Shown here piece by piece: positions 1-64,000 of a stretch of 64,000 nucleotides of DNA; positions within the stretch are counted from its first letter, which is position 1; each line of letters opens with the position of its first letter. A program made the position numbers and the translations under genes. Under the pieces are notes generated by a model that worked only from the letters and a program-made list of their open reading frames with translations, did no database searches and had not been told where the DNA came from. This DNA is from Syntrophorhabdaceae bacterium (GTDB lineage Bacteria > Desulfobacterota > Syntrophorhabdia > Syntrophorhabdales > Syntrophorhabdaceae): contig OY762209.1 in NCBI GenBank assembly GCA_963665295.1, forward strand, positions 4,416,001-4,480,000. The letters are read 5' to 3'.

Positions 1-534
1 AACAGGATCGTCGAGGAATTTCTCCTTTCCACCAGATCTCACGTTCCATTTGTCACTGAAAACCTCTATACTTTCATAGAGGAACTGGTTATGGTGCTCA
101 CGGAAAAAGCACGGTCACAGGAAATCGTCCTGGCAAACAAGGTGGATTCGGTCATCACCCTCGAATGTCAGAAGGAACGGTTGAAACAGGCCCTCTACAA
201 CCTCGTGCTTAACGGCATGGAAGCGATCAAGAACGGAGGGACGATTGAAATTGCCACGGAGCTGAAAGGCAAGACCGTGGAGCTTTCCATAAAAGACTCG
301 GGACCTGGAATAAAGGCGGAAGACCTCCATACCATATTCGAGTATTATTATACAAGCAAGGATAAAGGGATGGGATTGGGCCTTCCTATATCATACATGA
401 TCGTCAAAGATCACGGGGGCGACATAAAGGTGACAAGCGAGGAAGGAAAAGGCGCGACCTTTACAATAACGCTCCCCCTCATTCATCCGGTTACGGGAGA
501 ACAAACGTCCACGCCGGACAGAATACCAAAATAA
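1..534 (+). CDS. Sensor histidine kinase, C-terminal HATPase part (5' truncated by window edge)
   Basis: Frame is open from position 1 (NRIVEEFLL...). N-box LYNLVLNGMEA, G1 DSGPGI, F-box, G2 GMGLGL. Confidence 0.9.
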   Translation, partial: NRIVEEFLLSTRSHVPFVTENLYTFIEELVMVLTEKARSQEIVLANKVDSVITLECQKERLKQALYNLVLNGMEAIKNGGTIEIATELKGKTVELSIKDSGPGIKAEDLHTIFEYYYTSKDKGMGLGLPISYMIVKDHGGDIKVTSEEGKGATFTITLPLIHPVTGEQTSTPDRIPK

Positions 535-568
535 CGGACGCATGGATAACGCGTCAGAGGATAACACC

Positions 569-1921
569 ATGGACAGGATAAACATATTGATAGTGGAAGA
601 TGAGGAAACACAAAGGTCTCTCCTCGCGGGCCTCCTGAAGAAGGAAGGCTACCCCGTCTACGAGGGGCCGGACGGAGAGACGGCCATTGCCATATTCAGG
701 AAAACACCCGTTGAGATCGCCCTTCTCGATTACAAGCTCCCTGATACGGACGGTCTTACCCTTCTTAAAAGGATGAAAGAGATAAACCCGGAGGTGGAGG
801 TGGTCATGATCACCGCTTTCGGGAGCATAGAAAACGCGGTGGAAGCCTTGAAGGCGGGTGCGTCGGAATACCTGACGAAGCCGATCGACATCGACGATCT
901 GCTGTTCAAGATAAAGAGAATAGAAGAGAAGACTCATCTCGTCAAGGAAAACAGGGTACTAAAGGAAACATTGAAGGACCGCTTCAAATCTGAGGCCTTC
1001 ATCTATTCAGGGGAAGGCATGCACGAGGTGGCAAGCCTCGTGGTGAGGGTTGCGCGAACGGACTCCACTTGTATCATAGAAGGCGAAAGCGGGGTCGGCA
1101 AGGAAGTCGTGGTCAACCTCATTCACGAACTGAGTGAAAGAAAAAACATGCCTCTCGTAAAGTTGAATTGCGCCGCCATACCGGAGTCCCTTCTCGAAAG
1201 CGAACTCTTCGGGTACGAAAAGGGGGCCTTCACCGGGGCGTACCAGAGGAAGATAGGCAAGTTCGAGCTTGCGAACAAAGGGACCATTTTCCTGGACGAA
1301 ATAGGTGATATCTCGCCCTTGCTCCAATCCAAGCTTCTACGGGCGATACAGGAAAGGGAGATCGAGAGGCTCGGGGGACTTCATACACTCAAAGTGGATG
1401 TAAGGATCATAGTTGCCACAAACAAACACCTCGAAGAGGAGGTTAAGAAGGGGTCCTTCAGAGAAGATCTCTATTACAGGCTGAATGTGGTAAAGATAAC
1501 CGTGCCTCCCTTGCGCGACCGAAAGGAGGACATTCCCCTTCTCATTGAATATTTCACCAAGAAATTCAACGACAGGCACAAACGCAACATAAAAGGGGTG
1601 ACCAGGGAGGCAAGGGATATACTGTTGAAATATGACTACCCCGGAAACGTGCGGGAGCTTGAAAACATCATAGAACGGGCAATAGTCCTTACGAGGGGTG
1701 ATTACATCTCCGTGGAGGATCTCCCTTCGGTTTCAGGAAAGGTGCCGCCTTCCTCCGAAGGAGGCATGAACGAGGTGGTGGAATCCATGGAAAAACACAT
1801 GCTCATAGATGCCCTCACGCAAAACGACTGGGTGCAGATCAAGGCGGCGCTGCAATTGGGAATAAGCGAGAGGATGCTGCGCTATAAGATGAAGAAGTAT
1901 AACATAGCTAAGGAACAGTAA
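569..1921 (+). CDS. Sigma-54-dependent response regulator (NtrC/AtoC family: REC, AAA+, HTH)
   Basis: REC domain (ILIVEDE, LLDYKLP), Walker A GESGVGKE, ESELFGYEKGAFTGA, C-terminal Fis-type HTH. ATG 569 follows GAGG. Confidence 0.95.
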   Translation: MDRINILIVEDEETQRSLLAGLLKKEGYPVYEGPDGETAIAIFRKTPVEIALLDYKLPDTDGLTLLKRMKEINPEVEVVMITAFGSIENAVEALKAGASEYLTKPIDIDDLLFKIKRIEEKTHLVKENRVLKETLKDRFKSEAFIYSGEGMHEVASLVVRVARTDSTCIIEGESGVGKEVVVNLIHELSERKNMPLVKLNCAAIPESLLESELFGYEKGAFTGAYQRKIGKFELANKGTIFLDEIGDISPLLQSKLLRAIQEREIERLGGLHTLKVDVRIIVATNKHLEEEVKKGSFREDLYYRLNVVKITVPPLRDRKEDIPLLIEYFTKKFNDRHKRNIKGVTREARDILLKYDYPGNVRELENIIERAIVLTRGDYISVEDLPSVSGKVPPSSEGGMNEVVESMEKHMLIDALTQNDWVQIKAALQLGISERMLRYKMKKYNIAKEQ

Positions 1922-1989
1922 ATACCGACCGGGCAGCCTGCGACCGGATCAGGAGGTCCATTGCTGCCCCGGTAGGCAGACCCGGCAGC

Positions 1990-2017
1990 AGGCGGTCGGC
2001 CTACCGCCTCATTTTTT
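1990..2017 (+). terminator. Probable intrinsic terminator
   Basis: AGGCGGT-cggcct-ACCGCCT stem followed by caTTTTTT. Confidence 0.6.
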
Positions 2018-2119
2018 CGTTACTTTTTTCGAAAGACCCTGCTATGATATAGCGAATTGTGAAGTGAAATTTTCGGGGGCTGCAGAAGATGCAACTCCAT
2101 ACAAGAGGTATGTAAGGTA

Positions 2120-3274
2120 TTGTCCTCCGCCGGCAAGCAGAAGAGCCCCACCACCTATGCCATCTCTGTCTCGGGAGAGAAGGGCGGCCCTGTAACACTC
2201 ATGATATCGGGACGCATGGCTCTCGAGAATATAGAAAAGATACTGGCCGAGGTCACATCCATTTTCGACGAGCACCTCCCGTCCGGAGTTACCCTCGATC
2301 TCGCAGGCATTGAATTCATGGACAGCGCGGGGGCCTTGCTCCTTTTCCAGTTGGAGGATATCGCCACCCGGCGCTCCTTGCCGTTTTCGGTGGTAAGTCT
2401 ATCGAAAAAGGCAGACGACATGCTCGGCCTTATCGACAAGCAGGCCCTTACCATGAAACCCATCAACCCGAGAGAGCGGTACATGGGCTTCATGGAAGAG
2501 ATCGGGGTGAGTTGCCTCGCCATGATCAGCGACGTGGCAAGATTCATAACCTTCGGTGGTACCCTCATTGCCGAGATTATCTCGTCCCTCCTTCATCCCA
2601 CCACCGTGAGGTGGGGCGACACGCTCAACTATATGAAAAAGGCGGGCGTGGACGGCCTTCCCATTCTCGGCCTCATCAGTTTCCTTCTCGGCCTTATTAT
2701 GGCTTTCATGTCCTCCTTGCAACTCAAACAGTTCGGCGCAAACATATACGTGGCGTCCCTCGTGGGACTCGCCATGGTAAGAGAACTCGGTCCCATCATA
2801 ACCGCCATCCTCGTGGCGGGAAGGTCGGGTTCCGCCTTCGCCGCCGAAATCGGGACCATGAAGGTCAATGAGGAAGTCGACGCCCTCGTGACTATGGGTT
2901 TCGAGCCCATAAGGTTCCTCGCCATACCCAAGGTCTTTGCCGCCATGGTCGTGGTCCCCATCCTCACCCTCTTCTCCGATGTGTTCGCCATCTTCGGCGG
3001 ACTTCTCGTGGGGGTTATAGGGCTGGAGATTACCCCTTATACCTACCTTCGTCAGACAGCAAGTTCCTTTGATAGTTTCGATATCGTGGCGGGGACCGTG
3101 AAGTCCATGGTCTTCGCAGTGTTGATCGCGGGAATCGGGTGCCAGAGAGGTTTCGAGGTCAGGGGCGGAGCGGAGGCCGTGGGTAACGCAACCACGTCCG
3201 CCGTGGTGTCTTCATTATTTCTCATCATTGTGACAGACTCGACGTTTGCCATAATACTCAACTACATACGGTAA
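2120..3274 (+). CDS. mlaE: MlaE-family ABC permease with N-terminal STAS domain
   Basis: STAS motif LDLAGIEFMDSAG; permease motif RELGPIITAILVAGRSGSAFAAEIGTMKVNEEVDAL. TTG start is approximate. Confidence 0.9.
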   Translation: MSSAGKQKSPTTYAISVSGEKGGPVTLMISGRMALENIEKILAEVTSIFDEHLPSGVTLDLAGIEFMDSAGALLLFQLEDIATRRSLPFSVVSLSKKADDMLGLIDKQALTMKPINPRERYMGFMEEIGVSCLAMISDVARFITFGGTLIAEIISSLLHPTTVRWGDTLNYMKKAGVDGLPILGLISFLLGLIMAFMSSLQLKQFGANIYVASLVGLAMVRELGPIITAILVAGRSGSAFAAEIGTMKVNEEVDALVTMGFEPIRFLAIPKVFAAMVVVPILTLFSDVFAIFGGLLVGVIGLEITPYTYLRQTASSFDSFDIVAGTVKSMVFAVLIAGIGCQRGFEVRGGAEAVGNATTSAVVSSLFLIIVTDSTFAIILNYIR

Positions 3275-3283
3275 GGTGCACAG

Positions 3284-4063
3284 GTGAGCAACAGCGTTCA
3301 GGCCATGACGAGGGACAGGGAAAAGGTCATATCCGTGCGGGGACTGACAGTCCGTTACGGCGAAAACACGATACTCGAAGACGTGGACCTCGAGGTGTTC
3401 AAGGGAGAAATCCTCGTCATCGCGGGAGGGAGCGGTTGCGGCAAATCGACCCTGCTCAAGCACGTAATGGGGCTGTCAAAGCCTTCGGCGGGCCGGGTAG
3501 TGATCAACGATGTTGACATTACCACCACAGATTATGATATGTTGACCCGGTTGCGCAAGGGAATCGGCATGCTCTTCCAATCCAGCGCCCTCTTCGGGTC
3601 TATGACGATATCCGAGAACGTATCTCTGCCCCTCGAAACATTTACCGACCTCTCTCACGAGACCATCACCCTCATTATGAGAATGAAACTGGGGATGGTG
3701 GGATTGGCCGGGTACGAAAACCATTTTCCCGCCGAACTCTCCGGAGGGATGCAGAAGAGGGCAGGCATCGCAAGGGCCATGGCCATGGACCCCGGTATAC
3801 TCTTCTTCGACGAACCATCCGCGGGTCTGGACCCTATTACCGCGGCAGGCCTTGACCGACTCATCAAGAGCATCAACGAGTCCATGGGCACCACAATGGT
3901 GATTGTCACCCACGAGTTGGCATCCATCTTTGCGGTAGCTCAGAGGATAATCATGCTTGACCGGAGCAAGAAAGGCATCATCGCGGAAGGCGACCCGTGG
4001 GAGCTTAAGGAAAAATCCGCCGATCCCCTCGTAAGGAATTTCTTCAACAGGCAGCCGGCATGA
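3284..4063 (+). CDS. mlaF: MlaF/Mkl-family ABC ATPase
   Basis: GGSGCGKS, LSGGMQKR, FFDEP, VTHEL. Confidence 0.93.
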   Translation: MSNSVQAMTRDREKVISVRGLTVRYGENTILEDVDLEVFKGEILVIAGGSGCGKSTLLKHVMGLSKPSAGRVVINDVDITTTDYDMLTRLRKGIGMLFQSSALFGSMTISENVSLPLETFTDLSHETITLIMRMKLGMVGLAGYENHFPAELSGGMQKRAGIARAMAMDPGILFFDEPSAGLDPITAAGLDRLIKSINESMGTTMVIVTHELASIFAVAQRIIMLDRSKKGIIAEGDPWELKEKSADPLVRNFFNRQPA

Positions 4064-4090
4064 AGGGAAAGGCACAGAAGGGATATAACC

Positions 4091-5020
4091 ATGCTTAAGA
4101 AACAGACATATTTTACGGTGGGCCTTTTTGTGATCATAGGGGTCGTTCTGGGTGCAGCGGCCATTGTGTGGGTAAGCACGACCAAATACTTCAAGAAAGG
4201 TGCATCTTTCGTTACCTATTTCGACGAGTCCGTTCAGGGACTCCAGGTCGACTCCATAGTGAAATATCGAGGAGTCGACGTAGGAAGGGTCGAAAAGATC
4301 GGGGTGGCGCCTGACTACCGCCTCATAGAGGTGGTAATGAAGATAGACTTCAAGGGAGATGTGATGCGCGAAACCGTGGCCAAGCTCCAGATGGCAGGCA
4401 TCACGGGTATTGTCTTCGTGGATCTGGACCGGAGAATACAGGGAGATGCCACGCCCTCACCAAAAATAACCTTCCCCACCCAGTATCCCGTCATACCGTC
4501 CCATCCTTCGGACATACAGCAGATATCTTCAGGGGTAAATGAGATAGTGGGAAGGATAAAGAAGGTGGACTTTCAAGCCATATCGGACGAAGTGCTGAGC
4601 ACCACCAAGGCCATGCAGTCGGTGATCGGTGGGGCTGCCGCGAAAAAGATGGTGGCAAACCTGGAATCGATAACAACCCGCCTTTCCAACACGACTGCGA
4701 GGATTGACAAGGTTGTGGAGGCAGGCGCCATCGAGGCCATCATCATGGAGGCTCAAGGCGCCATAAAGGATGCGAGGGGACTCATGGCGCGACTCAAGGC
4801 TGAAATTGATGCCGTCGATGTGTCCGAGACTGCCCGAAGGACCAATGCTCTCCTCGAAAATGCCGCAAAGAAGACCAACGCGGTCTCTATTGAGGCTCAG
4901 GTTACCCTGGAAAACCTTCGAAATGCATCCGAAACGCTTGACGGTCTTTTGAACAGACTGAAGGCGGACCCGTCCGAGATTATCTTCAGTTCACCGCCAA
5001 ACCAGGGGAGACAGAAATGA
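4091..5020 (+). CDS. MlaD/MCE-domain protein with helical extension
   Basis: N-terminal TM helix; MCE motif FDESVQGLQVDSIVKYRGVDVGRV. Confidence 0.9.
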   Translation: MLKKQTYFTVGLFVIIGVVLGAAAIVWVSTTKYFKKGASFVTYFDESVQGLQVDSIVKYRGVDVGRVEKIGVAPDYRLIEVVMKIDFKGDVMRETVAKLQMAGITGIVFVDLDRRIQGDATPSPKITFPTQYPVIPSHPSDIQQISSGVNEIVGRIKKVDFQAISDEVLSTTKAMQSVIGGAAAKKMVANLESITTRLSNTTARIDKVVEAGAIEAIIMEAQGAIKDARGLMARLKAEIDAVDVSETARRTNALLENAAKKTNAVSIEAQVTLENLRNASETLDGLLNRLKADPSEIIFSSPPNQGRQK

Positions 5021-5679
5021 TGATGAAGAATATAAGAGGAAGGATGATATCATTAGCAATCAGGATACAGATGGTGGGCGTATGCGCCCTTCTTCTCGCC
5101 GGATGTTTTCCAGGCGCCAAGGCTCCGCTCATGGTCGATCATTATACCCTTGAGTATGCCTCTCCCGCCTTCGGTAATATCAAGGCAGTCAGCGAAGCTA
5201 TCAGGGTCGAACGTTTCGCGGTGGCCCAAGCCTACAATACTACCTCCATGCTATACAAGCCCGCGCCCTATAAACTGGAAGCATACGGCTCCGCCCGGTG
5301 GCGGGTCGGACCTGGAGATATTCTCTCCGACTATCTGGTCCGCGATATAAGATCGGCCGGTATATTCCGGGGTGCCTTCTCCTATCGTGAGGGCGAGAGT
5401 GCAAGGTTCGTGCTTGAGGGCGGAGTGGAGGAATTTCTCGAGGTCGATGAGAAGAACAAGGGGACCGCGCTTCTCATCGTGAGAATAGCCCTTATAGACT
5501 CAAAGGAAACGGAGAGCACCAAAAGGCTCGTCTTTCAAAAAAGCTACCGCTTTGCGGAGCCCTTGGCGGAACAGTCGGCCAAATCCCTTGCGGAAGGTAT
5601 GAGTGTTGCGGTACAAAGGCTGTCAGAGCAGGCCTTGAAGGACGTCCTGGAGTCCGTGCAGCGTCTGAACGCCACGTAA
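5017..5679 (+). CDS. ABC-type transport auxiliary lipoprotein (PqiC-like)
   Basis: Lipobox LLAGC; last gene of the MCE operon. Confidence 0.75.
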   Translation: MMMKNIRGRMISLAIRIQMVGVCALLLAGCFPGAKAPLMVDHYTLEYASPAFGNIKAVSEAIRVERFAVAQAYNTTSMLYKPAPYKLEAYGSARWRVGPGDILSDYLVRDIRSAGIFRGAFSYREGESARFVLEGGVEEFLEVDEKNKGTALLIVRIALIDSKETESTKRLVFQKSYRFAEPLAEQSAKSLAEGMSVAVQRLSEQALKDVLESVQRLNAT

Positions 5680-5754
5680 AAGGACCCGCCGCCGTGCGTC
5701 CTCCGGGACGTTCGGTTTTGTGGCATAATAAAAAGAAGACTGAGGGAGGCAAAA

Positions 5755-7404
5755 ATTCGACCCCGAAAGATAAAACAAGATAAGACGGGGGACCCGGCCA
5801 TACCGGTTGTCCCTAAAGACGGTACAGTAAGCTGCCGCACCTCTCTCGCCACAACAAACCGCAAGCTCCATTTCCTTCTTGAACTCGGTGAGATCATCGG
5901 TCTCGACCTTGAGATTGACGACATGCTTGTGAGGATAGCCGGGAAGGCAGCCCAAATCACTGAGTCGGAACGGTTTGCCATACTCCTCTATGACCAGGAC
6001 ACCAATGAACTATGGAGCAGGATCCCCACACCCCAAGGCGAGAAGGTCCTGAGGATGCCTTCTCGCCTTGGCATCGCGGGGTACAGTTTCACCACGGGCA
6101 TGACCGTAAATGTAAAAGACGCCCAAAGAGACAAAAGATTCTACAAAAATATCGATATCCTCTCCGGCCATCAGACGAGGAGTATTCTCAGTGTGCCGTT
6201 TCACGGCAGATCAGGCCAGCCTTTGGGCGTTATCGAACTCATAAACAAGAGCCGAGGGTTTTTCACAAAGGAGGATGAGACTTTTCTCAAGACATTCAGC
6301 AATTACATAAAGGTCTTTATTGAAGTCGCCCAACTCCAGAAAGCCCGCCTCGATGCAATGAAACAGTCCAGGGAGGAATTGGAGCATCTCAACAGGGCAA
6401 AGGGTAAAGCCCTGGACCACCTTTCCCATGAACTGAAAACCCCTCTCGCCTTAATGCAGGGTGTGACCAGGCTTCTCGACCACAAACTGGGCAAGGACGA
6501 GGCGCAGGCCCCCCTTTTGCACCTTCTCGATATTCTTCAGAGGAATATCTCCCGTCTGTTCAAGATGGAGGAGGAGACAGAAAAGATCATCAGGGCTTAT
6601 CGCGAAATAGAAGGACGATTCATACTCAAGGAATTCGACCGTCTCTGGGCCCGCCTTGCCGATGTGACAACCATCCCTCCCCACGTAAGGACCAAGGTCG
6701 CCGACCTTCACGCATGGCTCGCCGGCCACCTTCCCCACAGCCCTGCCTCCTTTGAGCATATTCTCGTGGCGCCCTTTGTCGAGGAAAGAATCGAACGGGC
6801 AAAACAAGAGATCCCCTACCGCACACTGTCTTTCTCAGTCATCGGAGGAGAAGGCCTCTACGTCCTCTCCGACCCGGCTATGCTGGCGAGCATCGTGGAC
6901 GGCCTTCTGAAGAACGCCATCGAAAACACGCCCGATGAAGGGAAGATCACCGTGATCGTGGAGGGGACACGGGATCACTTTATATTGAAGGTACAGGACT
7001 TCGGTGTGGGCATTACCGAGGAAAACAAGGGACGTGTCCTCGACGGTCTTTTTCATACCCAGGAGACGGTTGATTACGGTTCAAAAAGGCCCTACGACTT
7101 CAACGCGGGCGGTAAAGGCCTCGACCTCCTCCTCATGAGAATTTATGGTCACCTGTTCGGATTTCGCTTGTCTGTGGAAAGCCGGAGATGTACTTATTTA
7201 CCTACAGACAAAGACCTTTGTCCCGGCAGGATATCCCTCTGTACCCACTGTAAAAACCCTGAAATGTGCCTGGAGTCCGGAGGAAGTATTTTTTCGGTAT
7301 TCTTTTCCCTTACCGGTCAATATGTGTTAAAATACAACGAAAGTTCAGTTAGCGTTTTAGAAAAGGATAGGGTAGAGCATGAACAGGAAGGAGCCTCTGA
7401 TTGA
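5755..7404 (+). CDS. GAF-domain sensor histidine kinase with Cys-rich insert; start uncertain (ATT 5755 or ATG 5923)
   Basis: GAF (RSILSVPF...GVIELINK...FTKEDE), HisKA SHELKTPL, HATPase KNAIE/DFGVGI. Frame is open from 5680. Confidence 0.85.
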   Translation: MRPRKIKQDKTGDPAIPVVPKDGTVSCRTSLATTNRKLHFLLELGEIIGLDLEIDDMLVRIAGKAAQITESERFAILLYDQDTNELWSRIPTPQGEKVLRMPSRLGIAGYSFTTGMTVNVKDAQRDKRFYKNIDILSGHQTRSILSVPFHGRSGQPLGVIELINKSRGFFTKEDETFLKTFSNYIKVFIEVAQLQKARLDAMKQSREELEHLNRAKGKALDHLSHELKTPLALMQGVTRLLDHKLGKDEAQAPLLHLLDILQRNISRLFKMEEETEKIIRAYREIEGRFILKEFDRLWARLADVTTIPPHVRTKVADLHAWLAGHLPHSPASFEHILVAPFVEERIERAKQEIPYRTLSFSVIGGEGLYVLSDPAMLASIVDGLLKNAIENTPDEGKITVIVEGTRDHFILKVQDFGVGITEENKGRVLDGLFHTQETVDYGSKRPYDFNAGGKGLDLLLMRIYGHLFGFRLSVESRRCTYLPTDKDLCPGRISLCTHCKNPEMCLESGGSIFSVFFSLTGQYVLKYNESSVSVLEKDRVEHEQEGASD

Positions 7405-8131
7405 TCTCTTGATCCACGACCTTACAGGTCCTATTTCGATCGTGCTTACAAGCGTCAGGAACCTCCTCGACAAAGAGGATAAATACAAAGACTCCACCCG
7501 CCGGAGAGAGGTCCTGGAGAGGATTCTCAGGAATTCCAGCAAAGCCAAAACCCTGTTGCAGGAGCTTGTCGAGGTGTACCGGTCAGAGGAAGGTCGGTTC
7601 TGCGTGGAGAGCGTTCCCGTGCGAGATCTCATGCGGGAGGCTTTTCTCGACGCATTTGAGATCACCAACTCCGCCGAGACGGAGAAGCTGTTATGTTGCG
7701 CCACCAATAACGATTTTTTCAACACCCTTCGGGCAAACGATATCATGGTGGAAGTATCCGGAAAATACGGTGACGCACCTTTTTCTCACGATTACAGGAA
7801 GGTGAGACAGATCGTGCGCAATCTCATCAGCAATGCGTTAAAGCACCGCAAGAAACAGGTAATTGTCTCCATAAGCGGGGAGACCGACCTCGTCGTCTCG
7901 GTGCAGGACGACGGGTGCGGAATATCCGGGAAGGAACAGGAAGAAGTGTTCAACAGGTTTGCCAATTTGACCGACAAGACTAATATTGATGTACAAGGGC
8001 TGGGATTCGGCCTTTCATGCGTGAAAACGCTGATAGATGCGATCGGGGGAGAGATCATGGTCAAAAGTGGGGAAGGCGCGGGCACGTGTTTTACCGTTCG
8101 CATCCCTCCCCTCTCTGAACCAAAACTTTGA
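7379..8131 (+). CDS. Sensor-less histidine kinase (HisKA plus HATPase)
   Basis: IHDLTGPI, RNLISNALKH, DDGCGI, GLGFGL. Confidence 0.88.
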   Translation: MNRKEPLIDLLIHDLTGPISIVLTSVRNLLDKEDKYKDSTRRREVLERILRNSSKAKTLLQELVEVYRSEEGRFCVESVPVRDLMREAFLDAFEITNSAETEKLLCCATNNDFFNTLRANDIMVEVSGKYGDAPFSHDYRKVRQIVRNLISNALKHRKKQVIVSISGETDLVVSVQDDGCGISGKEQEEVFNRFANLTDKTNIDVQGLGFGLSCVKTLIDAIGGEIMVKSGEGAGTCFTVRIPPLSEPKL

Positions 8132-8148
8132 GCAAGGAGGAAGGAGAT

Positions 8149-8658
8149 ATGAGCAATTCAATTTTGGACGGCAAGAAAATCCTGGCTGTAGATGACGAAC
8201 CGGATGTGTTGAGCGTGCTTCAAGAAGAGATCATGGATGCCTGCCCGAACTGTAAGTTCGAGAAGGCTACCAACTATGAGGATGCCACCAAGCTGCTCGA
8301 ATCCAACACCTACGATGTGGTTATCCTGGACATCATGGGCGTTCGCGGGTTTGACCTCCTTGAAACTGCGGTAAAGAGGGGGTTTAAGGTGGCTATGCTC
8401 ACCGCACATGCCTTATCACCGGAGGCGTTGAAACGCTCCATCGAATTGAAGGCACGGGCCTATCTTCCCAAGGAGAAACTCGGAGAGATAGTTCCTTTCC
8501 TCGAAGACCTGCTCAAGCTGGATTACGAGAGCGGCTGGAACCGCCTCTTCGAGAAACTCTATGGGTTCTTTACAGAGAAGTTCGAGTCCGACTGGGAAAA
8601 GAAGACAGGCGCAACCTGGCAGGAATGGGTGCGTGAAAGCTCGATAAAGAAGAAATAA
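8149..8658 (+). CDS. Response regulator (REC plus short C-terminal tail)
   Basis: ILAVDDE, ILDIMG, MLTAH, YLPK; AAGGAG before ATG 8149. Confidence 0.9.
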   Translation: MSNSILDGKKILAVDDEPDVLSVLQEEIMDACPNCKFEKATNYEDATKLLESNTYDVVILDIMGVRGFDLLETAVKRGFKVAMLTAHALSPEALKRSIELKARAYLPKEKLGEIVPFLEDLLKLDYESGWNRLFEKLYGFFTEKFESDWEKKTGATWQEWVRESSIKKK

Positions 8659-8787
8659 AACTATTCCCAAGTTCCGGCTGCAACTTCCGAGTCGCATAAT
8701 CCGCGGGAGTTGCAGCCCATATCACCCGCCGCAGCAGGCCGGTCCCTCTCAGAAAGGGTTCAGTTACAAAAATCTATTCCGGAACCA

Positions 8788-10407
8788 TCAGTTCACAAGT
8801 TCAATGAAGGCAAAGACCTCCCCGTCGAAAAGCCCTTTATCGCTCAATTTAAGCTTAGGTATCACGAGAAGGGCCATAAAGGAAAGGGTCATAAAGGGCG
8901 CATTCAGAAACGAACCGAGTTGTTTCGCCATATGGTCCAGCCTGTTGTATCTTCGTGCCACAATCTCCCCCTCTTCGTCGCTCATGAGCCCCGCTACCGG
9001 GAGAGGGAGTACTTCCGAGGTATGGTCATGCACCACGGATAAGCCGCCTTTTGCCTCTATCACCTGATTGACCGCCTCGCAGATATCCTCGTCCGTCACT
9101 CCGACTGCGATTATATTGTGGGAATCATGGGCAACAGACGAGGCTATCGCCCCCTTTTTCAAGCCGAAGTTCTTTACAAACCCTATTGCCGGGGGAAGGT
9201 CCTCATAACGGTTCACCACAGCGAGCTTCAATATATCCCCCTCTGTATCGGAGGCCAGTTTGCCCTTGTGAGATTTCAGCAGGGCCTTCGTCCTGCCTGT
9301 GATTACCTGATTATCAATGGCCTCAATGACGTTGACGGTCCTTTTCTGCCCTTGCACCGCGAAATCGCCGGGCACTTTCTTCGAGGCCCCAAAGGAGTTG
9401 ATCTTGAGAGCGGGCGCACGGGGAATAAGTGACACACCGTCCTTTGCCACGAGCCTGCCATCAATATATGTCTTGAGGATGTCGAGCCTGTTCAGGTTCC
9501 CCACCTCCAGAAAGTCTGCAGGGTCTCCCGTGCGGAGCAGCCCCACGTCGAGTCCATAATGTACGACCGGGTTGACAGAAGCACACTGAAGCAGGGTCAG
9601 TATATCAATGCCCATTTTCAGTCCCCTTTTTATCAATTCATTGATATGGCCGCTTACAAGGTCGTCAGGATGTTTGTCATCACTACAGAACAGGCACTGT
9701 TTGGGATACGCCGCAATAAGCGGGCTAAGGACATCGAAATTCTTCGCCGCTGATCCTTCCCTGATGATGAGCTTCATGCCGAGAGATAGCTTCTCCGCAC
9801 CTTCATCATACTGGAAGGATTCGTGATCCGTGGATATCCCCGCCATTACGTACTTTCTCAGCGCCTCACCCCTCACACCGGGAGCGTGCCCGTCAATCGG
9901 CACTCCAAGGCTCCGGGCGATCCTTATCTTTTCCATGACCTCCGGGTCACCATGGAGCACACCCGGAAAATTCATCATCTCGCTGAGGTATTTCACTCCG
10001 TCGTCCCTGAACAGGGACTCTATCGCCCGGGCATCCAGTTTCGCGCCCGCCGTCTCGAAGGGCGTCGCCGGCACGCAGGAAGGTGCCCCGAAACAGAACT
10101 TGAACGGCGTTGACCTACCGTTCTCTATCATGTACTTCACGCCCTCTACCCCGAGAACGTTGGCAATTTCGTGAGGATCGGAAACGCTCGCTACGGTACC
10201 GTGGATCACGGCGAGCCGCGAAAACTCGGCCGGCACCAGCATGGAGCTTTCGATATGAACATGAGCGTCGACAAAACCCGGCATGATGTACGTGCCGAAT
10301 TTTCTACTTTCCCTTTTGATGCCCGCAATTCTGCCGTCCCGCACGTCCACGGTTGCGGGATAGATCTCTGATTCCAGGACATTGATCAGGTTTCCCGAGA
10401 CACGCAT
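8788..10407 (-). CDS. ade: Adenine deaminase
   Basis: PGFVDAHVHIESSM, DPHEIANV, DGHAP, TDHES, SDDKHP, SVAHDSHN. Confidence 0.95.
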   Translation of the reverse strand: MRVSGNLINVLESEIYPATVDVRDGRIAGIKRESRKFGTYIMPGFVDAHVHIESSMLVPAEFSRLAVIHGTVASVSDPHEIANVLGVEGVKYMIENGRSTPFKFCFGAPSCVPATPFETAGAKLDARAIESLFRDDGVKYLSEMMNFPGVLHGDPEVMEKIRIARSLGVPIDGHAPGVRGEALRKYVMAGISTDHESFQYDEGAEKLSLGMKLIIREGSAAKNFDVLSPLIAAYPKQCLFCSDDKHPDDLVSGHINELIKRGLKMGIDILTLLQCASVNPVVHYGLDVGLLRTGDPADFLEVGNLNRLDILKTYIDGRLVAKDGVSLIPRAPALKINSFGASKKVPGDFAVQGQKRTVNVIEAIDNQVITGRTKALLKSHKGKLASDTEGDILKLAVVNRYEDLPPAIGFVKNFGLKKGAIASSVAHDSHNIIAVGVTDEDICEAVNQVIEAKGGLSVVHDHTSEVLPLPVAGLMSDEEGEIVARRYNRLDHMAKQLGSFLNAPFMTLSFMALLVIPKLKLSDKGLFDGEVFAFIELVN

Positions 10408-10510
10408 CAGATGGTACTCACCCTTCCCCCTGCCCGGCCTTCAATGGCTCGGCGGTAAAGGTAAAGGCCTTTCTTATACATACGTTATCTGCAGAACGGT
10501 TACGATACCG

Positions 10511-11059
10511 TCAGTCCGCCTTCAGGATAACCGTTTCATTAAATGCCCTTGTATAGGCATTAATATTCTTCTGAGCGTTTATCCCGAACCTGTTTTTCAC
10601 AGGCTCCTCAAGAGATTCGAGAGGTACCACTCCGGTGGCCTTTACGAGGGCTCCCAGCATAGTGGTATTTGTTATCGGCACCCCAAGCTCTTCCTTGGCG
10701 ATCTTTGTCCCATCCACATAGGCAATATTATGCCCCGGAAACAGCATCATGAGATCTTCAACGGGCTTGTGGGTATTTATGATGACGAATCCGTCTTTCA
10801 AACCTTCCGTGGGGTTAACGGTCCCCAGCAGCGTTGCATCCAGGATGATCACCGCGTCAGGCTTATAGACTTTCGACCTCAGCCTTATCGGTTTATCCGA
10901 CACTCTTAAAAAGGCAAGGACAGGCGCCCCTCTTCTTTCCGGGCCAAAACTCGGGAATGCCTGGGCATATCTGCCTTTCGCGATGGCTGCCTGGGCTATT
11001 ATTTCTGCCGAGGTTACAGCTCCCTGGCCGCCTCTTCCGTGAAATCTCACCTCTATCAT
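10511..11059 (-). CDS. Pyruvate/2-oxoacid:ferredoxin oxidoreductase gamma subunit
   Basis: MIEVRFHGRGGQGAVT...FGPERRGAP, NTTMLGA. ATGA overlap with the cysS stop. Confidence 0.92.
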   Translation of the reverse strand: MIEVRFHGRGGQGAVTSAEIIAQAAIAKGRYAQAFPSFGPERRGAPVLAFLRVSDKPIRLRSKVYKPDAVIILDATLLGTVNPTEGLKDGFVIINTHKPVEDLMMLFPGHNIAYVDGTKIAKEELGVPITNTTMLGALVKATGVVPLESLEEPVKNRFGINAQKNINAYTRAFNETVILKAD

Positions 11060-12519
11060 CTGTCCTCTCCTTTCGTCGTAACTCCACTTTTTATTCTCCA
11101 CTCGGTGCCCTTGGGCGAATCCTGCAAAAGGATTCCTTTCTGAGCGAGAGTATCTCTTATTTCATCCGACTTCTTGTAGTCCTTGTTCTTCCGGGCCTGC
11201 ACCCTTTCTTCGATCATACCCTCAATGGAGGCGGCATCCAGCCCCATACGACTCAGGTGCCTCGTTCTTTCCTTTTCCGAGAACGCGTCCACGTCGTCAA
11301 GCAAAAGACCTATGCCCTGCGCGAGGGTGACAAGAACGTCCCTGGCATAGAGAATGCGTGGGACCCTGCTCTCGTCATGCTCGTCCACCATCCGGTTTAC
11401 CATTTTCGACAGCTCAAAGACCGAACTGAGGGCAAGGGCTGTGTTGAAATCATCATCCATGGCCTCGTAGAACTTCTCCTCCAGTTCACGAGCTGCTCGA
11501 AAAGGCGCCGCTGATGCCTCTTTCCCTTTTCCTGCTTCCCGGGCTCTTTCCAGGGTATAATAGAGTCTCTGGAGCGCGTTATTCGTATCCTCTATCGATT
11601 TATCGGTATAATCAACAGGATTCCTGTAATGAGTCGATAGGAAGAAAAGTCTCAGGACCTCGGGATGATACTCCTTCATGAAGTCCTTTATGAGAAGAAA
11701 ATTGCCGAGAGACTTTGACATCTTTTCCTTCTCGATGTTCACGAATCCGTTGTGGACCCAGTAATTCACGAATCGAACGCCCGTGGCCGCCTCGCTCTGG
11801 GCGCGCTCGTTTTCATGGTGCGGGAAGACAAGGTCTTTCCCTCCCCCGTGTATGTCAAAGGGGGAGCCGAGGTATTTCGTGCTCATCACGGAGCACTCTA
11901 TATGCCATCCCGGTCTGCCTTTACCGAACGACGTCTCCCAGTACGGCTCACCCTCTTTCGAACCCTTCCACAGGGCAAAATCGAGGGGGTTCCTCTTCCT
12001 GTCATCCACATCGACCCGCGCCCCCGCCATCATCTCATCGAGACTCCGGTTGGACAGCCTGCCGTAACCGACAAAGCTTTCTACGGAAAAGTAGACATCG
12101 TCATCAACCCTGTATGCGTGTCCCTTGTCAAGGAGAGTTTCCACGAGACGTATCATATCATCGATATGTTCCGTGGCCCTCGGCTCATAGGTGGGAGTGA
12201 GGATGTTCAAGGCCCCCATATCTTCCTTAAAAGACCTGATATACTTCTCCCCTACTTCCTTCCACGGGACGCCTTCCGTATTCGCCTTCTTCAGTATCTT
12301 ATCGTCGATATCGGTGAAGTTCTTCACGAAGACGACGTCAAGACCTTTCGCCTTGAGATACCGGTAAATCACGTCGAATACGATGGCGCTCCTCGCGTGA
12401 CCGATATGACAATGGTCATAAACGGTTACACCGCATACATAGAGTTTTGCCCTGCCTTCCTCGACGGGTTTGAATTCTTCCTTGTTTCCAGTGAATGTGT
12501 TGTATATTTTTATAGACAT
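11056..12519 (-). CDS. cysS: Cysteinyl-tRNA synthetase
   Basis: CGVTVYDHCHIGH, GRPGWHIEC, FPHHENE, KMSKS. Confidence 0.98.
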   Translation of the reverse strand: MSIKIYNTFTGNKEEFKPVEEGRAKLYVCGVTVYDHCHIGHARSAIVFDVIYRYLKAKGLDVVFVKNFTDIDDKILKKANTEGVPWKEVGEKYIRSFKEDMGALNILTPTYEPRATEHIDDMIRLVETLLDKGHAYRVDDDVYFSVESFVGYGRLSNRSLDEMMAGARVDVDDRKRNPLDFALWKGSKEGEPYWETSFGKGRPGWHIECSVMSTKYLGSPFDIHGGGKDLVFPHHENERAQSEAATGVRFVNYWVHNGFVNIEKEKMSKSLGNFLLIKDFMKEYHPEVLRLFFLSTHYRNPVDYTDKSIEDTNNALQRLYYTLERAREAGKGKEASAAPFRAARELEEKFYEAMDDDFNTALALSSVFELSKMVNRMVDEHDESRVPRILYARDVLVTLAQGIGLLLDDVDAFSEKERTRHLSRMGLDAASIEGMIEERVQARKNKDYKKSDEIRDTLAQKGILLQDSPKGTEWRIKSGVTTKGEDR

Positions 12520-12592
12520 ATGTTGCTATTTTTATCACAACGTGCGCCCCCTTGTCAAAACTTATCTGAGCCTCGGGGCCGGCCTTTTGGAA

Positions 12593-12622
12593 TTGACAAG
12601 GGTCACCTCCTTGAATTATTAT
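12593..12622 (+). promoter_or_regulatory. Putative sigma-70 promoter of the metal-uptake operon
   Basis: TTGACA-N18-TATTAT. Confidence 0.55.
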
Positions 12623-12648
12623 TTGCCCATGAGATCGGAAGGACGCTC

Positions 12649-12963
12649 ATGAGTCTCGTGAGAAGGGAAGCGCACTCCCCTTCGTATGCCGGACGCAGAT
12701 CAACCGCCGGGAAGGTCCTGGCGGTTCTCTTTTGCGTTTGTCTTCTCCTTTCCCTCGGGATGGGCTTTCACCACCATACGGACGGGCTTGAACACCCCGA
12801 TTGCCCAACCTGTGCACTTTCGTCCCTACCGGTAATCGGATCGGCATCCTGCGATTCAGCGCCTTTTTTTGTGGACATCGTGTTTTTGGCGCCCCTCCGG
12901 GATTTCCGTCCTCTTTGTTCTTCCCTCGATTCCACTCATGCCATAAGGGCGCCTCCCGCCTGA
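12649..12963 (+). CDS. DUF2946/CruR-like leader peptide (TM/signal, HHH, CxxC, C-terminal RAPP), 104 aa
   Basis: MSLVRR...VLAVLFCVCLLLSLGMGFHHHTDGLEHPDCPTC...HAIRAPPA*; GGAAGGA before ATG 12649. It is the 3' end of the long shadow ORF 11752..12963. Confidence 0.8.
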   Translation: MSLVRREAHSPSYAGRRSTAGKVLAVLFCVCLLLSLGMGFHHHTDGLEHPDCPTCALSSLPVIGSASCDSAPFFVDIVFLAPLRDFRPLCSSLDSTHAIRAPPA

Positions 12964-13058
12964 CATTCTTCACCCGCACCACAAATCCATAATAAAAGAT
13001 TCCCAACGGAGGAGTATCACCACCGTACGCTCCGCCCTGAATTCGCGAGGAGGCACCA

Positions 13059-14411
13059 ATGCATAAGACGCTTGTCTTTGCCCTTCTCTTCGCGTGTCTC
13101 GGTTATTCAAGTTCATTTGCAGGTAATCTTGAATCGAGGCTGAACGCGATGGAGGAGACCTTAAGGAAGCAACAGGAGACAATCAACGAGCAGCGCAAAA
13201 TGATCGAGGAATTGAAAGGCGAATTGGCAACAGTAAAGAAGCAGGAGACCGCCCCCGCGGTTGCCGATATACCTCCGGGGACCGCGGGTGAGCCGAAGAT
13301 GTCCGGCATATCCGGTCTTTTCGGCGGCGCATGGATGACCAATCCGTATATTTCCTTTGTGTTGAACACCAATTTCTACTCCTCCAGCATCAATGAAAGG
13401 GAACTATCCAACAGGGGAATCCCCGGTTACTCAAACCTGGGTTTCGAGCAGAAGAAAGGGTTCAATATCAGCGAGGGTGAATTATTCCTTTTCGCTCCCG
13501 TGGATCCCTATTTTAATCTCTATGCCAATATACCCTTTACGGAAAGCGGCAGTTCCCTTGAAGAGGCATACTTTATTACCACCTCCCTCCCCGAGGGTTT
13601 GCAGGTAAAGGGAGGTAAATTCAAGAGCAACTTCAGTCGTTTCAATGCGCAGCACCCCCACGCATGGGATTTCGCCGACGCTCCTCTGTCGTACCGGGCC
13701 TTCCTCGGCAACGAAGGTCTCATCGAGAAGGGGGTACAGTTGACCTATCTCCCGGCTCTGCCCTTCTACACTCTCCTCGGAGTGGAAGTGCTCCAGGGGG
13801 AAAACGAAGTCATGTTCAACCAGAACGCCACAGGAGGTCCTCACGCCTTCACCGGGTATTTGAAACAATCCGTTGATCTGGGTGACTATTCCACCCTGCT
13901 TTTCGGCCCCTATGCCGTAGGCGGCCAAACGCGCACCACCACCGTTGCGAACGGTACCTTTCTGATGGGCAATACGCAACTCTATGGGTTTGAAACCGTC
14001 TTCAAATGGAAACCCTCGAAATACAGAAGCCTTATTGTCCAGGGAGAGTACATGATACGCAATCAGGACGGCACCCTTTACGATGCCTCGCCAAACACCG
14101 CCTCCAGTCTTAAGAGGTCCCAGGACGGCGCATACATTCAGGCCCTTTATCAGATCGACAGGTGGAGGTTCGGCGCGCGATACGATCGCCTCGGTCTGTT
14201 CAGGACCGATTACACGCTTGCGGGCGTGGAGCAGAGCTTCGGGCAGGACCCGTGGCGGGCCACTGCCGCAGTCGAGCTGAACCTGAGCGAGTTCTCCCGC
14301 CTGAGGCTTCAGTACAACTACGATCGGTCGGGCGGAGACGGACGGACAAACAACGAGGTCTTTTTGCAGCTTATTCTGGGCATCGGCGCACACGCCGCCC
14401 ATTCATTCTAA
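13059..14411 (+). CDS. Outer-membrane beta-barrel protein of metal (Zn/Mn-type) uptake operons
   Basis: Signal peptide, coiled coil, amphipathic strands, NAQHPHAW, C-terminal GAHAAHSF; lies upstream of a cluster A-I binding protein. Confidence 0.75.
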   Translation: MHKTLVFALLFACLGYSSSFAGNLESRLNAMEETLRKQQETINEQRKMIEELKGELATVKKQETAPAVADIPPGTAGEPKMSGISGLFGGAWMTNPYISFVLNTNFYSSSINERELSNRGIPGYSNLGFEQKKGFNISEGELFLFAPVDPYFNLYANIPFTESGSSLEEAYFITTSLPEGLQVKGGKFKSNFSRFNAQHPHAWDFADAPLSYRAFLGNEGLIEKGVQLTYLPALPFYTLLGVEVLQGENEVMFNQNATGGPHAFTGYLKQSVDLGDYSTLLFGPYAVGGQTRTTTVANGTFLMGNTQLYGFETVFKWKPSKYRSLIVQGEYMIRNQDGTLYDASPNTASSLKRSQDGAYIQALYQIDRWRFGARYDRLGLFRTDYTLAGVEQSFGQDPWRATAAVELNLSEFSRLRLQYNYDRSGGDGRTNNEVFLQLILGIGAHAAHSF

Positions 14412-14423
14412 GGAGACGTCACA

Positions 14424-15308
14424 ATGAAGAAACCAACCATACTGATCTTTCTCATCACATTCCTTTTTGCCTGGCCCGCCTTTGCCGAACTGAACGTGGT
14501 GACCACCCTTCCATGGATAGGGAGTATCGTGAACGATCTGGGCCGGGACAAGGTGAAGGTGACGGTCCTGGTCAAGCCGAGCCAGGATCCCCACATGATC
14601 GAAGCGAAACCGAGCATGATCCTTGCGGCGAGAAGGGCCGATCTCATTATGTACAACGGCCTCGACCTTGAAATAGGCTATCTTCCTATCCTTATCGAGT
14701 CATCACGGAATCCGAAGATTCAGCCGGGCAGGCCGGGTAATTTCGATTGTTCCCGTTTTGTGGCGGCCATCGAGAAGCCCCTCGCCGCCGACAGAAGCCT
14801 GGGGGACGTCCATCCCCTGGGCAACCCCCACTATCATCTTTCGCCCGGGAATATGCGTAATATTGCGGAAGGCATTTCCCGGACCCTGTCCCAATTGGAC
14901 CCCGGAAACGCATCTTTCTACCAGGAAAACGCGTCCGGCTTCCGGAAGAAGCTCGACGAGAGAAGGAAGGAGTGGGGAACAGCGCAATTGCGGGGGAAGA
15001 AATTTGTCAGCTACCACAAGTATTTCGAATACCTTGCACAGGAATACGGGTTCCAGCTTGTGGGATACATCGAAGCCAAGCCGGGTATCCCGCCGTCTCC
15101 CGGCCATATCGAAAGTCTCATTGAACTCGCGAAGGGAACAAAACTGGACGGCATACTTACCACCGCATATTTTCCACGGACAGCTCCCGATTTTCTTGCC
15201 CGAAAAACGGGCCTCAAGGTAATTGTCATTCCCCATGAAGTGGGTGCCACGCCTCAGGCAACGGACTGGTTCAAACTCATGGACCTTGTATTCGCCTCAT
15301 TATCGTAA
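14424..15308 (+). CDS. Metal ABC substrate-binding protein (ZnuA/TroA family)
   Basis: QDPH, YNGLDLE, GDVHPLGNPHY, YH. Confidence 0.92.
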   Translation: MKKPTILIFLITFLFAWPAFAELNVVTTLPWIGSIVNDLGRDKVKVTVLVKPSQDPHMIEAKPSMILAARRADLIMYNGLDLEIGYLPILIESSRNPKIQPGRPGNFDCSRFVAAIEKPLAADRSLGDVHPLGNPHYHLSPGNMRNIAEGISRTLSQLDPGNASFYQENASGFRKKLDERRKEWGTAQLRGKKFVSYHKYFEYLAQEYGFQLVGYIEAKPGIPPSPGHIESLIELAKGTKLDGILTTAYFPRTAPDFLARKTGLKVIVIPHEVGATPQATDWFKLMDLVFASLS

Positions 15309-15319
15309 GGAGACAATGA

Positions 15320-16117
15320 ATGGAAGCGCTACAGTTGCTTATGTATCCCTTTCTCGCCTGCCTCTGCCTGATCCTGATCCACGCCTATTTCGGTATTCAT
15401 GTTCTCGAACGGGGGATCATTTTCGTGGACCTTTCCCTCGCGCAATTCACGGGCCTCGGCATCGCGTGTGCCCTCTATGCCGGGGCCGGCTCGCACGGCC
15501 AGTACCTCTACTCCGCCGCCTTTGCCGTAATGGGCGCCCTTCTCCTTTCTTTCTCCCGCCGCATATCCCGGTTCGTCAATATAGAGGCCTTTATCGGTGT
15601 GCTCTACATCTTCGGTCTCTCCGCGAGCGTCCTCATACTCGACCGCACGCCTCACGGCCTCGAGGAATTGAAGTCCATCTTCAACGGCAACATACTCTGG
15701 GTAAGCGGAGGGGATGTGCTGAAGGCATTCTTTCTTTATGCAGTAATAGGGGCCTTCCATTTCATTTTCAGAAGACGTTTCTTTGCCCTCACAAGGAACG
15801 GGGAACAGTCCGTGCTATGGGAGTTTCTTTTCTTTCTCAGTTTTGCTCTCGTCCTTGTAAGCTCGGTGAAACTTGCAGGGATACTCCAAGTCTTTGCCTT
15901 CCTCGTTATTCCCGCTCTGATAGGAAGGCTTTTCGGCAACGCTCCCGGTAAGGTCCTCATTGGAGGCTGGCTCATCGGAGTCGGGGCAAGCATTTTCGGT
16001 CTTGCAGTCTCTTATCGCCTGGACCTGCCCGCCGCTCCCCTGATTGTTGCCTCCCTCTGTCTGGCCTTCTTCTCTCTTCTGGGAGCAAAGGCGCTCCTTG
16101 CAGGGAAGTCATCATGA
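15320..16117 (+). CDS. Metal ABC permease (ZnuB/ABC-3 family)
   Basis: GIHVLERGIIFVDLSLAQ, FNGNIL, FLVIPA; multiple TM helices. Confidence 0.88.
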   Translation: MEALQLLMYPFLACLCLILIHAYFGIHVLERGIIFVDLSLAQFTGLGIACALYAGAGSHGQYLYSAAFAVMGALLLSFSRRISRFVNIEAFIGVLYIFGLSASVLILDRTPHGLEELKSIFNGNILWVSGGDVLKAFFLYAVIGAFHFIFRRRFFALTRNGEQSVLWEFLFFLSFALVLVSSVKLAGILQVFAFLVIPALIGRLFGNAPGKVLIGGWLIGVGASIFGLAVSYRLDLPAAPLIVASLCLAFFSLLGAKALLAGKSS

Positions 16118-16159
16118 CGCCCTTGGCCACCCCTGGTTCCGTTTCCTCCGGGCCCCTTT

Positions 16160-16849
16160 CTACACCATGAGGTACTTCTTCTTCACATCCTCGTTGGCTT
16201 CAAGCTCGGCAACGGTCCCCTCGAAGCGGATGATCCCCTCGTCGATGACGTAGGCCCTGTCGATCATCCTCAAGGCGGATCTCACGTTCTGCTCGGAGAG
16301 GAGGATGCTGATCCCCGCGTCTTTGAGCTTTACGATCTGCTCCTCCAGGTCCCGGACAATAAGGGGAGCGAGCCCTTCGGTAGGCTCATCGAGGAGAAGG
16401 AGGTCGGGGCTGCTCATGAGGGCCCGGCCTATGGTGAGCATCTGCTGCTCCCCTCCGGAGAGGTTCCCTGCGCGTCTGGTCTTGATGTCGGCGAGAGGGG
16501 GGAATACCTGGTAGACCCGTTCCTTGGTCCACTGGTCGGTCCTTTTGAAGGCGATCTCCAGGTTGTCGTCCACGGAGAGGTCGGCGAATACCCTGCGGTC
16601 ATCGGGCACATACCCCATGCCCGCCCGTACGAGGAGGAAGGGTTTGCGGTGGGTGATATCCTCGTTCTTGAAGGTGATGGTCCCCTCTTTCGGAGGGGTG
16701 AGGCCCATGATACTCCTCATGGTGGTGCTCTTCCCTGCGCCGTTCCTCCCTAAGAGCCCCACTACCTCTCCTTTGGAGACCCTGAGGCTTACATCGAAGA
16801 GTATGTGGCTTAGACCGTAATAGGTGTGAATACTGTTTACATTAAGCAT
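16160..16849 (-). CDS. livF: Liv-type ABC ATPase
   Basis: GRNGAGKS, LSGGEQQ, LLDEPTEGLAP, EQN. Confidence 0.92.
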   Translation of the reverse strand: MLNVNSIHTYYGLSHILFDVSLRVSKGEVVGLLGRNGAGKSTTMRSIMGLTPPKEGTITFKNEDITHRKPFLLVRAGMGYVPDDRRVFADLSVDDNLEIAFKRTDQWTKERVYQVFPPLADIKTRRAGNLSGGEQQMLTIGRALMSSPDLLLLDEPTEGLAPLIVRDLEEQIVKLKDAGISILLSEQNVRSALRMIDRAYVIDEGIIRFEGTVAELEANEDVKKKYLMV

Positions 16850-17586
16850 ACGTCACTCCCGCCGAGATAGGCATCCTGCACCGCCTGGTTGCATCGCACT
16901 TCTTCGCAGGAGCCCTGAATGATGGTGGCGCCCCGGACCATGACCATGATCCGGTTCGAGATGGAGAAGACAAGTTCCATATCGTGCTCGCAGAAAAGGA
17001 TGGTGAGACCCATCTTTTCCGAAAGCTGCTTGATGAGGTCGATACAGCGGAGGGTCTCCTCAAGGGACATGCCCGCGGTGGGTTCGTCGAGGATCAGAAA
17101 CCGGGGGTTCCCTCCGAGGGCCATGGCGATCTCCAGGACCTTGCGGTCTCCGTGAGAGAGGGCGCCCGATACGGCGTCCCTTTTTCTGGTGAGGCCCACG
17201 CTTTCGAGGATGCCCTCCGTCTCCTCCCTTACGAGCTTATGGGAAGGGGTGAAGAGCTTCCACGTCATGTTTTCCCGGGCAAGGACCGCGACCTGGACGT
17301 TCTCGAAGACGGTCCTTCTCTGGAAGACGTTGACCACCTGGAAGGAGCGGGACATCCCTTTCTTGCAGACCTTGTAGGGGGGAAGGCCCGTAATGTTCTC
17401 CCCCTCGAAGAGGACCGTGCCGGAATCGGGCTTCAGTATCCCCGTGATGAGGTTGAAGAGGGTCGTCTTGCCCGCTCCGTTGGGGCCGATCACTGCGACG
17501 ATCTCACCCTTTTTCACTTCAAGGTTCGCGCCGTTGACCGCCTTGAACCCGCCGAATGTTTTTGTGAGAGATTTTACCTGTAGCAC
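16837..17586 (-). CDS. livG: Liv-type ABC ATPase
   Basis: GPNGAGKT, LSHG, EHDM, AYLG. Confidence 0.92.
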   Translation of the reverse strand: MLQVKSLTKTFGGFKAVNGANLEVKKGEIVAVIGPNGAGKTTLFNLITGILKPDSGTVLFEGENITGLPPYKVCKKGMSRSFQVVNVFQRRTVFENVQVAVLARENMTWKLFTPSHKLVREETEGILESVGLTRKRDAVSGALSHGDRKVLEIAMALGGNPRFLILDEPTAGMSLEETLRCIDLIKQLSEKMGLTILFCEHDMELVFSISNRIMVMVRGATIIQGSCEEVRCNQAVQDAYLGGSDVCLM

Positions 17587-17589
17587 GCC

Positions 17590-18504
17590 TTACCCCTTTT
17601 TTAGCTTTTTATGCCAGTATCCGAGCACCCCGTCGGGGAGAAAGAATATGATGATCATGAGGATAATCCCCAGGAAGAGCGCCCAGTAGACCGTGTAGGT
17701 GCTGATGAAGGTCCGGAGCAACACGATGAGCGCCGCCCCGAGGAGGGGACCCATGAAGGTGAACCATCCCCCGAGGAGGCACATGATCATGATCTCCATG
17801 GAGAAGGTCCAGAAGAGCATGTCAGGGAACACGGTCGTATCGACCACCACGAAAAGAACACCTGCAACGCCTGCGAAGAAACCCGCGATCACGAGGCCCG
17901 CCAGTTGGTGCCTCCTTACGTTGACCCCGATCATCTCGGACCTTATGGGGTTGTCCCTGATCCCCTGGAGCACGCTCCCGAAGGGGGACTTGAGTATCTT
18001 GTAAATGACGAAGAAGGCGGCGGCGGTGATGATCAGGGTGAAGTAGTATGCGCCGTTGGCGGAGGAGATGATGTCGGGGACGGGGACGCCGTGGATGCCG
18101 TCGTCACCCCCGGTCAGGGAATACCACCGGTAGATGACGGCCCACACGAGGGAGCCCAGGGATATCTGGAGCATCCCGAAGTAGAGCTTCGAGAGGCGTA
18201 TGCAGATAAGGCCCATGATGAAGCTTAAGACCGCGGAGACGAGGGGTCCCACGATAAAGCACACCCAGGGAGGGAAGCCCGTCTTGGTGAGCATCAGTGC
18301 CGCCCCGTAGGCCCCTACCCCGTAGAAGACCGCGTGATGGAACTGGTATACCCCCCCGAATCCGAGAATGAAGTTGAGGCTCGTGGCCAAGAGGCCGTAG
18401 AGCAGGATGAGGGAGGCGATGTAGACATAGAACCGGGGGAAGATAAAGGGCAGCGCAAGGAGTATGACCACTCCCCCGTATGCGAAGATGCGATTACGTG
18501 CCAT
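17590..18504 (-). CDS. livM: Liv-type ABC permease
   Basis: TGGDDG, SPFG..L..IRDN, P.G..G. Confidence 0.9.
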   Translation of the reverse strand: MARNRIFAYGGVVILLALPFIFPRFYVYIASLILLYGLLATSLNFILGFGGVYQFHHAVFYGVGAYGAALMLTKTGFPPWVCFIVGPLVSAVLSFIMGLICIRLSKLYFGMLQISLGSLVWAVIYRWYSLTGGDDGIHGVPVPDIISSANGAYYFTLIITAAAFFVIYKILKSPFGSVLQGIRDNPIRSEMIGVNVRRHQLAGLVIAGFFAGVAGVLFVVVDTTVFPDMLFWTFSMEIMIMCLLGGWFTFMGPLLGAALIVLLRTFISTYTVYWALFLGIILMIIIFFLPDGVLGYWHKKLKKG

Positions 18505-18516
18505 GGTGTAAACTCC

Positions 18517-19413
18517 TTACCACGTTGATTTGAGAAGTCCGGTAGGCCTGAAAAGCAGGACCACGATCACCGCAAGGTAGGGGAAGACGATACCGAATTG
18601 CGGCCATACCAGGATTCCTAAGGATTGGGTCAAGCCGAAGATGAGGGCGCCTAGGAGGGCCCCCCACATATTACCCAGTCCGCCCATGATGACAATGAGG
18701 AAGGCCTCCATGATGAGGGAGTGGTCCATCCCCAGGGTGACGCTCACCGTAGGGGCAACGAGCGCACCACCCAGGCCCGCAAGGAGACAGCCTATGACGA
18801 AGACCATGGCGAAGACCCAGCTCACGTTGATGCCCACGGCGCCCACCATCTCCCGGTCGACTGCCGCTGCCTGGGATACCTTGCCTATCTTGGTCTTCGT
18901 CACGAGGAGCCAGAGGGCAAGGGCCACGATGGGTCCCATGACAAGGAGGAAGACATTATACCGGGGGAAGGGAAGACCTCCGAAGAGGGGGACAAAACCC
19001 TGGAACACGTGGGGTACGGGCACGGATTTGTACTCCGCCCCCCAGACGAGCTTCACGAGGTCCCCGAAGACCAGGGAGATGGCGAAGGTAAAAAGGATGA
19101 GCATGAGGTGCTCCCTCTCGTAGAGATATTGAAAGAGGCCCCGTTCAGTGGCGAGGCTCACAAGTCCTACACCGATGGGGGCGCCTATCAGGGCGAGCCA
19201 GAAGCCTGTATCCCCTCCCACCAGGGAGGTAATGGTAAAGGCCATGAAGGCGCCGATCATGTAGAGCGACCCATGGAAGACGTTGGGGATGCGGAGCACC
19301 CCCAGGATAAGGCTCAAGCCGGAGGAGACGATAAAGAGTATGACCGTACGGCTTAAGCCCACGAATATCTGGCATAACACACCCGGCGGAATGATTGAAT
19401 AGATGAAATCCAC
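18517..19413 (-). CDS. livH: Liv-type ABC permease
   Basis: GLSLILG...HG, GGLGN, RPTGL. Confidence 0.9.
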   Translation of the reverse strand: MDFIYSIIPPGVLCQIFVGLSRTVILFIVSSGLSLILGVLRIPNVFHGSLYMIGAFMAFTITSLVGGDTGFWLALIGAPIGVGLVSLATERGLFQYLYEREHLMLILFTFAISLVFGDLVKLVWGAEYKSVPVPHVFQGFVPLFGGLPFPRYNVFLLVMGPIVALALWLLVTKTKIGKVSQAAAVDREMVGAVGINVSWVFAMVFVIGCLLAGLGGALVAPTVSVTLGMDHSLIMEAFLIVIMGGLGNMWGALLGALIFGLTQSLGILVWPQFGIVFPYLAVIVVLLFRPTGLLKSTW

Positions 19414-19549
19414 TTTGCTCTCCCTCTTTCAGTTAGTGGGGCTTGCGTCGCCCCCTCCACCGGCAAAGCCGCTGGAGCCTCCCCTTCGCGCGTGCCGTGC
19501 ACGCTAAATGACCCTGTTTCCTTTACTCTGTTTCCATCTCATTATTGGC

Positions 19550-19590
19550 AATGGCCCTTCCCTGCCCCATTGAAGCGGGGAAGGGCCATT
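19550..19590. terminator. Hairpin downstream of the binding-protein gene (terminator or mRNA stabiliser)
   Basis: AATGGCCCTTCCC ... GGGAAGGGCCATT, a 13-bp inverted repeat. Confidence 0.65.
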
Positions 19591-19601
19591 CGCTTCCTCG
19601 G

Positions 19602-20819
19602 CTATTTCTTCCGCAGCTTCAGGACCTCCTCACAGGTAGGCATGTAATCCTTCGGAGGTATGATCTGGTTCTCCGTCGATATGAGGAACGGATATTTGGC
19701 GTCTTTCTTTGTTACGCCGAAGTACGTGGGCAGTTCGAGCTGGTGGTCGCAGGCCCTGAGCGTGAGGGCGCCGACAGGACTGTCGAGAGTCATGCCCTCC
19801 ACCGCCTTGATAAGGGCCTCTCTGTCAACCTTGCCCGCCTTTTTGAAGCCCTCGGCTATGAACTGTGCGGTCATGTAACCAACCAGAGCTGACGCCTTGG
19901 GATATCTCTTGTAAGCCTTGGTGAACTCATCGACATAGGCCTTGTTGGCGGCCGACTCGGGATAGTAAAAAAGGTAATTAGCAGTACCGTATACGCCCTC
20001 GGGTGCATCCTTGCCCTGGGGCATGAGGGTTCCCAGTTCATTGGCCGTATGCTGGTAGAAGGGTATCTTCTGGCTTAAGCCCGTTGCCTTTGCGGCCTTC
20101 TGGAAATTGACCATGCCGGAGCCGCCCGTGGCGACGATGACGAAATCGGGTTTGGCGGAGAGTATCTGGGTGATGTAGGGGGTAAAGTCGGCCTCACCTA
20201 CCTTCCACCACGATTCTCCTACCTTCTGTACCTTGGGATTGAGTCTCTTCAGGTTGTTCCACACCGCGTCCGCGATGGCGTGACCGTATTCGTAGTCGTC
20301 GCCCGCGATCCAGTACTTCACGAAGGGCTTTTTCGCGAGGGCCACTGCCGCCGCCCTGCCTGCCATCTCGGTGTTCTCGTTCATATTGAAGACATACCGG
20401 TGTCCCTTCTCGCCGATGATCTTTTCACTTTTTGAATAGGTGACGAAGAAGGGGATCTTTTCCTTTCTCGCGAGGTCCGATACGGCAAGAGCGGTACCGC
20501 TGTTGATGGTGCCTACGAGGATATCGACTTTCTCTTTAAGGACGAGTTCCTTGGCCATGGCAAGGCCGATGTCCGGTTTGAACTTTTCGTCGCGGGTCGT
20601 ATATTCGATCTTCTTGCCCAGCACCCCGCCCTTTGCGTTGATCTTCTCGACAGCGAGCTTGAACCCGTCAAGCACGTCCTGGGTGAAGCTCGTCGCGGGA
20701 CCTGTGTAGGTGTCGACGATGCCTACCTTGATGGTGTCGGCCCCATAGGTAAAAGGACAAGCAAAAAAAACACCGATAACGGCGATCAGCAGAACAGAAA
20801 ACCATGATGATTTCTTCAT
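19602..20819 (-). CDS. Liv-type ABC substrate-binding protein
   Basis: Signal peptide MKKSSW...; INAKGGVLG, DYEYG; AAGGGAGG SD. Confidence 0.9.
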   Translation of the reverse strand: MKKSSWFSVLLIAVIGVFFACPFTYGADTIKVGIVDTYTGPATSFTQDVLDGFKLAVEKINAKGGVLGKKIEYTTRDEKFKPDIGLAMAKELVLKEKVDILVGTINSGTALAVSDLARKEKIPFFVTYSKSEKIIGEKGHRYVFNMNENTEMAGRAAAVALAKKPFVKYWIAGDDYEYGHAIADAVWNNLKRLNPKVQKVGESWWKVGEADFTPYITQILSAKPDFVIVATGGSGMVNFQKAAKATGLSQKIPFYQHTANELGTLMPQGKDAPEGVYGTANYLFYYPESAANKAYVDEFTKAYKRYPKASALVGYMTAQFIAEGFKKAGKVDREALIKAVEGMTLDSPVGALTLRACDHQLELPTYFGVTKKDAKYPFLISTENQIIPPKDYMPTCEEVLKLRKK

Positions 20820-20913
20820 AATGCACCCTCCCTTCATTTTTTTGAAATAGTAAGAATTACCCCCAGTGTCAATTCTAAAAACAAACCCCTTTATTGTCAA
20901 CATAAAAGCCTGC

Positions 20914-21597
20914 CTATTCCCCGCGCCGCCCGGGCTTCTCCCCGAAAACATTCTGCACTATGTCGCTCTGTGCAGTCCGGAGGTGTTCTCCTATTTCCCT
21001 GGCAACCGCATCTCCATCAGACTCTTCGATCGCACGAAGGATACGGATGTGTCCGTCTTTTGACCTGAAGGCCGTGTCGATGAAGCGCGTGGCCTTCAGA
21101 CCGTATCTCAGCATGTGACGCCTCAGGGTCTGTACCAGTTCGAGTATGCGCTCGCTGCCGCTCAGAGATGCGATGATCTCGTGGAACTGTGTATCCAGTT
21201 CTATATAGGCATCAAAGTTCCCTTTCTCGATTTCCTGCTCCTGACGAGCCACGTTTCTGGTCAGGTCCGCGACAAGTTTCCGGTGGGCTTTCGCCAGAGC
21301 CCTGCGAGCTGCCAGTCCTTCGATCACTTCCCTGAGTTCACATATCTGTTGGAGGTCCTCGACGCTCATCTTTTCCACTACATACCCTACACGGGGTATC
21401 GATTTCACGAGCTTCTCCATTTCAAGGTTATGGAGGGCCTCCCGGATGGGGGTCCTTGAGGTGCCGATATCTCCGGCGATCCTGGTTTCCACCAGCCTTT
21501 CGCCCGGAGCAAACACGCCTGTGAGTATCTTTTCACGGATATAATGGTACACCCGTTTCCTGATTGTCACCTGATCCTCAAACAACGGTTTCTTCAT
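20914..21597 (-). CDS. GntR (FadR/FCD) family regulator
   Basis: PGERLVE...GTSRTPIREAL, LRE.IE, D..FH, H. Confidence 0.92.
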   Translation of the reverse strand: MKKPLFEDQVTIRKRVYHYIREKILTGVFAPGERLVETRIAGDIGTSRTPIREALHNLEMEKLVKSIPRVGYVVEKMSVEDLQQICELREVIEGLAARRALAKAHRKLVADLTRNVARQEQEIEKGNFDAYIELDTQFHEIIASLSGSERILELVQTLRRHMLRYGLKATRFIDTAFRSKDGHIRILRAIEESDGDAVAREIGEHLRTAQSDIVQNVFGEKPGRRGE

Positions 21598-21681
21598 GGA
21601 TTGTATACGGTACTTTACGTATTTTCCCCTGTCAAGAAAAAAATAGAACCTCTTCCACTGAAGTACAGTATGCACCTTCCA

Positions 21682-21710
21682 TTGACCCCCTTTTAGAGAA
21701 AGGGTATAAT
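21682..21710 (+). promoter_or_regulatory. Sigma-70 promoter of the larA-like gene
   Basis: TTGACC-N17-TATAAT. Confidence 0.75.
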
Positions 21711-21714
21711 ACCA

Positions 21715-21732
21715 CTGTGAAATATTTAGCAA
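21715..21732. promoter_or_regulatory. Rex-like operator
   Basis: CTGTGAA-ATAT-TTAGCAA against consensus TTGTGAA-N4-TTCACAA; overlaps the predicted +1. Confidence 0.6.
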
Positions 21733-21748
21733 CCTCAAGGAGGAGCCA

Positions 21749-23050
21749 ATGAGTAAAGACTACCATCTCCGCATGGGTCCCGCGGAACAAGAGTACTTCG
21801 CCCTGCCAAAGAAATGGAGTCCTTTGCCTTTTTCTGATATCCGAAGCGACTCACCGAAGCCCTCGGTAGGGCAGATGACCCGCGACGCCCTCTCGAGACC
21901 CGCAAAGACGGCCCCTCTTAAGGATTTGGTTGCCGATGCGAAGAAGATCGCCATTATAATCGACGACTGTACCCGCCCCACGCCTGTCTCCGGTATCCTT
22001 GAGGTGCTGCTTCCCTATCTGGAGGACAACGGTCACAATCGCGCGGACATCACCATCGTGGTTGCCCTCGGCACTCACGCTCCGGTGCCGGCGGAGGATC
22101 TTAAGGTCCGGGTGGGAAGCGATGTGGTGGCCGGTTATCGCATCGTACAGCATAACTCCCGCCAAGTGGACCTTACACCCGTCCTCCTACCCGACAACGG
22201 TATGGTGGTGGGGATAAACCCCGAGGTAGCAGGGGCCGACGCAAAAATTGGGATAAGTTCGATTTTGCCCCACCCCATGGCGGGGTACGGGGGCGGACCA
22301 AAGATCGTGATGCCCGGGGTATCGGACTTTGAGTTTATCCGTGCCCACCATATGAAGCAAACCATAGCCCCCGGATCGTATGCGGGGAACACGACAGGAA
22401 ACCCTTTTCACGAAGGGTGTTTGAAAGTAGCCCGCGCAGTAGGACTCGATTTTTCCATAAACTGCGTGTATAACCGACAGGGGGAGATTGTCCGCATCCT
22501 GGGTGGCGGACTTGACGCTGCTTTCGGAGCGGCGGTGGATGTGTGTCTGGAGGAACTGGGGATAAGATTTGAGGAAAAGGTCGATATAACGATTGCATCA
22601 ACCTACCCTCATACGCACGCCCATCAGTTTATCAAGGGTCTGAACGCCGCCGACGTGGTTACCAGGGAAGATGGTGCCATCTTGCTCGCCGTGCCCACCC
22701 TGACACGGCTGCCCGGTGATTTTCTCAACTCCTTCAACCTGGTAAGAGAAAGGTCTCACAATAAGCCTGTCGTTTATATGAAAGAGGCTATGTCTCGCGG
22801 GATGCCCTTCCTGCCGGAAAAACCTCTGGAGTTCAATATGGCCATGAAATGCGCGGTTATCAGGCCGGGAATACGGACCATACTTGTATCGCCCATGATT
22901 TCCGAGACTGAAGCCCGTACCATGGGGTTCGAGTACGCCCCTTCCGTTTCCGCGGGAGTGGACATGCTCGAAGCTTCATACCCCGAAGCGCGGGTTGCAA
23001 TATTTCCTTCAGGAGGACTCATCGTCCCCATAACCGCCTGGGAAAGATGA
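21749..23050 (+). CDS. larA: Nickel-pincer-dependent lactate racemase family protein (LarA-like)
   Basis: IDDCTRPTP, ALGTH, HPMAGYGGGPKIVMPG, H, NPFH. Confidence 0.88.
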   Translation: MSKDYHLRMGPAEQEYFALPKKWSPLPFSDIRSDSPKPSVGQMTRDALSRPAKTAPLKDLVADAKKIAIIIDDCTRPTPVSGILEVLLPYLEDNGHNRADITIVVALGTHAPVPAEDLKVRVGSDVVAGYRIVQHNSRQVDLTPVLLPDNGMVVGINPEVAGADAKIGISSILPHPMAGYGGGPKIVMPGVSDFEFIRAHHMKQTIAPGSYAGNTTGNPFHEGCLKVARAVGLDFSINCVYNRQGEIVRILGGGLDAAFGAAVDVCLEELGIRFEEKVDITIASTYPHTHAHQFIKGLNAADVVTREDGAILLAVPTLTRLPGDFLNSFNLVRERSHNKPVVYMKEAMSRGMPFLPEKPLEFNMAMKCAVIRPGIRTILVSPMISETEARTMGFEYAPSVSAGVDMLEASYPEARVAIFPSGGLIVPITAWER

Positions 23051-23078
23051 CATTCTCTGTCTTCCGAGCGGCGAGCGC

Positions 23079-23627
23079 CTACCGGTCCCGGTTCGTCGTT
23101 CCTCTCTCGGAATAGGCCGCGCCTCTTCTCCTGCGGCCCCTCCACCCCTTGATAACATCACGGACCGCCCGAAGGACTCCGGGAAGGGCGGCCTCAACCG
23201 GCCCGGAAAGGTCAAGCCCGTAGTCAATGCTGGCGGGCTCGACACCGATCACGCTTATCTCCGATAGTCTGCTCCTGTCGATCATATGGAGTGCATTGAT
23301 GATAGAGAGTTCGTGGAGAGACGCCGGGATGCCTCCCTCGTCGATATCGTCTCCCACAGCCCTGTAGACTGTACCAGGAACTCCACCCGCTTTCATGGCG
23401 TCGATGAGCAGAATCCTTTCCGCCCACTCCAGGAGGTACATGGCGTCAAAGACCGCGCAGCCCACCTCCGCCACCCGGATGCCGGCTGCGACAGGTCTGC
23501 GAAGCAGCCTCACCGCATGGACCCCCACCCCGTCGTCGCGGAGAAGGAGGTTGCCAAGGCCGGCAACAAGGATCCGTGGTTCCCTTCCTTTTGCCGCTTC
23601 GGCTCGTATCCTTTTCTTCCGTCTCAT
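23079..23627 (-). CDS. Hydrogenase maturation protease (HybD/HycI family)
   Basis: GLGNLLLRDDGVG, IDA, SLHE, GVEP, LS.PV; divergent from the hydrogenase genes. Confidence 0.92.
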   Translation of the reverse strand: MRRKKRIRAEAAKGREPRILVAGLGNLLLRDDGVGVHAVRLLRRPVAAGIRVAEVGCAVFDAMYLLEWAERILLIDAMKAGGVPGTVYRAVGDDIDEGGIPASLHELSIINALHMIDRSRLSEISVIGVEPASIDYGLDLSGPVEAALPGVLRAVRDVIKGWRGRRRRGAAYSERGTTNRDR

Positions 23628-24217
23628 TATATACCCGCCTTCACTCAAGAAAAGGGGCAAGCCGGGACGGCGCGGAGGAATAGGATGTGTCACGACGCCG
23701 TCTGAAAAATGGCATTCATACTTTATACTATAAGAGCTGTCCTCCTGTTGGTAAAGGTAACCGGGAGTCCACCCGGAACAGGTCATATGCATCCCCCCCT
23801 TTTGACTCTGCTTTCGCCATGGCTTATTTAATATACCATACTGAGAAATGGATTTATCCCTTTCGAAGTGTCTACTTTAATTCTGATCTAAAGGAGTCCT
23901 TTCCGATGGAGAAGAGACCAGGTGCCATAGCAATACTGTTGTCAAACCGGGTAAGCGCTTTTCACATCACCTCACTCCTCACCAGTTTCGCGGAACTTGT
24001 TTCAGCGCAGCAGGGCGTTCCTCTGCGCGACAATCAGGTTAATGTTGTCTCTCTCGTCCCCTCAAAGGTGCGCTGCCTTCCGCAGATTCGAAGGGCTATG
24101 GAGGCGAGGCAGGCTCTTGCCAGCCTATCACCATATATATTACTCCTCCATTCATGTTCTAACATCCTGTTTTTATTGTTTTTATATGCTCTTAATATCC
24201 CACTGTTTACAATATAC

Positions 24218-24246
24218 TTGACATGAATTATAATGTACAGTATAAC
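24218..24246 (+). promoter_or_regulatory. Putative sigma-70 promoter of the hydrogenase operon
   Basis: TTGACA-N17-TATAAC in an AT-rich intergenic region. Confidence 0.6.
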
Positions 24247-24414
24247 ATGTCCTTTCAATTTGGTGAACATATGTACCGCAAAGTTTCTCCACATGGTCCT
24301 GAATTTACTCGTAATGAACTCTCCTCCTGCGCGCACGGACCCTCGAAACGGCACAATTCCAGACAAGTCCGGTAGATTATACCGGCACAATTCCCGTAAG
24401 GAGGGAGGTAATGC

Positions 24415-25323
24415 ATGAATAATGTTTCCCGCCGCGACTTTTTGAAGTATTGCGGGTTAGGGGCCGCGGCCCTGGGTCTTAGCATGTCGGATCTGGGACG
24501 CCTTGAAAAGGCCTTTGCAAACCCGACCGGCCCATCGGTGATCTGGCTCCAGGGAACCGGCTGCACCGGATGTTCGGAATCCTTTCTCAACAGGATCTCG
24601 ACTTCCAGCCCCAAGACCGCGGCCGCCGTTCTCGTCGACTCCATCAACCTCGTCTATCACCCTAACCTCATGGGCCCCGCGGGCCAGGAAGCGGTGGCCG
24701 AAGCGGAGGCCGCTTACAACAAAGGAGGGTATGTACTCGCAGTCGAAGGAGGGATTCCCACGGCCTTTGGCGGAGCCGCGTGCATGGCGTGGACATACAA
24801 CAACGTTGAGGTTACTTTCGAACACGCGGTGCGTGACCTTGCGGACCGTGCCGCGGCGATCCTTTGTATTGGAACGTGCGCGTCTTTCGGCGGCATTCCC
24901 GCCGCGCCGCCCAACCCGGCAGGCGTCATGGGAGTCGGGGAACTCACGGGAAGACCTACCATCAATATTGCGGGGTGCCCGACACACCCCGATTGGATCG
25001 TGTGGGCCGTGGTGCAGCTTATACTCGGCAATCCGATCCCCCTTGATTCATCCGGACGCCCCACTCAGTTCTTCAGCAACACGGTGCACAGCCAGTGTCC
25101 GCGCTACGGGACGGAAAAAGCGGAGACTTTCGGAGAGGACTACCACTGTCTCATGGATCTCGGGTGCCGCGGACCCCGGACCATGTCGAACTGCCCCCAG
25201 CAAAGGTGGAATAATCAGGCCAACTGGTGCGTTGACGCCAATGGGCCATGCATAGGGTGTACCGAGCCGACATACCCCGGTACTCAGTCATTCTATACCC
25301 AGGAAGGCAAAGGAGGTACGTAA
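24415..25323 (+). CDS. [NiFe]-hydrogenase small subunit, Tat-exported
   Basis: SRRDFLK Tat motif; CTGC, GTCA, GCP, HSQC...CL..LGC, C...WC...CIGC; no C-terminal anchor. Confidence 0.95.
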   Translation: MNNVSRRDFLKYCGLGAAALGLSMSDLGRLEKAFANPTGPSVIWLQGTGCTGCSESFLNRISTSSPKTAAAVLVDSINLVYHPNLMGPAGQEAVAEAEAAYNKGGYVLAVEGGIPTAFGGAACMAWTYNNVEVTFEHAVRDLADRAAAILCIGTCASFGGIPAAPPNPAGVMGVGELTGRPTINIAGCPTHPDWIVWAVVQLILGNPIPLDSSGRPTQFFSNTVHSQCPRYGTEKAETFGEDYHCLMDLGCRGPRTMSNCPQQRWNNQANWCVDANGPCIGCTEPTYPGTQSFYTQEGKGGT

Positions 25324-26753
25324 TGTCAACAGTCAAGATAGTAGACCCTGTCACACGCCTGGAAGGTCATCTTAAAATAGAGGTCACCATAGACACGGTC
25401 AACAGTACGCAGCAAGTCGTTGATGCACGGGCCACGGGCACCATGTTCCGCGGGTTCGAGCAGATCCTTGTGGGCAGAGCGCCCCAGGATGCTCAGCATA
25501 TCACCCAGAGAATCTGCGGCGTCTGCCCCGTTCCCCACGGCATTGCATCCGTACTTGCCCAGGACAAAGCATTCAAGGTCACTCCTCCCGCCAATGCGAT
25601 CGTTATGCGCAATCTGGTCCTCGGCGCGAATTTTATCCAGTCCCATATACTCCACTTCTATCACCTTGCCCTTCAGGATTATGTGGACGGACCAGCCATG
25701 CCGCCGTGGCAGCCTTCATGGAATGTGGACAAACGCATCAGCGGCACCGGCGCCACAAGCCTGGTGAACAATTACGTGGCGGCCCTCGACATGACAAGGA
25801 AAGCTCACGAGATGGGCGCCCTTTTCGGAGGACGCATGCCCGATCCCGTGGCGTACGTCGCGGGAGGCTTTACTGCAACCCCAAGGCCGGACCGCATTTT
25901 GAAATATCAGTCATACCTGGCCGAATTAATCCCTTTCATCAGGAACACCTATCTTCCCGATGTGACCGGCTTGAGCCAGGCATATCCGGATTATTCGAGT
26001 ATCGGCACCGGATACGGAAACCTTCTTTCTTTTGGGGTCTTCGATCTCGATGCGGCGGGGGCGAACAAGCTCCTGAAGCGCGGGAGATCAGCAGGCGGAT
26101 CGCAGACGGTAAGCTCGGTTGATGTGAATCAGATATCGGAAGCGATCAATCATTCCTGGTATAAGGATTCGTCTTCCAGCCGGAAACCTTCGGCAGGCCA
26201 GACGAATCCCAGTTACCCCAAGACAGGGGCCTATTCATGGCTCAAAGCGCCCCGTTATGGCGGAAAACCCTATGAGGCGGGGCCTCTCGCGCGAATGTGG
26301 GTAAACGGGGATTACCGCCGTGGTATCTCCGTCATGGACCGACATCTGGCCAGGGCCCAGGAGGCTCTAAAAATAGCCGGCGCCCTTCAATCGTGGGTGA
26401 CGCAGCTGCAACCCGGAGGCCCTGTCTATACCGCCCATACACCGGCCGCCACCGCGACCTCGTACGGACTTACCGAAGCGCCTCGGGGCGCGCTGGGACA
26501 CTGGCTCCAGATTGCCGCTGGCAAGATTTCACGTTATCAGATCATTACACCCACATGTTGGAACGCCTCCCCCAGGGACGGCTCAAATAAACCGGGGCCG
26601 ATAGAAAAGGCGCTCGTGGGCACTCCCGTAATCAGCATCGACGAACCCGTTGAAGTTTTGAGGATTATCCATTCCTTCGACCCCTGCCTTTCCTGCGCGG
26701 TCCATGTATCGAGACCCAAAGAAAATGCAAAGGTTCACGTTGTCTACACATAG
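25323..26753 (+). CDS. [NiFe]-hydrogenase large subunit (group 1a-like)
   Basis: DPVTRLEGH, L1 QRICGVCPVPH, EAPRGALGH, L2 FDPCLSCAVH plus a cleavable tail. Starts at the TAATG overlap. Confidence 0.95.
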   Translation: MSTVKIVDPVTRLEGHLKIEVTIDTVNSTQQVVDARATGTMFRGFEQILVGRAPQDAQHITQRICGVCPVPHGIASVLAQDKAFKVTPPANAIVMRNLVLGANFIQSHILHFYHLALQDYVDGPAMPPWQPSWNVDKRISGTGATSLVNNYVAALDMTRKAHEMGALFGGRMPDPVAYVAGGFTATPRPDRILKYQSYLAELIPFIRNTYLPDVTGLSQAYPDYSSIGTGYGNLLSFGVFDLDAAGANKLLKRGRSAGGSQTVSSVDVNQISEAINHSWYKDSSSSRKPSAGQTNPSYPKTGAYSWLKAPRYGGKPYEAGPLARMWVNGDYRRGISVMDRHLARAQEALKIAGALQSWVTQLQPGGPVYTAHTPAATATSYGLTEAPRGALGHWLQIAAGKISRYQIITPTCWNASPRDGSNKPGPIEKALVGTPVISIDEPVEVLRIIHSFDPCLSCAVHVSRPKENAKVHVVYT

Positions 26754-26802
26754 AGCGACAACGGTGGCATGGAGAATTTGCTGCATACGATAAGGAGACA
26801 GA

Positions 26803-28893
26803 ATGAAAAGACGAAAATTAACGACAGTTCTGACCGTGGCCTTTGTGACAATAATTGCAGGGCTGGCTTTCGGCGTAGGTTCCTATCTTACTCAATTCAA
26901 CACCCGTTACGGCACATCGGGCAGCGCTCTCGACTCGTGTAACCTGTGCCATCCAGGCGGCGCTACTTCGCAACTCAACGCCTACGCGAGTGCCTACGTG
27001 AGTGCCGGCCACAATTTTGCCTCTGTCGAGTCCCTGGACTCCGACGGGGACGGCTACACAAACCTCACCGAGATTAACGCGCGTACCAATCCGGGCGACG
27101 CTGCCAGTCATCCGGTCGCGGACGCGACGCCTCCGGTGGTTACGGCCTTCACCATACCCGCCACATCGGGTTCCCTTGTGGTTGCCATCAACAGTTTTAC
27201 CGCGACGGACAACGTAAGCGTAACCGGCTACCTCGTGACAGAGACGGCCCAGAAGCCCCTGGCCGCCGCAGCGGGCTGGACCTCTACACCTCCCGCAAAC
27301 CATACCTTCACCACCGCGGGTGTCAAGACGCTTTACGCATGGGCAAAGGACGCCGCGGGTAATGTCTCTTCCACCACGGTGAGCGCCTCCGTTACCATCA
27401 CCCTTGCCGATGCGACACCCCCCACGGTCACCGCTTTCACGATCCCTGTATCGTCGGCCTCCCTGACCGTGACAATCAGCGCCTTCACCGCTACGGACAA
27501 TGTGGGAGTGACGGGCTACCTTGTGACGGAAACGTCCACAAAGCCCCTTGCTTCCGCGTCGGGATGGAGTGCGACACGGCCGGCAAGTTACGCCTGTACT
27601 TCGGGCGGCGCAAAGACGCTTTACGCATGGGCCAAGGACGCCGCGGGTAATGTCTCCACCGGTGTGGTGAACGCCACTGTCAACATCACGGTTTCCGATA
27701 TGACGCCCCCCCTGATTACGGCTTTTGTCATACCCTCTGCCTCAAGTTCTCTCGTAATCACCATTACCAGCTTTACCGCAACGGACAACGTGGGAGTGAC
27801 GGGCTATCTCTTGACCACAACCTCTACGCCACCTTCGCCTACCGGCGCGGGCTGGACCGCAACGCCACCGGGAAGCTATACCTTTGTTTCTACGGGAGTG
27901 AAAACGCTTTACGCATGGGCCAAGGACGCTGCGGGTAATGTCTCCACCGGTGTGAGCCAGACCGTCAGCATCGTATCCGGCGACACCATACCACCGAACA
28001 TCACCAACTTCTCCCTTACCCCTTCGGCCGAGACGTTAAAGGTGCCTGTAGTCGCGTTCACCGCAACGGACGACGTGGCCGTTACGGGTTATATGCTTAC
28101 AGAGACCGCAAAAACTCCTCTTCCCACGGCAGCCGGCTGGAGCACCACTCCTCCCGCAAGCTACACCTTCACCTCGGAAGGACTCAAGGCACTTTACGCC
28201 TGGGCCAAGGACGCCGCGGGGAATGTATCGTTGCCGTGGAGCGACATGGTGGACATCGTGGTTACGGACGTTACGCCTCCCGACGTGATGGACTTCAGCC
28301 TCCGCAGCCCCAGTGATTCCCTTATCGTACCTATTACCGGCTTCACTGCCATAGACGACGTGGAAGTCACAGGCTATCTCGTAACGAAGAGTGCGTCGCG
28401 GCCAAAAGCGAATGCGGCCGGATGGAGCGCAAGCCCCCCGACCAGCTACACCTTCCCTCTTCATACGACGGGCACCAAAACCCTCTATGGCTGGGCAAAA
28501 GATGCCGCGGGGAATGTGTCCGATGGTCTTTCGGAACAGGTAGTCATCCAGATCGATGATCGTACTCCGCCGACGGTAACGGAGTTCAGGATACCTTCGT
28601 CATCGAGCAGCCTGACTGTCAGGCTCAGGACCTTCACCGCCACGGATAACAAGGTGATTGCAGGCTATATGGTAACCACGTCGTCCGCAAAACCGTCATG
28701 GTCGTCGCCCAAGTGGAACGCCGCTCCTCCCGCGAGCTTCACGTTTACGTCCCAGGGGACAAAAACACTCTACCCCTGGGTCAGGGACGCCGCGGGGAAT
28801 GTGTCCGGCAAATTTGTGGGCGCCGCCATGAAGGTCCGCATCTCTCTCGACCCTGAAGAAGAGGACAGGAACGAGCACGGCGATGACGATTAA
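26803..28893 (+). CDS. Secreted protein with one CxxCH heme c motif, a Ca-binding DxDxDG motif and six Ig-like repeats
   Basis: Signal peptide; CNLCH at 26938-26952; DSDGDGYTNLTE; repeats ending AWAKDAAGNVS. Confidence 0.85.
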   Translation: MKRRKLTTVLTVAFVTIIAGLAFGVGSYLTQFNTRYGTSGSALDSCNLCHPGGATSQLNAYASAYVSAGHNFASVESLDSDGDGYTNLTEINARTNPGDAASHPVADATPPVVTAFTIPATSGSLVVAINSFTATDNVSVTGYLVTETAQKPLAAAAGWTSTPPANHTFTTAGVKTLYAWAKDAAGNVSSTTVSASVTITLADATPPTVTAFTIPVSSASLTVTISAFTATDNVGVTGYLVTETSTKPLASASGWSATRPASYACTSGGAKTLYAWAKDAAGNVSTGVVNATVNITVSDMTPPLITAFVIPSASSSLVITITSFTATDNVGVTGYLLTTTSTPPSPTGAGWTATPPGSYTFVSTGVKTLYAWAKDAAGNVSTGVSQTVSIVSGDTIPPNITNFSLTPSAETLKVPVVAFTATDDVAVTGYMLTETAKTPLPTAAGWSTTPPASYTFTSEGLKALYAWAKDAAGNVSLPWSDMVDIVVTDVTPPDVMDFSLRSPSDSLIVPITGFTAIDDVEVTGYLVTKSASRPKANAAGWSASPPTSYTFPLHTTGTKTLYGWAKDAAGNVSDGLSEQVVIQIDDRTPPTVTEFRIPSSSSSLTVRLRTFTATDNKVIAGYMVTTSSAKPSWSSPKWNAAPPASFTFTSQGTKTLYPWVRDAAGNVSGKFVGAAMKVRISLDPEEEDRNEHGDDD
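27121..28850 (+). repeat. Six tandem coding repeats of about 95 aa (about 288 nt)
   Basis: DxTPP...FTATDN.GVTGY.VT...W...PP.SYTF...KTLYAWAKDAAGNVS six times; DNA core GGCCAAGGACGCCGCGGG(T/G)AATGT. Confidence 0.95.
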
Positions 28894-28974
28894 TTAACAG
28901 TCATCGGGCGAAGGCCACCCTCCATGGGCGCGGTCCCCGGTGACGATGGCAAAGCTCCTCTGTAACGGGTAAAT

Positions 28975-29007
28975 CGATAAGGGCGGGATTATTTCCCGCC
29001 CTTATCG
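28975..29007. terminator. Perfect 14-bp hairpin after the hydrogenase/cytochrome genes
   Basis: CGATAAGGGCGGGA-ttatt-TCCCGCCCTTATCG. Confidence 0.65.
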
Positions 29008-29117
29008 TAACATTGCACGTAAAAGCAGGAATAGAAAGCCCACCAGCCCGTGCTATGAAGTATTGAATTATCCGGACCCGGAAGTTATAATCTCCCATCA
29101 TATACAGGAGGTCGGAT

Positions 29118-29432
29118 ATGTCCGTTATGCTGGAGTTTGCCATGTTTCCCACGGATAAAGGGGACAGCGTGAGTGAATACGTAAGCAGAATAATTAAAAT
29201 GATCGACGAAAGCGGCGTATCCTATAAGTTGACGCCCATGGGAACCATTGTGGAAGTAGAGACCCTCGATGAAGCGCTTCGCATCGTCGGTAAAGCCTAC
29301 GGTCAGCTTGAACCCGATTGCGGGAGGATCTATTCCTCACTGAAACTGGACATACGCCAGGGAAAAAGCGAGAGGTTGCAGCAGAAAATAGCATCGATAG
29401 AGGGGAAGATAGGGCGGGAAGTCAAGAAGTAG
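29118..29432 (+). CDS. MTH1187/YkoF-like thiamine-binding family protein
   Basis: FP...SVS.YV...SG..Y.LTPMGT.VE...K.D.R. Confidence 0.88.
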   Translation: MSVMLEFAMFPTDKGDSVSEYVSRIIKMIDESGVSYKLTPMGTIVEVETLDEALRIVGKAYGQLEPDCGRIYSSLKLDIRQGKSERLQQKIASIEGKIGREVKK

Positions 29433-29524
29433 TGCCCGACTCGAAAGTTCCGCCATTTGCCGGAGGTGCCATATGATGCGACGATATTTCTTATCCGTAC
29501 AGTCGTCCCGAACAGGACTCGGCC

Positions 29525-29938
29525 ATGCATGAATGGGCATTGGCTCAATCAATCGTTGCCACCATCGCTTCAGAAATTGAAAAAAACGGGCTGTGCAAAG
29601 TATCGAGAGTTGAAGTCAAGGTGGGGGAACTGCAGCAGATCGACCTCGACATCTTCAGGTCTCTCATCGAGAGCGTTCTCTCAACCTATGACCTTCCTGT
29701 AGACATGTCTCAAATAGTCGTCTCCAAAGACAAGACTACCTTCAAATGCAGAATCTGCGGCTCGGAGTGGGGTTTTGCCGATACCGGCGATACCCTTACC
29801 CATGATGAAGGCGAGTCGATCCATTTCATCCCCGAAGTGGCGCACATTTACATGCGTTGTCCCGGGTGCGGAAGCCCGGACTTCGATATCTCGAAGGGAC
29901 GCGGCGTGTGGATCGAGTCCATCGAAGGAGAAACATGA
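29525..29938 (+). CDS. hypA: Hydrogenase nickel chaperone HypA (long, Thermococcales-like form)
   Basis: MHEWALA, VGEL, CRIC...IHFIPEV...CPGC, G.G. Confidence 0.92.
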   Translation: MHEWALAQSIVATIASEIEKNGLCKVSRVEVKVGELQQIDLDIFRSLIESVLSTYDLPVDMSQIVVSKDKTTFKCRICGSEWGFADTGDTLTHDEGESIHFIPEVAHIYMRCPGCGSPDFDISKGRGVWIESIEGET

Positions 29939-30696
29939 TAGACCCCAGACCTGCCGTAATTCAGGAGAGACTTGCCCATACCCGACGGATACTTGCCGTG
30001 TCAGGCGGTAAGGGAGGGATCGGCAAAAGCTCGATTGCCTGCCTTCTCGCCCTCTGCCTCTCCCGCAAAGGCCATAAAACAGGACTTTTCGACCTTGATT
30101 TCGCAGGCCCCACCGACCACGTGCTGCTGGGCATCAAGGGGGTCGGTCCCCACGAGATGAACGGGATTGTCCCTCCCGTGGTTCATGGGATCAGCTTCAT
30201 GTCCCTCACCTACTTTACCGGCGACCACCCATCCCCCTTCAGAGGTTCCGATATATCAAATTCCCTTGTTGAACTCCTTGCCATCACCCAATGGAACGAT
30301 CTCGATTTCCTGGTCATCGACATGCCTCCAGGGCTTGGCGACACTATCCTCGATGTAATAAGACTGATCAGACGGATGGAATTCCTCGCGGTAACTACAA
30401 GTTCGAAACTCGCCCTGGAAATAGTGAAGAAGGAGTTAACCATGCTGAAGGAACTCGGCATCCCGATCCTGGGCGTGGTTGAGAATATGAAGAGAAATTC
30501 CGACCCGCCGGTGGGACGACAGATATCCCCCCTTCAGGTCCCGTTTCTCGGTTCCATAGATTTCGATCCCGGTTTTGAGGAGACGCTGGGGGATATCGAC
30601 CGTTTGATAGGAACCCGATTCATGAAGCAATTGGAACTGATAGTCGATCGGGGCATGGTTGTCTCAGAAGAGGACCGCCACCGGCCGGAGCCCTGA
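29935..30696 (+). CDS. Mrp/MinD-family ATPase, probably ATPase-type HypB
   Basis: GGKGGIGKS, DLDF.G, DMPPG.GD, VENM with no following CxxC; ATGA-coupled to hypA. Confidence 0.82.
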   Translation: MIDPRPAVIQERLAHTRRILAVSGGKGGIGKSSIACLLALCLSRKGHKTGLFDLDFAGPTDHVLLGIKGVGPHEMNGIVPPVVHGISFMSLTYFTGDHPSPFRGSDISNSLVELLAITQWNDLDFLVIDMPPGLGDTILDVIRLIRRMEFLAVTTSSKLALEIVKKELTMLKELGIPILGVVENMKRNSDPPVGRQISPLQVPFLGSIDFDPGFEETLGDIDRLIGTRFMKQLELIVDRGMVVSEEDRHRPEP

Positions 30697-30745
30697 CCCG
30701 GAAACCCGGGCAGGCAAATTTGTCATATCATAAAGAGGAGGTCTC

Positions 30746-31501
30746 ATGGATGCGGTAAGAGAAGAATTCAAAGACGGTATATACACAATCATATTGAACA
30801 GGCCCGAAAAGAAGAACGCCATGGATTCCGAGCTTTTGCCGGCTCTTTTCCAGGCGCTTCAAAATGCCAGGGCGAAAAAGAGTTCGGTGGTCATTATCCG
30901 GGGCGCGGGAAAAGCGTTCTGCGCCGGTGGGGACATCGTTGAATTCCGGGAAAGCGAAGATACAGGCTCCCGTATCGATTACATGGCGGACGTACTCCAC
31001 AAAAGCATCGTCCTTATCAGACAGATGGACGCCATCGTGGTAGCGGCGGTGGAAGGTGTAGCGGTGGGAGCAGGCCTGGGCCTTGCCCTTGCCTGCGATG
31101 TTACCGCCGCGTCAAGAAATACGGTCATGAACATGGGATACAGACGGATCGGCCTCACCCCTGACGGCGGAGGCAGCTTCTTTCTCCCCCGCATCATAGG
31201 GGCAAAAAAATTCAGCGAGCTCTATCTTTTCTCCCGCAATATCACCATGGACGAGGCCAAGGACATGGGTCTCGTGAACTTCGTGTGGGAGGAAAGTGAG
31301 TTTGAGGAAAGATTGGAGAAGATGGTAGCAGACCTCACCGCCCTTCCCATGGAGACCATCGGGCATTTCAAGGACCTCGTGAACCACGCCGTGTTGTCGG
31401 GGCTTGAGGTCCACCTCGACAAGGAGCGGTTCTATGTATCCGAATTGGGAGGAAACAAACAATTCAAAGAGCGGCTGGACCAGTTCTTCAAGAAGAAATA
31501 G
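30746..31501 (+). CDS. Enoyl-CoA hydratase/isomerase (crotonase) family protein
   Basis: LNRPEKKNA, AFCAGGD, GAGLGLALACD, GLTPDGG. Confidence 0.92.
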   Translation: MDAVREEFKDGIYTIILNRPEKKNAMDSELLPALFQALQNARAKKSSVVIIRGAGKAFCAGGDIVEFRESEDTGSRIDYMADVLHKSIVLIRQMDAIVVAAVEGVAVGAGLGLALACDVTAASRNTVMNMGYRRIGLTPDGGGSFFLPRIIGAKKFSELYLFSRNITMDEAKDMGLVNFVWEESEFEERLEKMVADLTALPMETIGHFKDLVNHAVLSGLEVHLDKERFYVSELGGNKQFKERLDQFFKKK

Positions 31502-31570
31502 AGAAGGCAACCTTGCATTGTCAACCACGGCATGAGGGCAACATGAAGGCACAACCGTGAAAGGCGCCCC

Positions 31571-32938
31571 ATGAAGATGCTCTATCTTTTTTCCATTTTT
31601 GGATACATCTGTCTTTTATGGTTCGTCAGTATCTATGTGACGAGAAGATCGAGATCGACCGAGGCCTATCTTGTGGCATCCGGGAGCCTTTCGGTCCCAT
31701 TCATTTCAGTCCTCATCGCGGGCACCTGGATCGGTGGGGTATCGGTCGTCGGGATGGCCCAGGGCGCTTACATCCACGGGATAAGCGCCCTTTGGTTCCA
31801 GGCAGGCATCTGGATCGCCATGTGCATAACCGCCCTCCTGCTCCCCCGGATCATGCGGGGCAGGAAAACCTACTCCATACTTGATGTAGTAGGAAAACTC
31901 TATGACGCGAAGACAGCGCGTCTCGCAGGCATTCTTCAGCTCTTTTTCTCCATCTGGGTGGTTACCATGCAGATCGTGGGAGGGGGAGCCATACTGTCGG
32001 TCATTCTGGGTGAACGGATATCGTTCAGGGAAGGGATGGTGCTGACTGCCGCCGTCTTCACGCTGTATAACGTGGTAGGAGGTTTCGTCGCCACCGCATA
32101 CACAAATCTGGTCCATATCTGCGCCATCTTCCTGGGTATATTCCTTGGGGGCTTTTACGTCATATTCAATACCGGATCTCTCGCCCGGATGGCTGTCGAC
32201 ACCGGTGTCTTTCACCCCTTCGGGGATCTCGGGTTAGCCCAGGCCTTGAGTTGGGCTTATATCAACCTTACACTGGGAGTCCTTGCTCAGCCTGTAATCA
32301 ACACGGCTTCCTCCGCAAAGACTCTTTCCGATGGAAGAAAGGGGATTCTTATAGGTAATTTTATCGCCATCCCCGTGGTGGTCATGGCAGCCCTCTGCGG
32401 CATTGCGGCAAAGGACCTCTTTCCCTCCATCCCTTCCCTTGCCGCTTTACCCCGGCTCCTGGATGTCATGCCTCCCGCCATAGGCGTCTTCTTTCTTCTT
32501 GGAATGTGGGCTCCCCTCATGAGTTCAGGTTCTCCTTTTCTGATGGGTGCCACGACCCTGGCGGTTAAGGGCTACATAGGTCCCGCTTTCAGGATCGAAA
32601 ACGATAAAAGACTGCTTCTCGTATCGCGGATAACAACCCTGACGATAGGGGCCCTTTCGCTCTTCCTCGGTCTCTTCGTGAAAGAGATCCTGAGGGAAAT
32701 CACTTGGCTCGCCGTCTTTTTGAGCGCAATAGTTTACATCGTATTCGCGGGCTGGGCAGGAAACAGGGTGTCGAGCGCCCACGCCTTTATCGCTCTCCTC
32801 GGGACCATAGCGATAGTAGCCGCCTCCTTTGCCTTTGGATTCTACAAGCTCATACACCCCGTCTGGCCGGTTACCGTCTACATCGCGATAGTGACGGCCC
32901 CGGACCTCCTCCGGCCCCGGCGGGACAAGGCGAAGTAG
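31571..32938 (+). CDS. Sodium:solute symporter (SSS) family protein
   Basis: YLVA...TWIGG, GG..ATAYT, MSS; about 13 TM helices. Confidence 0.88.
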   Translation: MKMLYLFSIFGYICLLWFVSIYVTRRSRSTEAYLVASGSLSVPFISVLIAGTWIGGVSVVGMAQGAYIHGISALWFQAGIWIAMCITALLLPRIMRGRKTYSILDVVGKLYDAKTARLAGILQLFFSIWVVTMQIVGGGAILSVILGERISFREGMVLTAAVFTLYNVVGGFVATAYTNLVHICAIFLGIFLGGFYVIFNTGSLARMAVDTGVFHPFGDLGLAQALSWAYINLTLGVLAQPVINTASSAKTLSDGRKGILIGNFIAIPVVVMAALCGIAAKDLFPSIPSLAALPRLLDVMPPAIGVFFLLGMWAPLMSSGSPFLMGATTLAVKGYIGPAFRIENDKRLLLVSRITTLTIGALSLFLGLFVKEILREITWLAVFLSAIVYIVFAGWAGNRVSSAHAFIALLGTIAIVAASFAFGFYKLIHPVWPVTVYIAIVTAPDLLRPRRDKAK

Positions 32939-33125
32939 AATCAGCCCTCCGGCCCGGCCTTCCCGGACCGAGGCTTGCTCGATGGAGGCGCGGATACGCC
33001 CTGCCGTGATGTGGCATAATTTTCCTCAGTAGGAATTATTTTCCCATATAGACCCATATACGGCTCTGTGGCCCAGGGACCGATCCCCGTGAAATCATGT
33101 GATTATGTGCGCCCCCGGCAGCTTA

Positions 33126-33141
33126 CGGCATAGGGGTTGCA
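33126..33141 (+). promoter_or_regulatory. Sigma-54 -24/-12 promoter
   Basis: CGGCAT-AGGGG-TTGCA, exact GG-N10-GC spacing. Confidence 0.75.
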
Positions 33142-33212
33142 ACAAATCACGGTTGGAAGGGGCGAGCCAAGACCTACCTCTATCAAACTTCAATCGTTGA
33201 AAGGAGGTCAGT

Positions 33213-33956
33213 ATGATCAGCAGCATCGGCAGCAACAGCAGTTCACTCTATGAGTACCTAATGCAGTTGAGGGCGTCCGGTTCATCAACGTCATCAACGT
33301 CATCCACATCAACGACGGACGATCTTTTCAGCAAGATCGATACGAGCGGAGACGGGACGGTAAGCGAAGACGAGTTCAACACGTTCCGGTCGGAAATGGA
33401 AGCCCAGTTTAAGAACTCCGTAATGACATCGAAGTACGATTCCACGGGAGCCGCCACCTCAACCGACGATCTTTTCAGTAAGGTCGACTCGGACGGGGAC
33501 GGCACGGTAAGCGAAGACGAGTTCGGTATGTTCCGGTCGGCCATGGAATCCCACGGAGCTCCTCCTCCACCGCCGCCGCCGGACTCTTCGGCCTCATCCT
33601 CGTCAAGTTCGTCCATCGACGACCTTTTCGGCAAGATCGATACGGATGGGGACGGCACGGTAAGCGAGGACGAGTTCGGCACCTTCCTCGCCGGCATGGA
33701 GGCTGCAATTGAAAACGTCCTGCTTCAGGGTCAGGACAGTACAAGCATCGATTCCGACACATCCGTCGGCAGCACCGCCGAAGCCGCTTCGTCGGCAACA
33801 AGCGTCAGTACGGCCGCAACAGATTCAACGTCGGACCAGACGGACGGCGCAAGCCTTTTCGCGTCCCTTATTATGGAAGCAATAACCAAGTATATGACCT
33901 TCTCGCAGCCGCAGCAGGGTTCAACGTCTACAGGTCAGATAAGTGTAGCGGCTTAA
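33213..33956 (+). CDS. Ser/Thr-rich EF-hand calcium-binding protein (three EF-hand loops)
   Basis: DTSGDGTVSEDE, DSDGDGTVSEDE, DTDGDGTVSEDE; poly-Pro linker; AGGAGG SD. Confidence 0.88.
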   Translation: MISSIGSNSSSLYEYLMQLRASGSSTSSTSSTSTTDDLFSKIDTSGDGTVSEDEFNTFRSEMEAQFKNSVMTSKYDSTGAATSTDDLFSKVDSDGDGTVSEDEFGMFRSAMESHGAPPPPPPPDSSASSSSSSSIDDLFGKIDTDGDGTVSEDEFGTFLAGMEAAIENVLLQGQDSTSIDSDTSVGSTAEAASSATSVSTAATDSTSDQTDGASLFASLIMEAITKYMTFSQPQQGSTSTGQISVAA

Positions 33957-34001
33957 TGAATTATGCATCTTTTGAGAGAGGAGCATCCCGTCCCGGCAAT
34001 C

Positions 34002-34080
34002 GGGAGTGAGCAAGGCTTCATCTCTCGTATCAGAATCACCTGGCGTGGCATAGAGACTTGAGGTGGACCGGCTCGCCCCC
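34002..34080 (+). repeat. Structured repeat copy 1 (candidate ncRNA hairpin)
   Basis: Shares TCAGAATCACCTGGCGTGGCAT-N4-ACTTGAGGTGGACCGG-Y-TCGCCCCC with copy 2; ends are self-complementary. Confidence 0.8.
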
Positions 34081-34298
34081 CAAACCTCCTTGAAACGCCG
34101 CCTTTCCCCATCGTCGACCTCCCGTATCCGGATTGCGTAAAGAATTGAAGGGCATCTTTGCTCAGTCATTCATCCCGCCGCGACGCCTCGGCGATCACCT
34201 TCCCAAATTTTCGCAGAAAAGGGCAATTCCGTATTTCATCCCGGTATTCACGATCGGTTGTAACCTTTAGGGGATTCTTCGCGACTATGTAGCAAGAA

Positions 34299-34375
34299 GG
34301 GGGCGATCGCTTCACTCTCCTGTGTCAGAATCACCTGGCGTGGCATCTGGACTTGAGGTGGACCGGTTCGCCCCC
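34299..34375 (+). repeat. Structured repeat copy 2 (candidate ncRNA hairpin)
   Basis: GGGGGCGA...TCGCCCCC closing stem; same core as copy 1. Confidence 0.8.
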
Positions 34376-34577
34376 AAAATTACCGTGACAGCTTCGTCTT
34401 ACCACAGTATACCATAATGCCCGTCTTTCGTTCACAAATATTCGCATCGATCGTAAATAACGATGGGGCGCATACAAAACAAGGACCGCGGCAGCACGAC
34501 CGGACCGTTCTCCACCGATCCTCCCCCGGAAAAGAAGGATTGCCCGGGTATGGGCGACGCCGTCCCGGAGGGTGACG

Positions 34578-35294
34578 TTACTCCTTTTCCACGGGAAAAG
34601 TCAGACTCGCGCCAAACCACCCGATGACCGAGACCATAGCGGACAAGGAAAATACCAGTATGAGGTAGATTCCGCTCGAAAACCTCAGGTCCAGAAGAAT
34701 ATCGGGGACTGCGACGCGCCACACAAGGACGACAATGTTGACACCCAGGAGGGCCATTGAAAGCCGTTGTTTGATGGCTACGGGTCTCATGGGCCTTGCC
34801 CTATAGTTGAGCCACCATGTGTAGTAGCCTGTGGCCATAGCTACGGGAGTGAAGGCAAGCCCTGCCCCGAGGCAATTCAAAGCTGTCACTTCGAAACCCG
34901 GGACACGGGTGAACAGGAAAAGTAAAGTAAACAGGCCGGCGGAAAACATAAACACGATGGGGAAGTGGACCGTCATGGGGTGCGGATGACGTTTCAATAC
35001 GGGATATTGCCTAAGCAGTCTTGACAGCGAAGGGGGGACCTGTCTCTCACTTTCCTGTCCCTTTTTCAAAGTGCCCACTTGCGGGTACCGATCGAGCATC
35101 TCAGGCCCGTGGGGAGCCGCGGAAATGTCCGCGGTCAGGTCAGCGCCCCCATGGTGACGCTGCATATGGAAACCACCGGTCCACAGACGGCTGCCACTCA
35201 CGTCAAAGACCCTATTCCCGTGGGCCACGTACACAGGCTTTCCGTTCTTACCGTCGGCTTCCGCAAGCTCCTCAGGAGTGATTTCTTTCATCAA
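34578..35294 (-). CDS. Cytochrome b5-like domain fused to a DUF2231-like membrane domain
   Basis: DGKNG.PVYVA...VFDVS.S.LW.GG.H...H..G.DLT...APHG; HP..VHFP. Confidence 0.82.
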   Translation of the reverse strand: MMKEITPEELAEADGKNGKPVYVAHGNRVFDVSGSRLWTGGFHMQRHHGGADLTADISAAPHGPEMLDRYPQVGTLKKGQESERQVPPSLSRLLRQYPVLKRHPHPMTVHFPIVFMFSAGLFTLLFLFTRVPGFEVTALNCLGAGLAFTPVAMATGYYTWWLNYRARPMRPVAIKQRLSMALLGVNIVVLVWRVAVPDILLDLRFSSGIYLILVFSLSAMVSVIGWFGASLTFPVEKE

Positions 35295-35315
35295 CGGCTC
35301 TCTCCGAAGCAGGGG

Positions 35316-36269
35316 TCAGACCATGACCCTGATGACTGCCGCGGCAAGCAGAACGGCAGGGTAATAGCTGGCCCTGTTAAAAAGGTACAAGGCCCGGCAC
35401 CGGGCCCCCTCCTTTAGAAGGCGATACGCGGGCACTATGAGGAGATAGATCCCTGTGGCCAGCGACGCGCCAGTGTAAAAGACACGTCCCCCCTCATCCC
35501 GGCTGAAACCGGCGAGGACCCCGCTCAGAACCACGGTCATGAGAAGGCACGCAAAAACCATTGAAGCAGCGTGCGACGGCCTGAAGCATACCGGAATCGT
35601 TTTCGCCCGCATCGATCGGTCTTCCTCGATGTCGGTCCAGTCGGCAGGAATGTTCTGGCCGCCTATTTCCCAGAAAAAGAGCCACAGAAACAACATGACC
35701 AGAAATGTTATGGAGGGGTGGTGGTCCACTGCAAAAACCGCGGCTACGCCACCGGAAGTCTTCACCGCCCCGCTTACGAGGGTCCTCAGACAACTCGTTC
35801 TCCACATGAGACAATATGCCCCTTCGAGAAGACAGGCTACCACAAAAATAACGACACAGACCGGATTCAGAAGGTAGGCGCCTATAAGAGCGACGAATGT
35901 CCACGCTAATGCCCACGCCAACGCCTCCTTGAAGCTAAGAAGGTTGTAGGCCATGGGGTGCCGGACCAGGACGGCATCCAGATAGTCTTCTGTATCCTGA
36001 AATCCCCCTTGATCCCGCTTGAGTTTGTCCACACGATAGTCCATCAGGTCGTTCAGAGCATAGACTGCCGTATAACCCGCAAAGGCTGTTATGAAGCCCA
36101 ACAACACAGTTCTCAGAGGAGGGAACGCCCCGTACCAGAGCAGGGCCGCAAGGGCAGGCGTAGCCATATCCAGCAAACCATGAGGGGTTCTTGAAAGGGC
36201 AAAGAAAAGTCCTATGTGAGACAGGACCGAGTGATGTCTCTCTAAAGGCACTACGTTCACGATTCTCAC
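35316..36269 (-). CDS. UbiA prenyltransferase family protein
   Basis: NDLMDYRVD...HP and DWTDIEED...TIP aspartate motifs; TM helices. Confidence 0.88.
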   Translation of the reverse strand: MRIVNVVPLERHHSVLSHIGLFFALSRTPHGLLDMATPALAALLWYGAFPPLRTVLLGFITAFAGYTAVYALNDLMDYRVDKLKRDQGGFQDTEDYLDAVLVRHPMAYNLLSFKEALAWALAWTFVALIGAYLLNPVCVVIFVVACLLEGAYCLMWRTSCLRTLVSGAVKTSGGVAAVFAVDHHPSITFLVMLFLWLFFWEIGGQNIPADWTDIEEDRSMRAKTIPVCFRPSHAASMVFACLLMTVVLSGVLAGFSRDEGGRVFYTGASLATGIYLLIVPAYRLLKEGARCRALYLFNRASYYPAVLLAAAVIRVMV

Positions 36270-36388
36270 TCCCTGCTGAAGAGATCACAGGTCCTTCCGC
36301 ATAACCCCTATTCCTGGGGCCGGCGAAAGCGCTTATCCCGGCCCCCGCGCGGCTCACAGCCGACTGCCCGGGGTCAGACCTTAGCGAG

Positions 36389-36417
36389 AACATAAGAACT
36401 CCCATTTACCATGTCAA
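36389..36417 (-). promoter_or_regulatory. Putative sigma-70 promoter of the ubiA-like gene
   Basis: Minus strand TTGACA-N17-TATGTT. Confidence 0.5.
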
Positions 36418-36583
36418 GCAGGGGGTTGAGTGACAATTATCCATGATCGGGCCGGGACGAGAGGTGACGCGACAAGATCATCGTCTCTAAGTCCCGCCGG
36501 AACGGGACAGGGCACTTCGGGGGTGAGGTATCTTCACGACATTTCACCGGATATGGGATTAACCCGGGACTTCTCCCCGGTTA

Positions 36584-37540
36584 CTACTTATCACGCACCT
36601 TCTTCTCCCGGTTTTGGGCATAGGCGTCACGCATCGCCACATAGGGATCGATCGCCATACCTTTGAACGTCTCGTAATCTCCGATATGAAAGGAAGTGTC
36701 GTTTACCATGTAGTGAGCGTAAAGAATAACGCTCAGAGGGTTAATGAGTGAGTCTTTCGCGCTTTCCGGCCATATTACGTAGGCTGTGGGCACGAGATAC
36801 CAGTTTCCGACAAAACCTACTGAGTCCCGCGCGCTGTTGGGACCAAGGAAGGGCCATACGATATAGAAACCCTGTCCCACGCCATACTTTCCCAGAGTCT
36901 GACCGAAATCCGCATCGCGGCCGGTCACCCCGAAACACTCTTTCGCGCAATCCCTGAGACCGCCCACTCCCACGGTGGAGTTAATAACGAAACGGGCCAA
37001 TTCAAGTCCTGCGTACCCTGGCTTACCTTGCAGGAGGTTGTTCACAATGCGAATGGGCGCCCTGAGGTTTATATAAAAATTGTTGATAAGACCTCTTATG
37101 TCTTCGGGCAGGATATACCCGTAACCTTGAGCAACCGGCTTCAGCGCCCAGAAGTAAAGTTTGTCGTTAAAATGGTACATTGCCCTGTTCCAGGGCTCGA
37201 TGGGATCGGCGATGCGCGGCCCCTCTGCGGGCCCCGCTTCTTCCTCGGAGACATTTCCGAACTCGTCGGAAGGCTTCCCCCCCACATCTTTCTCCGTCAC
37301 GTCGCCGAATTCATCCGTGGGCTTCCCGCCTCCGGCAGCCTGAGCAAGTCTCGTCTCTGCCGCGGGCTGTTCGACTTGCGTGGATTCGGCGCCTTTCGTC
37401 ACCGCCGGACCCGGGCCGGTCTCTATCGCAGAGACTGCGGGAGGACTCCACAGGAGAGCAGACAACAAAAAGACCAGCGCTCCTCCTAAAAGTGTGGGTT
37501 TCCTCAGGTTCCGACGATGCAGGAGCCCACCACGGATCAT
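36584..37540 (-). CDS. mlaA: MlaA/VacJ family protein
   Basis: DPIEPWNR..FND, RFVINSTVGVGGL.D, DFGQTLG, P.LGP...RD, DPY..RDAY.Q.R. Confidence 0.92.
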   Translation of the reverse strand: MIRGGLLHRRNLRKPTLLGGALVFLLSALLWSPPAVSAIETGPGPAVTKGAESTQVEQPAAETRLAQAAGGGKPTDEFGDVTEKDVGGKPSDEFGNVSEEEAGPAEGPRIADPIEPWNRAMYHFNDKLYFWALKPVAQGYGYILPEDIRGLINNFYINLRAPIRIVNNLLQGKPGYAGLELARFVINSTVGVGGLRDCAKECFGVTGRDADFGQTLGKYGVGQGFYIVWPFLGPNSARDSVGFVGNWYLVPTAYVIWPESAKDSLINPLSVILYAHYMVNDTSFHIGDYETFKGMAIDPYVAMRDAYAQNREKKVRDK

Positions 37541-38130
37541 TTCTTTCCCACCTTCCTGCGCAAAGTATCGATCAGGGTAGCGGGGGGATTGTTTCCCAGT
37601 ATTTCACGAAATTGGGTACGGTAATTATTGATGAGGCTTACGCCTTCTATCACCACATCAAACACTTTCCAGTCGTTTTCCTTCTTCATTACCCTGTAGT
37701 AGATCGATACTTCGCTGCCCTTTGTGATCACCGTACTCTGGACCTCCACCTGGGTCTCGGTAATCGGCACCTCTTTGGTGAAATTGACCTGTTCGTTGGT
37801 GTAGGCGGTAATCTTATCAACATATGCGTCCTTGAGAATCTTCTTGTAAAGGTCGACGAATTCCTTTCTCTGTTCCGGGGTAAACTTGTTCCAGTTCATC
37901 CCCAGGGTCCTCTTTGAAAGTTCCACGAAGTCGAAAAGCTTCTCCGCAGCCGCCTCCACCCGTTGCTCCTTGACTTTCTTTCCGCTCTCGCCCTTAAGTT
38001 TGGGATCGCGCAGCACATCAAGCACGCCGTTTACGTTCACCTTCACCGTGTCGAGTGGGGTTCCGGCAAATGCAATCGCCGACATTATCAACAGGACAAA
38101 AATACTTGCAAGAATCGACCATTTCTTCAT
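37537..38130 (-). CDS. mlaC: MlaC/Ttg2D phospholipid-binding protein
   Basis: FDF....RTLG..W, WKVFDVVIEGVSLINNYRTQF. Confidence 0.93.
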   Translation of the reverse strand: MKKWSILASIFVLLIMSAIAFAGTPLDTVKVNVNGVLDVLRDPKLKGESGKKVKEQRVEAAAEKLFDFVELSKRTLGMNWNKFTPEQRKEFVDLYKKILKDAYVDKITAYTNEQVNFTKEVPITETQVEVQSTVITKGSEVSIYYRVMKKENDWKVFDVVIEGVSLINNYRTQFREILGNNPPATLIDTLRRKVGKK

Positions 38131-38149
38131 GAATCTGCTCCTTCCCCGA

Positions 38150-38635
38150 TCAGTTGGCGGGTTTTTCAGGGGATTTCCCCGGTTCTTTCTTCACGTCTCC
38201 AAAGGCAACCTTGCCTATAAGGTCTTCGATGTCGGTGGGCACGGATGTCTGAGTAATCATGGCGCCCGACTTCAGAAGGTCGCCCGCTCCGCCCGGGTCT
38301 ACCTTTACATACTTGTCGCCAATGAGACCTGCGGTCTTTATGGTTGCCGACCCGTCGTCATATACCTTCGTGCCCTTCTTGACCTGCATCTCCACGAGCG
38401 CCATCTGACGGTCCGTATCTATCCCGAGGCCGGTAACCCGGCCCACCTCGATGCCGTAAATATCTACGGAACTGCCGACCCTGAGACCCGAGACGGTGGC
38501 AAACCGGGCACGCAAAGGATAGGTATCCTCCCCGAATACGTGGAGCTTGCCCAGTTTCACCGCCATGTAGCCGACACAGAGAAGCCCGATCACAACAAAA
38601 ACGCCTACAGCCGTTTCCATGGAATATTTCTTCAT
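38150..38635 (-). CDS. mlaD: MlaD (MCE) protein
   Basis: ETAVGVFV, F..VSGL..G..V, IKTAGLIGDKY. Confidence 0.93.
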   Translation of the reverse strand: MKKYSMETAVGVFVVIGLLCVGYMAVKLGKLHVFGEDTYPLRARFATVSGLRVGSSVDIYGIEVGRVTGLGIDTDRQMALVEMQVKKGTKVYDDGSATIKTAGLIGDKYVKVDPGGAGDLLKSGAMITQTSVPTDIEDLIGKVAFGDVKKEPGKSPEKPAN

Positions 38636-39882
38636 TATTCATTACCTCCGAAATCACATCGGTGTCTCGCGATGATTTCCTGTTTAGTTTGAGCCTTCTC
38701 TATTATCTGATCGATCTCGTCACCGGCGGTAACTTCTATGATCCCGGCACGGATGTAGACATCGAAACAGACTGACGGGCCTATCCGGGCGCCCGCTATG
38801 CTGTGTATCCGGTCAAGGGCCTCCTCCTCGAGTTCCTCCGCGAAGCCGGCTACCAGTTGCCGCGCTTCCTGAGTATCCGTGTGAGGGAATATGGTGAGAA
38901 TCTGGTCTCTGCTGTGGCGGGTGGAGAAACCCCCGATGGGGCTGAAATGTCTGTTGGTGAACTCACCCAGGGCTCTCAGTACTTCCACCGCTACCTGGGG
39001 GCCGAGGGTCTCGTTCAACAGGTCGAATTCCACGCTGAAAAGTGCGGCGGAAACCGTAGGTTCGGTAGGCGCCGCCCCGAACATGGCTGCATGGTACACG
39101 CGGAACGACTCCCTCGAAAGAAGTCCGGTCAGTTCATCCTGAAACCCCTCCAGACTGCGCAGAAATTCATCAATGAGAGGCAGCTTGGCCTTAATGGCCT
39201 CCTCGTAGGTTCCCTCGAAACCGACGGAGCCTTCCCAGAGTATGACAAGTCGGTCCGAAATGAAAAAAATATCGGGTATGTCATGGCTGATTATTACCGC
39301 CGTGAAGCCGAACTTCCGCCTCGCATGGGCAATCATGCTCAGAATCATGTTCTTCCTGATAGGGTCCTGACCGGTAGTGGGCTCATCGAAGAGGACTATC
39401 TTCGGGTCGGTCACCAGGGCGCGGGCCAATGCCACTCGCTTCTGCATTCCGCCGGAAAGCTCGGAAGGGTACCTGTGGGACGCCTCGGAAAGCTCCAGGT
39501 CTTCGATCCTTTTCGACACCATGCTCTCTATTTCTTTCTTGCCGAGGGTCGTGGTTTGCCTGAGAGGAAGGGCGACATTCTCGAAGACCGTCATAGAGTC
39601 AAGGAGCGCATTGTTCTGGAAGAGATAGGCAATGGCACACCTGTACTCCTCGTTTTGCGTCTTGCTCATCTTGCGCACCGGAACTCCCTGAAAGAGAATC
39701 TCGCCTTCGTCCGGCTGAAGTAAGCCGATGATGTGTTTGAGGAATACGCTCTTTCCTGTGCCGCTCTTCCCTATTATCGTGGTAATCTGATTTTCATATA
39801 TCCTGACATTTACGTCCTTGAGTACGGTTTTACCGCCAAACCCTTTCGTGACGTTCCGGAATTCTATTAACGGCGTATCCAT
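38635..39882 (-). CDS. mlaF: MlaF ABC ATPase fused to a degenerate GGDEF-like domain
   Basis: GKSGTGKS, LSGGMQKR, FDEPTTG, SHD; C-terminal QDELTGLLSR...LNETLG...RHSRDQ. Confidence 0.85.
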   Translation of the reverse strand: MDTPLIEFRNVTKGFGGKTVLKDVNVRIYENQITTIIGKSGTGKSVFLKHIIGLLQPDEGEILFQGVPVRKMSKTQNEEYRCAIAYLFQNNALLDSMTVFENVALPLRQTTTLGKKEIESMVSKRIEDLELSEASHRYPSELSGGMQKRVALARALVTDPKIVLFDEPTTGQDPIRKNMILSMIAHARRKFGFTAVIISHDIPDIFFISDRLVILWEGSVGFEGTYEEAIKAKLPLIDEFLRSLEGFQDELTGLLSRESFRVYHAAMFGAAPTEPTVSAALFSVEFDLLNETLGPQVAVEVLRALGEFTNRHFSPIGGFSTRHSRDQILTIFPHTDTQEARQLVAGFAEELEEEALDRIHSIAGARIGPSVCFDVYIRAGIIEVTAGDEIDQIIEKAQTKQEIIARHRCDFGGNE

Positions 39883-39890
39883 CGTCGGCC

Positions 39891-40709
39891 TCACATAAGA
39901 AAAGAAGTTATTACATAATCGGCCACGAGAATCGTGACGCATGAAAGGACGACAGCGGAGATGGTCGCCAGTCCCACTGCCTTGGCGCCGAAGGTACCGG
40001 CCCGCAGGTGACAAAAGTAACCCTGGAAACAGCAAATACATGAAACGATTGCGGCAAATACAAGGGCCTTTATGAACCCGCCGCGGATGTCTACAATGTC
40101 CACTGACGACTGTACGCGGTAAAGGTAGGTCCCCCCATTCGTCCCCAGTAAGAATACGCCCGTAATGTACCCACCAAGTATCCCGATAAGATCGAAAAAG
40201 GCGGTAAGTAGAGGAAAGCTGATGATGGAAGCCGCTATCTTCGGACTCACAATATAGCGGATGGGATCGATCCGCATCGTATAGAGGGCATCAACCTGTT
40301 CCGACATCCGCAGTATCCCTATTTCTGCGGCCATGGCCGAACCCGCCCGGGCAGTGATCATAATGGCGGTGAGAACGGGCCCCAGTTCCCTGATAAGAGA
40401 GAGGGATATGGCCGACCCGAGGGCCCCCACGGAACCGAACTTTACAAGGACATAGAATAGCTGCAATCCAAGCACCATACCGGTGAACAACCCCACGAGC
40501 ATCACGATAAGTGACGAACCCGCGCCGATATGGTACACCTGGTTGATAATCTCGGCAAGCTGCTTTTTCCGGAAAATATTGATAAAACCCTGGAAAAAGA
40601 AGATACTCATGGCGCCCATATCGCCGACCTGGCGGATTACCTCCCTGCCTACCAAGCGGAAAAAGGGTATCACAGGATTGTTCCACTGCGGTAATCCGTT
40701 CTCCTTCAA
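39891..40709 (-). CDS. mlaE: MlaE permease
   Basis: RELGPVLTA....RAGSAMAAEIG.LR..EQVDAL. Confidence 0.93.
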   Translation of the reverse strand: MKENGLPQWNNPVIPFFRLVGREVIRQVGDMGAMSIFFFQGFINIFRKKQLAEIINQVYHIGAGSSLIVMLVGLFTGMVLGLQLFYVLVKFGSVGALGSAISLSLIRELGPVLTAIMITARAGSAMAAEIGILRMSEQVDALYTMRIDPIRYIVSPKIAASIISFPLLTAFFDLIGILGGYITGVFLLGTNGGTYLYRVQSSVDIVDIRGGFIKALVFAAIVSCICCFQGYFCHLRAGTFGAKAVGLATISAVVLSCVTILVADYVITSFLM

Positions 40710-40841
40710 ATCTTCCCCTCCGTTTATAGCTGCAATTAGAACTCCCGTCAGAATTCGTGTAGATATTCTAAGCTGGAGTTACCCCATTTAGTCAAGACAA
40801 AACAGTAGAGATCGCCCATAATCATCGCCATCCGGACCTTT

Positions 40842-41258
40842 CTACTCCCCAATTATCTTTATCAACACCCGCTTCTTCCGTCGTCCATCGAATTCGCCGT
40901 AAAAAATCTGTTCCCACGGCCCAAAGTCCAGCTTTCCATCCGTAACAGCTACCACCACTTCCCTCCCCATGACCGATCTTTTCAGATGGGCGTCCGCATT
41001 ATCTTCGCCCGTATTGTGTCTGTATTGCGAAATCGGCTCATGGGGCGCCAACCCCTCCAGCCATACTTCGAGGTCGTGAAACAAACCCCGTTCATCATCA
41101 TTAATGAACACGGAGGCCGTGATGTGCATTGCATTGACCAAAATCAGCCCCTCCTTTATCCCGCTTTCCCGGAGGCAGTCTTCCACCTCTCCTGTAATGT
41201 TTACGAACCCAAGTCTCGATGAAACATCAAACCACAATTCTTTCCGGTAACTTTTCAC
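40842..41258 (-). CDS. yjbQ: YjbQ/UPF0047 family protein
   Basis: [40 protein letters not shown] after GGAGGAG. Confidence 0.9.
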
Positions 41259-41522
41259 TGTCTCCTCCATAAATGGGATGAAAAGAAAATAATACATAAC
41301 GGTCATATTCATCAAGTCTTCTCATTCGGTCCGGGTATATCTTTCCCACGACACCTTCCCAATGAGAAGGCCCCGACGCGTGCCGACTGGGGAACCCCCC
41401 TTGCATGAAAACGGCAGCATCACATCGGATCATGGACATTGCCCTTTCGGGTACATAGTTGCAGACCATTTTTCGTACGACCGTAACCCTTCTTCCGTTG
41501 GCCGGTCCCGGCGGCCTCCGCC

Positions 41523-41551
41523 TTGACATCAGCATTACAGGGACTTAATAT
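41523..41551 (+). promoter_or_regulatory. Putative sigma-70 promoter of the SOD gene
   Basis: TTGACA-N17-TAATAT. Confidence 0.6.
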
Positions 41552-41726
41552 CTCTTCAGCGACGGGACTTCGTCCGGCGCGTAAACACCTTGAGGGCGTC
41601 GAAATTTTGGGACTTAACAGACGGGAATTCATTACGGTAGGCGTCGTCGGACTGATCGCCTCCCAGGGGTGGGAGCCGCAGTCCATGGCCCAGCCGCATA
41701 CCGCAAAATTCAAAGGAGGAACCAGA

Positions 41727-42302
41727 ATGTACTCAGCCAAAGATTATTCCGGACTTATAGGCATGGAAGGCTTCAGCGAGACCCTTCTAAAGAACCATTT
41801 TACCCTTTATCAGGGATACGTTGCCAATTCGAACAAACTCCTCGACACACTTGCCCAGATGCTCAAGGAAGATAAGGTGGCAGCCCCGGAGTTTGCCGAG
41901 TTGAAAAGACGTCTCGGCTGGGAATTCAACGGCATGCGGCTCCATGAGTACTATTTCGGAAACCTGGGCGGAAAGGCCGCGATCACGAAGGCAGGTCCTC
42001 TTGCCAAGAAACTGGAAGACAATTTCGGAAGTTACGAGGCATGGGAAAAGGATTTCAAGGCTGTCGGCTCCATGCGGGGGATCGGATGGACCGTCCTCTA
42101 CCAGGACACGGCCGCCGACAGACTGATCAATTTCTGGATAAATGAACACGACGTGTCGCACCCGGCGGGATGCAACCCCTTACTCATACTCGACGTGTTC
42201 GAGCATGCGTTTATGATCGATTACGGGTTGAAAAGGGCGGACTACATCGCCGCTTTTTTCAGGAACGTCAACTGGGCAAGCGTTGAATCGAGACTGAAAT
42301 AA
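41727..42302 (+). CDS. Fe/Mn superoxide dismutase family protein (alternative upstream start 41607 adds a Tat-like signal)
   Basis: H..LY.GYV, LHEYYF, DVFEHA metal ligands; AAAGGAGG SD. Confidence 0.88.
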   Translation: MYSAKDYSGLIGMEGFSETLLKNHFTLYQGYVANSNKLLDTLAQMLKEDKVAAPEFAELKRRLGWEFNGMRLHEYYFGNLGGKAAITKAGPLAKKLEDNFGSYEAWEKDFKAVGSMRGIGWTVLYQDTAADRLINFWINEHDVSHPAGCNPLLILDVFEHAFMIDYGLKRADYIAAFFRNVNWASVESRLK

Positions 42303-42404
42303 GACCGTTTACAGCACCGTATTATCCGGGACTCGCGGAGGTTTCCGCGGTCCCGCCCTTCCAGGCGGGGACTCCATGAGCCCCCGTTCCACACAAATTT
42401 ATCC

Positions 42405-42467
42405 CTATAAACCTTTTCCGGGCGTTTCGATATGGAAGCCCGCCTCCCTGAAGATCGGCGCAAGATA
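42405..42467 (-). pseudogene. Detached original 3' end of the sugar-phosphate isomerase gene
   Basis: In frame after removing the IS: YLAPIFREAGFHIETPGKGL*. Confidence 0.75.
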
Positions 42468-42473
42468 TTTAAA

Positions 42474-44394
42474 CCGAAGTTCCCCCTGTGAAATCCCCCC
42501 AATATCACTCTATCCCGTTGAAATGACGGGAATAGGGTGATAATCATATCTTCTACTTGTTGCCATGTAATAGTGCATTATGTACTTGACATGTAGGTAA
42601 GATATTTGCTATATATGTTCCATGTACATCGAAAGCATCCCCAACCGCAACTCCCGGCCCGCCATCCTCTTGAGGGAGGCATGGAGGGAAGGCAAAAAGA
42701 TAAAGAAGAAGACAGTCGCAAACCTCACTGATTGGCCGGAAGAGAAGATCGAGCTCTTGAGGCGTGTATTGAAAGGGGAGTCTCTCGTCTCTCCGAAGGA
42801 AGCCTTTAAGGTTGAGCAGTCTCTCCCCCACGGCCATGTGGAGGCCATACTCGGGACAATAAAGAAGCTTGGCCTTGATACGGTCATTGCCTCGAAGCCT
42901 GGAAGGGAGAGAGACCTCGTAATCGCCATGATCGTGGAACGCCTCATCCACCCCTCATCGAAATTAGCAACTACGAGGCTCTGGCATACTACTTCGGTGG
43001 CGGAGGAACTCTCGGTTGCAGATGCCGATGAGGACGAACTCTATGATGCCCTGGACTGGCTTTTGGCAAGACAGGAGCGGATCGAGAAGAAGCTGGCGAA
43101 TAAGCACCTTACCGAGGGCTCGCTCGTGCTCTACGATGTGACGAGCAGTTACTACGAGGGCCACACCTGTCCCCTTGCGCAGTTCGGCCATGACCGGGAT
43201 GAAAAGGGAAAGAGGATCATCGTCTATGGAGTACTCACCGATCACGAAGGCCGACCTGTTGCAGTTACCGTCTATCCGGGGAATACGGGCGATCCCTCTA
43301 CCATTCCCGACCAGACGGCAAAGCTCAAAGAAAGATTCGGTCTCGATCACCTCGTCCTCGTGGGCGACAGGGGCATGCTTACGGAGACACAGATTACAAA
43401 GATAAAGGAGATGCCCGGCATAGGGTGGATATCGGCCCTCAGGTCTTCCGCCATACGCGAGCTTGTGGGACAGGGGAGCATCCAGATGTCCCTCTTCGAT
43501 ACCCAGGACTTTGCGGAAATCACCTCTCCCGAGTATCCGGGGGAAAGGCTCATCGCTTGCTTCAACCCCCTTCTTGCCGAAGAGAGAAAGAGGAAAAGAA
43601 ACGCGCTCCTCGATGTGACGGAAAAGAAGTTGTCCTCCATTGTACGGGCGGTCGGGAGAAGGACAAGGACGCCTCTTTCCGCAGCGGAGATAGGGAAGAA
43701 AGTCGGCGCGGTAGTCAACGATCACAAGATGGCGAAGCACTTTATCCTTACCATCGGAGACGGGTCCTTCTCATTCGCCCGGAACGAGGAGTCAATCACC
43801 GAAGAAGAAGCCCTCGACGGGATCTATGTGATCCGTACGAGTGAACCAGCCCTTCCTCCCGCCGATGTGGTACGGAACTACAAGAACCTTGCCCGGGTAG
43901 AGCGGGCCTTCAGGACCTTGAAGGGCATCGATCTTCTCGTCCGTCCCATTCACCACCGTACCGAGGATCACGTGCGAGCCCACATCTTTCTCTGCACCCT
44001 CGCCTATTACGTAGAGTGGCATATGAGGGAGGCCCTTACGCCGCTGCTCTTCGACGATGAGGAGCTTCCCCTCTCACGAACGACGAGAGACCCGGTAAAG
44101 CCCGCGGAGTCATCTTCTTCCGCAAAGAAAAAGAAGACCACCAAGCTCACCCCTGACGGCCTTCCCGTCCAGAGCTTCCGTACCCTCCTTGCCGCACTGG
44201 GGACCCGATGCAAAAACCGGTGCAGGATGGTTTTGGACTCCATGGCCCCGGCCTTCACCCTTCTTACTGATCCGACACCTCTCCAGGCCCGCGCCCTTGC
44301 CCTCCTCGGACTGTAGCCAGTAACGGGAAATCAATTTCTGCCATAATCATTGGAATATCAAGGTGATGGGTTAATATTGGGCGGGGAACTTCGG
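42474..44394 (+). mobile_element. IS1634-family insertion sequence
   Basis: 12-bp terminal inverted repeats CCGAAGTTCCCC / GGGGAACTTCGG flanked by TTTAAA on both sides (42468-73, 44395-400). Confidence 0.9.
42622..44316 (+). CDS. IS1634-family DDE transposase
   Basis: LYDVTSSYYEG, GN..D, VGDRG, YK.L..VERAFR..K, RPI.H...RAH. Confidence 0.93.
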   Translation: MYIESIPNRNSRPAILLREAWREGKKIKKKTVANLTDWPEEKIELLRRVLKGESLVSPKEAFKVEQSLPHGHVEAILGTIKKLGLDTVIASKPGRERDLVIAMIVERLIHPSSKLATTRLWHTTSVAEELSVADADEDELYDALDWLLARQERIEKKLANKHLTEGSLVLYDVTSSYYEGHTCPLAQFGHDRDEKGKRIIVYGVLTDHEGRPVAVTVYPGNTGDPSTIPDQTAKLKERFGLDHLVLVGDRGMLTETQITKIKEMPGIGWISALRSSAIRELVGQGSIQMSLFDTQDFAEITSPEYPGERLIACFNPLLAEERKRKRNALLDVTEKKLSSIVRAVGRRTRTPLSAAEIGKKVGAVVNDHKMAKHFILTIGDGSFSFARNEESITEEEALDGIYVIRTSEPALPPADVVRNYKNLARVERAFRTLKGIDLLVRPIHHRTEDHVRAHIFLCTLAYYVEWHMREALTPLLFDDEELPLSRTTRDPVKPAESSSSAKKKKTTKLTPDGLPVQSFRTLLAALGTRCKNRCRMVLDSMAPAFTLLTDPTPLQARALALLGL

Positions 44395-45195
44395 TTTAAA
44401 ACTTACCCGACCGGCCTCTTCAGGCATATCCACATAAGGATAGAGTTCCAGACTGATGTCCCCACTGTACCCCTCCTCGGACATGGCCTTCAGCATGGCG
44501 GGAAACGGGACTGATCCCAGTCCGGCAATCAGGTGGTTATGGACCCGGCTCGAAGCGATGTCTTCAAGGTGGACGTGGCCCACCCACTCAGACAACTCGC
44601 GGAAGGATTCCACCGGGTCTTCCCCCACACAGAAGAAATGACCCATATCGAAATTTAAGCCCACGGACGCGGACTTTACCTCCGCGATAAACGATTTGAA
44701 TTGAGAACTGTTCTCGATCAAGAGACCCGGTTCGGGCTCTACAAGGACCTTCACGCCCAGGGCCTCTGCCGCAGGGATCACCCGTTCGAGTCCTTCCCGG
44801 AATAAGGACAGCGCCCGGCCCCTCGAATCCCCGTTCAAAGGGCCCCCGGGAGGCACGGATATATTTCCGCAACCGAGGTACCTGGCTACTCTCAGACATT
44901 CCAGCGTGTGGCGGACGCGGACGTCACGCCTCGCTTTGTCTTCCTCGATCCACGAAGGGAGGTAGGTGTCCCCCACCGCGAAAAGCGTGAAGCTGTTCAG
45001 GTTGGTAATCCTGAGCCCCCGTTCATCGATAAGCCTCTTCAGGCGGGCGAGGTCCGCCTCCCCGAAGTCGGGCGGGTAGAGGTGGGGCCGGTCGCACATA
45101 ATCTCCACACCCCCAAACCCCAGAGAGGCAATTCTCTCCACCGATTCAAAAAGGTCGAACTTAACGAACGCGTTGGTACTGTATCCGAATCTCAT
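44371..45195 (-). CDS. Sugar-phosphate isomerase/epimerase (xylose-isomerase-like TIM barrel); C-terminus replaced by IS sequence
   Basis: GF.GVE, VEPEP, FDMGH, HVHLED, H...G.G, SLE. Confidence 0.85.
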   Translation of the reverse strand: MRFGYSTNAFVKFDLFESVERIASLGFGGVEIMCDRPHLYPPDFGEADLARLKRLIDERGLRITNLNSFTLFAVGDTYLPSWIEEDKARRDVRVRHTLECLRVARYLGCGNISVPPGGPLNGDSRGRALSLFREGLERVIPAAEALGVKVLVEPEPGLLIENSSQFKSFIAEVKSASVGLNFDMGHFFCVGEDPVESFRELSEWVGHVHLEDIASSRVHNHLIAGLGSVPFPAMLKAMSEEGYSGDISLELYPYVDMPEEAGRVSFKPKFPAQY

Positions 45196-45271
45196 GGTCT
45201 GCTCCTTTTCCGGCTTGCGAGGGTGCGTCTCCGTCGGTACGGCTCTACTCCGGTTTTCACGAGACTACCGG

Positions 45272-46429
45272 TCACGTGCTGCCGCACGAACGCTCCAGTT
45301 GATCAAGGCTATGCAACTGGTCCTGAAAACTGAGGGGGACGCCTTCGCCCAGGGGCTTCTTAAAGAAGAAAGCGAGTTCCGGGACCGGTCCCATCCTCCC
45401 CGCCTCCTTAAGGACTGCCATCCACCTGGCCAGATCAAGGACCATCGGGGCGGCGAGAATCGAGTCCCTCCCCAGAAGGTTGAGACGAAGGCTCATGGGG
45501 AGACCGAAGAGTCCCATAAAGTCGATGACATCCCATGCCTCTTTCGCGTCCCCGCGAGGTGGGTAATAGTCGATACGGACCTTGTGGGACGATGAACCGT
45601 ATCTTTCTCCCACATGATAGCCAAGGACCTCGTCGAGGAGTTCCGTCTTGTTTGAAAGCTTGGCGTCGGCCCTGCCGGGCTCCACAAGATTTTCTCCGTC
45701 CGCGTTTCCAAGAATATTCATGCTGTACCAGCCATCGACATACAGACTTCTCGCTTTCAAAGCCGATGCGAGCACTACTTTCAGGTAAGTTTGGCCGCTT
45801 TTACCGTCCCTTCCGCAAAGCGGGACGCGCGACCCCATCGCCGCTCGCTGAATGGCAGGAATCTCCACCTCATTGGAGGTGAAATTCACCACGGGCACAC
45901 CGCTTTCTATTGCCGCTGCCACGTAAGCGATGTCCTGCGGCTCATTCCTTATCCGCCGCGCATAAAGGTCGTGAAGGGACCGGCAATCGCCGGAATCGAA
46001 ACGAACGGAGGCGGGCAGCAGGTTAATGAAAACGGGTCGGCAACGCGGGTACATGCTTCTGAAGGCATCCATGTCCTCTGCCAGACGGATCACTCTGGTT
46101 TTAAGGGGGATGTCGGGCCTTGGCGCCTCGCGGACAGGTATCTCCGTGAGCCTTTCGAGACAGCCCATCCAGGTCTTTCCAGGGAGAACGCCATGGTGCT
46201 TTATGGAATCGGGAAGACTCCTCGTACTCGTGTCCCATCCCACCATTCTGGTAGCTTGCGGCAGCCCCAGGCCGGGAAACTTGTCGGCAGTGGTGAGGCT
46301 CGCAAGTACCAGGTCCGGGTTCACGCCCAGTGTCGCAACCGCAACAGCCAGAGTGGACCCCACCGCACCTTTTGCCCCCGCAACCATAAGGAGAAGTCCC
46401 GGCAGACCCGGGTCACCAAAAGCCGTCAT
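45272..46429 (-). CDS. myo-Inositol-1-phosphate synthase family protein
   Basis: GAKGAVGST, GRDGKSGQT.LK, N.LGN.DG, IDYYPP.GD.K, DS.LAAP..LD. Confidence 0.88.
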   Translation of the reverse strand: MTAFGDPGLPGLLLMVAGAKGAVGSTLAVAVATLGVNPDLVLASLTTADKFPGLGLPQATRMVGWDTSTRSLPDSIKHHGVLPGKTWMGCLERLTEIPVREAPRPDIPLKTRVIRLAEDMDAFRSMYPRCRPVFINLLPASVRFDSGDCRSLHDLYARRIRNEPQDIAYVAAAIESGVPVVNFTSNEVEIPAIQRAAMGSRVPLCGRDGKSGQTYLKVVLASALKARSLYVDGWYSMNILGNADGENLVEPGRADAKLSNKTELLDEVLGYHVGERYGSSSHKVRIDYYPPRGDAKEAWDVIDFMGLFGLPMSLRLNLLGRDSILAAPMVLDLARWMAVLKEAGRMGPVPELAFFFKKPLGEGVPLSFQDQLHSLDQLERSCGST

Positions 46430-46496
46430 ACTTCCCGCTCCAAAACAGATTTGTCAGTCATATTCATCATGCGGCTATTCTCCTGCGACATATTTT

Positions 46497-48266
46497 TCAA
46501 GCTCCCCTTTCTTCGAGGGGGCGGCGCGACAGCGCTTCTGAAATCATTCCGGATAACTGCCTAAGGCCTTCTGCCGTATTTCCACCCACATGGACGCGTA
46601 TGGTGCGTCTTCCATGCTTTTTCAGGGCTTCCATGTCCCCCACTGCCTGGGCGCGCTTCAATACGCCGAAGGAGTAATTTGAACCGGGAATGGCAACGTC
46701 CTCTTCGTCATCCGAGGTAATCTGGAGAAAGAGGCCCTTATTGGGGCCTCCCTTATGGAACTGACCCGTGGAATGGAGAAACCTCGGGCCATATCCCATA
46801 GTTGTGGCAAGACCAAGGCGGTCCCTCACGGTCACCCGTATATCCTGCAAGGCCTTCGTAGCATCCGGTGTTTCGGTGAGGTATGCCTGGAGAGCGACAT
46901 AGTCGGAGGTCCGCGCCCGCGCTAGAAACTTCGAGAGAATCGTGACCCCGTCCTCCCCTCCCGCGGTGTCGCCATAGAAAGAGAGACCCCTTTCCCGTAG
47001 TTGAGGCTCTGCCTCCGTCAGGCCGCCGGCTCTACACACTTCTTCGAGCAGCTTGTTTGTCACATCCTTGCTTTCCTGGACATTCGGCTGGTCGAAAGGG
47101 TTTATGTCCAGAATCCGCCCCGCGGTCGCCGTGGCAATCTCAAAACGGTAGAACTCTTGAGCAATGTCAAACAAGTCGTTGAGCCTGATCACGATGACCG
47201 GCTTGCCCGCCCGCTTCAGCCTGTCCACTGCTTTCTCGAAAGACGGGTCTTCCTGCCCCTTCACCTCAAAACAGACAAAAAGCCTGTCCTCTCCATAGAC
47301 GGAGGGGTCGCCCAGCGGTTCGTCGGCCACCGGCAGAATGCCGGTTCCTTCCTTGCCGGTACTTTCCGCAATCAACTGTTCCAGCCACAACCCGATGGCG
47401 CCGATCGATTCAGGCACGAGAAAGGTGAGCTTGTCTATCCCCTGTCGTGCAAGCTCGCCCATGGCAGCACCCAGCACGACCCCCGGGTTCTCGCGAAGAG
47501 GCACGCCGTAGAGGCATGCCTTCTCCATCCTCAGAGCCCTCAGAACGAGTTTGTCAATATTGAGACCCATGAGGGCGGCGGGAACGAGCCCGAAATAGGA
47601 AATTGCAGAATATCTGCCTCCAATGTCTTTGAAGTTGTGGATTACACTCCTGAAACACCGCTTTTTCGCGAGAGTCTCAAGGGAGCTTCCCGGATCGGTA
47701 ATAACCGCAAAATTGCCTCCCGCGGTTATCTCGTTTATCCCGACCAATCTTTCGAAAAAGTACTCACCAAAAGCATTCGGCTCCACAGTGGTCCCCGACT
47801 TACTTGCGATAATAAAGAGTGTCTCCTTGAGGGGCGTCCCTTTTTCGGTCGCCAGGACCGTGGCAGGGTCGGTGGTGTCAAGAACCGCAACCGGCATACC
47901 CTTGACGCTGTGCCCGAAGGTGCGGGCAAAGACAATGGGGGCCATGCTGCTGCCCCCCATGCCCATAAGGACGGCGCGGTTCAGACCCGCGGAAAGCACT
48001 TCCGCGGCAAATTCATAGATATCATCGACATGGAGAGCCATTTTCTCCGGTGCGTCAAGCCATCCCAGGCAACCCCTTATCTGGTCGGCGCTCTTCTCGT
48101 CCTTCTTCCAAAGGGTTGGGTCCCTTTGCCACATACGTTCGACAAAGTTTTCCTCAGCGAGCATCCTTAAGCGGGCATTCACCGCTTCCTCGTGTTCCCC
48201 GAGGTAGAGGACCTGCCTGCTCAGCCCTTCTTCCGCGCCTGTTTCCTTTCTTCCGGTCTTCACCAT
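46497..48266 (-). CDS. pgi: Glucose-6-phosphate isomerase (type found in Tal-Pgi fusions)
   Basis: GMGGS, SKSGTTVE, IGGRYS, QLIAESTGK, NPFDQPNVQESK, HSTGQ.HKGG. Confidence 0.9.
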   Translation of the reverse strand: MVKTGRKETGAEEGLSRQVLYLGEHEEAVNARLRMLAEENFVERMWQRDPTLWKKDEKSADQIRGCLGWLDAPEKMALHVDDIYEFAAEVLSAGLNRAVLMGMGGSSMAPIVFARTFGHSVKGMPVAVLDTTDPATVLATEKGTPLKETLFIIASKSGTTVEPNAFGEYFFERLVGINEITAGGNFAVITDPGSSLETLAKKRCFRSVIHNFKDIGGRYSAISYFGLVPAALMGLNIDKLVLRALRMEKACLYGVPLRENPGVVLGAAMGELARQGIDKLTFLVPESIGAIGLWLEQLIAESTGKEGTGILPVADEPLGDPSVYGEDRLFVCFEVKGQEDPSFEKAVDRLKRAGKPVIVIRLNDLFDIAQEFYRFEIATATAGRILDINPFDQPNVQESKDVTNKLLEEVCRAGGLTEAEPQLRERGLSFYGDTAGGEDGVTILSKFLARARTSDYVALQAYLTETPDATKALQDIRVTVRDRLGLATTMGYGPRFLHSTGQFHKGGPNKGLFLQITSDDEEDVAIPGSNYSFGVLKRAQAVGDMEALKKHGRRTIRVHVGGNTAEGLRQLSGMISEALSRRPLEERGA

Positions 48267-48293
48267 AGTACCGCTACCCCCTCTTATTCGTCT

Positions 48294-49046
48294 TTAATGG
48301 GCCTTTCTTTTTTGCGTCAACAACCGGGCCGCCTCCCTGTCTACAAGGAAGCAAAGGGAACCATCCCGCGGCACAACGTGCGAGGCCGGCAGGGCCGCGT
48401 TCCCGTCTTCCACAACCCCTTTGAGGGACGCCGCCTTGCGGGACCCGCAAACCAGAAATATGATTCGTCGGGCATTGTTCATTACCGGCAGCGTGAGCGT
48501 AATCCTGTCATGACGCGCACTGTCGAGTGTTACGGCCCTTGACAACCTCTTCGACTCCCCGAGCGCAGGGTTGCCCGGAAAGAGCGAAGCCGTGTGGCCG
48601 TCTTCGCCGAGACCGAGGATGATGAGGTCAAACCGCGGGAGTTCTCCCGGTTTCAGCCGGAAGTGCCTCCTTAACTCTTCCTCGTACCTTTCCGCCGCTT
48701 CATCAGGCGTAGGCCCTTCCGTCACTACGTGATGAAGATGGTTTTCAAACGTGGAAACGGCGTCACCCATGGTCTCCCGCACCATATGATAGTTGCTTTC
48801 TTTGTCGGTAAGGGGAACAAACCGCTCGTCCGCAAGGAAGATGTGAATATTTCCCCGTCCCGGGTTCTCGTCCGTCCGTGCCAGGGCGCGGTATAGATCC
48901 ACCGGCGTTTCTCCCCCGGAGAGGGCGACGGTCATATATCCCCGCACTGCAACAGATTCCCCATACGCCTCGCGCCATATCCCCATTGCGAATTCCACAA
49001 GCGATTTCTTCTCATCGAATACGATTACCCTTCCGGTGCTACCCAT
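48294..49046 (-). CDS. pgl: 6-Phosphogluconolactonase
   Basis: LSGG.TP, DERFVP....SN, LGLGEDGHTASLFP, RITLT. Confidence 0.95.
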   Translation of the reverse strand: MGSTGRVIVFDEKKSLVEFAMGIWREAYGESVAVRGYMTVALSGGETPVDLYRALARTDENPGRGNIHIFLADERFVPLTDKESNYHMVRETMGDAVSTFENHLHHVVTEGPTPDEAAERYEEELRRHFRLKPGELPRFDLIILGLGEDGHTASLFPGNPALGESKRLSRAVTLDSARHDRITLTLPVMNNARRIIFLVCGSRKAASLKGVVEDGNAALPASHVVPRDGSLCFLVDREAARLLTQKRKAH

Positions 49047-49098
49047 TCCACTTCAACTCCTCGACGGCGTTCCGCTTCTTATGCCCTCAACCATGGCC

Positions 49099-50643
49099 TT
49101 ACGTAGTGAGCCAACTCCGCCCCTCTTGCTCAATTAGTTGCCCGGCCTCAGGAGGTCCCCATGTGCCGGCCTCATAGTTCGGGGGATTTGCAGGCCGCTG
49201 GTCCTCCCACCGGGAGATAATCGGGTCGACCACATCCCACATGGCCTCGATCTCATCCTCCCTGACGAAGAGAGTAAGGTCCCCTTTCATGATATCGATG
49301 AGCAGACGCTCATAGGGGCGGTGAAGGTGTACCTTGAAGGTATCCTTGTAGCTGAATGCCATGTTTACCGAGTATATCTGATTGTTGGAATACGGATATT
49401 TCACGCCGAAACGCATGGCTATCTTCTCGTCCGGTTGGATGGTCAGCCTCAGGACATTAGGCTCCAGTTCGTCGCAGGTCCTGCCGAAAAGCCTCAAGGG
49501 AAGCCTTTTGAGTTCTATGCATATCTCGGTAACCTGGGAGGGCATTCTCTTTCCCGTGCGGACAAAGAACGGCACGCCCGCCCACCGGAGGTTGTCTATT
49601 TGGATTTTTCCCGCAAAAAAGGTCGATACCGCAGAGTCGGGGGACACGTTTGGTTCAGCCCTGTAACCAGGCACCGGCATATTTCGTATCATGCCCGGCC
49701 CGTACTGGCCGCGTACCATAAACCTGTCGACGTAGGCCTCGTCCATGGGGCGGACGGAACGCATTATCTTGAGTTTCTCGTCCCGGACGTAATCAGCCTC
49801 GAAGCCGATGGGCGGTTCCATTGCTACCAGCCCTATAAGCTGCATGATATGGTTCTGGACGATGTCCCTCACTACGCCCGCATGCTCGTAGAAAGCGCCC
49901 CTGTGCTCGACGCCTATTTCCTCGGCGACGGTTATCTGCACATTGTCCACAAAACGACGGTTCCAGATCTCCTCGAAAAGGGTGTTGGAAAACCGGAAAA
50001 ACATGATGTTCTGGACAGGGTCCCTCGCAAGGTAGTGATCAATCCTGTATATCTGTCTCTCATCAAAGGCATCGGTGAGAATCATATTCAGGTTCACCGC
50101 CGACGCGCGGTCCCGGCCGAAAGGCTTTTCCATCACTATCCGCGCAGGCACCGGTCCCTTTGCAAGGCCATTGCTTTTCAGCTTGCCGATCACCATGGGC
50201 GCCACCTGTGGGGGAACCGCCATGTAGTATATGGCGTCACCGGCATCCAGAGACCCGCATCTTTCCAGCCGGCGCCTCAAAATCGCATAGTTTTCGTCGT
50301 CCTCGAAGGAACCGGACAGAAATTCGAGGTGTCCGGCAAATTCCGCCCAGGTCTTTTCATCGAAAGGCTCCCCTTCGAAGAAACCCACCGCTTCTTTCAT
50401 GAATGACAGGTATTCTTCCCCGGAGAGGGCAACTTTATCGAAGGCAAAGATCGAGAAGTTCTTCGCCAGTTCATTCTCTTTGTACAGATGATAGAGGGAA
50501 GGCAGAAGCTTTCTCTTCGTAAGGTCTCCTGCACCTCCGAAAATTACCATTATGAAAGGCACCGGGCTGAATGATTCCTCCGCGATATCGCACAATTTGA
50601 GGAATCTGCTGTCAATGATGCCGTCGTATCCCTTTGTCCTCAT
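49099..50643 (-). CDS. zwf: Glucose-6-phosphate dehydrogenase
   Basis: G..GDL..RKL.P, EKPFG, RIDHYL, RDIVQNH, RW.GVPF..RTGK, YERL. Confidence 0.93.
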
Positions 50644-51122
50644 AAAACATCCGCCTCCATAATTTCTTCTTCAATCCTCCGGATTTTTTCGAGCCTCCTC
50701 ACGTGGCGTTCTCCCGCGGAAAATCTCGCTTCAAGGAAAAGGGCCACGATTTCTTTCGCCAGTTCCTCGCCCACGACTCTTTCCCCGAGACAGAGCACGT
50801 TCATGTCGTCATGTTCCACGCCCTGGTGGGCTGAGTAAGAATCGTGGCAAACCGCCGCCCTGACCCCGGGAAATTTTGACGCCGCGATGGAGGCGCCTAC
50901 GCCGCTCCCGCAGATGATGATGCCCCTCGCCGCTTCCCCCGCGCGGACGGATTCCGCCACGGCCCGGGCGAAGTCGGGATAATCGTCCGAGGGGTTTTCA
51001 TGGCGTGCGCCGAGATCGGTCACCTCATACCCTTTCGACCTGAGAAAGAGGGATATCTTTTCTTTCAGCCTGAAACCTCCGTGATCGGCGCCCACAACAA
51101 CCTTCATAGCTTCACGAACCAT
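50640..51122 (-). CDS. rpiB: Ribose-5-phosphate isomerase B
   Basis: [26 protein letters not shown]. Confidence 0.95.
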
Positions 51123-51128
51123 AATCGT

Positions 51129-51992
51129 CTATCCTATAAGTGAATTCCAGTCCGCGGAGAACCGTTCCATGCCTTTTAGCGTGAGGTCGTGGGCAATATT
51201 ATAATCCTGCCAATCCTTCGAAAGATCGATTTCTTCATAGGGAATCCGCTTCAGGCCGGTTGCCGCATACCGGTAGTCCTCCCCGGGCACGGGAAGCCCC
51301 TTTTCGCTCCACTCCTTCAGGACCGAATAGGGGGCGGTGATAATGTCCGAGCCCAGTTTCAGGGCGCAGAGGAGGTGGCCGAGGTTCCGCACGCTCGCGG
51401 TCAGGACCTCCACATGGCCATCGGCTCCTTGATACATTCTGATGATATTCCCGATCAGGTCCATTCCGTTTTCGCCTCTGTCGTCGAGCCGACCGATAAA
51501 AGGGGAAACAAACACATCACCCTTTTTCGCTCCGCGGGTTGCTGCATGCACCGCGGCAGCCTGCTCTTGCGAAAAACAGAGGGTCATATTCACTCGAAGT
51601 CCTTCTGCTGTCGCCCTGCCCGCCGCCTTCAAACCCTCCCGGGAAGTAGGAAATTTCACGTGGGCGTTCGGGATCCAGGAAAACATCTCCCTTCCCTGGA
51701 CAAGCATCCCCTCCGCGGGCGATGAAGGGTCGGAGTAAACCTCCACTGAGACGGAACCGTCGGGTATCATGGCGGATATCCGCCGGACCACGTCTTTGTA
51801 AAAACCCAACGCTGTCTTCTCATCGAATTTCCGGCCCGATTCAAGGTGTTTTCGTGCCTCCGGGTTCTTCGAGATGAGGGTCGGGTTCGTGGTCTGGCCG
51901 TCCAGGAAACCCATAATACCGATAATCTCCTTTGTCTCATCAGGGTTTCCGCCGTCAAGAAAGATTCTAGTCTTGAGACCTGCAGGTTTCAT
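51129..51992 (-). CDS. tal: Transaldolase
   Basis: FLD, G.TTNPTL, Schiff-base lysine in VKFP, NMTL.FS, SPFIGRLDD, ASVR. Confidence 0.9.
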   Translation of the reverse strand: MKPAGLKTRIFLDGGNPDETKEIIGIMGFLDGQTTNPTLISKNPEARKHLESGRKFDEKTALGFYKDVVRRISAMIPDGSVSVEVYSDPSSPAEGMLVQGREMFSWIPNAHVKFPTSREGLKAAGRATAEGLRVNMTLCFSQEQAAAVHAATRGAKKGDVFVSPFIGRLDDRGENGMDLIGNIIRMYQGADGHVEVLTASVRNLGHLLCALKLGSDIITAPYSVLKEWSEKGLPVPGEDYRYAATGLKRIPYEEIDLSKDWQDYNIAHDLTLKGMERFSADWNSLIG

Positions 51993-53827
51993 AGGACCTC
52001 CTTCACCTTTTCTATGATGCCCCTCTTCGATATGCCTTCATAGTCGAGAAGCTGCTCAGGCGTACCGCTTGCCGGCATCTTTCTGACCGCAAGTATGTGG
52101 ACTGGGGCGAGTCCTGCGAGGGCGCCCTGCACGGCCTCGCCCAGGCCCCCTTCCGCATAGTGGTCTTCCACGGTGATCACCTTTCCCGTTACCCGTGCCG
52201 CTTCCTCAAGAGTGGGGAGATCGAGGGGTTTTATGCTGTAGAGGTCTATCACGCGAATGAGAATATTCTCTTCTTTCAGTGCGTCGTAGGCCGAAAGAGC
52301 CTCAAAGAGGGTCACTCCCCCCGCTACCACCGTCACGAGGTCCAACTCGCTCTCGCGCAGCACTTTGCTCCCCCCGATGACAAACTCGTCGTCCACGTCG
52401 TAGAGAACAGGGGTGTCCATTCTCGTGGTGCGCATATAGACGAGCCCCTTGTGACCGGCCGCCTTCTCCACGAGTCTTTCGGTGGAAATCGCGTCTGCGG
52501 GATAAAGCACTACGCCGCCGAGTAATGTCCTGAACATGGCAATATCTTCCAGGCCCATCTGGGACGGACCGTCCTGACCTATCGACACGCCCGCGTGAGA
52601 ACCCACGAATTTGATATTGCTTCCTGAATACACGGCCATCCTGATCTGGTCAAAAGCCCTGGTCAGAAAAGCGGCAAAGGTGGAGACAAAGGGTATCTTG
52701 CCCCGGGCTGCGAGACCGGAGGCACATCCCGCCATGTTCTGTTCCGCAACGAACATTTCAAAAAATCTCTCCCGGTGAGCCGTCTCGAAGATCTCGGAAA
52801 AGGTGGAATTGCTCACTTCTCCGTCCAGAGCCACAATATTCGGGAACTGGTCGATCACCCTCGTGAGGGCGTTGCCGTATGCCCGCCGGGTCGACACGGG
52901 TTTCTCAACGGGGTAATGAGGGGCCTTTGACCTCCTCACGGGTTTTATTACAGGCCGCACGTCCTCCGGCTTCGGCATCTCGCCGATAATCGACCTATCG
53001 ATCGCACCCAGTTCCACTGTCGCCCTCTCAAACTGCTCCCGGTCCAAGACCTTGCCGTGCCAGCCGTTCTTATCTTCGATGAAGGAAACGCCCTTTCCCT
53101 TGATCGTACGCGCGATTATCATCACGGGCCTGTCCGAGACAGTCAGGGCTTCCTCGTAAGCTCCGAGTATCTGATCCAGACGGTGGCCGTCGATGGTGAT
53201 CGTCTCCCAACCAAAGGGGGCGATCCGCTTTTCGTAGGCCCTCAGGTCATGGCCGTACATTGTCTCACCCCTCTGGCCGAGACGGTTCACATCAATGATG
53301 CCGATGAGGTTATTCAGTTTGTAATGGGCTGCTATCTGAAGCGCTTCCCACTGCGAACCTTCGGCCATTTCACTGTCACCAAGGAGCACATAGGTCCTGT
53401 AAGGCAATCGGTCCAGGTATTTGGCATTAAGGGCCATTCCAACCCCTATGGAAAGGCCCTGGCCCAGGGAGCCCGTGGCTGCCTCAGCGTAGGGGAACGC
53501 GATAGTGGGGTGCCCTTCGAGACGGCTGCCGAATTTTCTCAGGGTCATCAATTCATCGAAGGTCACCTGTCCCGCCGCGGCCCACATTGCGTAGAACAAG
53601 GGGGAGGCATGGCCCTTGGAAAAGATGACCCGGTCGTTGTTCGGATGGTCCGGGTGCGCCGCATCAAATCTGAAGGTGCCGCCGAACATGAGCCCCGCCA
53701 TGAGGTCCGTCGCCGACAGAGACGATGTGGGATGGCCGGAGCCCGCGGCGGTGGTCGAGGCAAGGATATAATACCTGATTAATTTCGCCAACTTTTCCAA
53801 ACGTACTTCAACAGCAGGATTGATCAT
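51989..53827 (-). CDS. tkt: Transketolase
   Basis: SGHPTS, SKGHA, GSLGQG, GDSE..EG, IGQDGPSQ, EDH. Confidence 0.95.
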   Translation of the reverse strand: MINPAVEVRLEKLAKLIRYYILASTTAAGSGHPTSSLSATDLMAGLMFGGTFRFDAAHPDHPNNDRVIFSKGHASPLFYAMWAAAGQVTFDELMTLRKFGSRLEGHPTIAFPYAEAATGSLGQGLSIGVGMALNAKYLDRLPYRTYVLLGDSEMAEGSQWEALQIAAHYKLNNLIGIIDVNRLGQRGETMYGHDLRAYEKRIAPFGWETITIDGHRLDQILGAYEEALTVSDRPVMIIARTIKGKGVSFIEDKNGWHGKVLDREQFERATVELGAIDRSIIGEMPKPEDVRPVIKPVRRSKAPHYPVEKPVSTRRAYGNALTRVIDQFPNIVALDGEVSNSTFSEIFETAHRERFFEMFVAEQNMAGCASGLAARGKIPFVSTFAAFLTRAFDQIRMAVYSGSNIKFVGSHAGVSIGQDGPSQMGLEDIAMFRTLLGGVVLYPADAISTERLVEKAAGHKGLVYMRTTRMDTPVLYDVDDEFVIGGSKVLRESELDLVTVVAGGVTLFEALSAYDALKEENILIRVIDLYSIKPLDLPTLEEAARVTGKVITVEDHYAEGGLGEAVQGALAGLAPVHILAVRKMPASGTPEQLLDYEGISKRGIIEKVKEVL

Positions 53828-53845
53828 GATCGATTCTCCCGTTTT

Positions 53846-54784
53846 TTACTTCTTGAACACGTCGTGTTTGCCGAACTGGTTACGGAGGGCGGCGATAATC
53901 TGCCCCTCATAGCTGGGGTGGGTATTTGAAGCAATCCTGAAATTGACTGCGCCTTCGATAATAGGAGTCGTAACCCCGTATTCCCTCCCCGCTTCCACCG
54001 TCCACTTACCTTCTCCGCTCTGGGCCACCGAACCTGAAATAACATCCAGGTTTTCCCCGTATTCTTCGAACGCTTTCCGGAGCCATCCGGTCAGCCTCGA
54101 AGTAATCACGCTGCCGTGGTCGTAAAGTTCCGCCACCTCGGTAAGGTTAAGTTCGAAGGGGGAGGACTTCATGAGAGAAAATCCCTCTGCCAGGGCCTGC
54201 ATCATTCCATACTCGATCCCGTTGTGGACCATCTTCACAAAATGTCCTGCCCCGTGTCCCCCCATGTACCCGTAGCCGTGCGGTACGGCGAGGTCCCGAA
54301 ACAGTTGTTCATAGCGGTCAAAAACCTCCCTCCTGCCCCCTGCCATAATGCAGGCGCCGCTTCGGGCCCCCGCGGGGCCACCGCTTACACCCACATCGAG
54401 AAATTCAATGCCCTTCTTTGCCACGTCACCCGCACGCCTGATGGAATCCTTGTAATATGAGTTGCCTCCGTCCACGACAATATCCCCCGCGGCGAGGGAG
54501 GGGACAAGGGTTTCCAAAACGCTGTCGACGACGGTGTGGGGGACCATCAGCCAAACAAGCCGGGGAGGTTCAAGACGAGCGGCCAGGCCCTCGATGGACA
54601 CGGCTCCCTCCGCCCCGAGTCTGGCGGTGTCCTCGACAGCATGGTCGTTCGCATCGAAGACCGCTATGCGGTACCCCTTTTCAAGAAGCCTGCCCACCAT
54701 ATTGAAACCCATCTTTCCGAGACCTATATAGCCAATCCTCGGTATGCGCATCGCAGTTCTGTCATTACGACCCTGCTTTTCCAT
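53846..54784 (-). CDS. gnd: Short-type decarboxylating 6-phosphogluconate dehydrogenase
   Basis: GLGKMG, DGGNS, GVSGG, GHFVKMVHNGIEYG, SGEG.WT, R.QFG.H; AGGAGG SD. Confidence 0.93.
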   Translation of the reverse strand: MEKQGRNDRTAMRIPRIGYIGLGKMGFNMVGRLLEKGYRIAVFDANDHAVEDTARLGAEGAVSIEGLAARLEPPRLVWLMVPHTVVDSVLETLVPSLAAGDIVVDGGNSYYKDSIRRAGDVAKKGIEFLDVGVSGGPAGARSGACIMAGGRREVFDRYEQLFRDLAVPHGYGYMGGHGAGHFVKMVHNGIEYGMMQALAEGFSLMKSSPFELNLTEVAELYDHGSVITSRLTGWLRKAFEEYGENLDVISGSVAQSGEGKWTVEAGREYGVTTPIIEGAVNFRIASNTHPSYEGQIIAALRNQFGKHDVFKK

Positions 54785-55103
54785 TCTTGAGCCTCCTTCT
54801 TCGCCAAAGCGCCCAAACCGCCTTCCCTCAGGGGAACAACGGCCATCCGGCCTCGTGTGCCCGGCCCGACCCGCGATTAATAACAATATAAGGTGGGGTC
54901 AAACCGGTTTCAAGGTGAGCGGACGAACCTGGAAACCCGCCCCGACGAAAGGACCGCCGGAAAGCGGAGGAAGTCCGGCAGCCCGGGAGGGAATCGGCTC
55001 GCTTTTGCCTCAGCCTGTCTTTTTTTTGTGAAGGGGACGCCCCAAAACAGGATCGGATGGTCTATAATGTTATATGGATTAGTTCTTCCAGGAGGGGGGT
55101 CAA

Positions 55104-57548
55104 ATGGAGGAAAAAGACACTGACAGGAAGCAGGTGCTTCAAAGTCGCCCGGCACGGAGGTCGGGACACAAGTCCACAGGACGGATATTCGCACAAGACG
55201 GCGGCGGAACGGCCGGTCCCCGCGATCCCGCCTTTTCCCAGCCAACCGCTGACCCTACATTGTTTGCCGAACATACGAATGCCATGAAAGAGTCGGAAAA
55301 GAGATACCGGGACCTGGTTGACGGAGCACCAGTGGGGGTATATCAGACAACCCGCGACGGGGATATCATTTACGTGAACAATACGCTTGCCGGCATGTTG
55401 GGGTTTGACACGCCCGAAAAGGCCGCGTCAAACGGCGCTCTCGACCTGTACAAAAACCCCGCCGACCGGGCTGCCATAATCCGGATACTCGACCATAGGG
55501 GCAAGGTGGCCAATCGTGAGGTTGAATTTGTCACCAGGACAGGGCGCCCGGTTAATGTGTTGCTGAGCGCGACACTGGATGGGGGCATCATATCCGGAAT
55601 GATGATAGATATAACCGAGCGGCGGAAGGCCATCAAAGACCTTCAAAGGGAAAGGGAGACGTTCTACTCCATTCTGGAGAATGATCCGAGCGGCGTAGTG
55701 CTGATCGACGCCCACGGTGTATACCAGTATGTCAACCCGGAGTTCACCCACATAACGGGCTACACCATCAAGGATGTGCCCACAGGGAAGGTATGGTTCG
55801 AGAAGGCTTACCCCGACGCGGATTATCGAAGGAAGGCCGTCCACATGTGGAGGACCAACCGCCTGCCTGAAGGCAGGAGTGTCGACGTGGAATTCACCAT
55901 TACATGCAAGGATGGACAGACAAAGGACGTGGAATTCAGGACCTCCCATCTGAAACGCGGCACCGTTACCGTATTGGTCGACATTACAAGGCGCAGGGAC
56001 ACGGAAAGAGCGCTCCACGAAAGCGAGGAAAAGTATCGGAGCATCTTCGAGAACGCCATGGAAGGCATATTCCAGACTACGCCGGAAGGACGGTTTCTGA
56101 GCGTGAATCCCGCCCTTGCAAGAATATACGGTTATGATTCCCCGCAGGAACTGATAGAGTGTATCACCAATATCAGGGAACAGATGTACGTTGACCCCAA
56201 GGACCGCAGTCTCCTTGTGGAGCTTTACAGAAAACGGGGATTCGTGGAGGGCTTCGAGACCCAACTGTATCGCAAGGACCAGAGTAAGGTCTGGATTTCC
56301 ATGAGCGCCCGCGCAATTTACGGGCCCGAAGGGAATGTGCTCCGCTACGAAGGCACTATCGAAAACATCACCGCCCGTAAAGAGAAAGAGGCGGTGGAAG
56401 CGCAACTCCGCCAGTCTCAGAAGATGGAGGCCCTGGGAACCCTCGCAGGAGGGATAGCCCACGACTTCAACAACATTCTCACCGGGATCATAGGGTTCTC
56501 GGAGATGCTTCTCGACGATGTGCCGCCCGGTAACCCCATGCACCGTAAACTTGAGCTTATCTTCAGGAGCGCGAGACGGGGATACGACCTCGTGAGGCAG
56601 ATTCTCGCCTTTAGCCGCAAAGGAGGGACCGACAAAAAGCCTGTTCAGTTGGGCGCTCTTATCAGGGACGTGGTGAAGATGCTTCGTGCCACCACCCCCT
56701 CAACCATCGATATCCGTGAGCATATTCTTACCGGGGAGGACCTGATCCTTGCCGACCAGGTCCAGATCCATCAGATACTCCTTAACCTCTGCACGAACGG
56801 AGTGCACGCCATGGGGAACAAAGGCGGCGTCCTCGAAATAAGCCTTACCGCCGAACAACCCGCCCTCGATGACCATCCTTCAGGGGGCACCGACAAGGGA
56901 CCCTATGTGAAGATCGCGGTTCGGGACACAGGGTCCGGCATGGCTCCCGACGTGGTGGAGCGGGTTTTCGACCCTTTCTTCACCACAAAAAGTCCCGGAG
57001 AAGGCACCGGACTCGGCCTCTCCGTGGTTCACGGCATCATCAAGGGACATGGCGGGTTGATATCGGTGTGGAGCAAACCTCATGAAGGGTCTCTCTTTTC
57101 CGTCTTCCTCCCCCGCCTCCGGCCTAAATGTGCCCCTGCCTCCGAGGTTCCCCAAGTCGCTCCCACAGGAAAAGGTCGCGTCCTCCTTGTGGACGATGAG
57201 GAGATAATAGCCGAAATGGGCAAGGAAAGGCTTGAACGTCTCGGCTATGAAGTGGCGGTCACCACGAGCAGCACGGAAGCCCTCGTCATGTTCCGCAGTG
57301 ATCCCTCGTCATTCGACCTTGTGATTACCGACTACACAATGCCCGTAATGACCGGTATCGGCCTCGCCGCAGAGATGATCGCCCTGAGGCCGGATACCCC
57401 GATTATCCTGTGCAGCGGATTAAACGACCCCGTTTCCTCCAAAAGGCTGAAGAAGGTAGGCATCAGGGGGTTTCTGACGAAGCCCATTCTAAAAGAAGAC
57501 CTCGCAAAGCTCATCCAGTTTGTGCTCAAGAAGCCTGTTCCGTCATAA
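55104..57548 (+). CDS. Hybrid histidine kinase with three PAS domains and a C-terminal REC domain
   Basis: Three PAS repeats; QKMEALGTLAGGIAHDFNNIL; GTGLGL; LLVDDE...ITDY.MP. Confidence 0.95.
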   Translation: MEEKDTDRKQVLQSRPARRSGHKSTGRIFAQDGGGTAGPRDPAFSQPTADPTLFAEHTNAMKESEKRYRDLVDGAPVGVYQTTRDGDIIYVNNTLAGMLGFDTPEKAASNGALDLYKNPADRAAIIRILDHRGKVANREVEFVTRTGRPVNVLLSATLDGGIISGMMIDITERRKAIKDLQRERETFYSILENDPSGVVLIDAHGVYQYVNPEFTHITGYTIKDVPTGKVWFEKAYPDADYRRKAVHMWRTNRLPEGRSVDVEFTITCKDGQTKDVEFRTSHLKRGTVTVLVDITRRRDTERALHESEEKYRSIFENAMEGIFQTTPEGRFLSVNPALARIYGYDSPQELIECITNIREQMYVDPKDRSLLVELYRKRGFVEGFETQLYRKDQSKVWISMSARAIYGPEGNVLRYEGTIENITARKEKEAVEAQLRQSQKMEALGTLAGGIAHDFNNILTGIIGFSEMLLDDVPPGNPMHRKLELIFRSARRGYDLVRQILAFSRKGGTDKKPVQLGALIRDVVKMLRATTPSTIDIREHILTGEDLILADQVQIHQILLNLCTNGVHAMGNKGGVLEISLTAEQPALDDHPSGGTDKGPYVKIAVRDTGSGMAPDVVERVFDPFFTTKSPGEGTGLGLSVVHGIIKGHGGLISVWSKPHEGSLFSVFLPRLRPKCAPASEVPQVAPTGKGRVLLVDDEEIIAEMGKERLERLGYEVAVTTSSTEALVMFRSDPSSFDLVITDYTMPVMTGIGLAAEMIALRPDTPIILCSGLNDPVSSKRLKKVGIRGFLTKPILKEDLAKLIQFVLKKPVPS

Positions 57549-57942
57549 CCCTTCCCCCCGGTCTTCCGGAGGCAACCGTCAGTAAACGTTCAGTCACTGG
57601 AACCGTATGGGGGATGCCGCCCCTATCGGTTCGTAAATTCCCTTTACTACCTAATTAGTCTAAGACAAATATACGCAATGGATGTGAATAAATACCGCTA
57701 AAGGGCTCCTTCTTTTATGCTTATATCAGATAGGTAGTATGTAGAGAATCAATTGATATACCAAAACTTTCTTTATCTATATACAATAGCATCGTCCTTG
57801 TTAACTTTAAACCTACACACTAATGATTACGGGCTCGATGGGAAGGGCAAAAAGAATCGGAAGCCTCGTGATCTTAAATACAGCGTTCTATCCGGGCAGT
57901 AACGCCCTTTGAGAAGGGCTTATAAAAAAAGGGGAGGGTATT

Positions 57943-59541
57943 ATGAATTTCGCAAGTTTTTGCCAACTCAATGCAAGCAAGTTTCCGGACCGTGAATTTC
58001 TCATCGAAAGTTATCCGTCGAAAAAGGAGCGGCGGGTAATGACGTGGGGGGCGTTGGAGGAGCAGACGAACAAAGTAGCCAACTATCTGGTCACGGAGTG
58101 CGGCATCAAGAAAGGCGACGTTGTACAGCACCTGCTTACGAATAACCTGGAATGGTATGTGACATATATGGCGGTTCTTAAGGCAGGCGCGGTGGTAAGC
58201 CCGCTCAATTTCCGCTTCGCCAGCGGCGACATCAAATATGCCTGCGACGTGACGAAAAGTAAGGTCTTTATTCTGGGAGAAGCCTTCATCTCCAAGGTCG
58301 AGCCTATAATGAACGAAATGCCTTATTGCAAACACTATATATGTGTCGGCGGCAAAGCCCCGGACAGCATGAAAGACTACAAGGAGATCATGGCCGCCGG
58401 TGATGTCTCCCCGTTTCTCGCGGAGACATCGGACGACGACATGGCGGAACTCATGTTCACCTCCGGCACCACGGGCGCGCCAAAGCCGGTATCCCATACA
58501 CACGGCACACTCTTCTGGATCGGCATCGGGAACGCTCTCACTTATAATCTGGGGTTCAGAAGCGTCTACCTGGCTCCCCACCCCTTCTATCACAGCGGAA
58601 CGCTCTTTCTCTCCTTCCCGTGTTACATCGCCGCGGGCAAAATTCTCATGCCCATGGAGTTGCAGCCGGAGAATTACCTGAGATCCCTCGCCGACGAGCA
58701 GTGCACGGGTGGATGGAACACGGTACCCACCTGGGCCGACTTGTTGAGCGCCATCAAATCGGGTCGCATCGACCTGAAAGATTATGACCTATCCGCCATG
58801 AGACACATCGAGATCGGGGCCCAGCCTGTTCCCTACGCCCTCCTCGAAGATTCGAAGAAGATATTCCCGGGCCTGCCCATCGCCAATATATACGGCATTA
58901 CTGAAGGCGGAGGCGGCGGGTTGACCAACTGTTATGATGAAGACATTATGAGGAAGCCGGGCTCCATCGGTAAGGCGACCGCCTTTATGGAAGCCAAAGT
59001 GGTTGCCGACAACGGCGATGAACTGCCCGCCGGAGGAATCGGTGAACTGGTCCTCAAAGGACCCAGGCTGATGAAGGAATATGCCTTCAACAAGGAGATG
59101 ACCGCGAAGACGATCATCGACGGCTGGCTCCACACGGGCGATCTCGCTTACAAAGATGACGAAGGGTTCATCTTCTTTGCCGACCGGGCCAAGGACCTCA
59201 TCATCCGAGGCGGCGAGAACATATTCCCTGCAGAGATCGAGGATGCCCTCCGCAAGCATCCGAAGATTCAGGACGCGGCAGTGCTCGGTTATCCCCACCC
59301 CCGACTCGTGGAGATAGTCATGGCCATTATCCAGGTAAGAGATGGAGAAAGCCTCACGGATGAGGAAGTAATAGGCTTCGTCAAAGACCGGGGACTCGCC
59401 AAATACAAATGGCCCGAAAAGCTTGTCTACACCGTTATTCCCAGGAATCCTGCCGGGAAGATCGAAAAACCGAAATTGAGAGACATGTATGTGAAACCCG
59501 CGAAAGAAGCCTTGGAGAAAGAGTTCAAGAAGAACGCTTAA
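57943..59541 (+). CDS. AMP-forming acyl-CoA synthetase
   Basis: FTSGTTGAPK, YGITE, HTGD, RGGENIFP.EIE, GK. Confidence 0.93.
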   Translation: MNFASFCQLNASKFPDREFLIESYPSKKERRVMTWGALEEQTNKVANYLVTECGIKKGDVVQHLLTNNLEWYVTYMAVLKAGAVVSPLNFRFASGDIKYACDVTKSKVFILGEAFISKVEPIMNEMPYCKHYICVGGKAPDSMKDYKEIMAAGDVSPFLAETSDDDMAELMFTSGTTGAPKPVSHTHGTLFWIGIGNALTYNLGFRSVYLAPHPFYHSGTLFLSFPCYIAAGKILMPMELQPENYLRSLADEQCTGGWNTVPTWADLLSAIKSGRIDLKDYDLSAMRHIEIGAQPVPYALLEDSKKIFPGLPIANIYGITEGGGGGLTNCYDEDIMRKPGSIGKATAFMEAKVVADNGDELPAGGIGELVLKGPRLMKEYAFNKEMTAKTIIDGWLHTGDLAYKDDEGFIFFADRAKDLIIRGGENIFPAEIEDALRKHPKIQDAAVLGYPHPRLVEIVMAIIQVRDGESLTDEEVIGFVKDRGLAKYKWPEKLVYTVIPRNPAGKIEKPKLRDMYVKPAKEALEKEFKKNA

Positions 59542-59660
59542 ACCGGCACCGACCACCCCCCCCAATCCCCTTGGGCAGAGGAAGGGGGGGGTGAAAATAT
59601 AGAAGGAGAAACAACTGTTTTAGTACTTGCAAAATTGAAATACGAACTAAGGAGGGTTCC

Positions 59661-61268
59661 ATGAGAAACGGGCACTGGATGACAGCAAAAGACGTACTAA
59701 GAGTAAATGCGTCTAAATGGCCGAACAAGGTCGGCATTAAAGACCTCTACAAGAGCTACACATTCAAACAGTGGGATGAGAGAGCCGCAAGGCTCGCGAA
59801 TGCCCTTGCCGACATGGGCATGAAAAAAGGCGACAGGTTCGCGGTCCTCGCGTACAACTGCGTGGAGTGGATGGAGATCTACGGAGCAGCAGCGAAGGGA
59901 GGCTTCGTATGCGTGCCCCTCATGTTCAGGCTCGCCCCGGTGGAGATGGAATACAATATCAACCACAGCGAGTGCAAGGTCTTCATCGTTCAGGGCGGCT
60001 TTGACGGCGCGGACGGAAAAGAGTTCCCCTGGATCAAACAGGTCACGGAAATGAAGAAGAGTCTCCCCACGGTAAAAGGATACATCTCCTTTGCCCTTAA
60101 GAACGAGACCTATGACGGTTTCACTCCTTACGAGGAAGCCCTCGCCAAGGCGAGCGCCGAGGAGCCGAAGACGGTGGTGGACGCCGACGATCCGTGGGTG
60201 ATCATGTACACGGGCGGTACCACAGGCAAACCGAAGGGCGTGGTCAAGAGCCACCTCAACCTCTTCTCCCAGTACTTCATCATGATCTACGACCACCAGT
60301 TCAACGATAACGATGTAAACCTTCTCGTCATGCCCTGCTGCCACGTAAACTCCCTCTTCTACTCCTTCGTGGCCACATGGGTAGGCGGCGCGGTAATGTG
60401 CTACAACATGGTAAGCTTCAACGCAGAGAACCTCTTAAAGACCTTCTCGGACCACAAGGTAACCTTTACCTCCCTGGTCCCGACCCACTACATCATGATG
60501 CTCGCCCTGCCGGACGACGTCAAGAAGAAATACGACCTCACCAGCGTAAAGAAACTCCTTATCTCCTCCGCCCCGGCGAGAAGAGACACGAAGCTCGGCG
60601 TCCTCGAGATGTTCTCCAACTCGGAACTGTACGAGGCCTACGGCTCCACGGAAGCGGGTATCGTGACGGTACTGAAACCCAACGAACAGCTAGTCAAGCT
60701 CGGCTCCTGCGGACGCGAGGTTATCGGTACGGACCTGATCGAGCTCTATGACGAAGACGGGAAGCTCGTGACGAAACCGAACGAAGTAGGCGAACTCTAT
60801 TCAAGAAGCCCCATGCTCTTCGAAGAGTACTGGAAAGACCCTGAGAAGACCGCCGCAGCCATGAAAGGCGAATTCTTCAGCGCCGGCGACATGGCGTACA
60901 AGGACGAGGACGGCTACATCATCCTCGTAGACAGAAAGGCCAACATGATCATCTCAGGCGGCGAGAACATCTTCCCCTCCGAGGTTGAGAACTGCGTAGG
61001 CGGTTATGCCAAGGTAAAGGACGTGGCGGTAATCGGCGTACCTCATGAGAAATGGGGCGAGCAGGTAACCGCAGTCATCGTCCTTCATGAAGGGCAAGCT
61101 GCCACAGCCGAGGAAATATCGGCCCATTGCAAGGGCAAGATCGCGGGATTCAAGGTACCCAAGAGCATCATCTTCATCAAAGACGAAGAGATGCCGAGAA
61201 GCGGCGCCGGCAAGATACTCCACCGGATGCTGAGAGAGAAATACGGCAAGTGGGCCGACCATCAGTAA
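59661..61268 (+). CDS. AMP-forming acyl-CoA synthetase
   Basis: YTGGTTGKPKG, YGSTE, GD, SGGENIFP.EVE, GK. Confidence 0.93.
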   Translation: MRNGHWMTAKDVLRVNASKWPNKVGIKDLYKSYTFKQWDERAARLANALADMGMKKGDRFAVLAYNCVEWMEIYGAAAKGGFVCVPLMFRLAPVEMEYNINHSECKVFIVQGGFDGADGKEFPWIKQVTEMKKSLPTVKGYISFALKNETYDGFTPYEEALAKASAEEPKTVVDADDPWVIMYTGGTTGKPKGVVKSHLNLFSQYFIMIYDHQFNDNDVNLLVMPCCHVNSLFYSFVATWVGGAVMCYNMVSFNAENLLKTFSDHKVTFTSLVPTHYIMMLALPDDVKKKYDLTSVKKLLISSAPARRDTKLGVLEMFSNSELYEAYGSTEAGIVTVLKPNEQLVKLGSCGREVIGTDLIELYDEDGKLVTKPNEVGELYSRSPMLFEEYWKDPEKTAAAMKGEFFSAGDMAYKDEDGYIILVDRKANMIISGGENIFPSEVENCVGGYAKVKDVAVIGVPHEKWGEQVTAVIVLHEGQAATAEEISAHCKGKIAGFKVPKSIIFIKDEEMPRSGAGKILHRMLREKYGKWADHQ

Positions 61269-61565
61269 GAAGTTAAGGCTTCCGGGACTGCCGGGCAGGC
61301 CCCGGGCATTCGATATGTACGGGCAGGCCGCCCTGTTTCACGATGCGATAAATCGGGGGTAATGCAGCTGATTGCGTGAAACGAAACAGAAGGGCGCGGG
61401 AGGAACACAGGGCGGTTCGAATGTTTGGGACAACGGCGCCGGACCTTGGCAAAATAGCTCCATCATCCTGGGGATACGCGATTTGACTGCCACGGTGTCA
61501 AGCCGTGGGAATCTTAAAACGGCACGTTCTGTCCGACAAAGCGGGGCAGGCGAAAGAGGGGAAAA

Positions 61566-62726
61566 ATGAATGAAATAAATGGAAATGGACTGGCAACAGC
61601 CGGGAAATATTACGAGCAGTACGGACTGAGGGCGCAGGAGTTAAAGGCGGACGGCAAGCAGGTCATCGGGTACATGACTGCTCTGGCTCCGGTGGAGATA
61701 CTGACGGCCGCGGGGGTAACGCCCTTCAGGTTGAAAGGCTTCGCATCGGAAGCCATCACAAAGGCGGACGCCCACATGGAGACGATTGTCTGTCCCTTCG
61801 TCCGTAATGTGTTCGATTCGGCACTCAAGGGCAAATACGACTTTCTCGACGGCATGGTCCTGCCTCACCTGTGCGACAGCATCGACAGGACCAACGACGT
61901 GTGGAGTTACAACCTTGACCTGCCCTACTGGCATTTCCTCAATGTGCCTCACGTCACCGACGGGCCGTCAGTGGAGTTTACGAAATCCATATTCCGCGCC
62001 TTTATCAAAAGCCTGGAGGCGTTCACCGGCAGGAAGATCACCGATGAGGCAATGGCTGAAGCAGTGAATAAACATAACGAAAACAGGCGGCTCATGAGGG
62101 AGCTCTATTCTCTGAGAAAGGGCTACCCCCCGCTTATCTCGGGCGTTGAAATGATGAAGGTCATTGTGGCGGCAATGAGCCTGCCTGTTGATGAATCATC
62201 GGCGCTTATAAAGAGCGTCACCGAAGAGGTCAAAAAGAGAGAGGTGACTTCCGGCAAGAAGTCACCTCGCATCATGATCGTCGGCGGTCAGATTGACAAC
62301 GTTGCCGTGGCGGAACTCATCGAAAACGCAGGCGCATGCCTCGTAATGGATGACGTCACCATGGGAAGCAAGGTTTACTGGCCCGAGACCGACCCCACTC
62401 CCGATCCCGTGCAGGGTATCGTGGAACGTTATCTGAGAAAGGTGAAAGTGGCCACCACGTACGTGGACACAGGCGACACCTACGAGGAAAACCTGGACGC
62501 CCGGTTCGGCCATATGAAGCAGTACATTGATGAATTCAAGGTCGATGGCGCGATTCTCTTCGTTTACAAATACTGCGACCCTTACGGCTTCGATGTTCCC
62601 GCCATGAAGAGCTACATCGAGTCCACGGGTACGCCCGTCCTTTACCTCGAGGACGAATACTCCACGTCGAGTTTGTCGAGAGTGAAGACCAGGATCGAGG
62701 CGTTCCTGGAGATGATTGCACAGTAA
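61566..62726 (+). CDS. 2-Hydroxyacyl-CoA dehydratase / class I benzoyl-CoA reductase family subunit (beta, BzdN-like)
   Basis: P.E...AAG, CPF, CD, VDG......CDP...D, TRIEAFLE. Confidence 0.85.
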   Translation: MNEINGNGLATAGKYYEQYGLRAQELKADGKQVIGYMTALAPVEILTAAGVTPFRLKGFASEAITKADAHMETIVCPFVRNVFDSALKGKYDFLDGMVLPHLCDSIDRTNDVWSYNLDLPYWHFLNVPHVTDGPSVEFTKSIFRAFIKSLEAFTGRKITDEAMAEAVNKHNENRRLMRELYSLRKGYPPLISGVEMMKVIVAAMSLPVDESSALIKSVTEEVKKREVTSGKKSPRIMIVGGQIDNVAVAELIENAGACLVMDDVTMGSKVYWPETDPTPDPVQGIVERYLRKVKVATTYVDTGDTYEENLDARFGHMKQYIDEFKVDGAILFVYKYCDPYGFDVPAMKSYIESTGTPVLYLEDEYSTSSLSRVKTRIEAFLEMIAQ

Positions 62727-62832
62727 GCGGGCGAATGACAGATAACTCAAGGCTGAAGGTCGGACCTTTTGCCCTTAACCATTCAGCCCCTGCTGAGGCT
62801 GATGATTCAATATAGAGACGGAGGAGAATCTC

Positions 62833-64000
62833 ATGGCCGAACAAAGAACACCAAGAGCACTTGCAACAGAGGCAGCGGCAAAAATACCCAAGATGGCGCG
62901 GGCTAACCTCGCCAGAACGGTCAAGGCCAAAGAGGAGGGCAAGAAAGTTGCCTACTCGTTCATTGTAGTGGGTCAGGACGAGATCATGAGAGCGATGGAT
63001 ATAGTGCCCGCATGGGGTGAAAGCTTCTCGGGCATTGCTTCGGCAAAACGTGATGCAGAGAAGTACCTGCAGAAGGCGGAGGCGGATAATTTCTCCCGCT
63101 CTCTCTGCACTTACGCTACCTGTAACATCGGCTTTGATATGTGGCGCGAGGAATTGGGCGGTGAAATGCCTCCCGGCGCACCCTGGGGAGGTATCGGGAG
63201 ACCGGATATGATCCTGGGCACGGCGCAGCAGTTGTGTGATCCGCGTTATAAATGGCCTCAGGCGACGCGTCACTACCTCCAGGACGTGCCCGTCTTCATC
63301 GGGGGCATGTACTACCCCTCCTGGGATCCTAAAATAGATCAGAAGGAGCAGGAAGAGTTCTATGTCAAGTACAATACGGAGCAGCTCCACGCATGCGTCC
63401 GTTTCTGCGAGAAACACACGGGCAAGAAGATGGACTGGGATAAACTCGCGGAAGTGGTCGATCTTACCGACCGCACCTGGAACCTCTTCGTAGAGACCTA
63501 CGAACTGAGAAAACATATTCCATGCCCCATGGACACGGGTGATGCCATGAACACCATGGTCCCCATGGCCTTTATGCTGGGCACCCAGGAGTGTTATGAT
63601 TTCTTCCTCGGCCTCAACGCCGAGTTGAAACAAAAGATAGCCGCGAATAAGGGTGTCGCGGAGAACGAGAAGTACCGGCTTCTCTGGGGCGCGGGCCTGC
63701 CTTCGTGGTTTGCCCTTAACGACTTCCAGTATTTCAACGACAAGGGAGCAGTGTTCCCGGTGGAGACAACCTACCGTTGCTACGAGCCGGTTTACAACCT
63801 CGATCTCCCCAAGACAAGCGACCCCCTGGAACATATCTCCTGGAGATGGGTGCGCTTCTGGACCCATTGGTACGACAAGGCGCGCAAGCGGCCCGGCTCC
63901 ACACCGGCAGTCGAACGCCTTATCGATTACATCGAGGACTACAAGTGCGACGGCGTGGTGTTCCATTCAGCCTTCTCCTGCCGGTCATGGCACGCGGGAA
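62833..64000 (+). CDS. 2-Hydroxyacyl-CoA dehydratase / class I BCR family subunit (alpha, BzdO-like), 3' truncated
   Basis: Translated by hand and absent from the ORF track: MAEQRTPRAL...EI.RAMD...E....LCTY...PD.......CD...KW...DGVVFH...SCR; GGAGGAG SD. Confidence 0.85.
   Translation, partial: MAEQRTPRALATEAAAKIPKMARANLARTVKAKEEGKKVAYSFIVVGQDEIMRAMDIVPAWGESFSGIASAKRDAEKYLQKAEADNFSRSLCTYATCNIGFDMWREELGGEMPPGAPWGGIGRPDMILGTAQQLCDPRYKWPQATRHYLQDVPVFIGGMYYPSWDPKIDQKEQEEFYVKYNTEQLHACVRFCEKHTGKKMDWDKLAEVVDLTDRTWNLFVETYELRKHIPCPMDTGDAMNTMVPMAFMLGTQECYDFFLGLNAELKQKIAANKGVAENEKYRLLWGAGLPSWFALNDFQYFNDKGAVFPVETTYRCYEPVYNLDLPKTSDPLEHISWRWVRFWTHWYDKARKRPGSTPAVERLIDYIEDYKCDGVVFHSAFSCRSWHAG

Follow-up and report, generated by a model that had tools for sequence, protein, structure and literature searches.

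End-to-end closure of an mRNA is a rare kind of gene control in bacteria, and the known cases of such pairing come mostly from single species. The roles of bacterial EF-hand proteins are, to our knowledge, largely unknown. Precedents for cis pairing of the 5' UTR with the 3' UTR in a bacterial mRNA include icaR (PMC3868564), hbs (PMC5737220) and the tac/fbi elements of hok (PMC9841398). For icaR of Staphylococcus aureus, the report describes an anti-SD motif in the 3' UTR, UCCCCUG, that pairs with the Shine-Dalgarno (SD) sequence, blocks initiation and makes a substrate for RNase III (PMC3868564). For hbs of Bacillus subtilis, a 14-bp interaction of the 5' UTR with the 3' UTR is described as modulating RNase access to the leader, a role in mRNA stability (PMC5737220).

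The EF-hand gene analyzed here lies in a 64-kb window (the whole stretch of DNA under analysis, 64,000 nt of contig OY762209.1 from a Syntrophorhabdaceae bacterium, genome G000), and its features are collected in Table 1. We consider it reasonably probable, taking the two parts together, that the gene is a self-contained sigma-54 transcription unit and that its mRNA closes on itself by cis pairing of a leader box with an arm of the 3' UTR. The mRNA probably closes end to end because both of its ends carry matching, conserved and co-varying sequences. Computation shows the complementarity, how it is conserved and co-varies, and its predicted dominance at equilibrium; formation of the closure in the cell, and its effect there, is what we infer.

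As in the precedents for cis 5'-3' UTR pairing, complementary and conserved UTR segments of what would be one transcript were found in silico. The locus resembles icaR in the predicted pairing of its UTRs through SD- and anti-SD-like sequences, but the conserved arm does not pair with the SD itself as the icaR motif does: here an SD mimic sits in the 3' arm, whose predicted partners are boxes located 20-50 nt 5' of the SD. Organism, sigma-54 promoter type and sequences are unrelated to those given for icaR (PMC3868564), and the present case is a computational prediction. As in hbs, the predicted helix joins distant 5' and 3' UTR segments over a similar length; hbs, however, belongs to a Firmicute, depends on the RNases Y and J1 and has no known counterpart of the decoy arm and helix P1 found here (PMC5737220). 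A related design is described for hok, whose full-length mRNA has a 5'-terminal element paired to one at its 3' terminus; this 5' element has an alternative partner, the choice bearing on SD accessibility, in a mutually exclusive multi-helix arrangement (PMC9841398). The gene product here is, however, a 247-aa EF-hand protein; neither a small toxin ORF nor an antisense RNA of the hok type nor any sign of 3' processing was found, and no antisense promoter-like site was seen at the EF-hand locus. The closed form of hok is described as silent (PMC9841398); closure here could act in either direction.

Table 1. Features of the EF-hand transcription unit and its downstream elements (window coordinates)
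Feature	Position	Strand	Basis or remark
Two tandem upstream sites, GGCATAATTTTCC and GGAATTATTTTCC	33013..33044	+	Direct repeat, ~100 nt 5' of promoter
Sigma-54-type promoter (predicted), GGCATAGGGGTTGCA (GG-N10-GC); GGCATAGGGGTTGC at 33127-40	33127..33141	+	Sequence motif, conservation
Leader box 1, GGGGCGAGCC	33159..33168	+	Complement of 34070-34079
Leader box 2, CTACCTC, anti-SD mimic	33174..33180	+	Folds, covariation helix 2
Shine-Dalgarno region, AAAGGAGGTC	33200..33209	+	3 nt 5' of ATG 33213
EF-hand ORF, 247 aa	33213..33956	+	Three EF-hand calcium-binding motifs
Segment 1, GAGAGAGGAGC, 5' strand of helix P1	33974..33984	+	Folds; 18 nt past stop codon
Segment 2 (local 5' arm), GGGAGTGAGC...GCTTCATCTCTC	34002..34026	+	Leader-box-like
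Apical region, conserved motif CCTGGCGTGGCAT-N5-ACTT	34027..34056	+	Alignments
3' arm of copy 1, CTT-GAGGTGG-ACC-GGCTCGCCCC-CC	34057..34081	+	Partner of the leader
ACCTCCTTGAAACG	34084..34097	+	Complementary to SD region 33195-33208 at 12/14 positions
Copy 2 hairpin, 5' arm GGGGGCGATCG.CTTCAC.CTC, 3' arm GAGGTGGA.CCG.GTTCGCCCCC	34299..34375	+	

Promoter prediction drew on the GG-N10-GC motif (-24/-12), the rpoN gene encoded in the genome and the tandem upstream sites, which are likely to be bound by the sigma-54 activator (UAS); from the promoter, the RNA is predicted to start near 33151. GGCA[CT]-N5-TTGC stands at the same position in all four aligned leaders, and the sigma-54 motif was matched in 11 of 12 class-A loci (related loci defined below), the exception being L064 (broken gene), which reads CGCAC instead. 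No sigma-70-like site was found within 32900-34700. By sequence reading, a GGAAT-N4-TTTCC-type motif also precedes the promoter in the other class-A loci, and in L034 an NtrC-type HTH gene, read from its translated end, stops just 5' of the unit; the locus set thus outlined would define a small putative sigma-54 regulon, with tandem GGAAT-N4-TTTCC sites, around bacterial EF-hand proteins. The ORF at 33213-33956 matches Pfam EF-hand_7 in three stretches (E 4.2e-19). On the + strand, no terminator-like site was found in 33957-34700, and leader and 3' arm would lie on one transcript because no terminator separates them. An intrinsic terminator formed by the hairpins themselves was rejected, as neither copy is trailed by a T-run (the sequences that follow are CCAAAC and AAAATT, respectively). 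L032 and L034 have a canonical terminator 40-60 nt past the 3' arm, which is therefore not the very 3' end in those two loci. The hairpin loop, TGGCAT-N5-CTTGA, was considered as a second sigma-54 promoter and rejected, its spacing being off by one and GA standing in place of GC; the same reading fails in L034, with GA where the invariant GG is expected.

With a repeat finder, box 1 was 100% complementary over 10 nt to 34070-34079 (GGCTCGCCCC) and 90% complementary to 34365-34374 in copy 2 (GGTTCGCCCC), where the sole mismatch is a G-U. CTACCTC (33174-80) and GAGGTGG (34060-66) form seven further pairs, one of them U-G. RNAduplex joined the leader to the copy-1 arm (GAGGTGG-acc-GGCTCGCCCC, 34060-79) by 10+7 pairs at -34.6 kcal/mol, and the equivalent in copy 2 (34355-74) needs one more G-U; the complementarity of the leader to both copies had been pointed out in the initial annotation and was borne out in each case. 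Duplex energy with the copy-1 arm was equaled by 59 of 20,000 random 50-nt windows of the genome (0.3%), and 24 of 20,000 held an exact complement of at least 10 nt. Taken alone, the match is thus only moderately unlikely to be due to chance; its weight comes from its being conserved and co-varying in other loci.

The 3' UTR element and its downstream copy (34021-34093 and 34316-34388) are 84% identical. Their 22-mer core occurs twice in the 64-kb window against 0 expected, and the exact 15-mer core is found at these two places only in the genome. BLAST of the element against the 5.5-Mb genome returned just the two copies (the remaining 9 of 11 listed matches had E >1), and covariance model R1 gave 2 matches in G000. 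A genome-wide (REP/MITE-like) repeat was ruled out, there being just two copies, both 3' of the EF-hand gene. No described RNA family was matched: in a permissive cmscan of 32500-35000 against Rfam 15, the only two entries listed (E 0.8 and 3.7) were unrelated and stood far below their gathering scores.

Within copy 1, the 3' arm combines the SD mimic with the complement of box 1, and segment 2 has two alternative partners, namely segment 1 (helix P1) or the 3' arm (local hairpin). No P1 consensus was found by RNAalifold on a MAFFT alignment of the 3' UTRs, and column-wise P1 pairs fit just four of nine alignment rows owing to shifted gaps; per-sequence folds and an alignment-free comparison of cognate and non-cognate segments were therefore used. 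P1 was seen in 8 of 9 loci once the 3' arm was omitted, and segments 1 and 2 scored -20.5 in cognate and -16.2 in non-cognate combination (0 of 20,000 permutations), which makes P1 a candidate second co-varying helix in the 3' UTR. The apical motif is kept in stand-alone hairpins that have different arms (L033, 733-830; L035, reverse strand). The anti-SD character of 34084-97 is specific to G000, other loci keeping only GTGAAAC, and in the MFE fold this stretch is unpaired with the SD.

Comparison was carried out across nine class-A loci (G000, L032, L033, L034, L036, L084, L057, L062 and L064). The eight further loci, from Syntrophorhabdaceae and related MAGs of other genera, share the layout of tandem upstream sites, sigma-54 promoter, leader box, EF-hand ORF and 3' UTR element. 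Mean pairwise identity was 0.76 in the 3' arm and 0.66 in the leader box, compared with 0.36 in the CDS and 0.20 in the stretch of leader preceding the box; the two pairing partners are the best-conserved parts of the unit, the 3' arm foremost, and their covariation extends over genera of a syntrophic lineage that is uncultured or difficult to culture. Covariation was scored over 17 pairs, with helix 1 comprising box 1 and helix 2 box 2, and 85.6% of cells were paired in a set of nine sequences that are few and related, five of them with an identical 3' arm. Both sides had changed at 7 of the 17 pairs, mostly in the most divergent loci (L057, L062 and L064), where column alignment is uncertain, a count equaled by 0 of 500 shuffles; this was the outcome of the check for covariation in orthologous loci that the initial annotation had proposed. 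The covariation score was 0.219 against 0.119 +/- 0.019, and sliding the partners by 1-3 columns left at most 49.7% paired. Matched changes include L057 (leader GGGGCAAGTCGG-GGTTACC, arm GGTAAA-CCGACTCGCCCC; spacer AGTCGG/CCGACT) and L064 (leader GCTTGC, arm GCAAGC), one-sided changes to G-U occur in L036, L034 and L064, and box 2 of L057 is one column out of register. Cognate leader/arm pairs outscored non-cognate ones (permutation p 0.0056).

Conservation of this kind could also arise if the box and both arms were one motif kept for another reason (a protein site on RNA or DNA, repeats mediating DNA inversion, or remnants of a duplication); in that case the 3' hairpin would merely stabilize the 3' end or act as a U-less terminator. 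This is distinctly unlikely. The leader box does resemble the local arm, with an A.C mismatch common to both in L057 that gene conversion or a shared protein partner would explain equally well; a plain hairpin fold is possible for all elements, box and arm flank the ORF as inverted repeats, and the paralogues L035 and L068 have a box-like leader and no cis 3' element with which to pair. Yet conservation is far higher in the 3' half of the hairpin than in its 5' half, which would not be expected of a palindromic DNA site, and several changes preserve pairing just as G-U, which counts in RNA only. Lineage-specific matched changes, as listed above for L064 and the L057 spacer, fall outside any fixed motif, P1 co-varies as well, and neither copy has the T-run of a terminator. 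DNA contigs carry the region in one orientation only, which speaks against inversion, although rare variants can be hidden in contigs.

Full-length folds were computed at equilibrium, starting at the predicted TSS and reaching through the whole element. Box 1 was paired with the 3' arm at a probability of 0.9 or higher in eight of the nine loci, L062 being the exception at about 0.8; for G000 it was 0.83 with copy 2 included in the fold. The leader/3'-arm duplex was stronger than the local-arm/3'-arm duplex in all nine loci (L057, -29.4 against -11.2). Such folding takes account of neither co-transcriptional folding nor ribosomes, and the local arm, being transcribed just ahead of the 3' arm, could win kinetically. 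Long-range 5'-3' pairing in cis, one of two routes that had been suggested initially, is accordingly the one upheld: it is kept in 9/9 class-A loci, shows covariation and, by prediction, outweighs the local hairpin in every one.

In the proposed closure, GGGGCGAGCC-N5-CTACCTC near the 5' end would pair with GAGGTGG-ACC-GGCTCGCCCC, the last segment of the structured 3' UTR, to give an interrupted helix of ~17-23 bp. The stop-proximal P1 (segment 1 with segment 2) would tie up the hairpin's own competing 5' arm, so that the 3' arm stays available to the leader. Closure would most likely control either the stability of the mRNA or the initiation of its translation. With an anti-SD mimic in box 2 and an SD mimic in the 3' arm, box 2 would be contested between the genuine SD and that arm, and since the 3' arm is present on complete transcripts only, closure could tie expression to mRNA completion; alternatively, it may shield both ends from RNases. 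If true, the locus would provide a comparative example defined at the sequence level, of unusual design: the 3' UTR contributes an SD mimic, the leader an anti-SD mimic, and a decoy arm is accompanied by a helix that releases the 3' arm. We regard as improbable a more elaborate three-partner, whole-transcript switch, in which the 3' arm would be held either by the decoy local arm or by the leader that it clamps. Here the clamping 3' arm would pull the anti-SD mimic off the real SD, and the state would be set by P1, which starts 16-22 nt past the stop codon at a position barely beyond a terminating ribosome's footprint. Initiation of the sigma-54-induced calcium-binding protein would then receive feedback from the traffic of ribosomes or from transcript completion, with the stand-alone closed hairpins that carry the apical motif as further players in the circuit.

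A simpler translational switch, in which a leader hairpin hides the SD until the 3' arm captures box 2 and turns translation on once the mRNA is complete, is likewise unlikely. It accords with the two possible partners of box 2, whose ACCTC fits the SD (as GACCT.CCT, 33171-79, with the SD region) and the SD mimic GAGGT of the 3' arm (GAGGTGG, 34060-66) alike, and the SD is predicted to be hidden in G000, L036, L032 and L084 (unpaired 0.01-0.19). Two changes are, in our reading, possibly compensatory (G000 GACCT/AGGTC against L032 AACCT/AGGTT; L064 ATCTC with SD GGAGAA), and in L033, L062 and L057 most of box 2 is paired to the 3' arm with high probability (~0.8 or more). In the MFE fold of the G000 leader, a hairpin of GACCU.CCU and AGG.AGGUC covers the SD, but this fold is no more stable than shuffled sequences (z +0.72; 152 of 200 shuffles at least as stable). 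Mean unpaired probability of the SD in G000 was 0.02, and 0.06 with the 3' arm; adding the arm raised it from 0.08 to 0.19 in L032 and from 0.01 to 0.02 in L036, a small gain in each case, and lowered it in L057, L062, L033 and L084. The SD-hiding hairpin is predicted clearly in 4 of 9 loci and in part in 1-2 more, and is absent from L034, L057 and L064, where the SD is already open before the 3' arm is added (0.66, 0.72 and 0.84). That the leader hides the SD, as had been put forward, thus holds as a prediction for G000 and does not extend to L034, L057 and L064. The accompanying idea that capture of the anti-SD turns translation on found little in its favor, as the 3' arm barely opens the SD and box 2 of G000 mostly stays with the SD (0.62, against 0.28 with the copy-1 arm). 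For gating of the hok type, the observations at this locus are that split of box 2 and an SD effect that is small and unconserved in 4 of 9 loci. Of the two findings that the initial annotation had named as fatal to its proposal, a degenerate genome-wide repeat and a leader that leaves the SD exposed, neither was obtained in G000. Three features came in addition to that annotation: the leader-box-like 5' arm that the hairpins themselves possess, helix P1 that would sequester it, and the sigma-54 promoter.

Closure in cis was also weighed against action in trans, by a small RNA, either released or transcribed separately, from the 3' UTR element or from stand-alone hairpins whose 3' arm would pair with the leaders of its own and paralogous EF-hand genes, which we judge highly unlikely. 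Stand-alone copies do exist outside the 3' UTR: copy 2, an inverted copy of the element 500 nt 5' of the EF-hand paralogue in G043 (L035), and a variant hairpin in L033 that lies between a divergent gene and the UAS and has a T-run behind it. In G043, the paralogue's leader keeps both boxes in the absence of a 3' element of the paralogue's own, and its predicted duplex with the L032 arm has an energy of -32.6 kcal/mol. However, stand-alone hairpins are tightly closed (-39.1 and -41.8 kcal/mol) and their arms have drifted from the leader (L035, GGAGGGTG/CACCCTCC; upstream L033, GGGGGAGGGG/CCCCTCCCCC). About 0.3% of random genomic windows match the leader's binding, many sites being stronger (down to -47.8), and with so many equal or better sites the specificity of trans action would be poor. 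When the genome was scanned for targets of the 3' arm, the leader was not the best site by duplex energy and thousands of sites equaled it, which argues against trans action.

Copy 2, from which the second suggested route would have proceeded, folds at -39.1 kcal/mol (z -2.19; 6 of 200 shuffles equally stable) and stays closed even in the long fold, where its pairing with box 1 has a probability of 0.16. No promoter was found upstream of it, no counterpart was seen in orthologous 3' UTRs, and it is specific to this genome; given its tight hairpin and the thousands of equal binding sites, trans action from copy 2 is unlikely. Its origin as the leader of a decayed tandem unit was rejected, since the region 5' of it is unlike the UAS, promoter and leader (local score 15; shuffles 16.3 +/- 2.0, with 243 of 300 scoring at least as high). 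The likeliest reading of copy 2 is a closed hairpin that was recently duplicated from the hairpin part, perhaps a 3'-end structure, rather than the regulator.

Pattern scanning of metagenomes yielded 20 loci, of which 9 were true elements, almost all near-copies of those in L036, L084 or L033, and 11 had a low or no model score. Two partial DNA runs, X4 and X5, were broken at GATC sites and, in our reading, resemble proximity-ligation libraries. Metatranscriptome matches consisted of two 151-nt contigs from one run, both inside the EF-hand ORF.

The EF-hand leader had been proposed in the initial annotation to pair with the two hairpin elements downstream of the ORF, and the pairing with copy 1 was reproduced: box 1 (GGGGCGAGCC) and GGCTCGCCCC of copy 1 (34070-79) form a perfect 10-nt inverted repeat (repeat finder), GAGGTGG (34060-66) pairs with box 2, one U-G included, and the duplex of 10+7 pairs has an energy of -34.6 kcal/mol (RNAduplex). 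The extra G-U described for copy 2 was also recovered, box 1 matching GGTTCGCCCC (34365-74) at 90% with the one difference being a G-U in RNA. The leader-arm match by itself is only moderately unusual: 59/20000 random 50-nt windows (0.3%) of the genome holding the window (G000) bind the copy-1 arm as well as the leader does, and 24/20000 carry an exact complement to the arm of at least 10 nt, so its significance must come from other loci. A degenerate genome-wide repeat, the trivial origin considered at the outset, was rejected: in G000, a single 5.5-Mb contig that includes the window, the element was found at two places, both at the EF-hand locus, and a covariance model of the element (R1) likewise gave 2 matches.

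Features of the EF-hand unit and of related sequences
Feature	Coordinates	Strand	Position or relation	Basis
Tandem sites GGCATAATTTTCC and GGAATTATTTTCC	33013-44		~100 nt before sigma-54 promoter	repeat finder
Sigma-54-type promoter GGCATAGGGGTTGCA, GG-N10-GC	33127-41		5' of leader	sequence, predicted
Box 1 GGGGCGAGCC	33159-68		EF-hand leader	sequence
Box 2 CTACCTC	33174-80		EF-hand leader, 5-nt spacer after box 1	sequence
EF-hand ORF, 247 aa, three EF-hand motifs	33213-33956	+		domain search
Segment 1 GAGAGAGGAGC	33974-84		5' strand of helix P1, G000	fold
Local 5' arm of copy 1, GGGAGTGAGC...GCTTCATCTCTC	34002-26		resembles leader box, G000	fold
Copy 1, 73-nt element	34021-34093		3' of ORF stop	repeat finder
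ACCTCCTTGAAACG	34084-97		directly 3' of copy 1; complement of SD region 33195-33208, 12/14 positions	repeat finder
Copy 2, 73-nt element	34316-34388		3' of ORF stop; 84% identical to copy 1	repeat finder
Terminator-like hairpin with T-run	34484-34501	-	3' of convergent cytochrome b5/DUF2231 gene (34578-35294, -)	
Stand-alone hairpin with T-run	L033:733-830	+	near EF-hand gene	
Stand-alone hairpin, inverted	L035:1976-2072	-	near EF-hand gene	
L068, second G000 EF-hand paralogue	G000:C1:4611836-4612219	-	outside window	sequence

The same layout was found in eight other loci (L032, L033, L034, L036, L084, L057, L062 and L064, the last of them decayed). All have upstream GGAAT-N4-TTTCC sites followed by GGCA[CT]-N5-TTGC, a leader with the box GGGGCG[AG]GC...(A)CCTCA and the Shine-Dalgarno sequence (SD) AAGGAGGTT, an EF-hand ORF and, in the 3' UTR, an element with ...GAGGTGGACCGGCTCGCCCC at its end. 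A DNA search of family genomes matched 3/68 other genomes (G011 by a 20-nt inter-copy spacer match alone), a pattern scan of genome contigs gave 5 loci, from Syntrophorhabdaceae, Syntrophorhabdales and 'Syntrophus sp.' MAGs, and a metagenome scan gave 20 loci, of which the covariance model classed 9 as true elements. EF-hand homologues were detected in 17/69 genomes by protein search; strong R1 matches occurred in only 3/69 family genomes and in none of three genomes of the same genus, and the distribution of the unit is therefore patchy. A second EF-hand class (class B; genus g6 and others) differs in its promoter region and lacks both box and element; the same two features are missing from paralogues L049 and L050.

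The nine transcripts were folded at full length, from predicted TSS to element end, both ends being inferred and folding being at equilibrium, without ribosomes or co-transcriptional order; box 1 was paired with the 3' arm (34057-34081 in copy 1) with P of at least 0.9 in 8/9 loci and ~0.8 in L062. When copy 2 was included in the G000 fold, box 1 was paired with copy 1 at P 0.83 and with copy 2 at P 0.16, copy 2 remaining a closed hairpin. The leader:3'-arm duplex was stronger than that between the hairpin's own 5' (local) arm and the 3' arm in 9/9 loci (kcal/mol: G000, -34.6 vs -31.7; L032, -32.2 vs -22.2; L062, -24.0 vs -12.6; L057, -29.4 vs -11.2), and cognate leader-arm duplexes were stronger than non-cognate ones (p 0.0056) among these related loci, five of which have an identical arm. 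Covariation in orthologous loci, suggested earlier as a check, was scored by aligning all nine complete transcripts with MAFFT and following the 17 pairs that make up the helix in G000. Pairs were formed in 85.6% of cells, with L057 box 2, one column out of register, scored as broken; sliding the partners by 1-3 columns gave at most 49.7%. Seven of the 17 pairs had changed on both sides, mostly in the three most divergent loci, whose columns are least certain, and 0/500 shuffles reached seven (covariation score 0.219 vs 0.119 +/- 0.019). Compensation is clearest in L064, where GCTTGC faces GCAAGC, and in L057, where box 1 position 9 went from C-G to U-A, spacer AGTCGG matches CCGACT and box 2 TTACC matches GGTAA; G-U replacements occur in L036, L034 and L064. 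No other stretch of the unit is conserved as well as these two partners: mean pairwise identity is 0.76 for the 3' arm and 0.66 for the box, against 0.36 for the CDS and 0.20 for the part of the leader preceding the box. An A.C mismatch in L057 is common to leader box and local arm, a pattern that gene conversion or a shared protein partner could explain too, and a box-like leader is also retained in two paralogues that lack the 3' element, L068 and L035. Taking conservation, covariation and folding together, we consider it rather probable that the RNA-RNA closure through cis 5'-3' UTR pairing is real and functional.

All elements are capable of folding into a long hairpin with imperfect pairing, in which the 3' half is conserved far above the 5' half. 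Segment 1, 16-22 nt past the stop codon, forms a stop-proximal helix (P1) with the distal portion of the local arm; P1 was present in the 3' UTR MFE fold of 8/9 loci when the 3' arm was excluded and still in 4 (L032, L034, L062, L057) when it was included. The sequence of P1 varies among loci and its complementarity is kept; cognate duplexes averaged -20.5 kcal/mol vs -16.2 for non-cognate ones, with 0/20000 permutations as low, a count in which independence is overstated by the relatedness of the loci. P1 would take out the local-arm competitor and so leave the 3' arm free for the leader.

The MFE fold of the leader is an SD-covering hairpin (GACCU.CCU with AGG.AGGUC) no more stable than shuffles (z +0.72). 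The proposal that the leader hides the SD held for G000, L036, L032 and L084 (predicted unpaired probability 0.02, 0.01, 0.08 and 0.19), with intermediate values in L062 (0.34) and L033 (0.42), and failed for L034, L057 and L064, where the SD is open (0.66, 0.72 and 0.84). Box 2 (ACCTC) is an anti-SD mimic and GAGGT in the 3' arm an SD mimic; box 2 is thus contested between the true SD and the 3' arm. Because the 3' arm barely changes predicted SD exposure, shifting it slightly (G000 0.06, L036 0.02, L032 0.19) or lowering it (L057 0.33), and box 2 is mostly with the SD in G000 (P 0.62, vs 0.28 with the copy-1 arm), translational switch-on by the 3' arm would be a reasonable design idea, and a doubtful one. 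Pairing of ACCTCCTTGAAACG with the SD region is an icaR-like possibility; this segment is G000-specific, not conserved in orthologues and absent from MFE fold pairing.

Action in trans, with the 3' arm or copy 2 binding leaders on other transcripts, is possible but quite unlikely. Stand-alone copies of the element exist (L033, 733-830; L035, inverted), and the L035 leader would fit the L032 arm at -32.6 kcal/mol; however, the two arms of the stand-alone copies have diverged together from the sequence of the leader (GGGGGAGGGG/CCCCTCCCCC; GGAGGGTG/CACCCTCC), the genome offers thousands of sites equally good for the arm, and copy 2 is a tightly closed hairpin (34299-34375; -39.1 kcal/mol, z -2.19) with no P1 partner, no counterpart in other 3' UTRs and no promoter-like sequence found 5' of it. 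The apical motif GCGTGGTATCTAGACT is kept in the stand-alone hairpins despite their changed arms, which suggests that it has a separate role depending on its own sequence.

The cis closure was compared with the three nearest known systems: icaR mRNA, in which UCCCCUG of the 3' UTR pairs with the SD, blocking initiation and creating an RNase III site (PMC3868564); hbs, whose 5' and 3' UTRs form a 14-bp helix that modulates cleavage by RNase Y (PMC5737220); and hok, in which the tac/fbi fold-back joins a 5' element to the 3' terminus as long as the mRNA is full-length and silent, while after 3' trimming the 5' element pairs with an internal box instead (PMC9841398). Like these, the EF-hand mRNA is predicted to be closed end to end and to have alternative partners. 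The unit belongs to none of the three, since the SD is not the partner of its conserved arm (unlike icaR), it has no toxin and no antisense RNA (unlike hok), its organism and sequences are unrelated to all three, and it has a decoy arm and P1. A permissive Rfam scan of 32500-35000 gave nothing relevant, and full-text literature searches for Syntrophorhabdus with EF-hand and for long-range bacterial UTR interactions found no paper; within these limited searches the unit is not in print, and decoy arm and P1 are without described counterpart. The predicted 5'-3' closure is worth experimental test.

RpoN is encoded in G000. In 32900-34700 no sigma-70-like site was predicted, and no + strand terminator except 33002-16, 5' of the EF-hand gene. 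The adjoining genes (sodium:solute symporter, cytochrome b5/DUF2231 protein, UbiA) are unrelated to the EF-hand gene and are not kept beside its orthologues, so that gene and control regions look like a self-contained unit. Among seven listed sequencing runs one was a metatranscriptome; comparison with 32900-34600 gave two 151-nt contigs, both within the ORF (33313-33453, 33619-33769), and none in the UTRs, which at most hints at transcription of the gene or of a close relative. The transcript's 3' end region and the minus-strand terminator face each other, ~100 nt apart. Within the ORF, three units of ~147-153 nt (33294-33706; 72-77% identical) each hold one EF-hand loop (DxDGDGTVSEDEF), with Ser/Thr/Pro-rich linkers between them.

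The tandem sites precede the sigma-54 promoter by ~100 nt in all class-A EF-hand loci (those with sigma-54 promoter and leader box); besides window positions 33013-33044 they were seen upstream of L033, L036, L034, L032, L035 and L068. In class-B L051, L052 and L059 the same motif precedes a different gene (product starting MIGSIAQGYAARAL...), which suggests a small regulon under one sigma-54 activator. A gene for an NtrC-type HTH protein ends just 5' of the L034 unit. The class-B EF-hand genes of genus g6 (L051, L052, L053, L059, L066) share a conserved upstream region (...TAGTATATCGATTGCA...), unlike the class-A sigma-54 promoter, and have an in-frame TGA/TAA after ...GSSLYA followed by open frame, probably the genuine stop, with the frame behind it open by chance. 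Class-A L064 (G044:C27), with internal stop codons, promoter GG changed to CG and a degenerate 3' element, looks like a decaying gene; its leader GCTTGC and 3' arm GCAAGC are still complementary. L068 has the same upstream sites, an TGGCACGCCCATTGCA promoter and a plain terminator at its end in place of the 3' element, and its box-like leader (GGGGCGCCG...) folds back onto a complementary stretch of the same leader just before the SD (leader fold -43.1 kcal/mol).

Follow-up and report, generated by a model that had tools for sequence, protein, structure and literature searches.

The window, that is, the whole stretch of 64,000 nucleotides of Syntrophorhabdaceae DNA analysed here, contains a gene for an EF-hand calcium-binding protein and, convergent with it, a gene for a membrane protein on the opposite strand. 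The intergenic stretch of ~620 nt between these two genes holds both copies of a hairpin element, and the features on which our analysis draws are the following.

33032-33044, no strand: inverted repeat GGAA-N5-TTCC, recognised by eye, ~95 nt upstream of the sigma-54-type promoter
33126-33141, + strand: sigma-54-type promoter CGGCATAGGGGTTGCA, with GG/GC at -24/-12 spacing
33159-33168, + strand: 5'UTR box GGGGCGAGCC, complement of the hairpin 3' arm
33171-33180, + strand: anti-Shine-Dalgarno (anti-SD) stretch GACCUACCUC, following the box
33200-33209, + strand: AAAGGAGGUC, Shine-Dalgarno (SD) region of the EF-hand gene and predicted partner of the leader anti-SD
33213-33956, + strand: gene for the EF-hand calcium-binding protein, 247 aa (Pfam)
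34002-34081, + strand: hairpin copy 1, termed a-type (69 bits, E 5e-12, covariance model R1)
Within copy 1, + strand: helix P1 of the fold, GGGAGUGAGC / GCUCGCCCCC
Within copy 1, + strand: helix P2 of the fold, UUCAUCUC / GAGGUGGA
34030-34051 and 34325-34346, + strand: 22-nt core TCAGAATCACCTGGCGTGGCAT, identical in both copies
34060-34081, + strand: 3' arm of copy 1, GAGGUGGACCGGCUCGCCCCCC, near-invariant
34084-34097, + strand: ACCUCCUUGAAACG, directly 3' of copy 1, complementary to the EF-hand SD region at 33195-33208
34299-34376, + strand: hairpin copy 2 (93.3 bits, the top score in the family)
34406-34437, - strand: promoter-like site aimed at copy 2, TTGTGA (34437-34432), 20-nt spacer, TGg-TATACT (34414-34406), recognised by eye
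34578-35294, - strand: gene for a Cyt-b5/DUF2231 membrane protein (Pfam)

Copy 1 begins 45-47 nt past the EF-hand stop codon, and copy 2, its tandem duplicate, lies 295 nt further downstream. A preliminary description of this DNA had reported two copies with an identical 22-nt core, a near-identical 3' arm and differing 5' arms, which our comparison confirms: the element measures ~77-80 nt, an alignment of the copies that spans about 73-105 nt gives 84% identity, and their 3' halves are nearly identical while the 5' arms differ. The core is the apical region (ACC-UGGCGU-GG(C/U)), a conserved part of copy 1, and it occurs exactly twice, with no third occurrence even at three mismatches and none in 100 dinucleotide shuffles. 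Both copies fold into a single long hairpin, with energies on the + strand of -32.5 kcal/mol (z -1.81) for copy 1 and -39.1 kcal/mol (z -3.41) for copy 2, compared with -27.6 kcal/mol (z -0.49) and -34.3 kcal/mol (z -3.33) on the - strand, so that these two copies fold better on the + strand.

The motif had been described as unrecognised, and it has stayed so in our searches. Rfam 15 returned no match in the whole window at gathering thresholds, and with permissive filters only mir-193 (13.9 bits against a threshold of 55) and Yar_3 (9.9 against 50) appeared in 33900-34600, both at chance level with E values of 5.6 and 8.3, respectively. ARAGORN found no tRNA or tmRNA gene in 33800-34700, which rejects that identity. 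Likewise, a dispersed repeat of the REP or MITE type is rejected, since the genome of 5,508,164 bases holds these two tandem copies and no other, and 11 relatives hold one or two per genome. An intrinsic + strand terminator of the EF-hand gene was considered and dismissed as well, given that no terminator-like site occurs in 33800-34700; the + strand tails after the hairpin are A-rich (e.g., CAAAC, AAAAUU).

As regards the distribution of the element, BLAST against 60 relatives gave matches in four additional genomes. The preliminary description had proposed a covariance-model search of related genomes, and such a search, with a model (R1) of eight sequences whose structure was hand-written from single-sequence folds, yielded 15 matches in 12 of the 96 genomes of the order, this genome counted; the class comprises the same 96 genomes. 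Leaving this genome out, R1 matched in 9 of 22 genomes of family f3 and 2 of 68 of family f1, and none of 146 sampled genomes from the remainder of the phylum had an R1 match. A metagenome scan delivered 21 stretches, of which nine were true copies, nearly all resembling that of genome G053 (76-89 bits), one was rejected as a chance match within a coding region (L161, 24.6 bits) and the other 11 had no model match. A loose pattern scan of genome contigs produced 120 stretches, mostly from high-GC genomes, and was discarded: among 100 of these loci re-scored with the model none was real, the best reaching 22.5 bits (E 0.045). A second model, R2, adds the diverged copy of genome G030, which was already in the R2 training set, and a weak candidate match in genome G059 (L185:1501-1573; 29.8 bits, E 0.017), where P1 and the GUAUCUGGACUUGG stretch fit, the apical part differs and no EF-hand gene was seen upstream.

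Selection on RNA structure, suggested earlier from the two copies, finds support in the family. In an alignment of 19 sequences, 83% of the cells are paired compared with 36-48% for slid partners, double-sided changes occur at 8 of 25 pairs (a count reached by 2 of 500 shuffles) and the covariation score is 0.171 versus 0.137 (reached by none of 500 shuffles), figures that are favoured by the fitting of this alignment to the model structure. Pairing amounts to 87% of the cells in P1, 89% in P2, 93% in the apical 3-bp stem and 56-74% in the weak helix P3. The copies had also been called covarying, a claim that two copies alone cannot carry and that holds modestly for the family. The conservation is asymmetric: the 3' half (ACCUGGCRUGGUAUCU..ACUUGAGGYGGACCGGCUCGCCCC) is nearly invariant, and the arm complementary to the EF-hand leader described below lies within this invariant part, whereas the opposite arm drifts and pairs with it largely through U-G. 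Overall, the element is genuine, it is new, and its distribution is narrow.

The strand cannot be read from the wobble pairs, given the near-equal pairing across the whole family on the two strands (303 of 368 cells on + versus 296 of 368 on -). The proposal that G-U pairs favour the plus strand thus applies to the folds of the two window copies and fails for the family as a whole. P2 favours the + strand (100 of 113 cells paired versus 75 of 113 on -), P1, P3 and P4 favour the - strand by wobble-compatible cells, and the folding energy is lower on the - strand in 11 of 16 sequences, the + strand being lower in copy 1, copy 2 and three further copies, the inverted b-type copies introduced below. 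From one sequencing run, two RNA contigs were found (151 nt; 33313-33453 and 33619-33769), both within the EF-hand coding region.

The genomic context of the element is fixed. At 11 of 11 a-type loci the hairpin begins 45-52 nt past a stop codon on the same strand, nine of nine upstream genes tested in relatives encode EF-hand proteins, and gene order and orientation are identical at all loci. In three of 11 relatives (G015a, G055 and G079) a canonical + strand terminator, consisting of a GC-rich stem and a T-run, was recognised by eye 3' of the hairpin, which places the hairpin inside the mRNA there; most relatives and the window have no obvious + strand terminator after the hairpin, a point that we count against the interpretation proposed below.

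Upstream of the EF-hand gene, the sigma-54-type call at 33126-33141 corresponds to 9 of 12 positions of what we take to be the consensus, the EF-hand promoters of relatives reaching 10-12 of 12. A second match, to a looser sigma-54 pattern, lies within the EF-hand coding region of the window and is probably due to chance. The inverted repeat GGAA-N5-TTCC stands ~95 nt upstream of the promoter in all four loci inspected, including those of genomes G049, G015 and G055, and is a candidate enhancer site for a sigma-54 activator.

The leader between promoter and start codon provides the link to the hairpin. All 13 leaders examined behind sigma-54-type promoters follow the same plan, namely GGGGCGAGC(C), 3-7 nt, (G)ACCU(A)CCUC, ~9 nt and the SD AAGGAGGU, and the box together with the anti-SD is nearly the reverse complement of the hairpin 3' arm, whose GAGGUGG resembles a Shine-Dalgarno sequence. 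When leaders are folded, the ACCU..CCU stretch pairs with the SD in most of them and the box stays unpaired. In the window, 33159-33168 and 34070-34079 (the latter within the 3' arm) are 100% complementary over 10 nt, and each of the 13 a-type combinations of leader and hairpin compared can form 9-10 of the 10 base pairs, with four G-U pairs and one A-C mismatch among them. The diverged pair of G030 carries a compensatory C-G to U-A change in this box-arm helix; the strong conservation of box and arm alike leaves this one genome as the source of direct covariation between the two.

Box and hairpin also occur and disappear together: both are missing from G015-3, G077a, the second paralogue of the window genome and a third subfamily, no a-type hairpin without a box was found, and in G020 and G071 a diverged box, judged by eye, accompanies a diverged hairpin. 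The element, taken earlier for a free-standing RNA, is thus tied to the 3' end of the EF-hand gene that it follows, and it and the leader of this gene make up a complementary pair.

Co-folding placed the box-arm helix in the minimum-energy dimer for 12 of 15 leader/hairpin pairs, with a gain of -1.3 to -15.6 kcal/mol, a gain equalled by the best of 30 shuffled leaders in five of those 12; the other three pairs showed no interaction. A genome-wide duplex scan with the 3' arm gave many GC-rich matches and was uninformative, the leader not being among the best 40. A conserved target of the apical loop in the EF-hand mRNA was sought in 11 genomes, where the best sites fell at unrelated positions. 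Directly after copy 1 of the window, 34084-34097 is complementary to 33195-33208 at 12 of 14 positions, 8 bp of which form a perfect core, and 11 of 300 shuffles did equally well. An anti-SD stretch after the hairpin was nevertheless rejected as a general rule, being nominal in only 2 of 12 pairs, copy 1 (11/300 shuffles) and G093 (2/300), and similar CU-rich stretches follow the hairpin in some relatives only.

A sister EF-hand subfamily (N-terminus MISSIS..MRQQMFSKIDTNGDGKHD) is found in genomes without the 77-nt hairpin (L166, L169, L170, L172, L173, L174 and L175 in G077b, G066, G029, G089, G005, G087 and G051, respectively). Here, a search extended only through G-T (G-U) imperfections revealed, in 6 of 10 genes, a contiguous helix of 10-15 bp that joins the 5'UTR (-36 to -47) to the 3'UTR (+18 to +34, in one case +97). 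Between genomes its sequence changes on both sides, giving CGGCCAGC/GCUGGCCG, CGACCAGC/GCUGGUCG and CGGCCGGUUC/GAACUGGCCG, the last of which keeps one G-U pair; G051 has a 15-bp version, and in G089 the both-sided change was noted by eye. Shuffles as good numbered 13, 1, 0, 2, 0 and 0 of 200 for the six genes. In G063 and G076 only 6-nt runs are left in the same places, and G062 and G069 have no 5'UTR/3'UTR helix beyond shuffles. At the loci inspected, the 3'UTR element of the sister subfamily lies upstream of + strand terminators. Unconstrained duplex energies were no better than those of shuffles in four of seven genes, which again counts against the interpretation below; judged by its sequence changes, the sister helix is the strongest comparative support for sense-strand pairing of the mRNA ends in this gene family.

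Considering the position of the element, the terminators behind it in three relatives, the leader box, the box-arm pairing, the co-occurrence of both partners, the sister helix, the asymmetric conservation, the folds and the co-folds, we tentatively read the element, with a confidence approaching even, as a masked 3'UTR element that would pair with the 5' leader of its own, sigma-54-controlled EF-hand mRNA. The 3' arm, GAGGUGG-ACC-GGCUCGCCCC, is the complement of the leader box GGGGCGAGCC together with the anti-SD ACCUACCUC. Folded by itself, the leader is predicted to engage its ribosome-binding site with the anti-SD, and in the hairpin, the 3' arm would be masked by the variable, wobble-rich 5' arm, which resembles a weakened leader box. 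On leaving this weak partner, the 3' arm could form 9-10 bp with the leader box and ~7 bp with the anti-SD, a pairing that would join both ends of the mRNA or, alternatively, act in trans through a released 3'UTR fragment. Ribosome access, mRNA stability or both might be altered as a consequence, in either direction, i.e., activation or repression, and both the invariant apical loop and an opposite-strand RNA are candidate inputs for freeing the arm.

A broader proposal, which we regard as conceivable and hold only loosely, is that EF-hand mRNAs of the class are controlled by a conserved 5'-3'UTR pairing whose partner is caged, in one subfamily, in the ~77-nt hairpin, and that this hairpin would be opened or blocked by a loop-binding factor or a convergent antisense RNA. 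Copy 2, which has no EF-hand gene of its own, counts against the masked-partner interpretation.

The most serious competitor, in our view rather unlikely as a full account and still worth weighing in detail, is a functional RNA transcribed from the opposite strand, either a small RNA or a cis-antisense RNA, that would start 34-84 nt beyond the hairpin and read into it. Its conserved 5' arm, GGGGGCGAGCCGGUCCACCUC, would copy the EF-hand leader box and anti-SD, and it might mimic the leader, pair in antisense with the 3'UTR or work as a small RNA of the anti-SD kind, with the b-type copies as sigma-54-driven paralogues. Of 12 a-type loci, 10 carry on the opposite strand, 11-84 nt beyond the hairpin, a sigma-70-like promoter (TTGnnn, 16-18 nt, nATwnT) that points into it; none of the 12 has one on the + strand, and shuffles give an expectation of 0.49. 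However, the two exceptions among the 12 are the window copies, neither of which has a canonical opposite-strand promoter; the site at copy 2 has non-canonical spacing and a TG-extended -10.

The b-type copies (G049b, G050 and G015b) are inverted and stand upstream of an EF-hand gene, and in all three a near-consensus sigma-54 promoter, AGGCAYGNNAATTGCT, ~20-35 nt away, reads the reverse complement in the direction of the gene; in G055 the same promoter occurs without the hairpin and reads an unrelated GC-rich stem. For the window, a sigma-54-dependent small RNA was rejected, as no such promoter adjoins either copy and the only convincing sigma-54 promoter near the element is the one upstream of the EF-hand gene.

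The folding energies of the majority of sequences and the wobble-compatible cells of P1, P3 and P4, given above, also speak for the opposite strand, as does a moderately U-rich sequence that follows the hairpin, judged by eye, in ~5 of 16 copies when the - strand is read and in none when the + strand is read. Against it, the U-G pairs of P2 become C-A mismatches on the - strand, + terminators lie between promoter and hairpin in three relatives, so that the mRNA includes the hairpin there, the sister helix is a sense-strand feature, and a mimic would require a further factor that binds the box. Based on the two kinds of promoter, an RNA with the reverse complement, copying the leader box, is very likely made in relatives, and it may be the effector itself, may regulate the 3'UTR element or may do both. 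Neither the opposite-strand promoters nor the b-type sigma-54 promoters are explained by 5'-3'UTR pairing; the two proposals are compatible, the opposite-strand RNA being an added layer.

Quite improbable, to our judgement, is a plain 3' stem-loop that protects against exonucleases or marks a processing site without leader contact, the match to the leader being a relic of duplication. The stable GC-rich basal helix and its fixed distance behind the stop codon would suit such a role, and the resemblance of the 5' arm to the leader box is consistent with an origin by duplication, but a stem-loop of this kind has no need for a near-invariant arm and loop of 45 nt across genera while the other arm drifts. 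Nor does it account for a box conserved in 13 of 13 leaders without a cis partner, for the joint loss of box and hairpin or for the change of box and arm together in G030.

Much less credible still is a feature acting at the DNA level, i.e., inverted repeats around the EF-hand gene on which a recombinase would act, as in an invertible or mobile cassette, or palindromes that bind a protein. Box and arm do form a perfect 10-bp inverted repeat around the gene, and the G049 gene is flanked by whole hairpins in inverted orientation; yet most imperfections in the box-arm and sister helices are sense-strand G-T pairs, as expected of pairing RNA (the sister search extended only through these), the constant gene order and orientation at all loci speaks against inversion, DNA contigs of three runs contain no inversion joint here, no recombinase is present among the neighbours scanned and the genome holds only two copies.

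A small protein-coding gene overlapping the hairpin is extremely improbable, even though some substitutions look synonymous in two + frames and an ATG after the EF-hand stop opens frames of ~31 aa ending in ITW(R/H)GI at several loci, since in six frames of 15 sequences none was open with a consistent start and stop on either strand and the close relatives G093 and G053 differ in frame integrity.

Returning to the masked 3'UTR element, its predicted mode of action can be set beside described systems. The small RNAs DsrA and RprA pair with the anti-SD strand of the rpoS leader and free a hidden SD, an anti-antisense activation. The EF-hand leader resembles this arrangement in that a leader hairpin is predicted to hide the SD and an RNA pairing with the anti-SD could free it, but here the putative activator lies in the 3'UTR of the same mRNA and is itself masked; moreover, co-folding of the window leader with copy 1 suggests that the freed 5' arm of the hairpin might re-capture the SD.

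Two reported cases join the ends of one mRNA. In the icaR mRNA of Staphylococcus aureus, as outlined in PMC3868564, a UCCCCUG motif of the 3'UTR pairs with the SD and creates an RNase III substrate. Similarly, the prediction here is that a 3'UTR segment pairs with the region of its own mRNA where translation starts, and ACCUCCUU, right after copy 1 of the window, could pair with the SD itself; in contrast to icaR as outlined there, the main conserved complement is the box plus anti-SD, which precede the SD, a conserved SD-like hairpin masks the 3' partner, and the support is comparative, across genera. In the hbs mRNA of Bacillus subtilis, a 14-bp 5'/3'-UTR helix modulates leader cleavage by RNase Y, according to the account in PMC5737220. 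This long-range helix is of similar length to that of the sister subfamily (10-15 bp), while in the present case the partner segment forms part of a larger conserved hairpin.

Both cases are marked by segments of the 5'UTR and the 3'UTR of a single gene that complement each other, and such segments were found here. The element stands apart from both, as these sources portray them, through a partner that is SD-like and masked, a target located 5' of the SD, its sigma-54 context and the promoter on the antisense strand. The Qrr1-5 RNAs of Vibrio are described as sigma-54-dependent small RNAs (10.1101/2021.07.01.450815), and the b-type copies of relatives, directly behind near-consensus sigma-54 promoters, recall this arrangement; compared with what that source conveys, the element shares neither sequence nor structure with Qrr RNAs, has no Rfam match and, in its window copies, has no adjoining sigma-54 promoter.

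Contact between mRNA ends in bacteria is known from very few single-species cases, each established by experiment, and our literature search yielded only single cases of the icaR and hbs type; a search combining sigma-54, EF-hand and small RNA brought nothing relevant among the matches listed. At the present locus, such a contact can be inferred from comparison, i.e., from two subfamilies, several genera, compensating changes and the joint loss of partners, and the locus adds an unusual masked design, a conserved antisense promoter and exact candidate bases (33159-33168 versus 34070-34079). If the broader proposal of a caged partner opened or blocked by a further factor is correct, this would be a three-part RNA switch on a sigma-54 gene and, to our knowledge, the first bacterial 5'-3'UTR interaction with phylogenetic covariation across genera. 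Should the masked-partner reading hold, pairing of a 3'UTR with its leader would be an evolvable, heritable regulatory module in bacteria rather than a curiosity, and a first handle on the regulation of these sigma-54-controlled calcium-binding proteins would be at hand.

Several further observations concern the EF-hand genes and their surroundings. A second sigma-54 promoter, again of the form AGGCAYGNNAATTGCT, lies ~400 nt upstream of the EF-hand promoter in relatives and reads the inverted hairpin in three genomes (L132:1463-1478, L142:1460-1475 and L006:1460-1475; the site in G055 is at L137:130-145). The second EF-hand paralogue of the window genome, located outside the window (L177, C1:4610800-4613300), lies behind a consensus sigma-54 promoter, and its leader contains a perfect 13-bp hairpin, GACCGGGGCGCCG / CGGCGCCGGGGUC; the box and the 3' hairpin are both absent. 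At the sister loci L173, L174 and L175, the promoter carries TTGCA at -12 and AG in place of GG at -24, and the upstream regions contain direct repeats, TGTAAAG-N4-TGTAAAG (or CTTTACA on the other strand), which may be binding sites of a regulator.

In G062, G063, G076 and G069 (L167, L168, L179 and L182), all of one genus, each EF-hand tblastn match includes one in-frame TGA, which could separate two neighbouring genes, disrupt a single one or be a stop codon that is recoded. Finally, the EF-hand coding region of the window contains, at 33294-33706, three direct repeats of ~113 nt that are 72-77% identical and 147-153 nt apart; these are presumably the EF-hand modules, and they probably explain the joint described as 'goes back 141' in an RNA contig.
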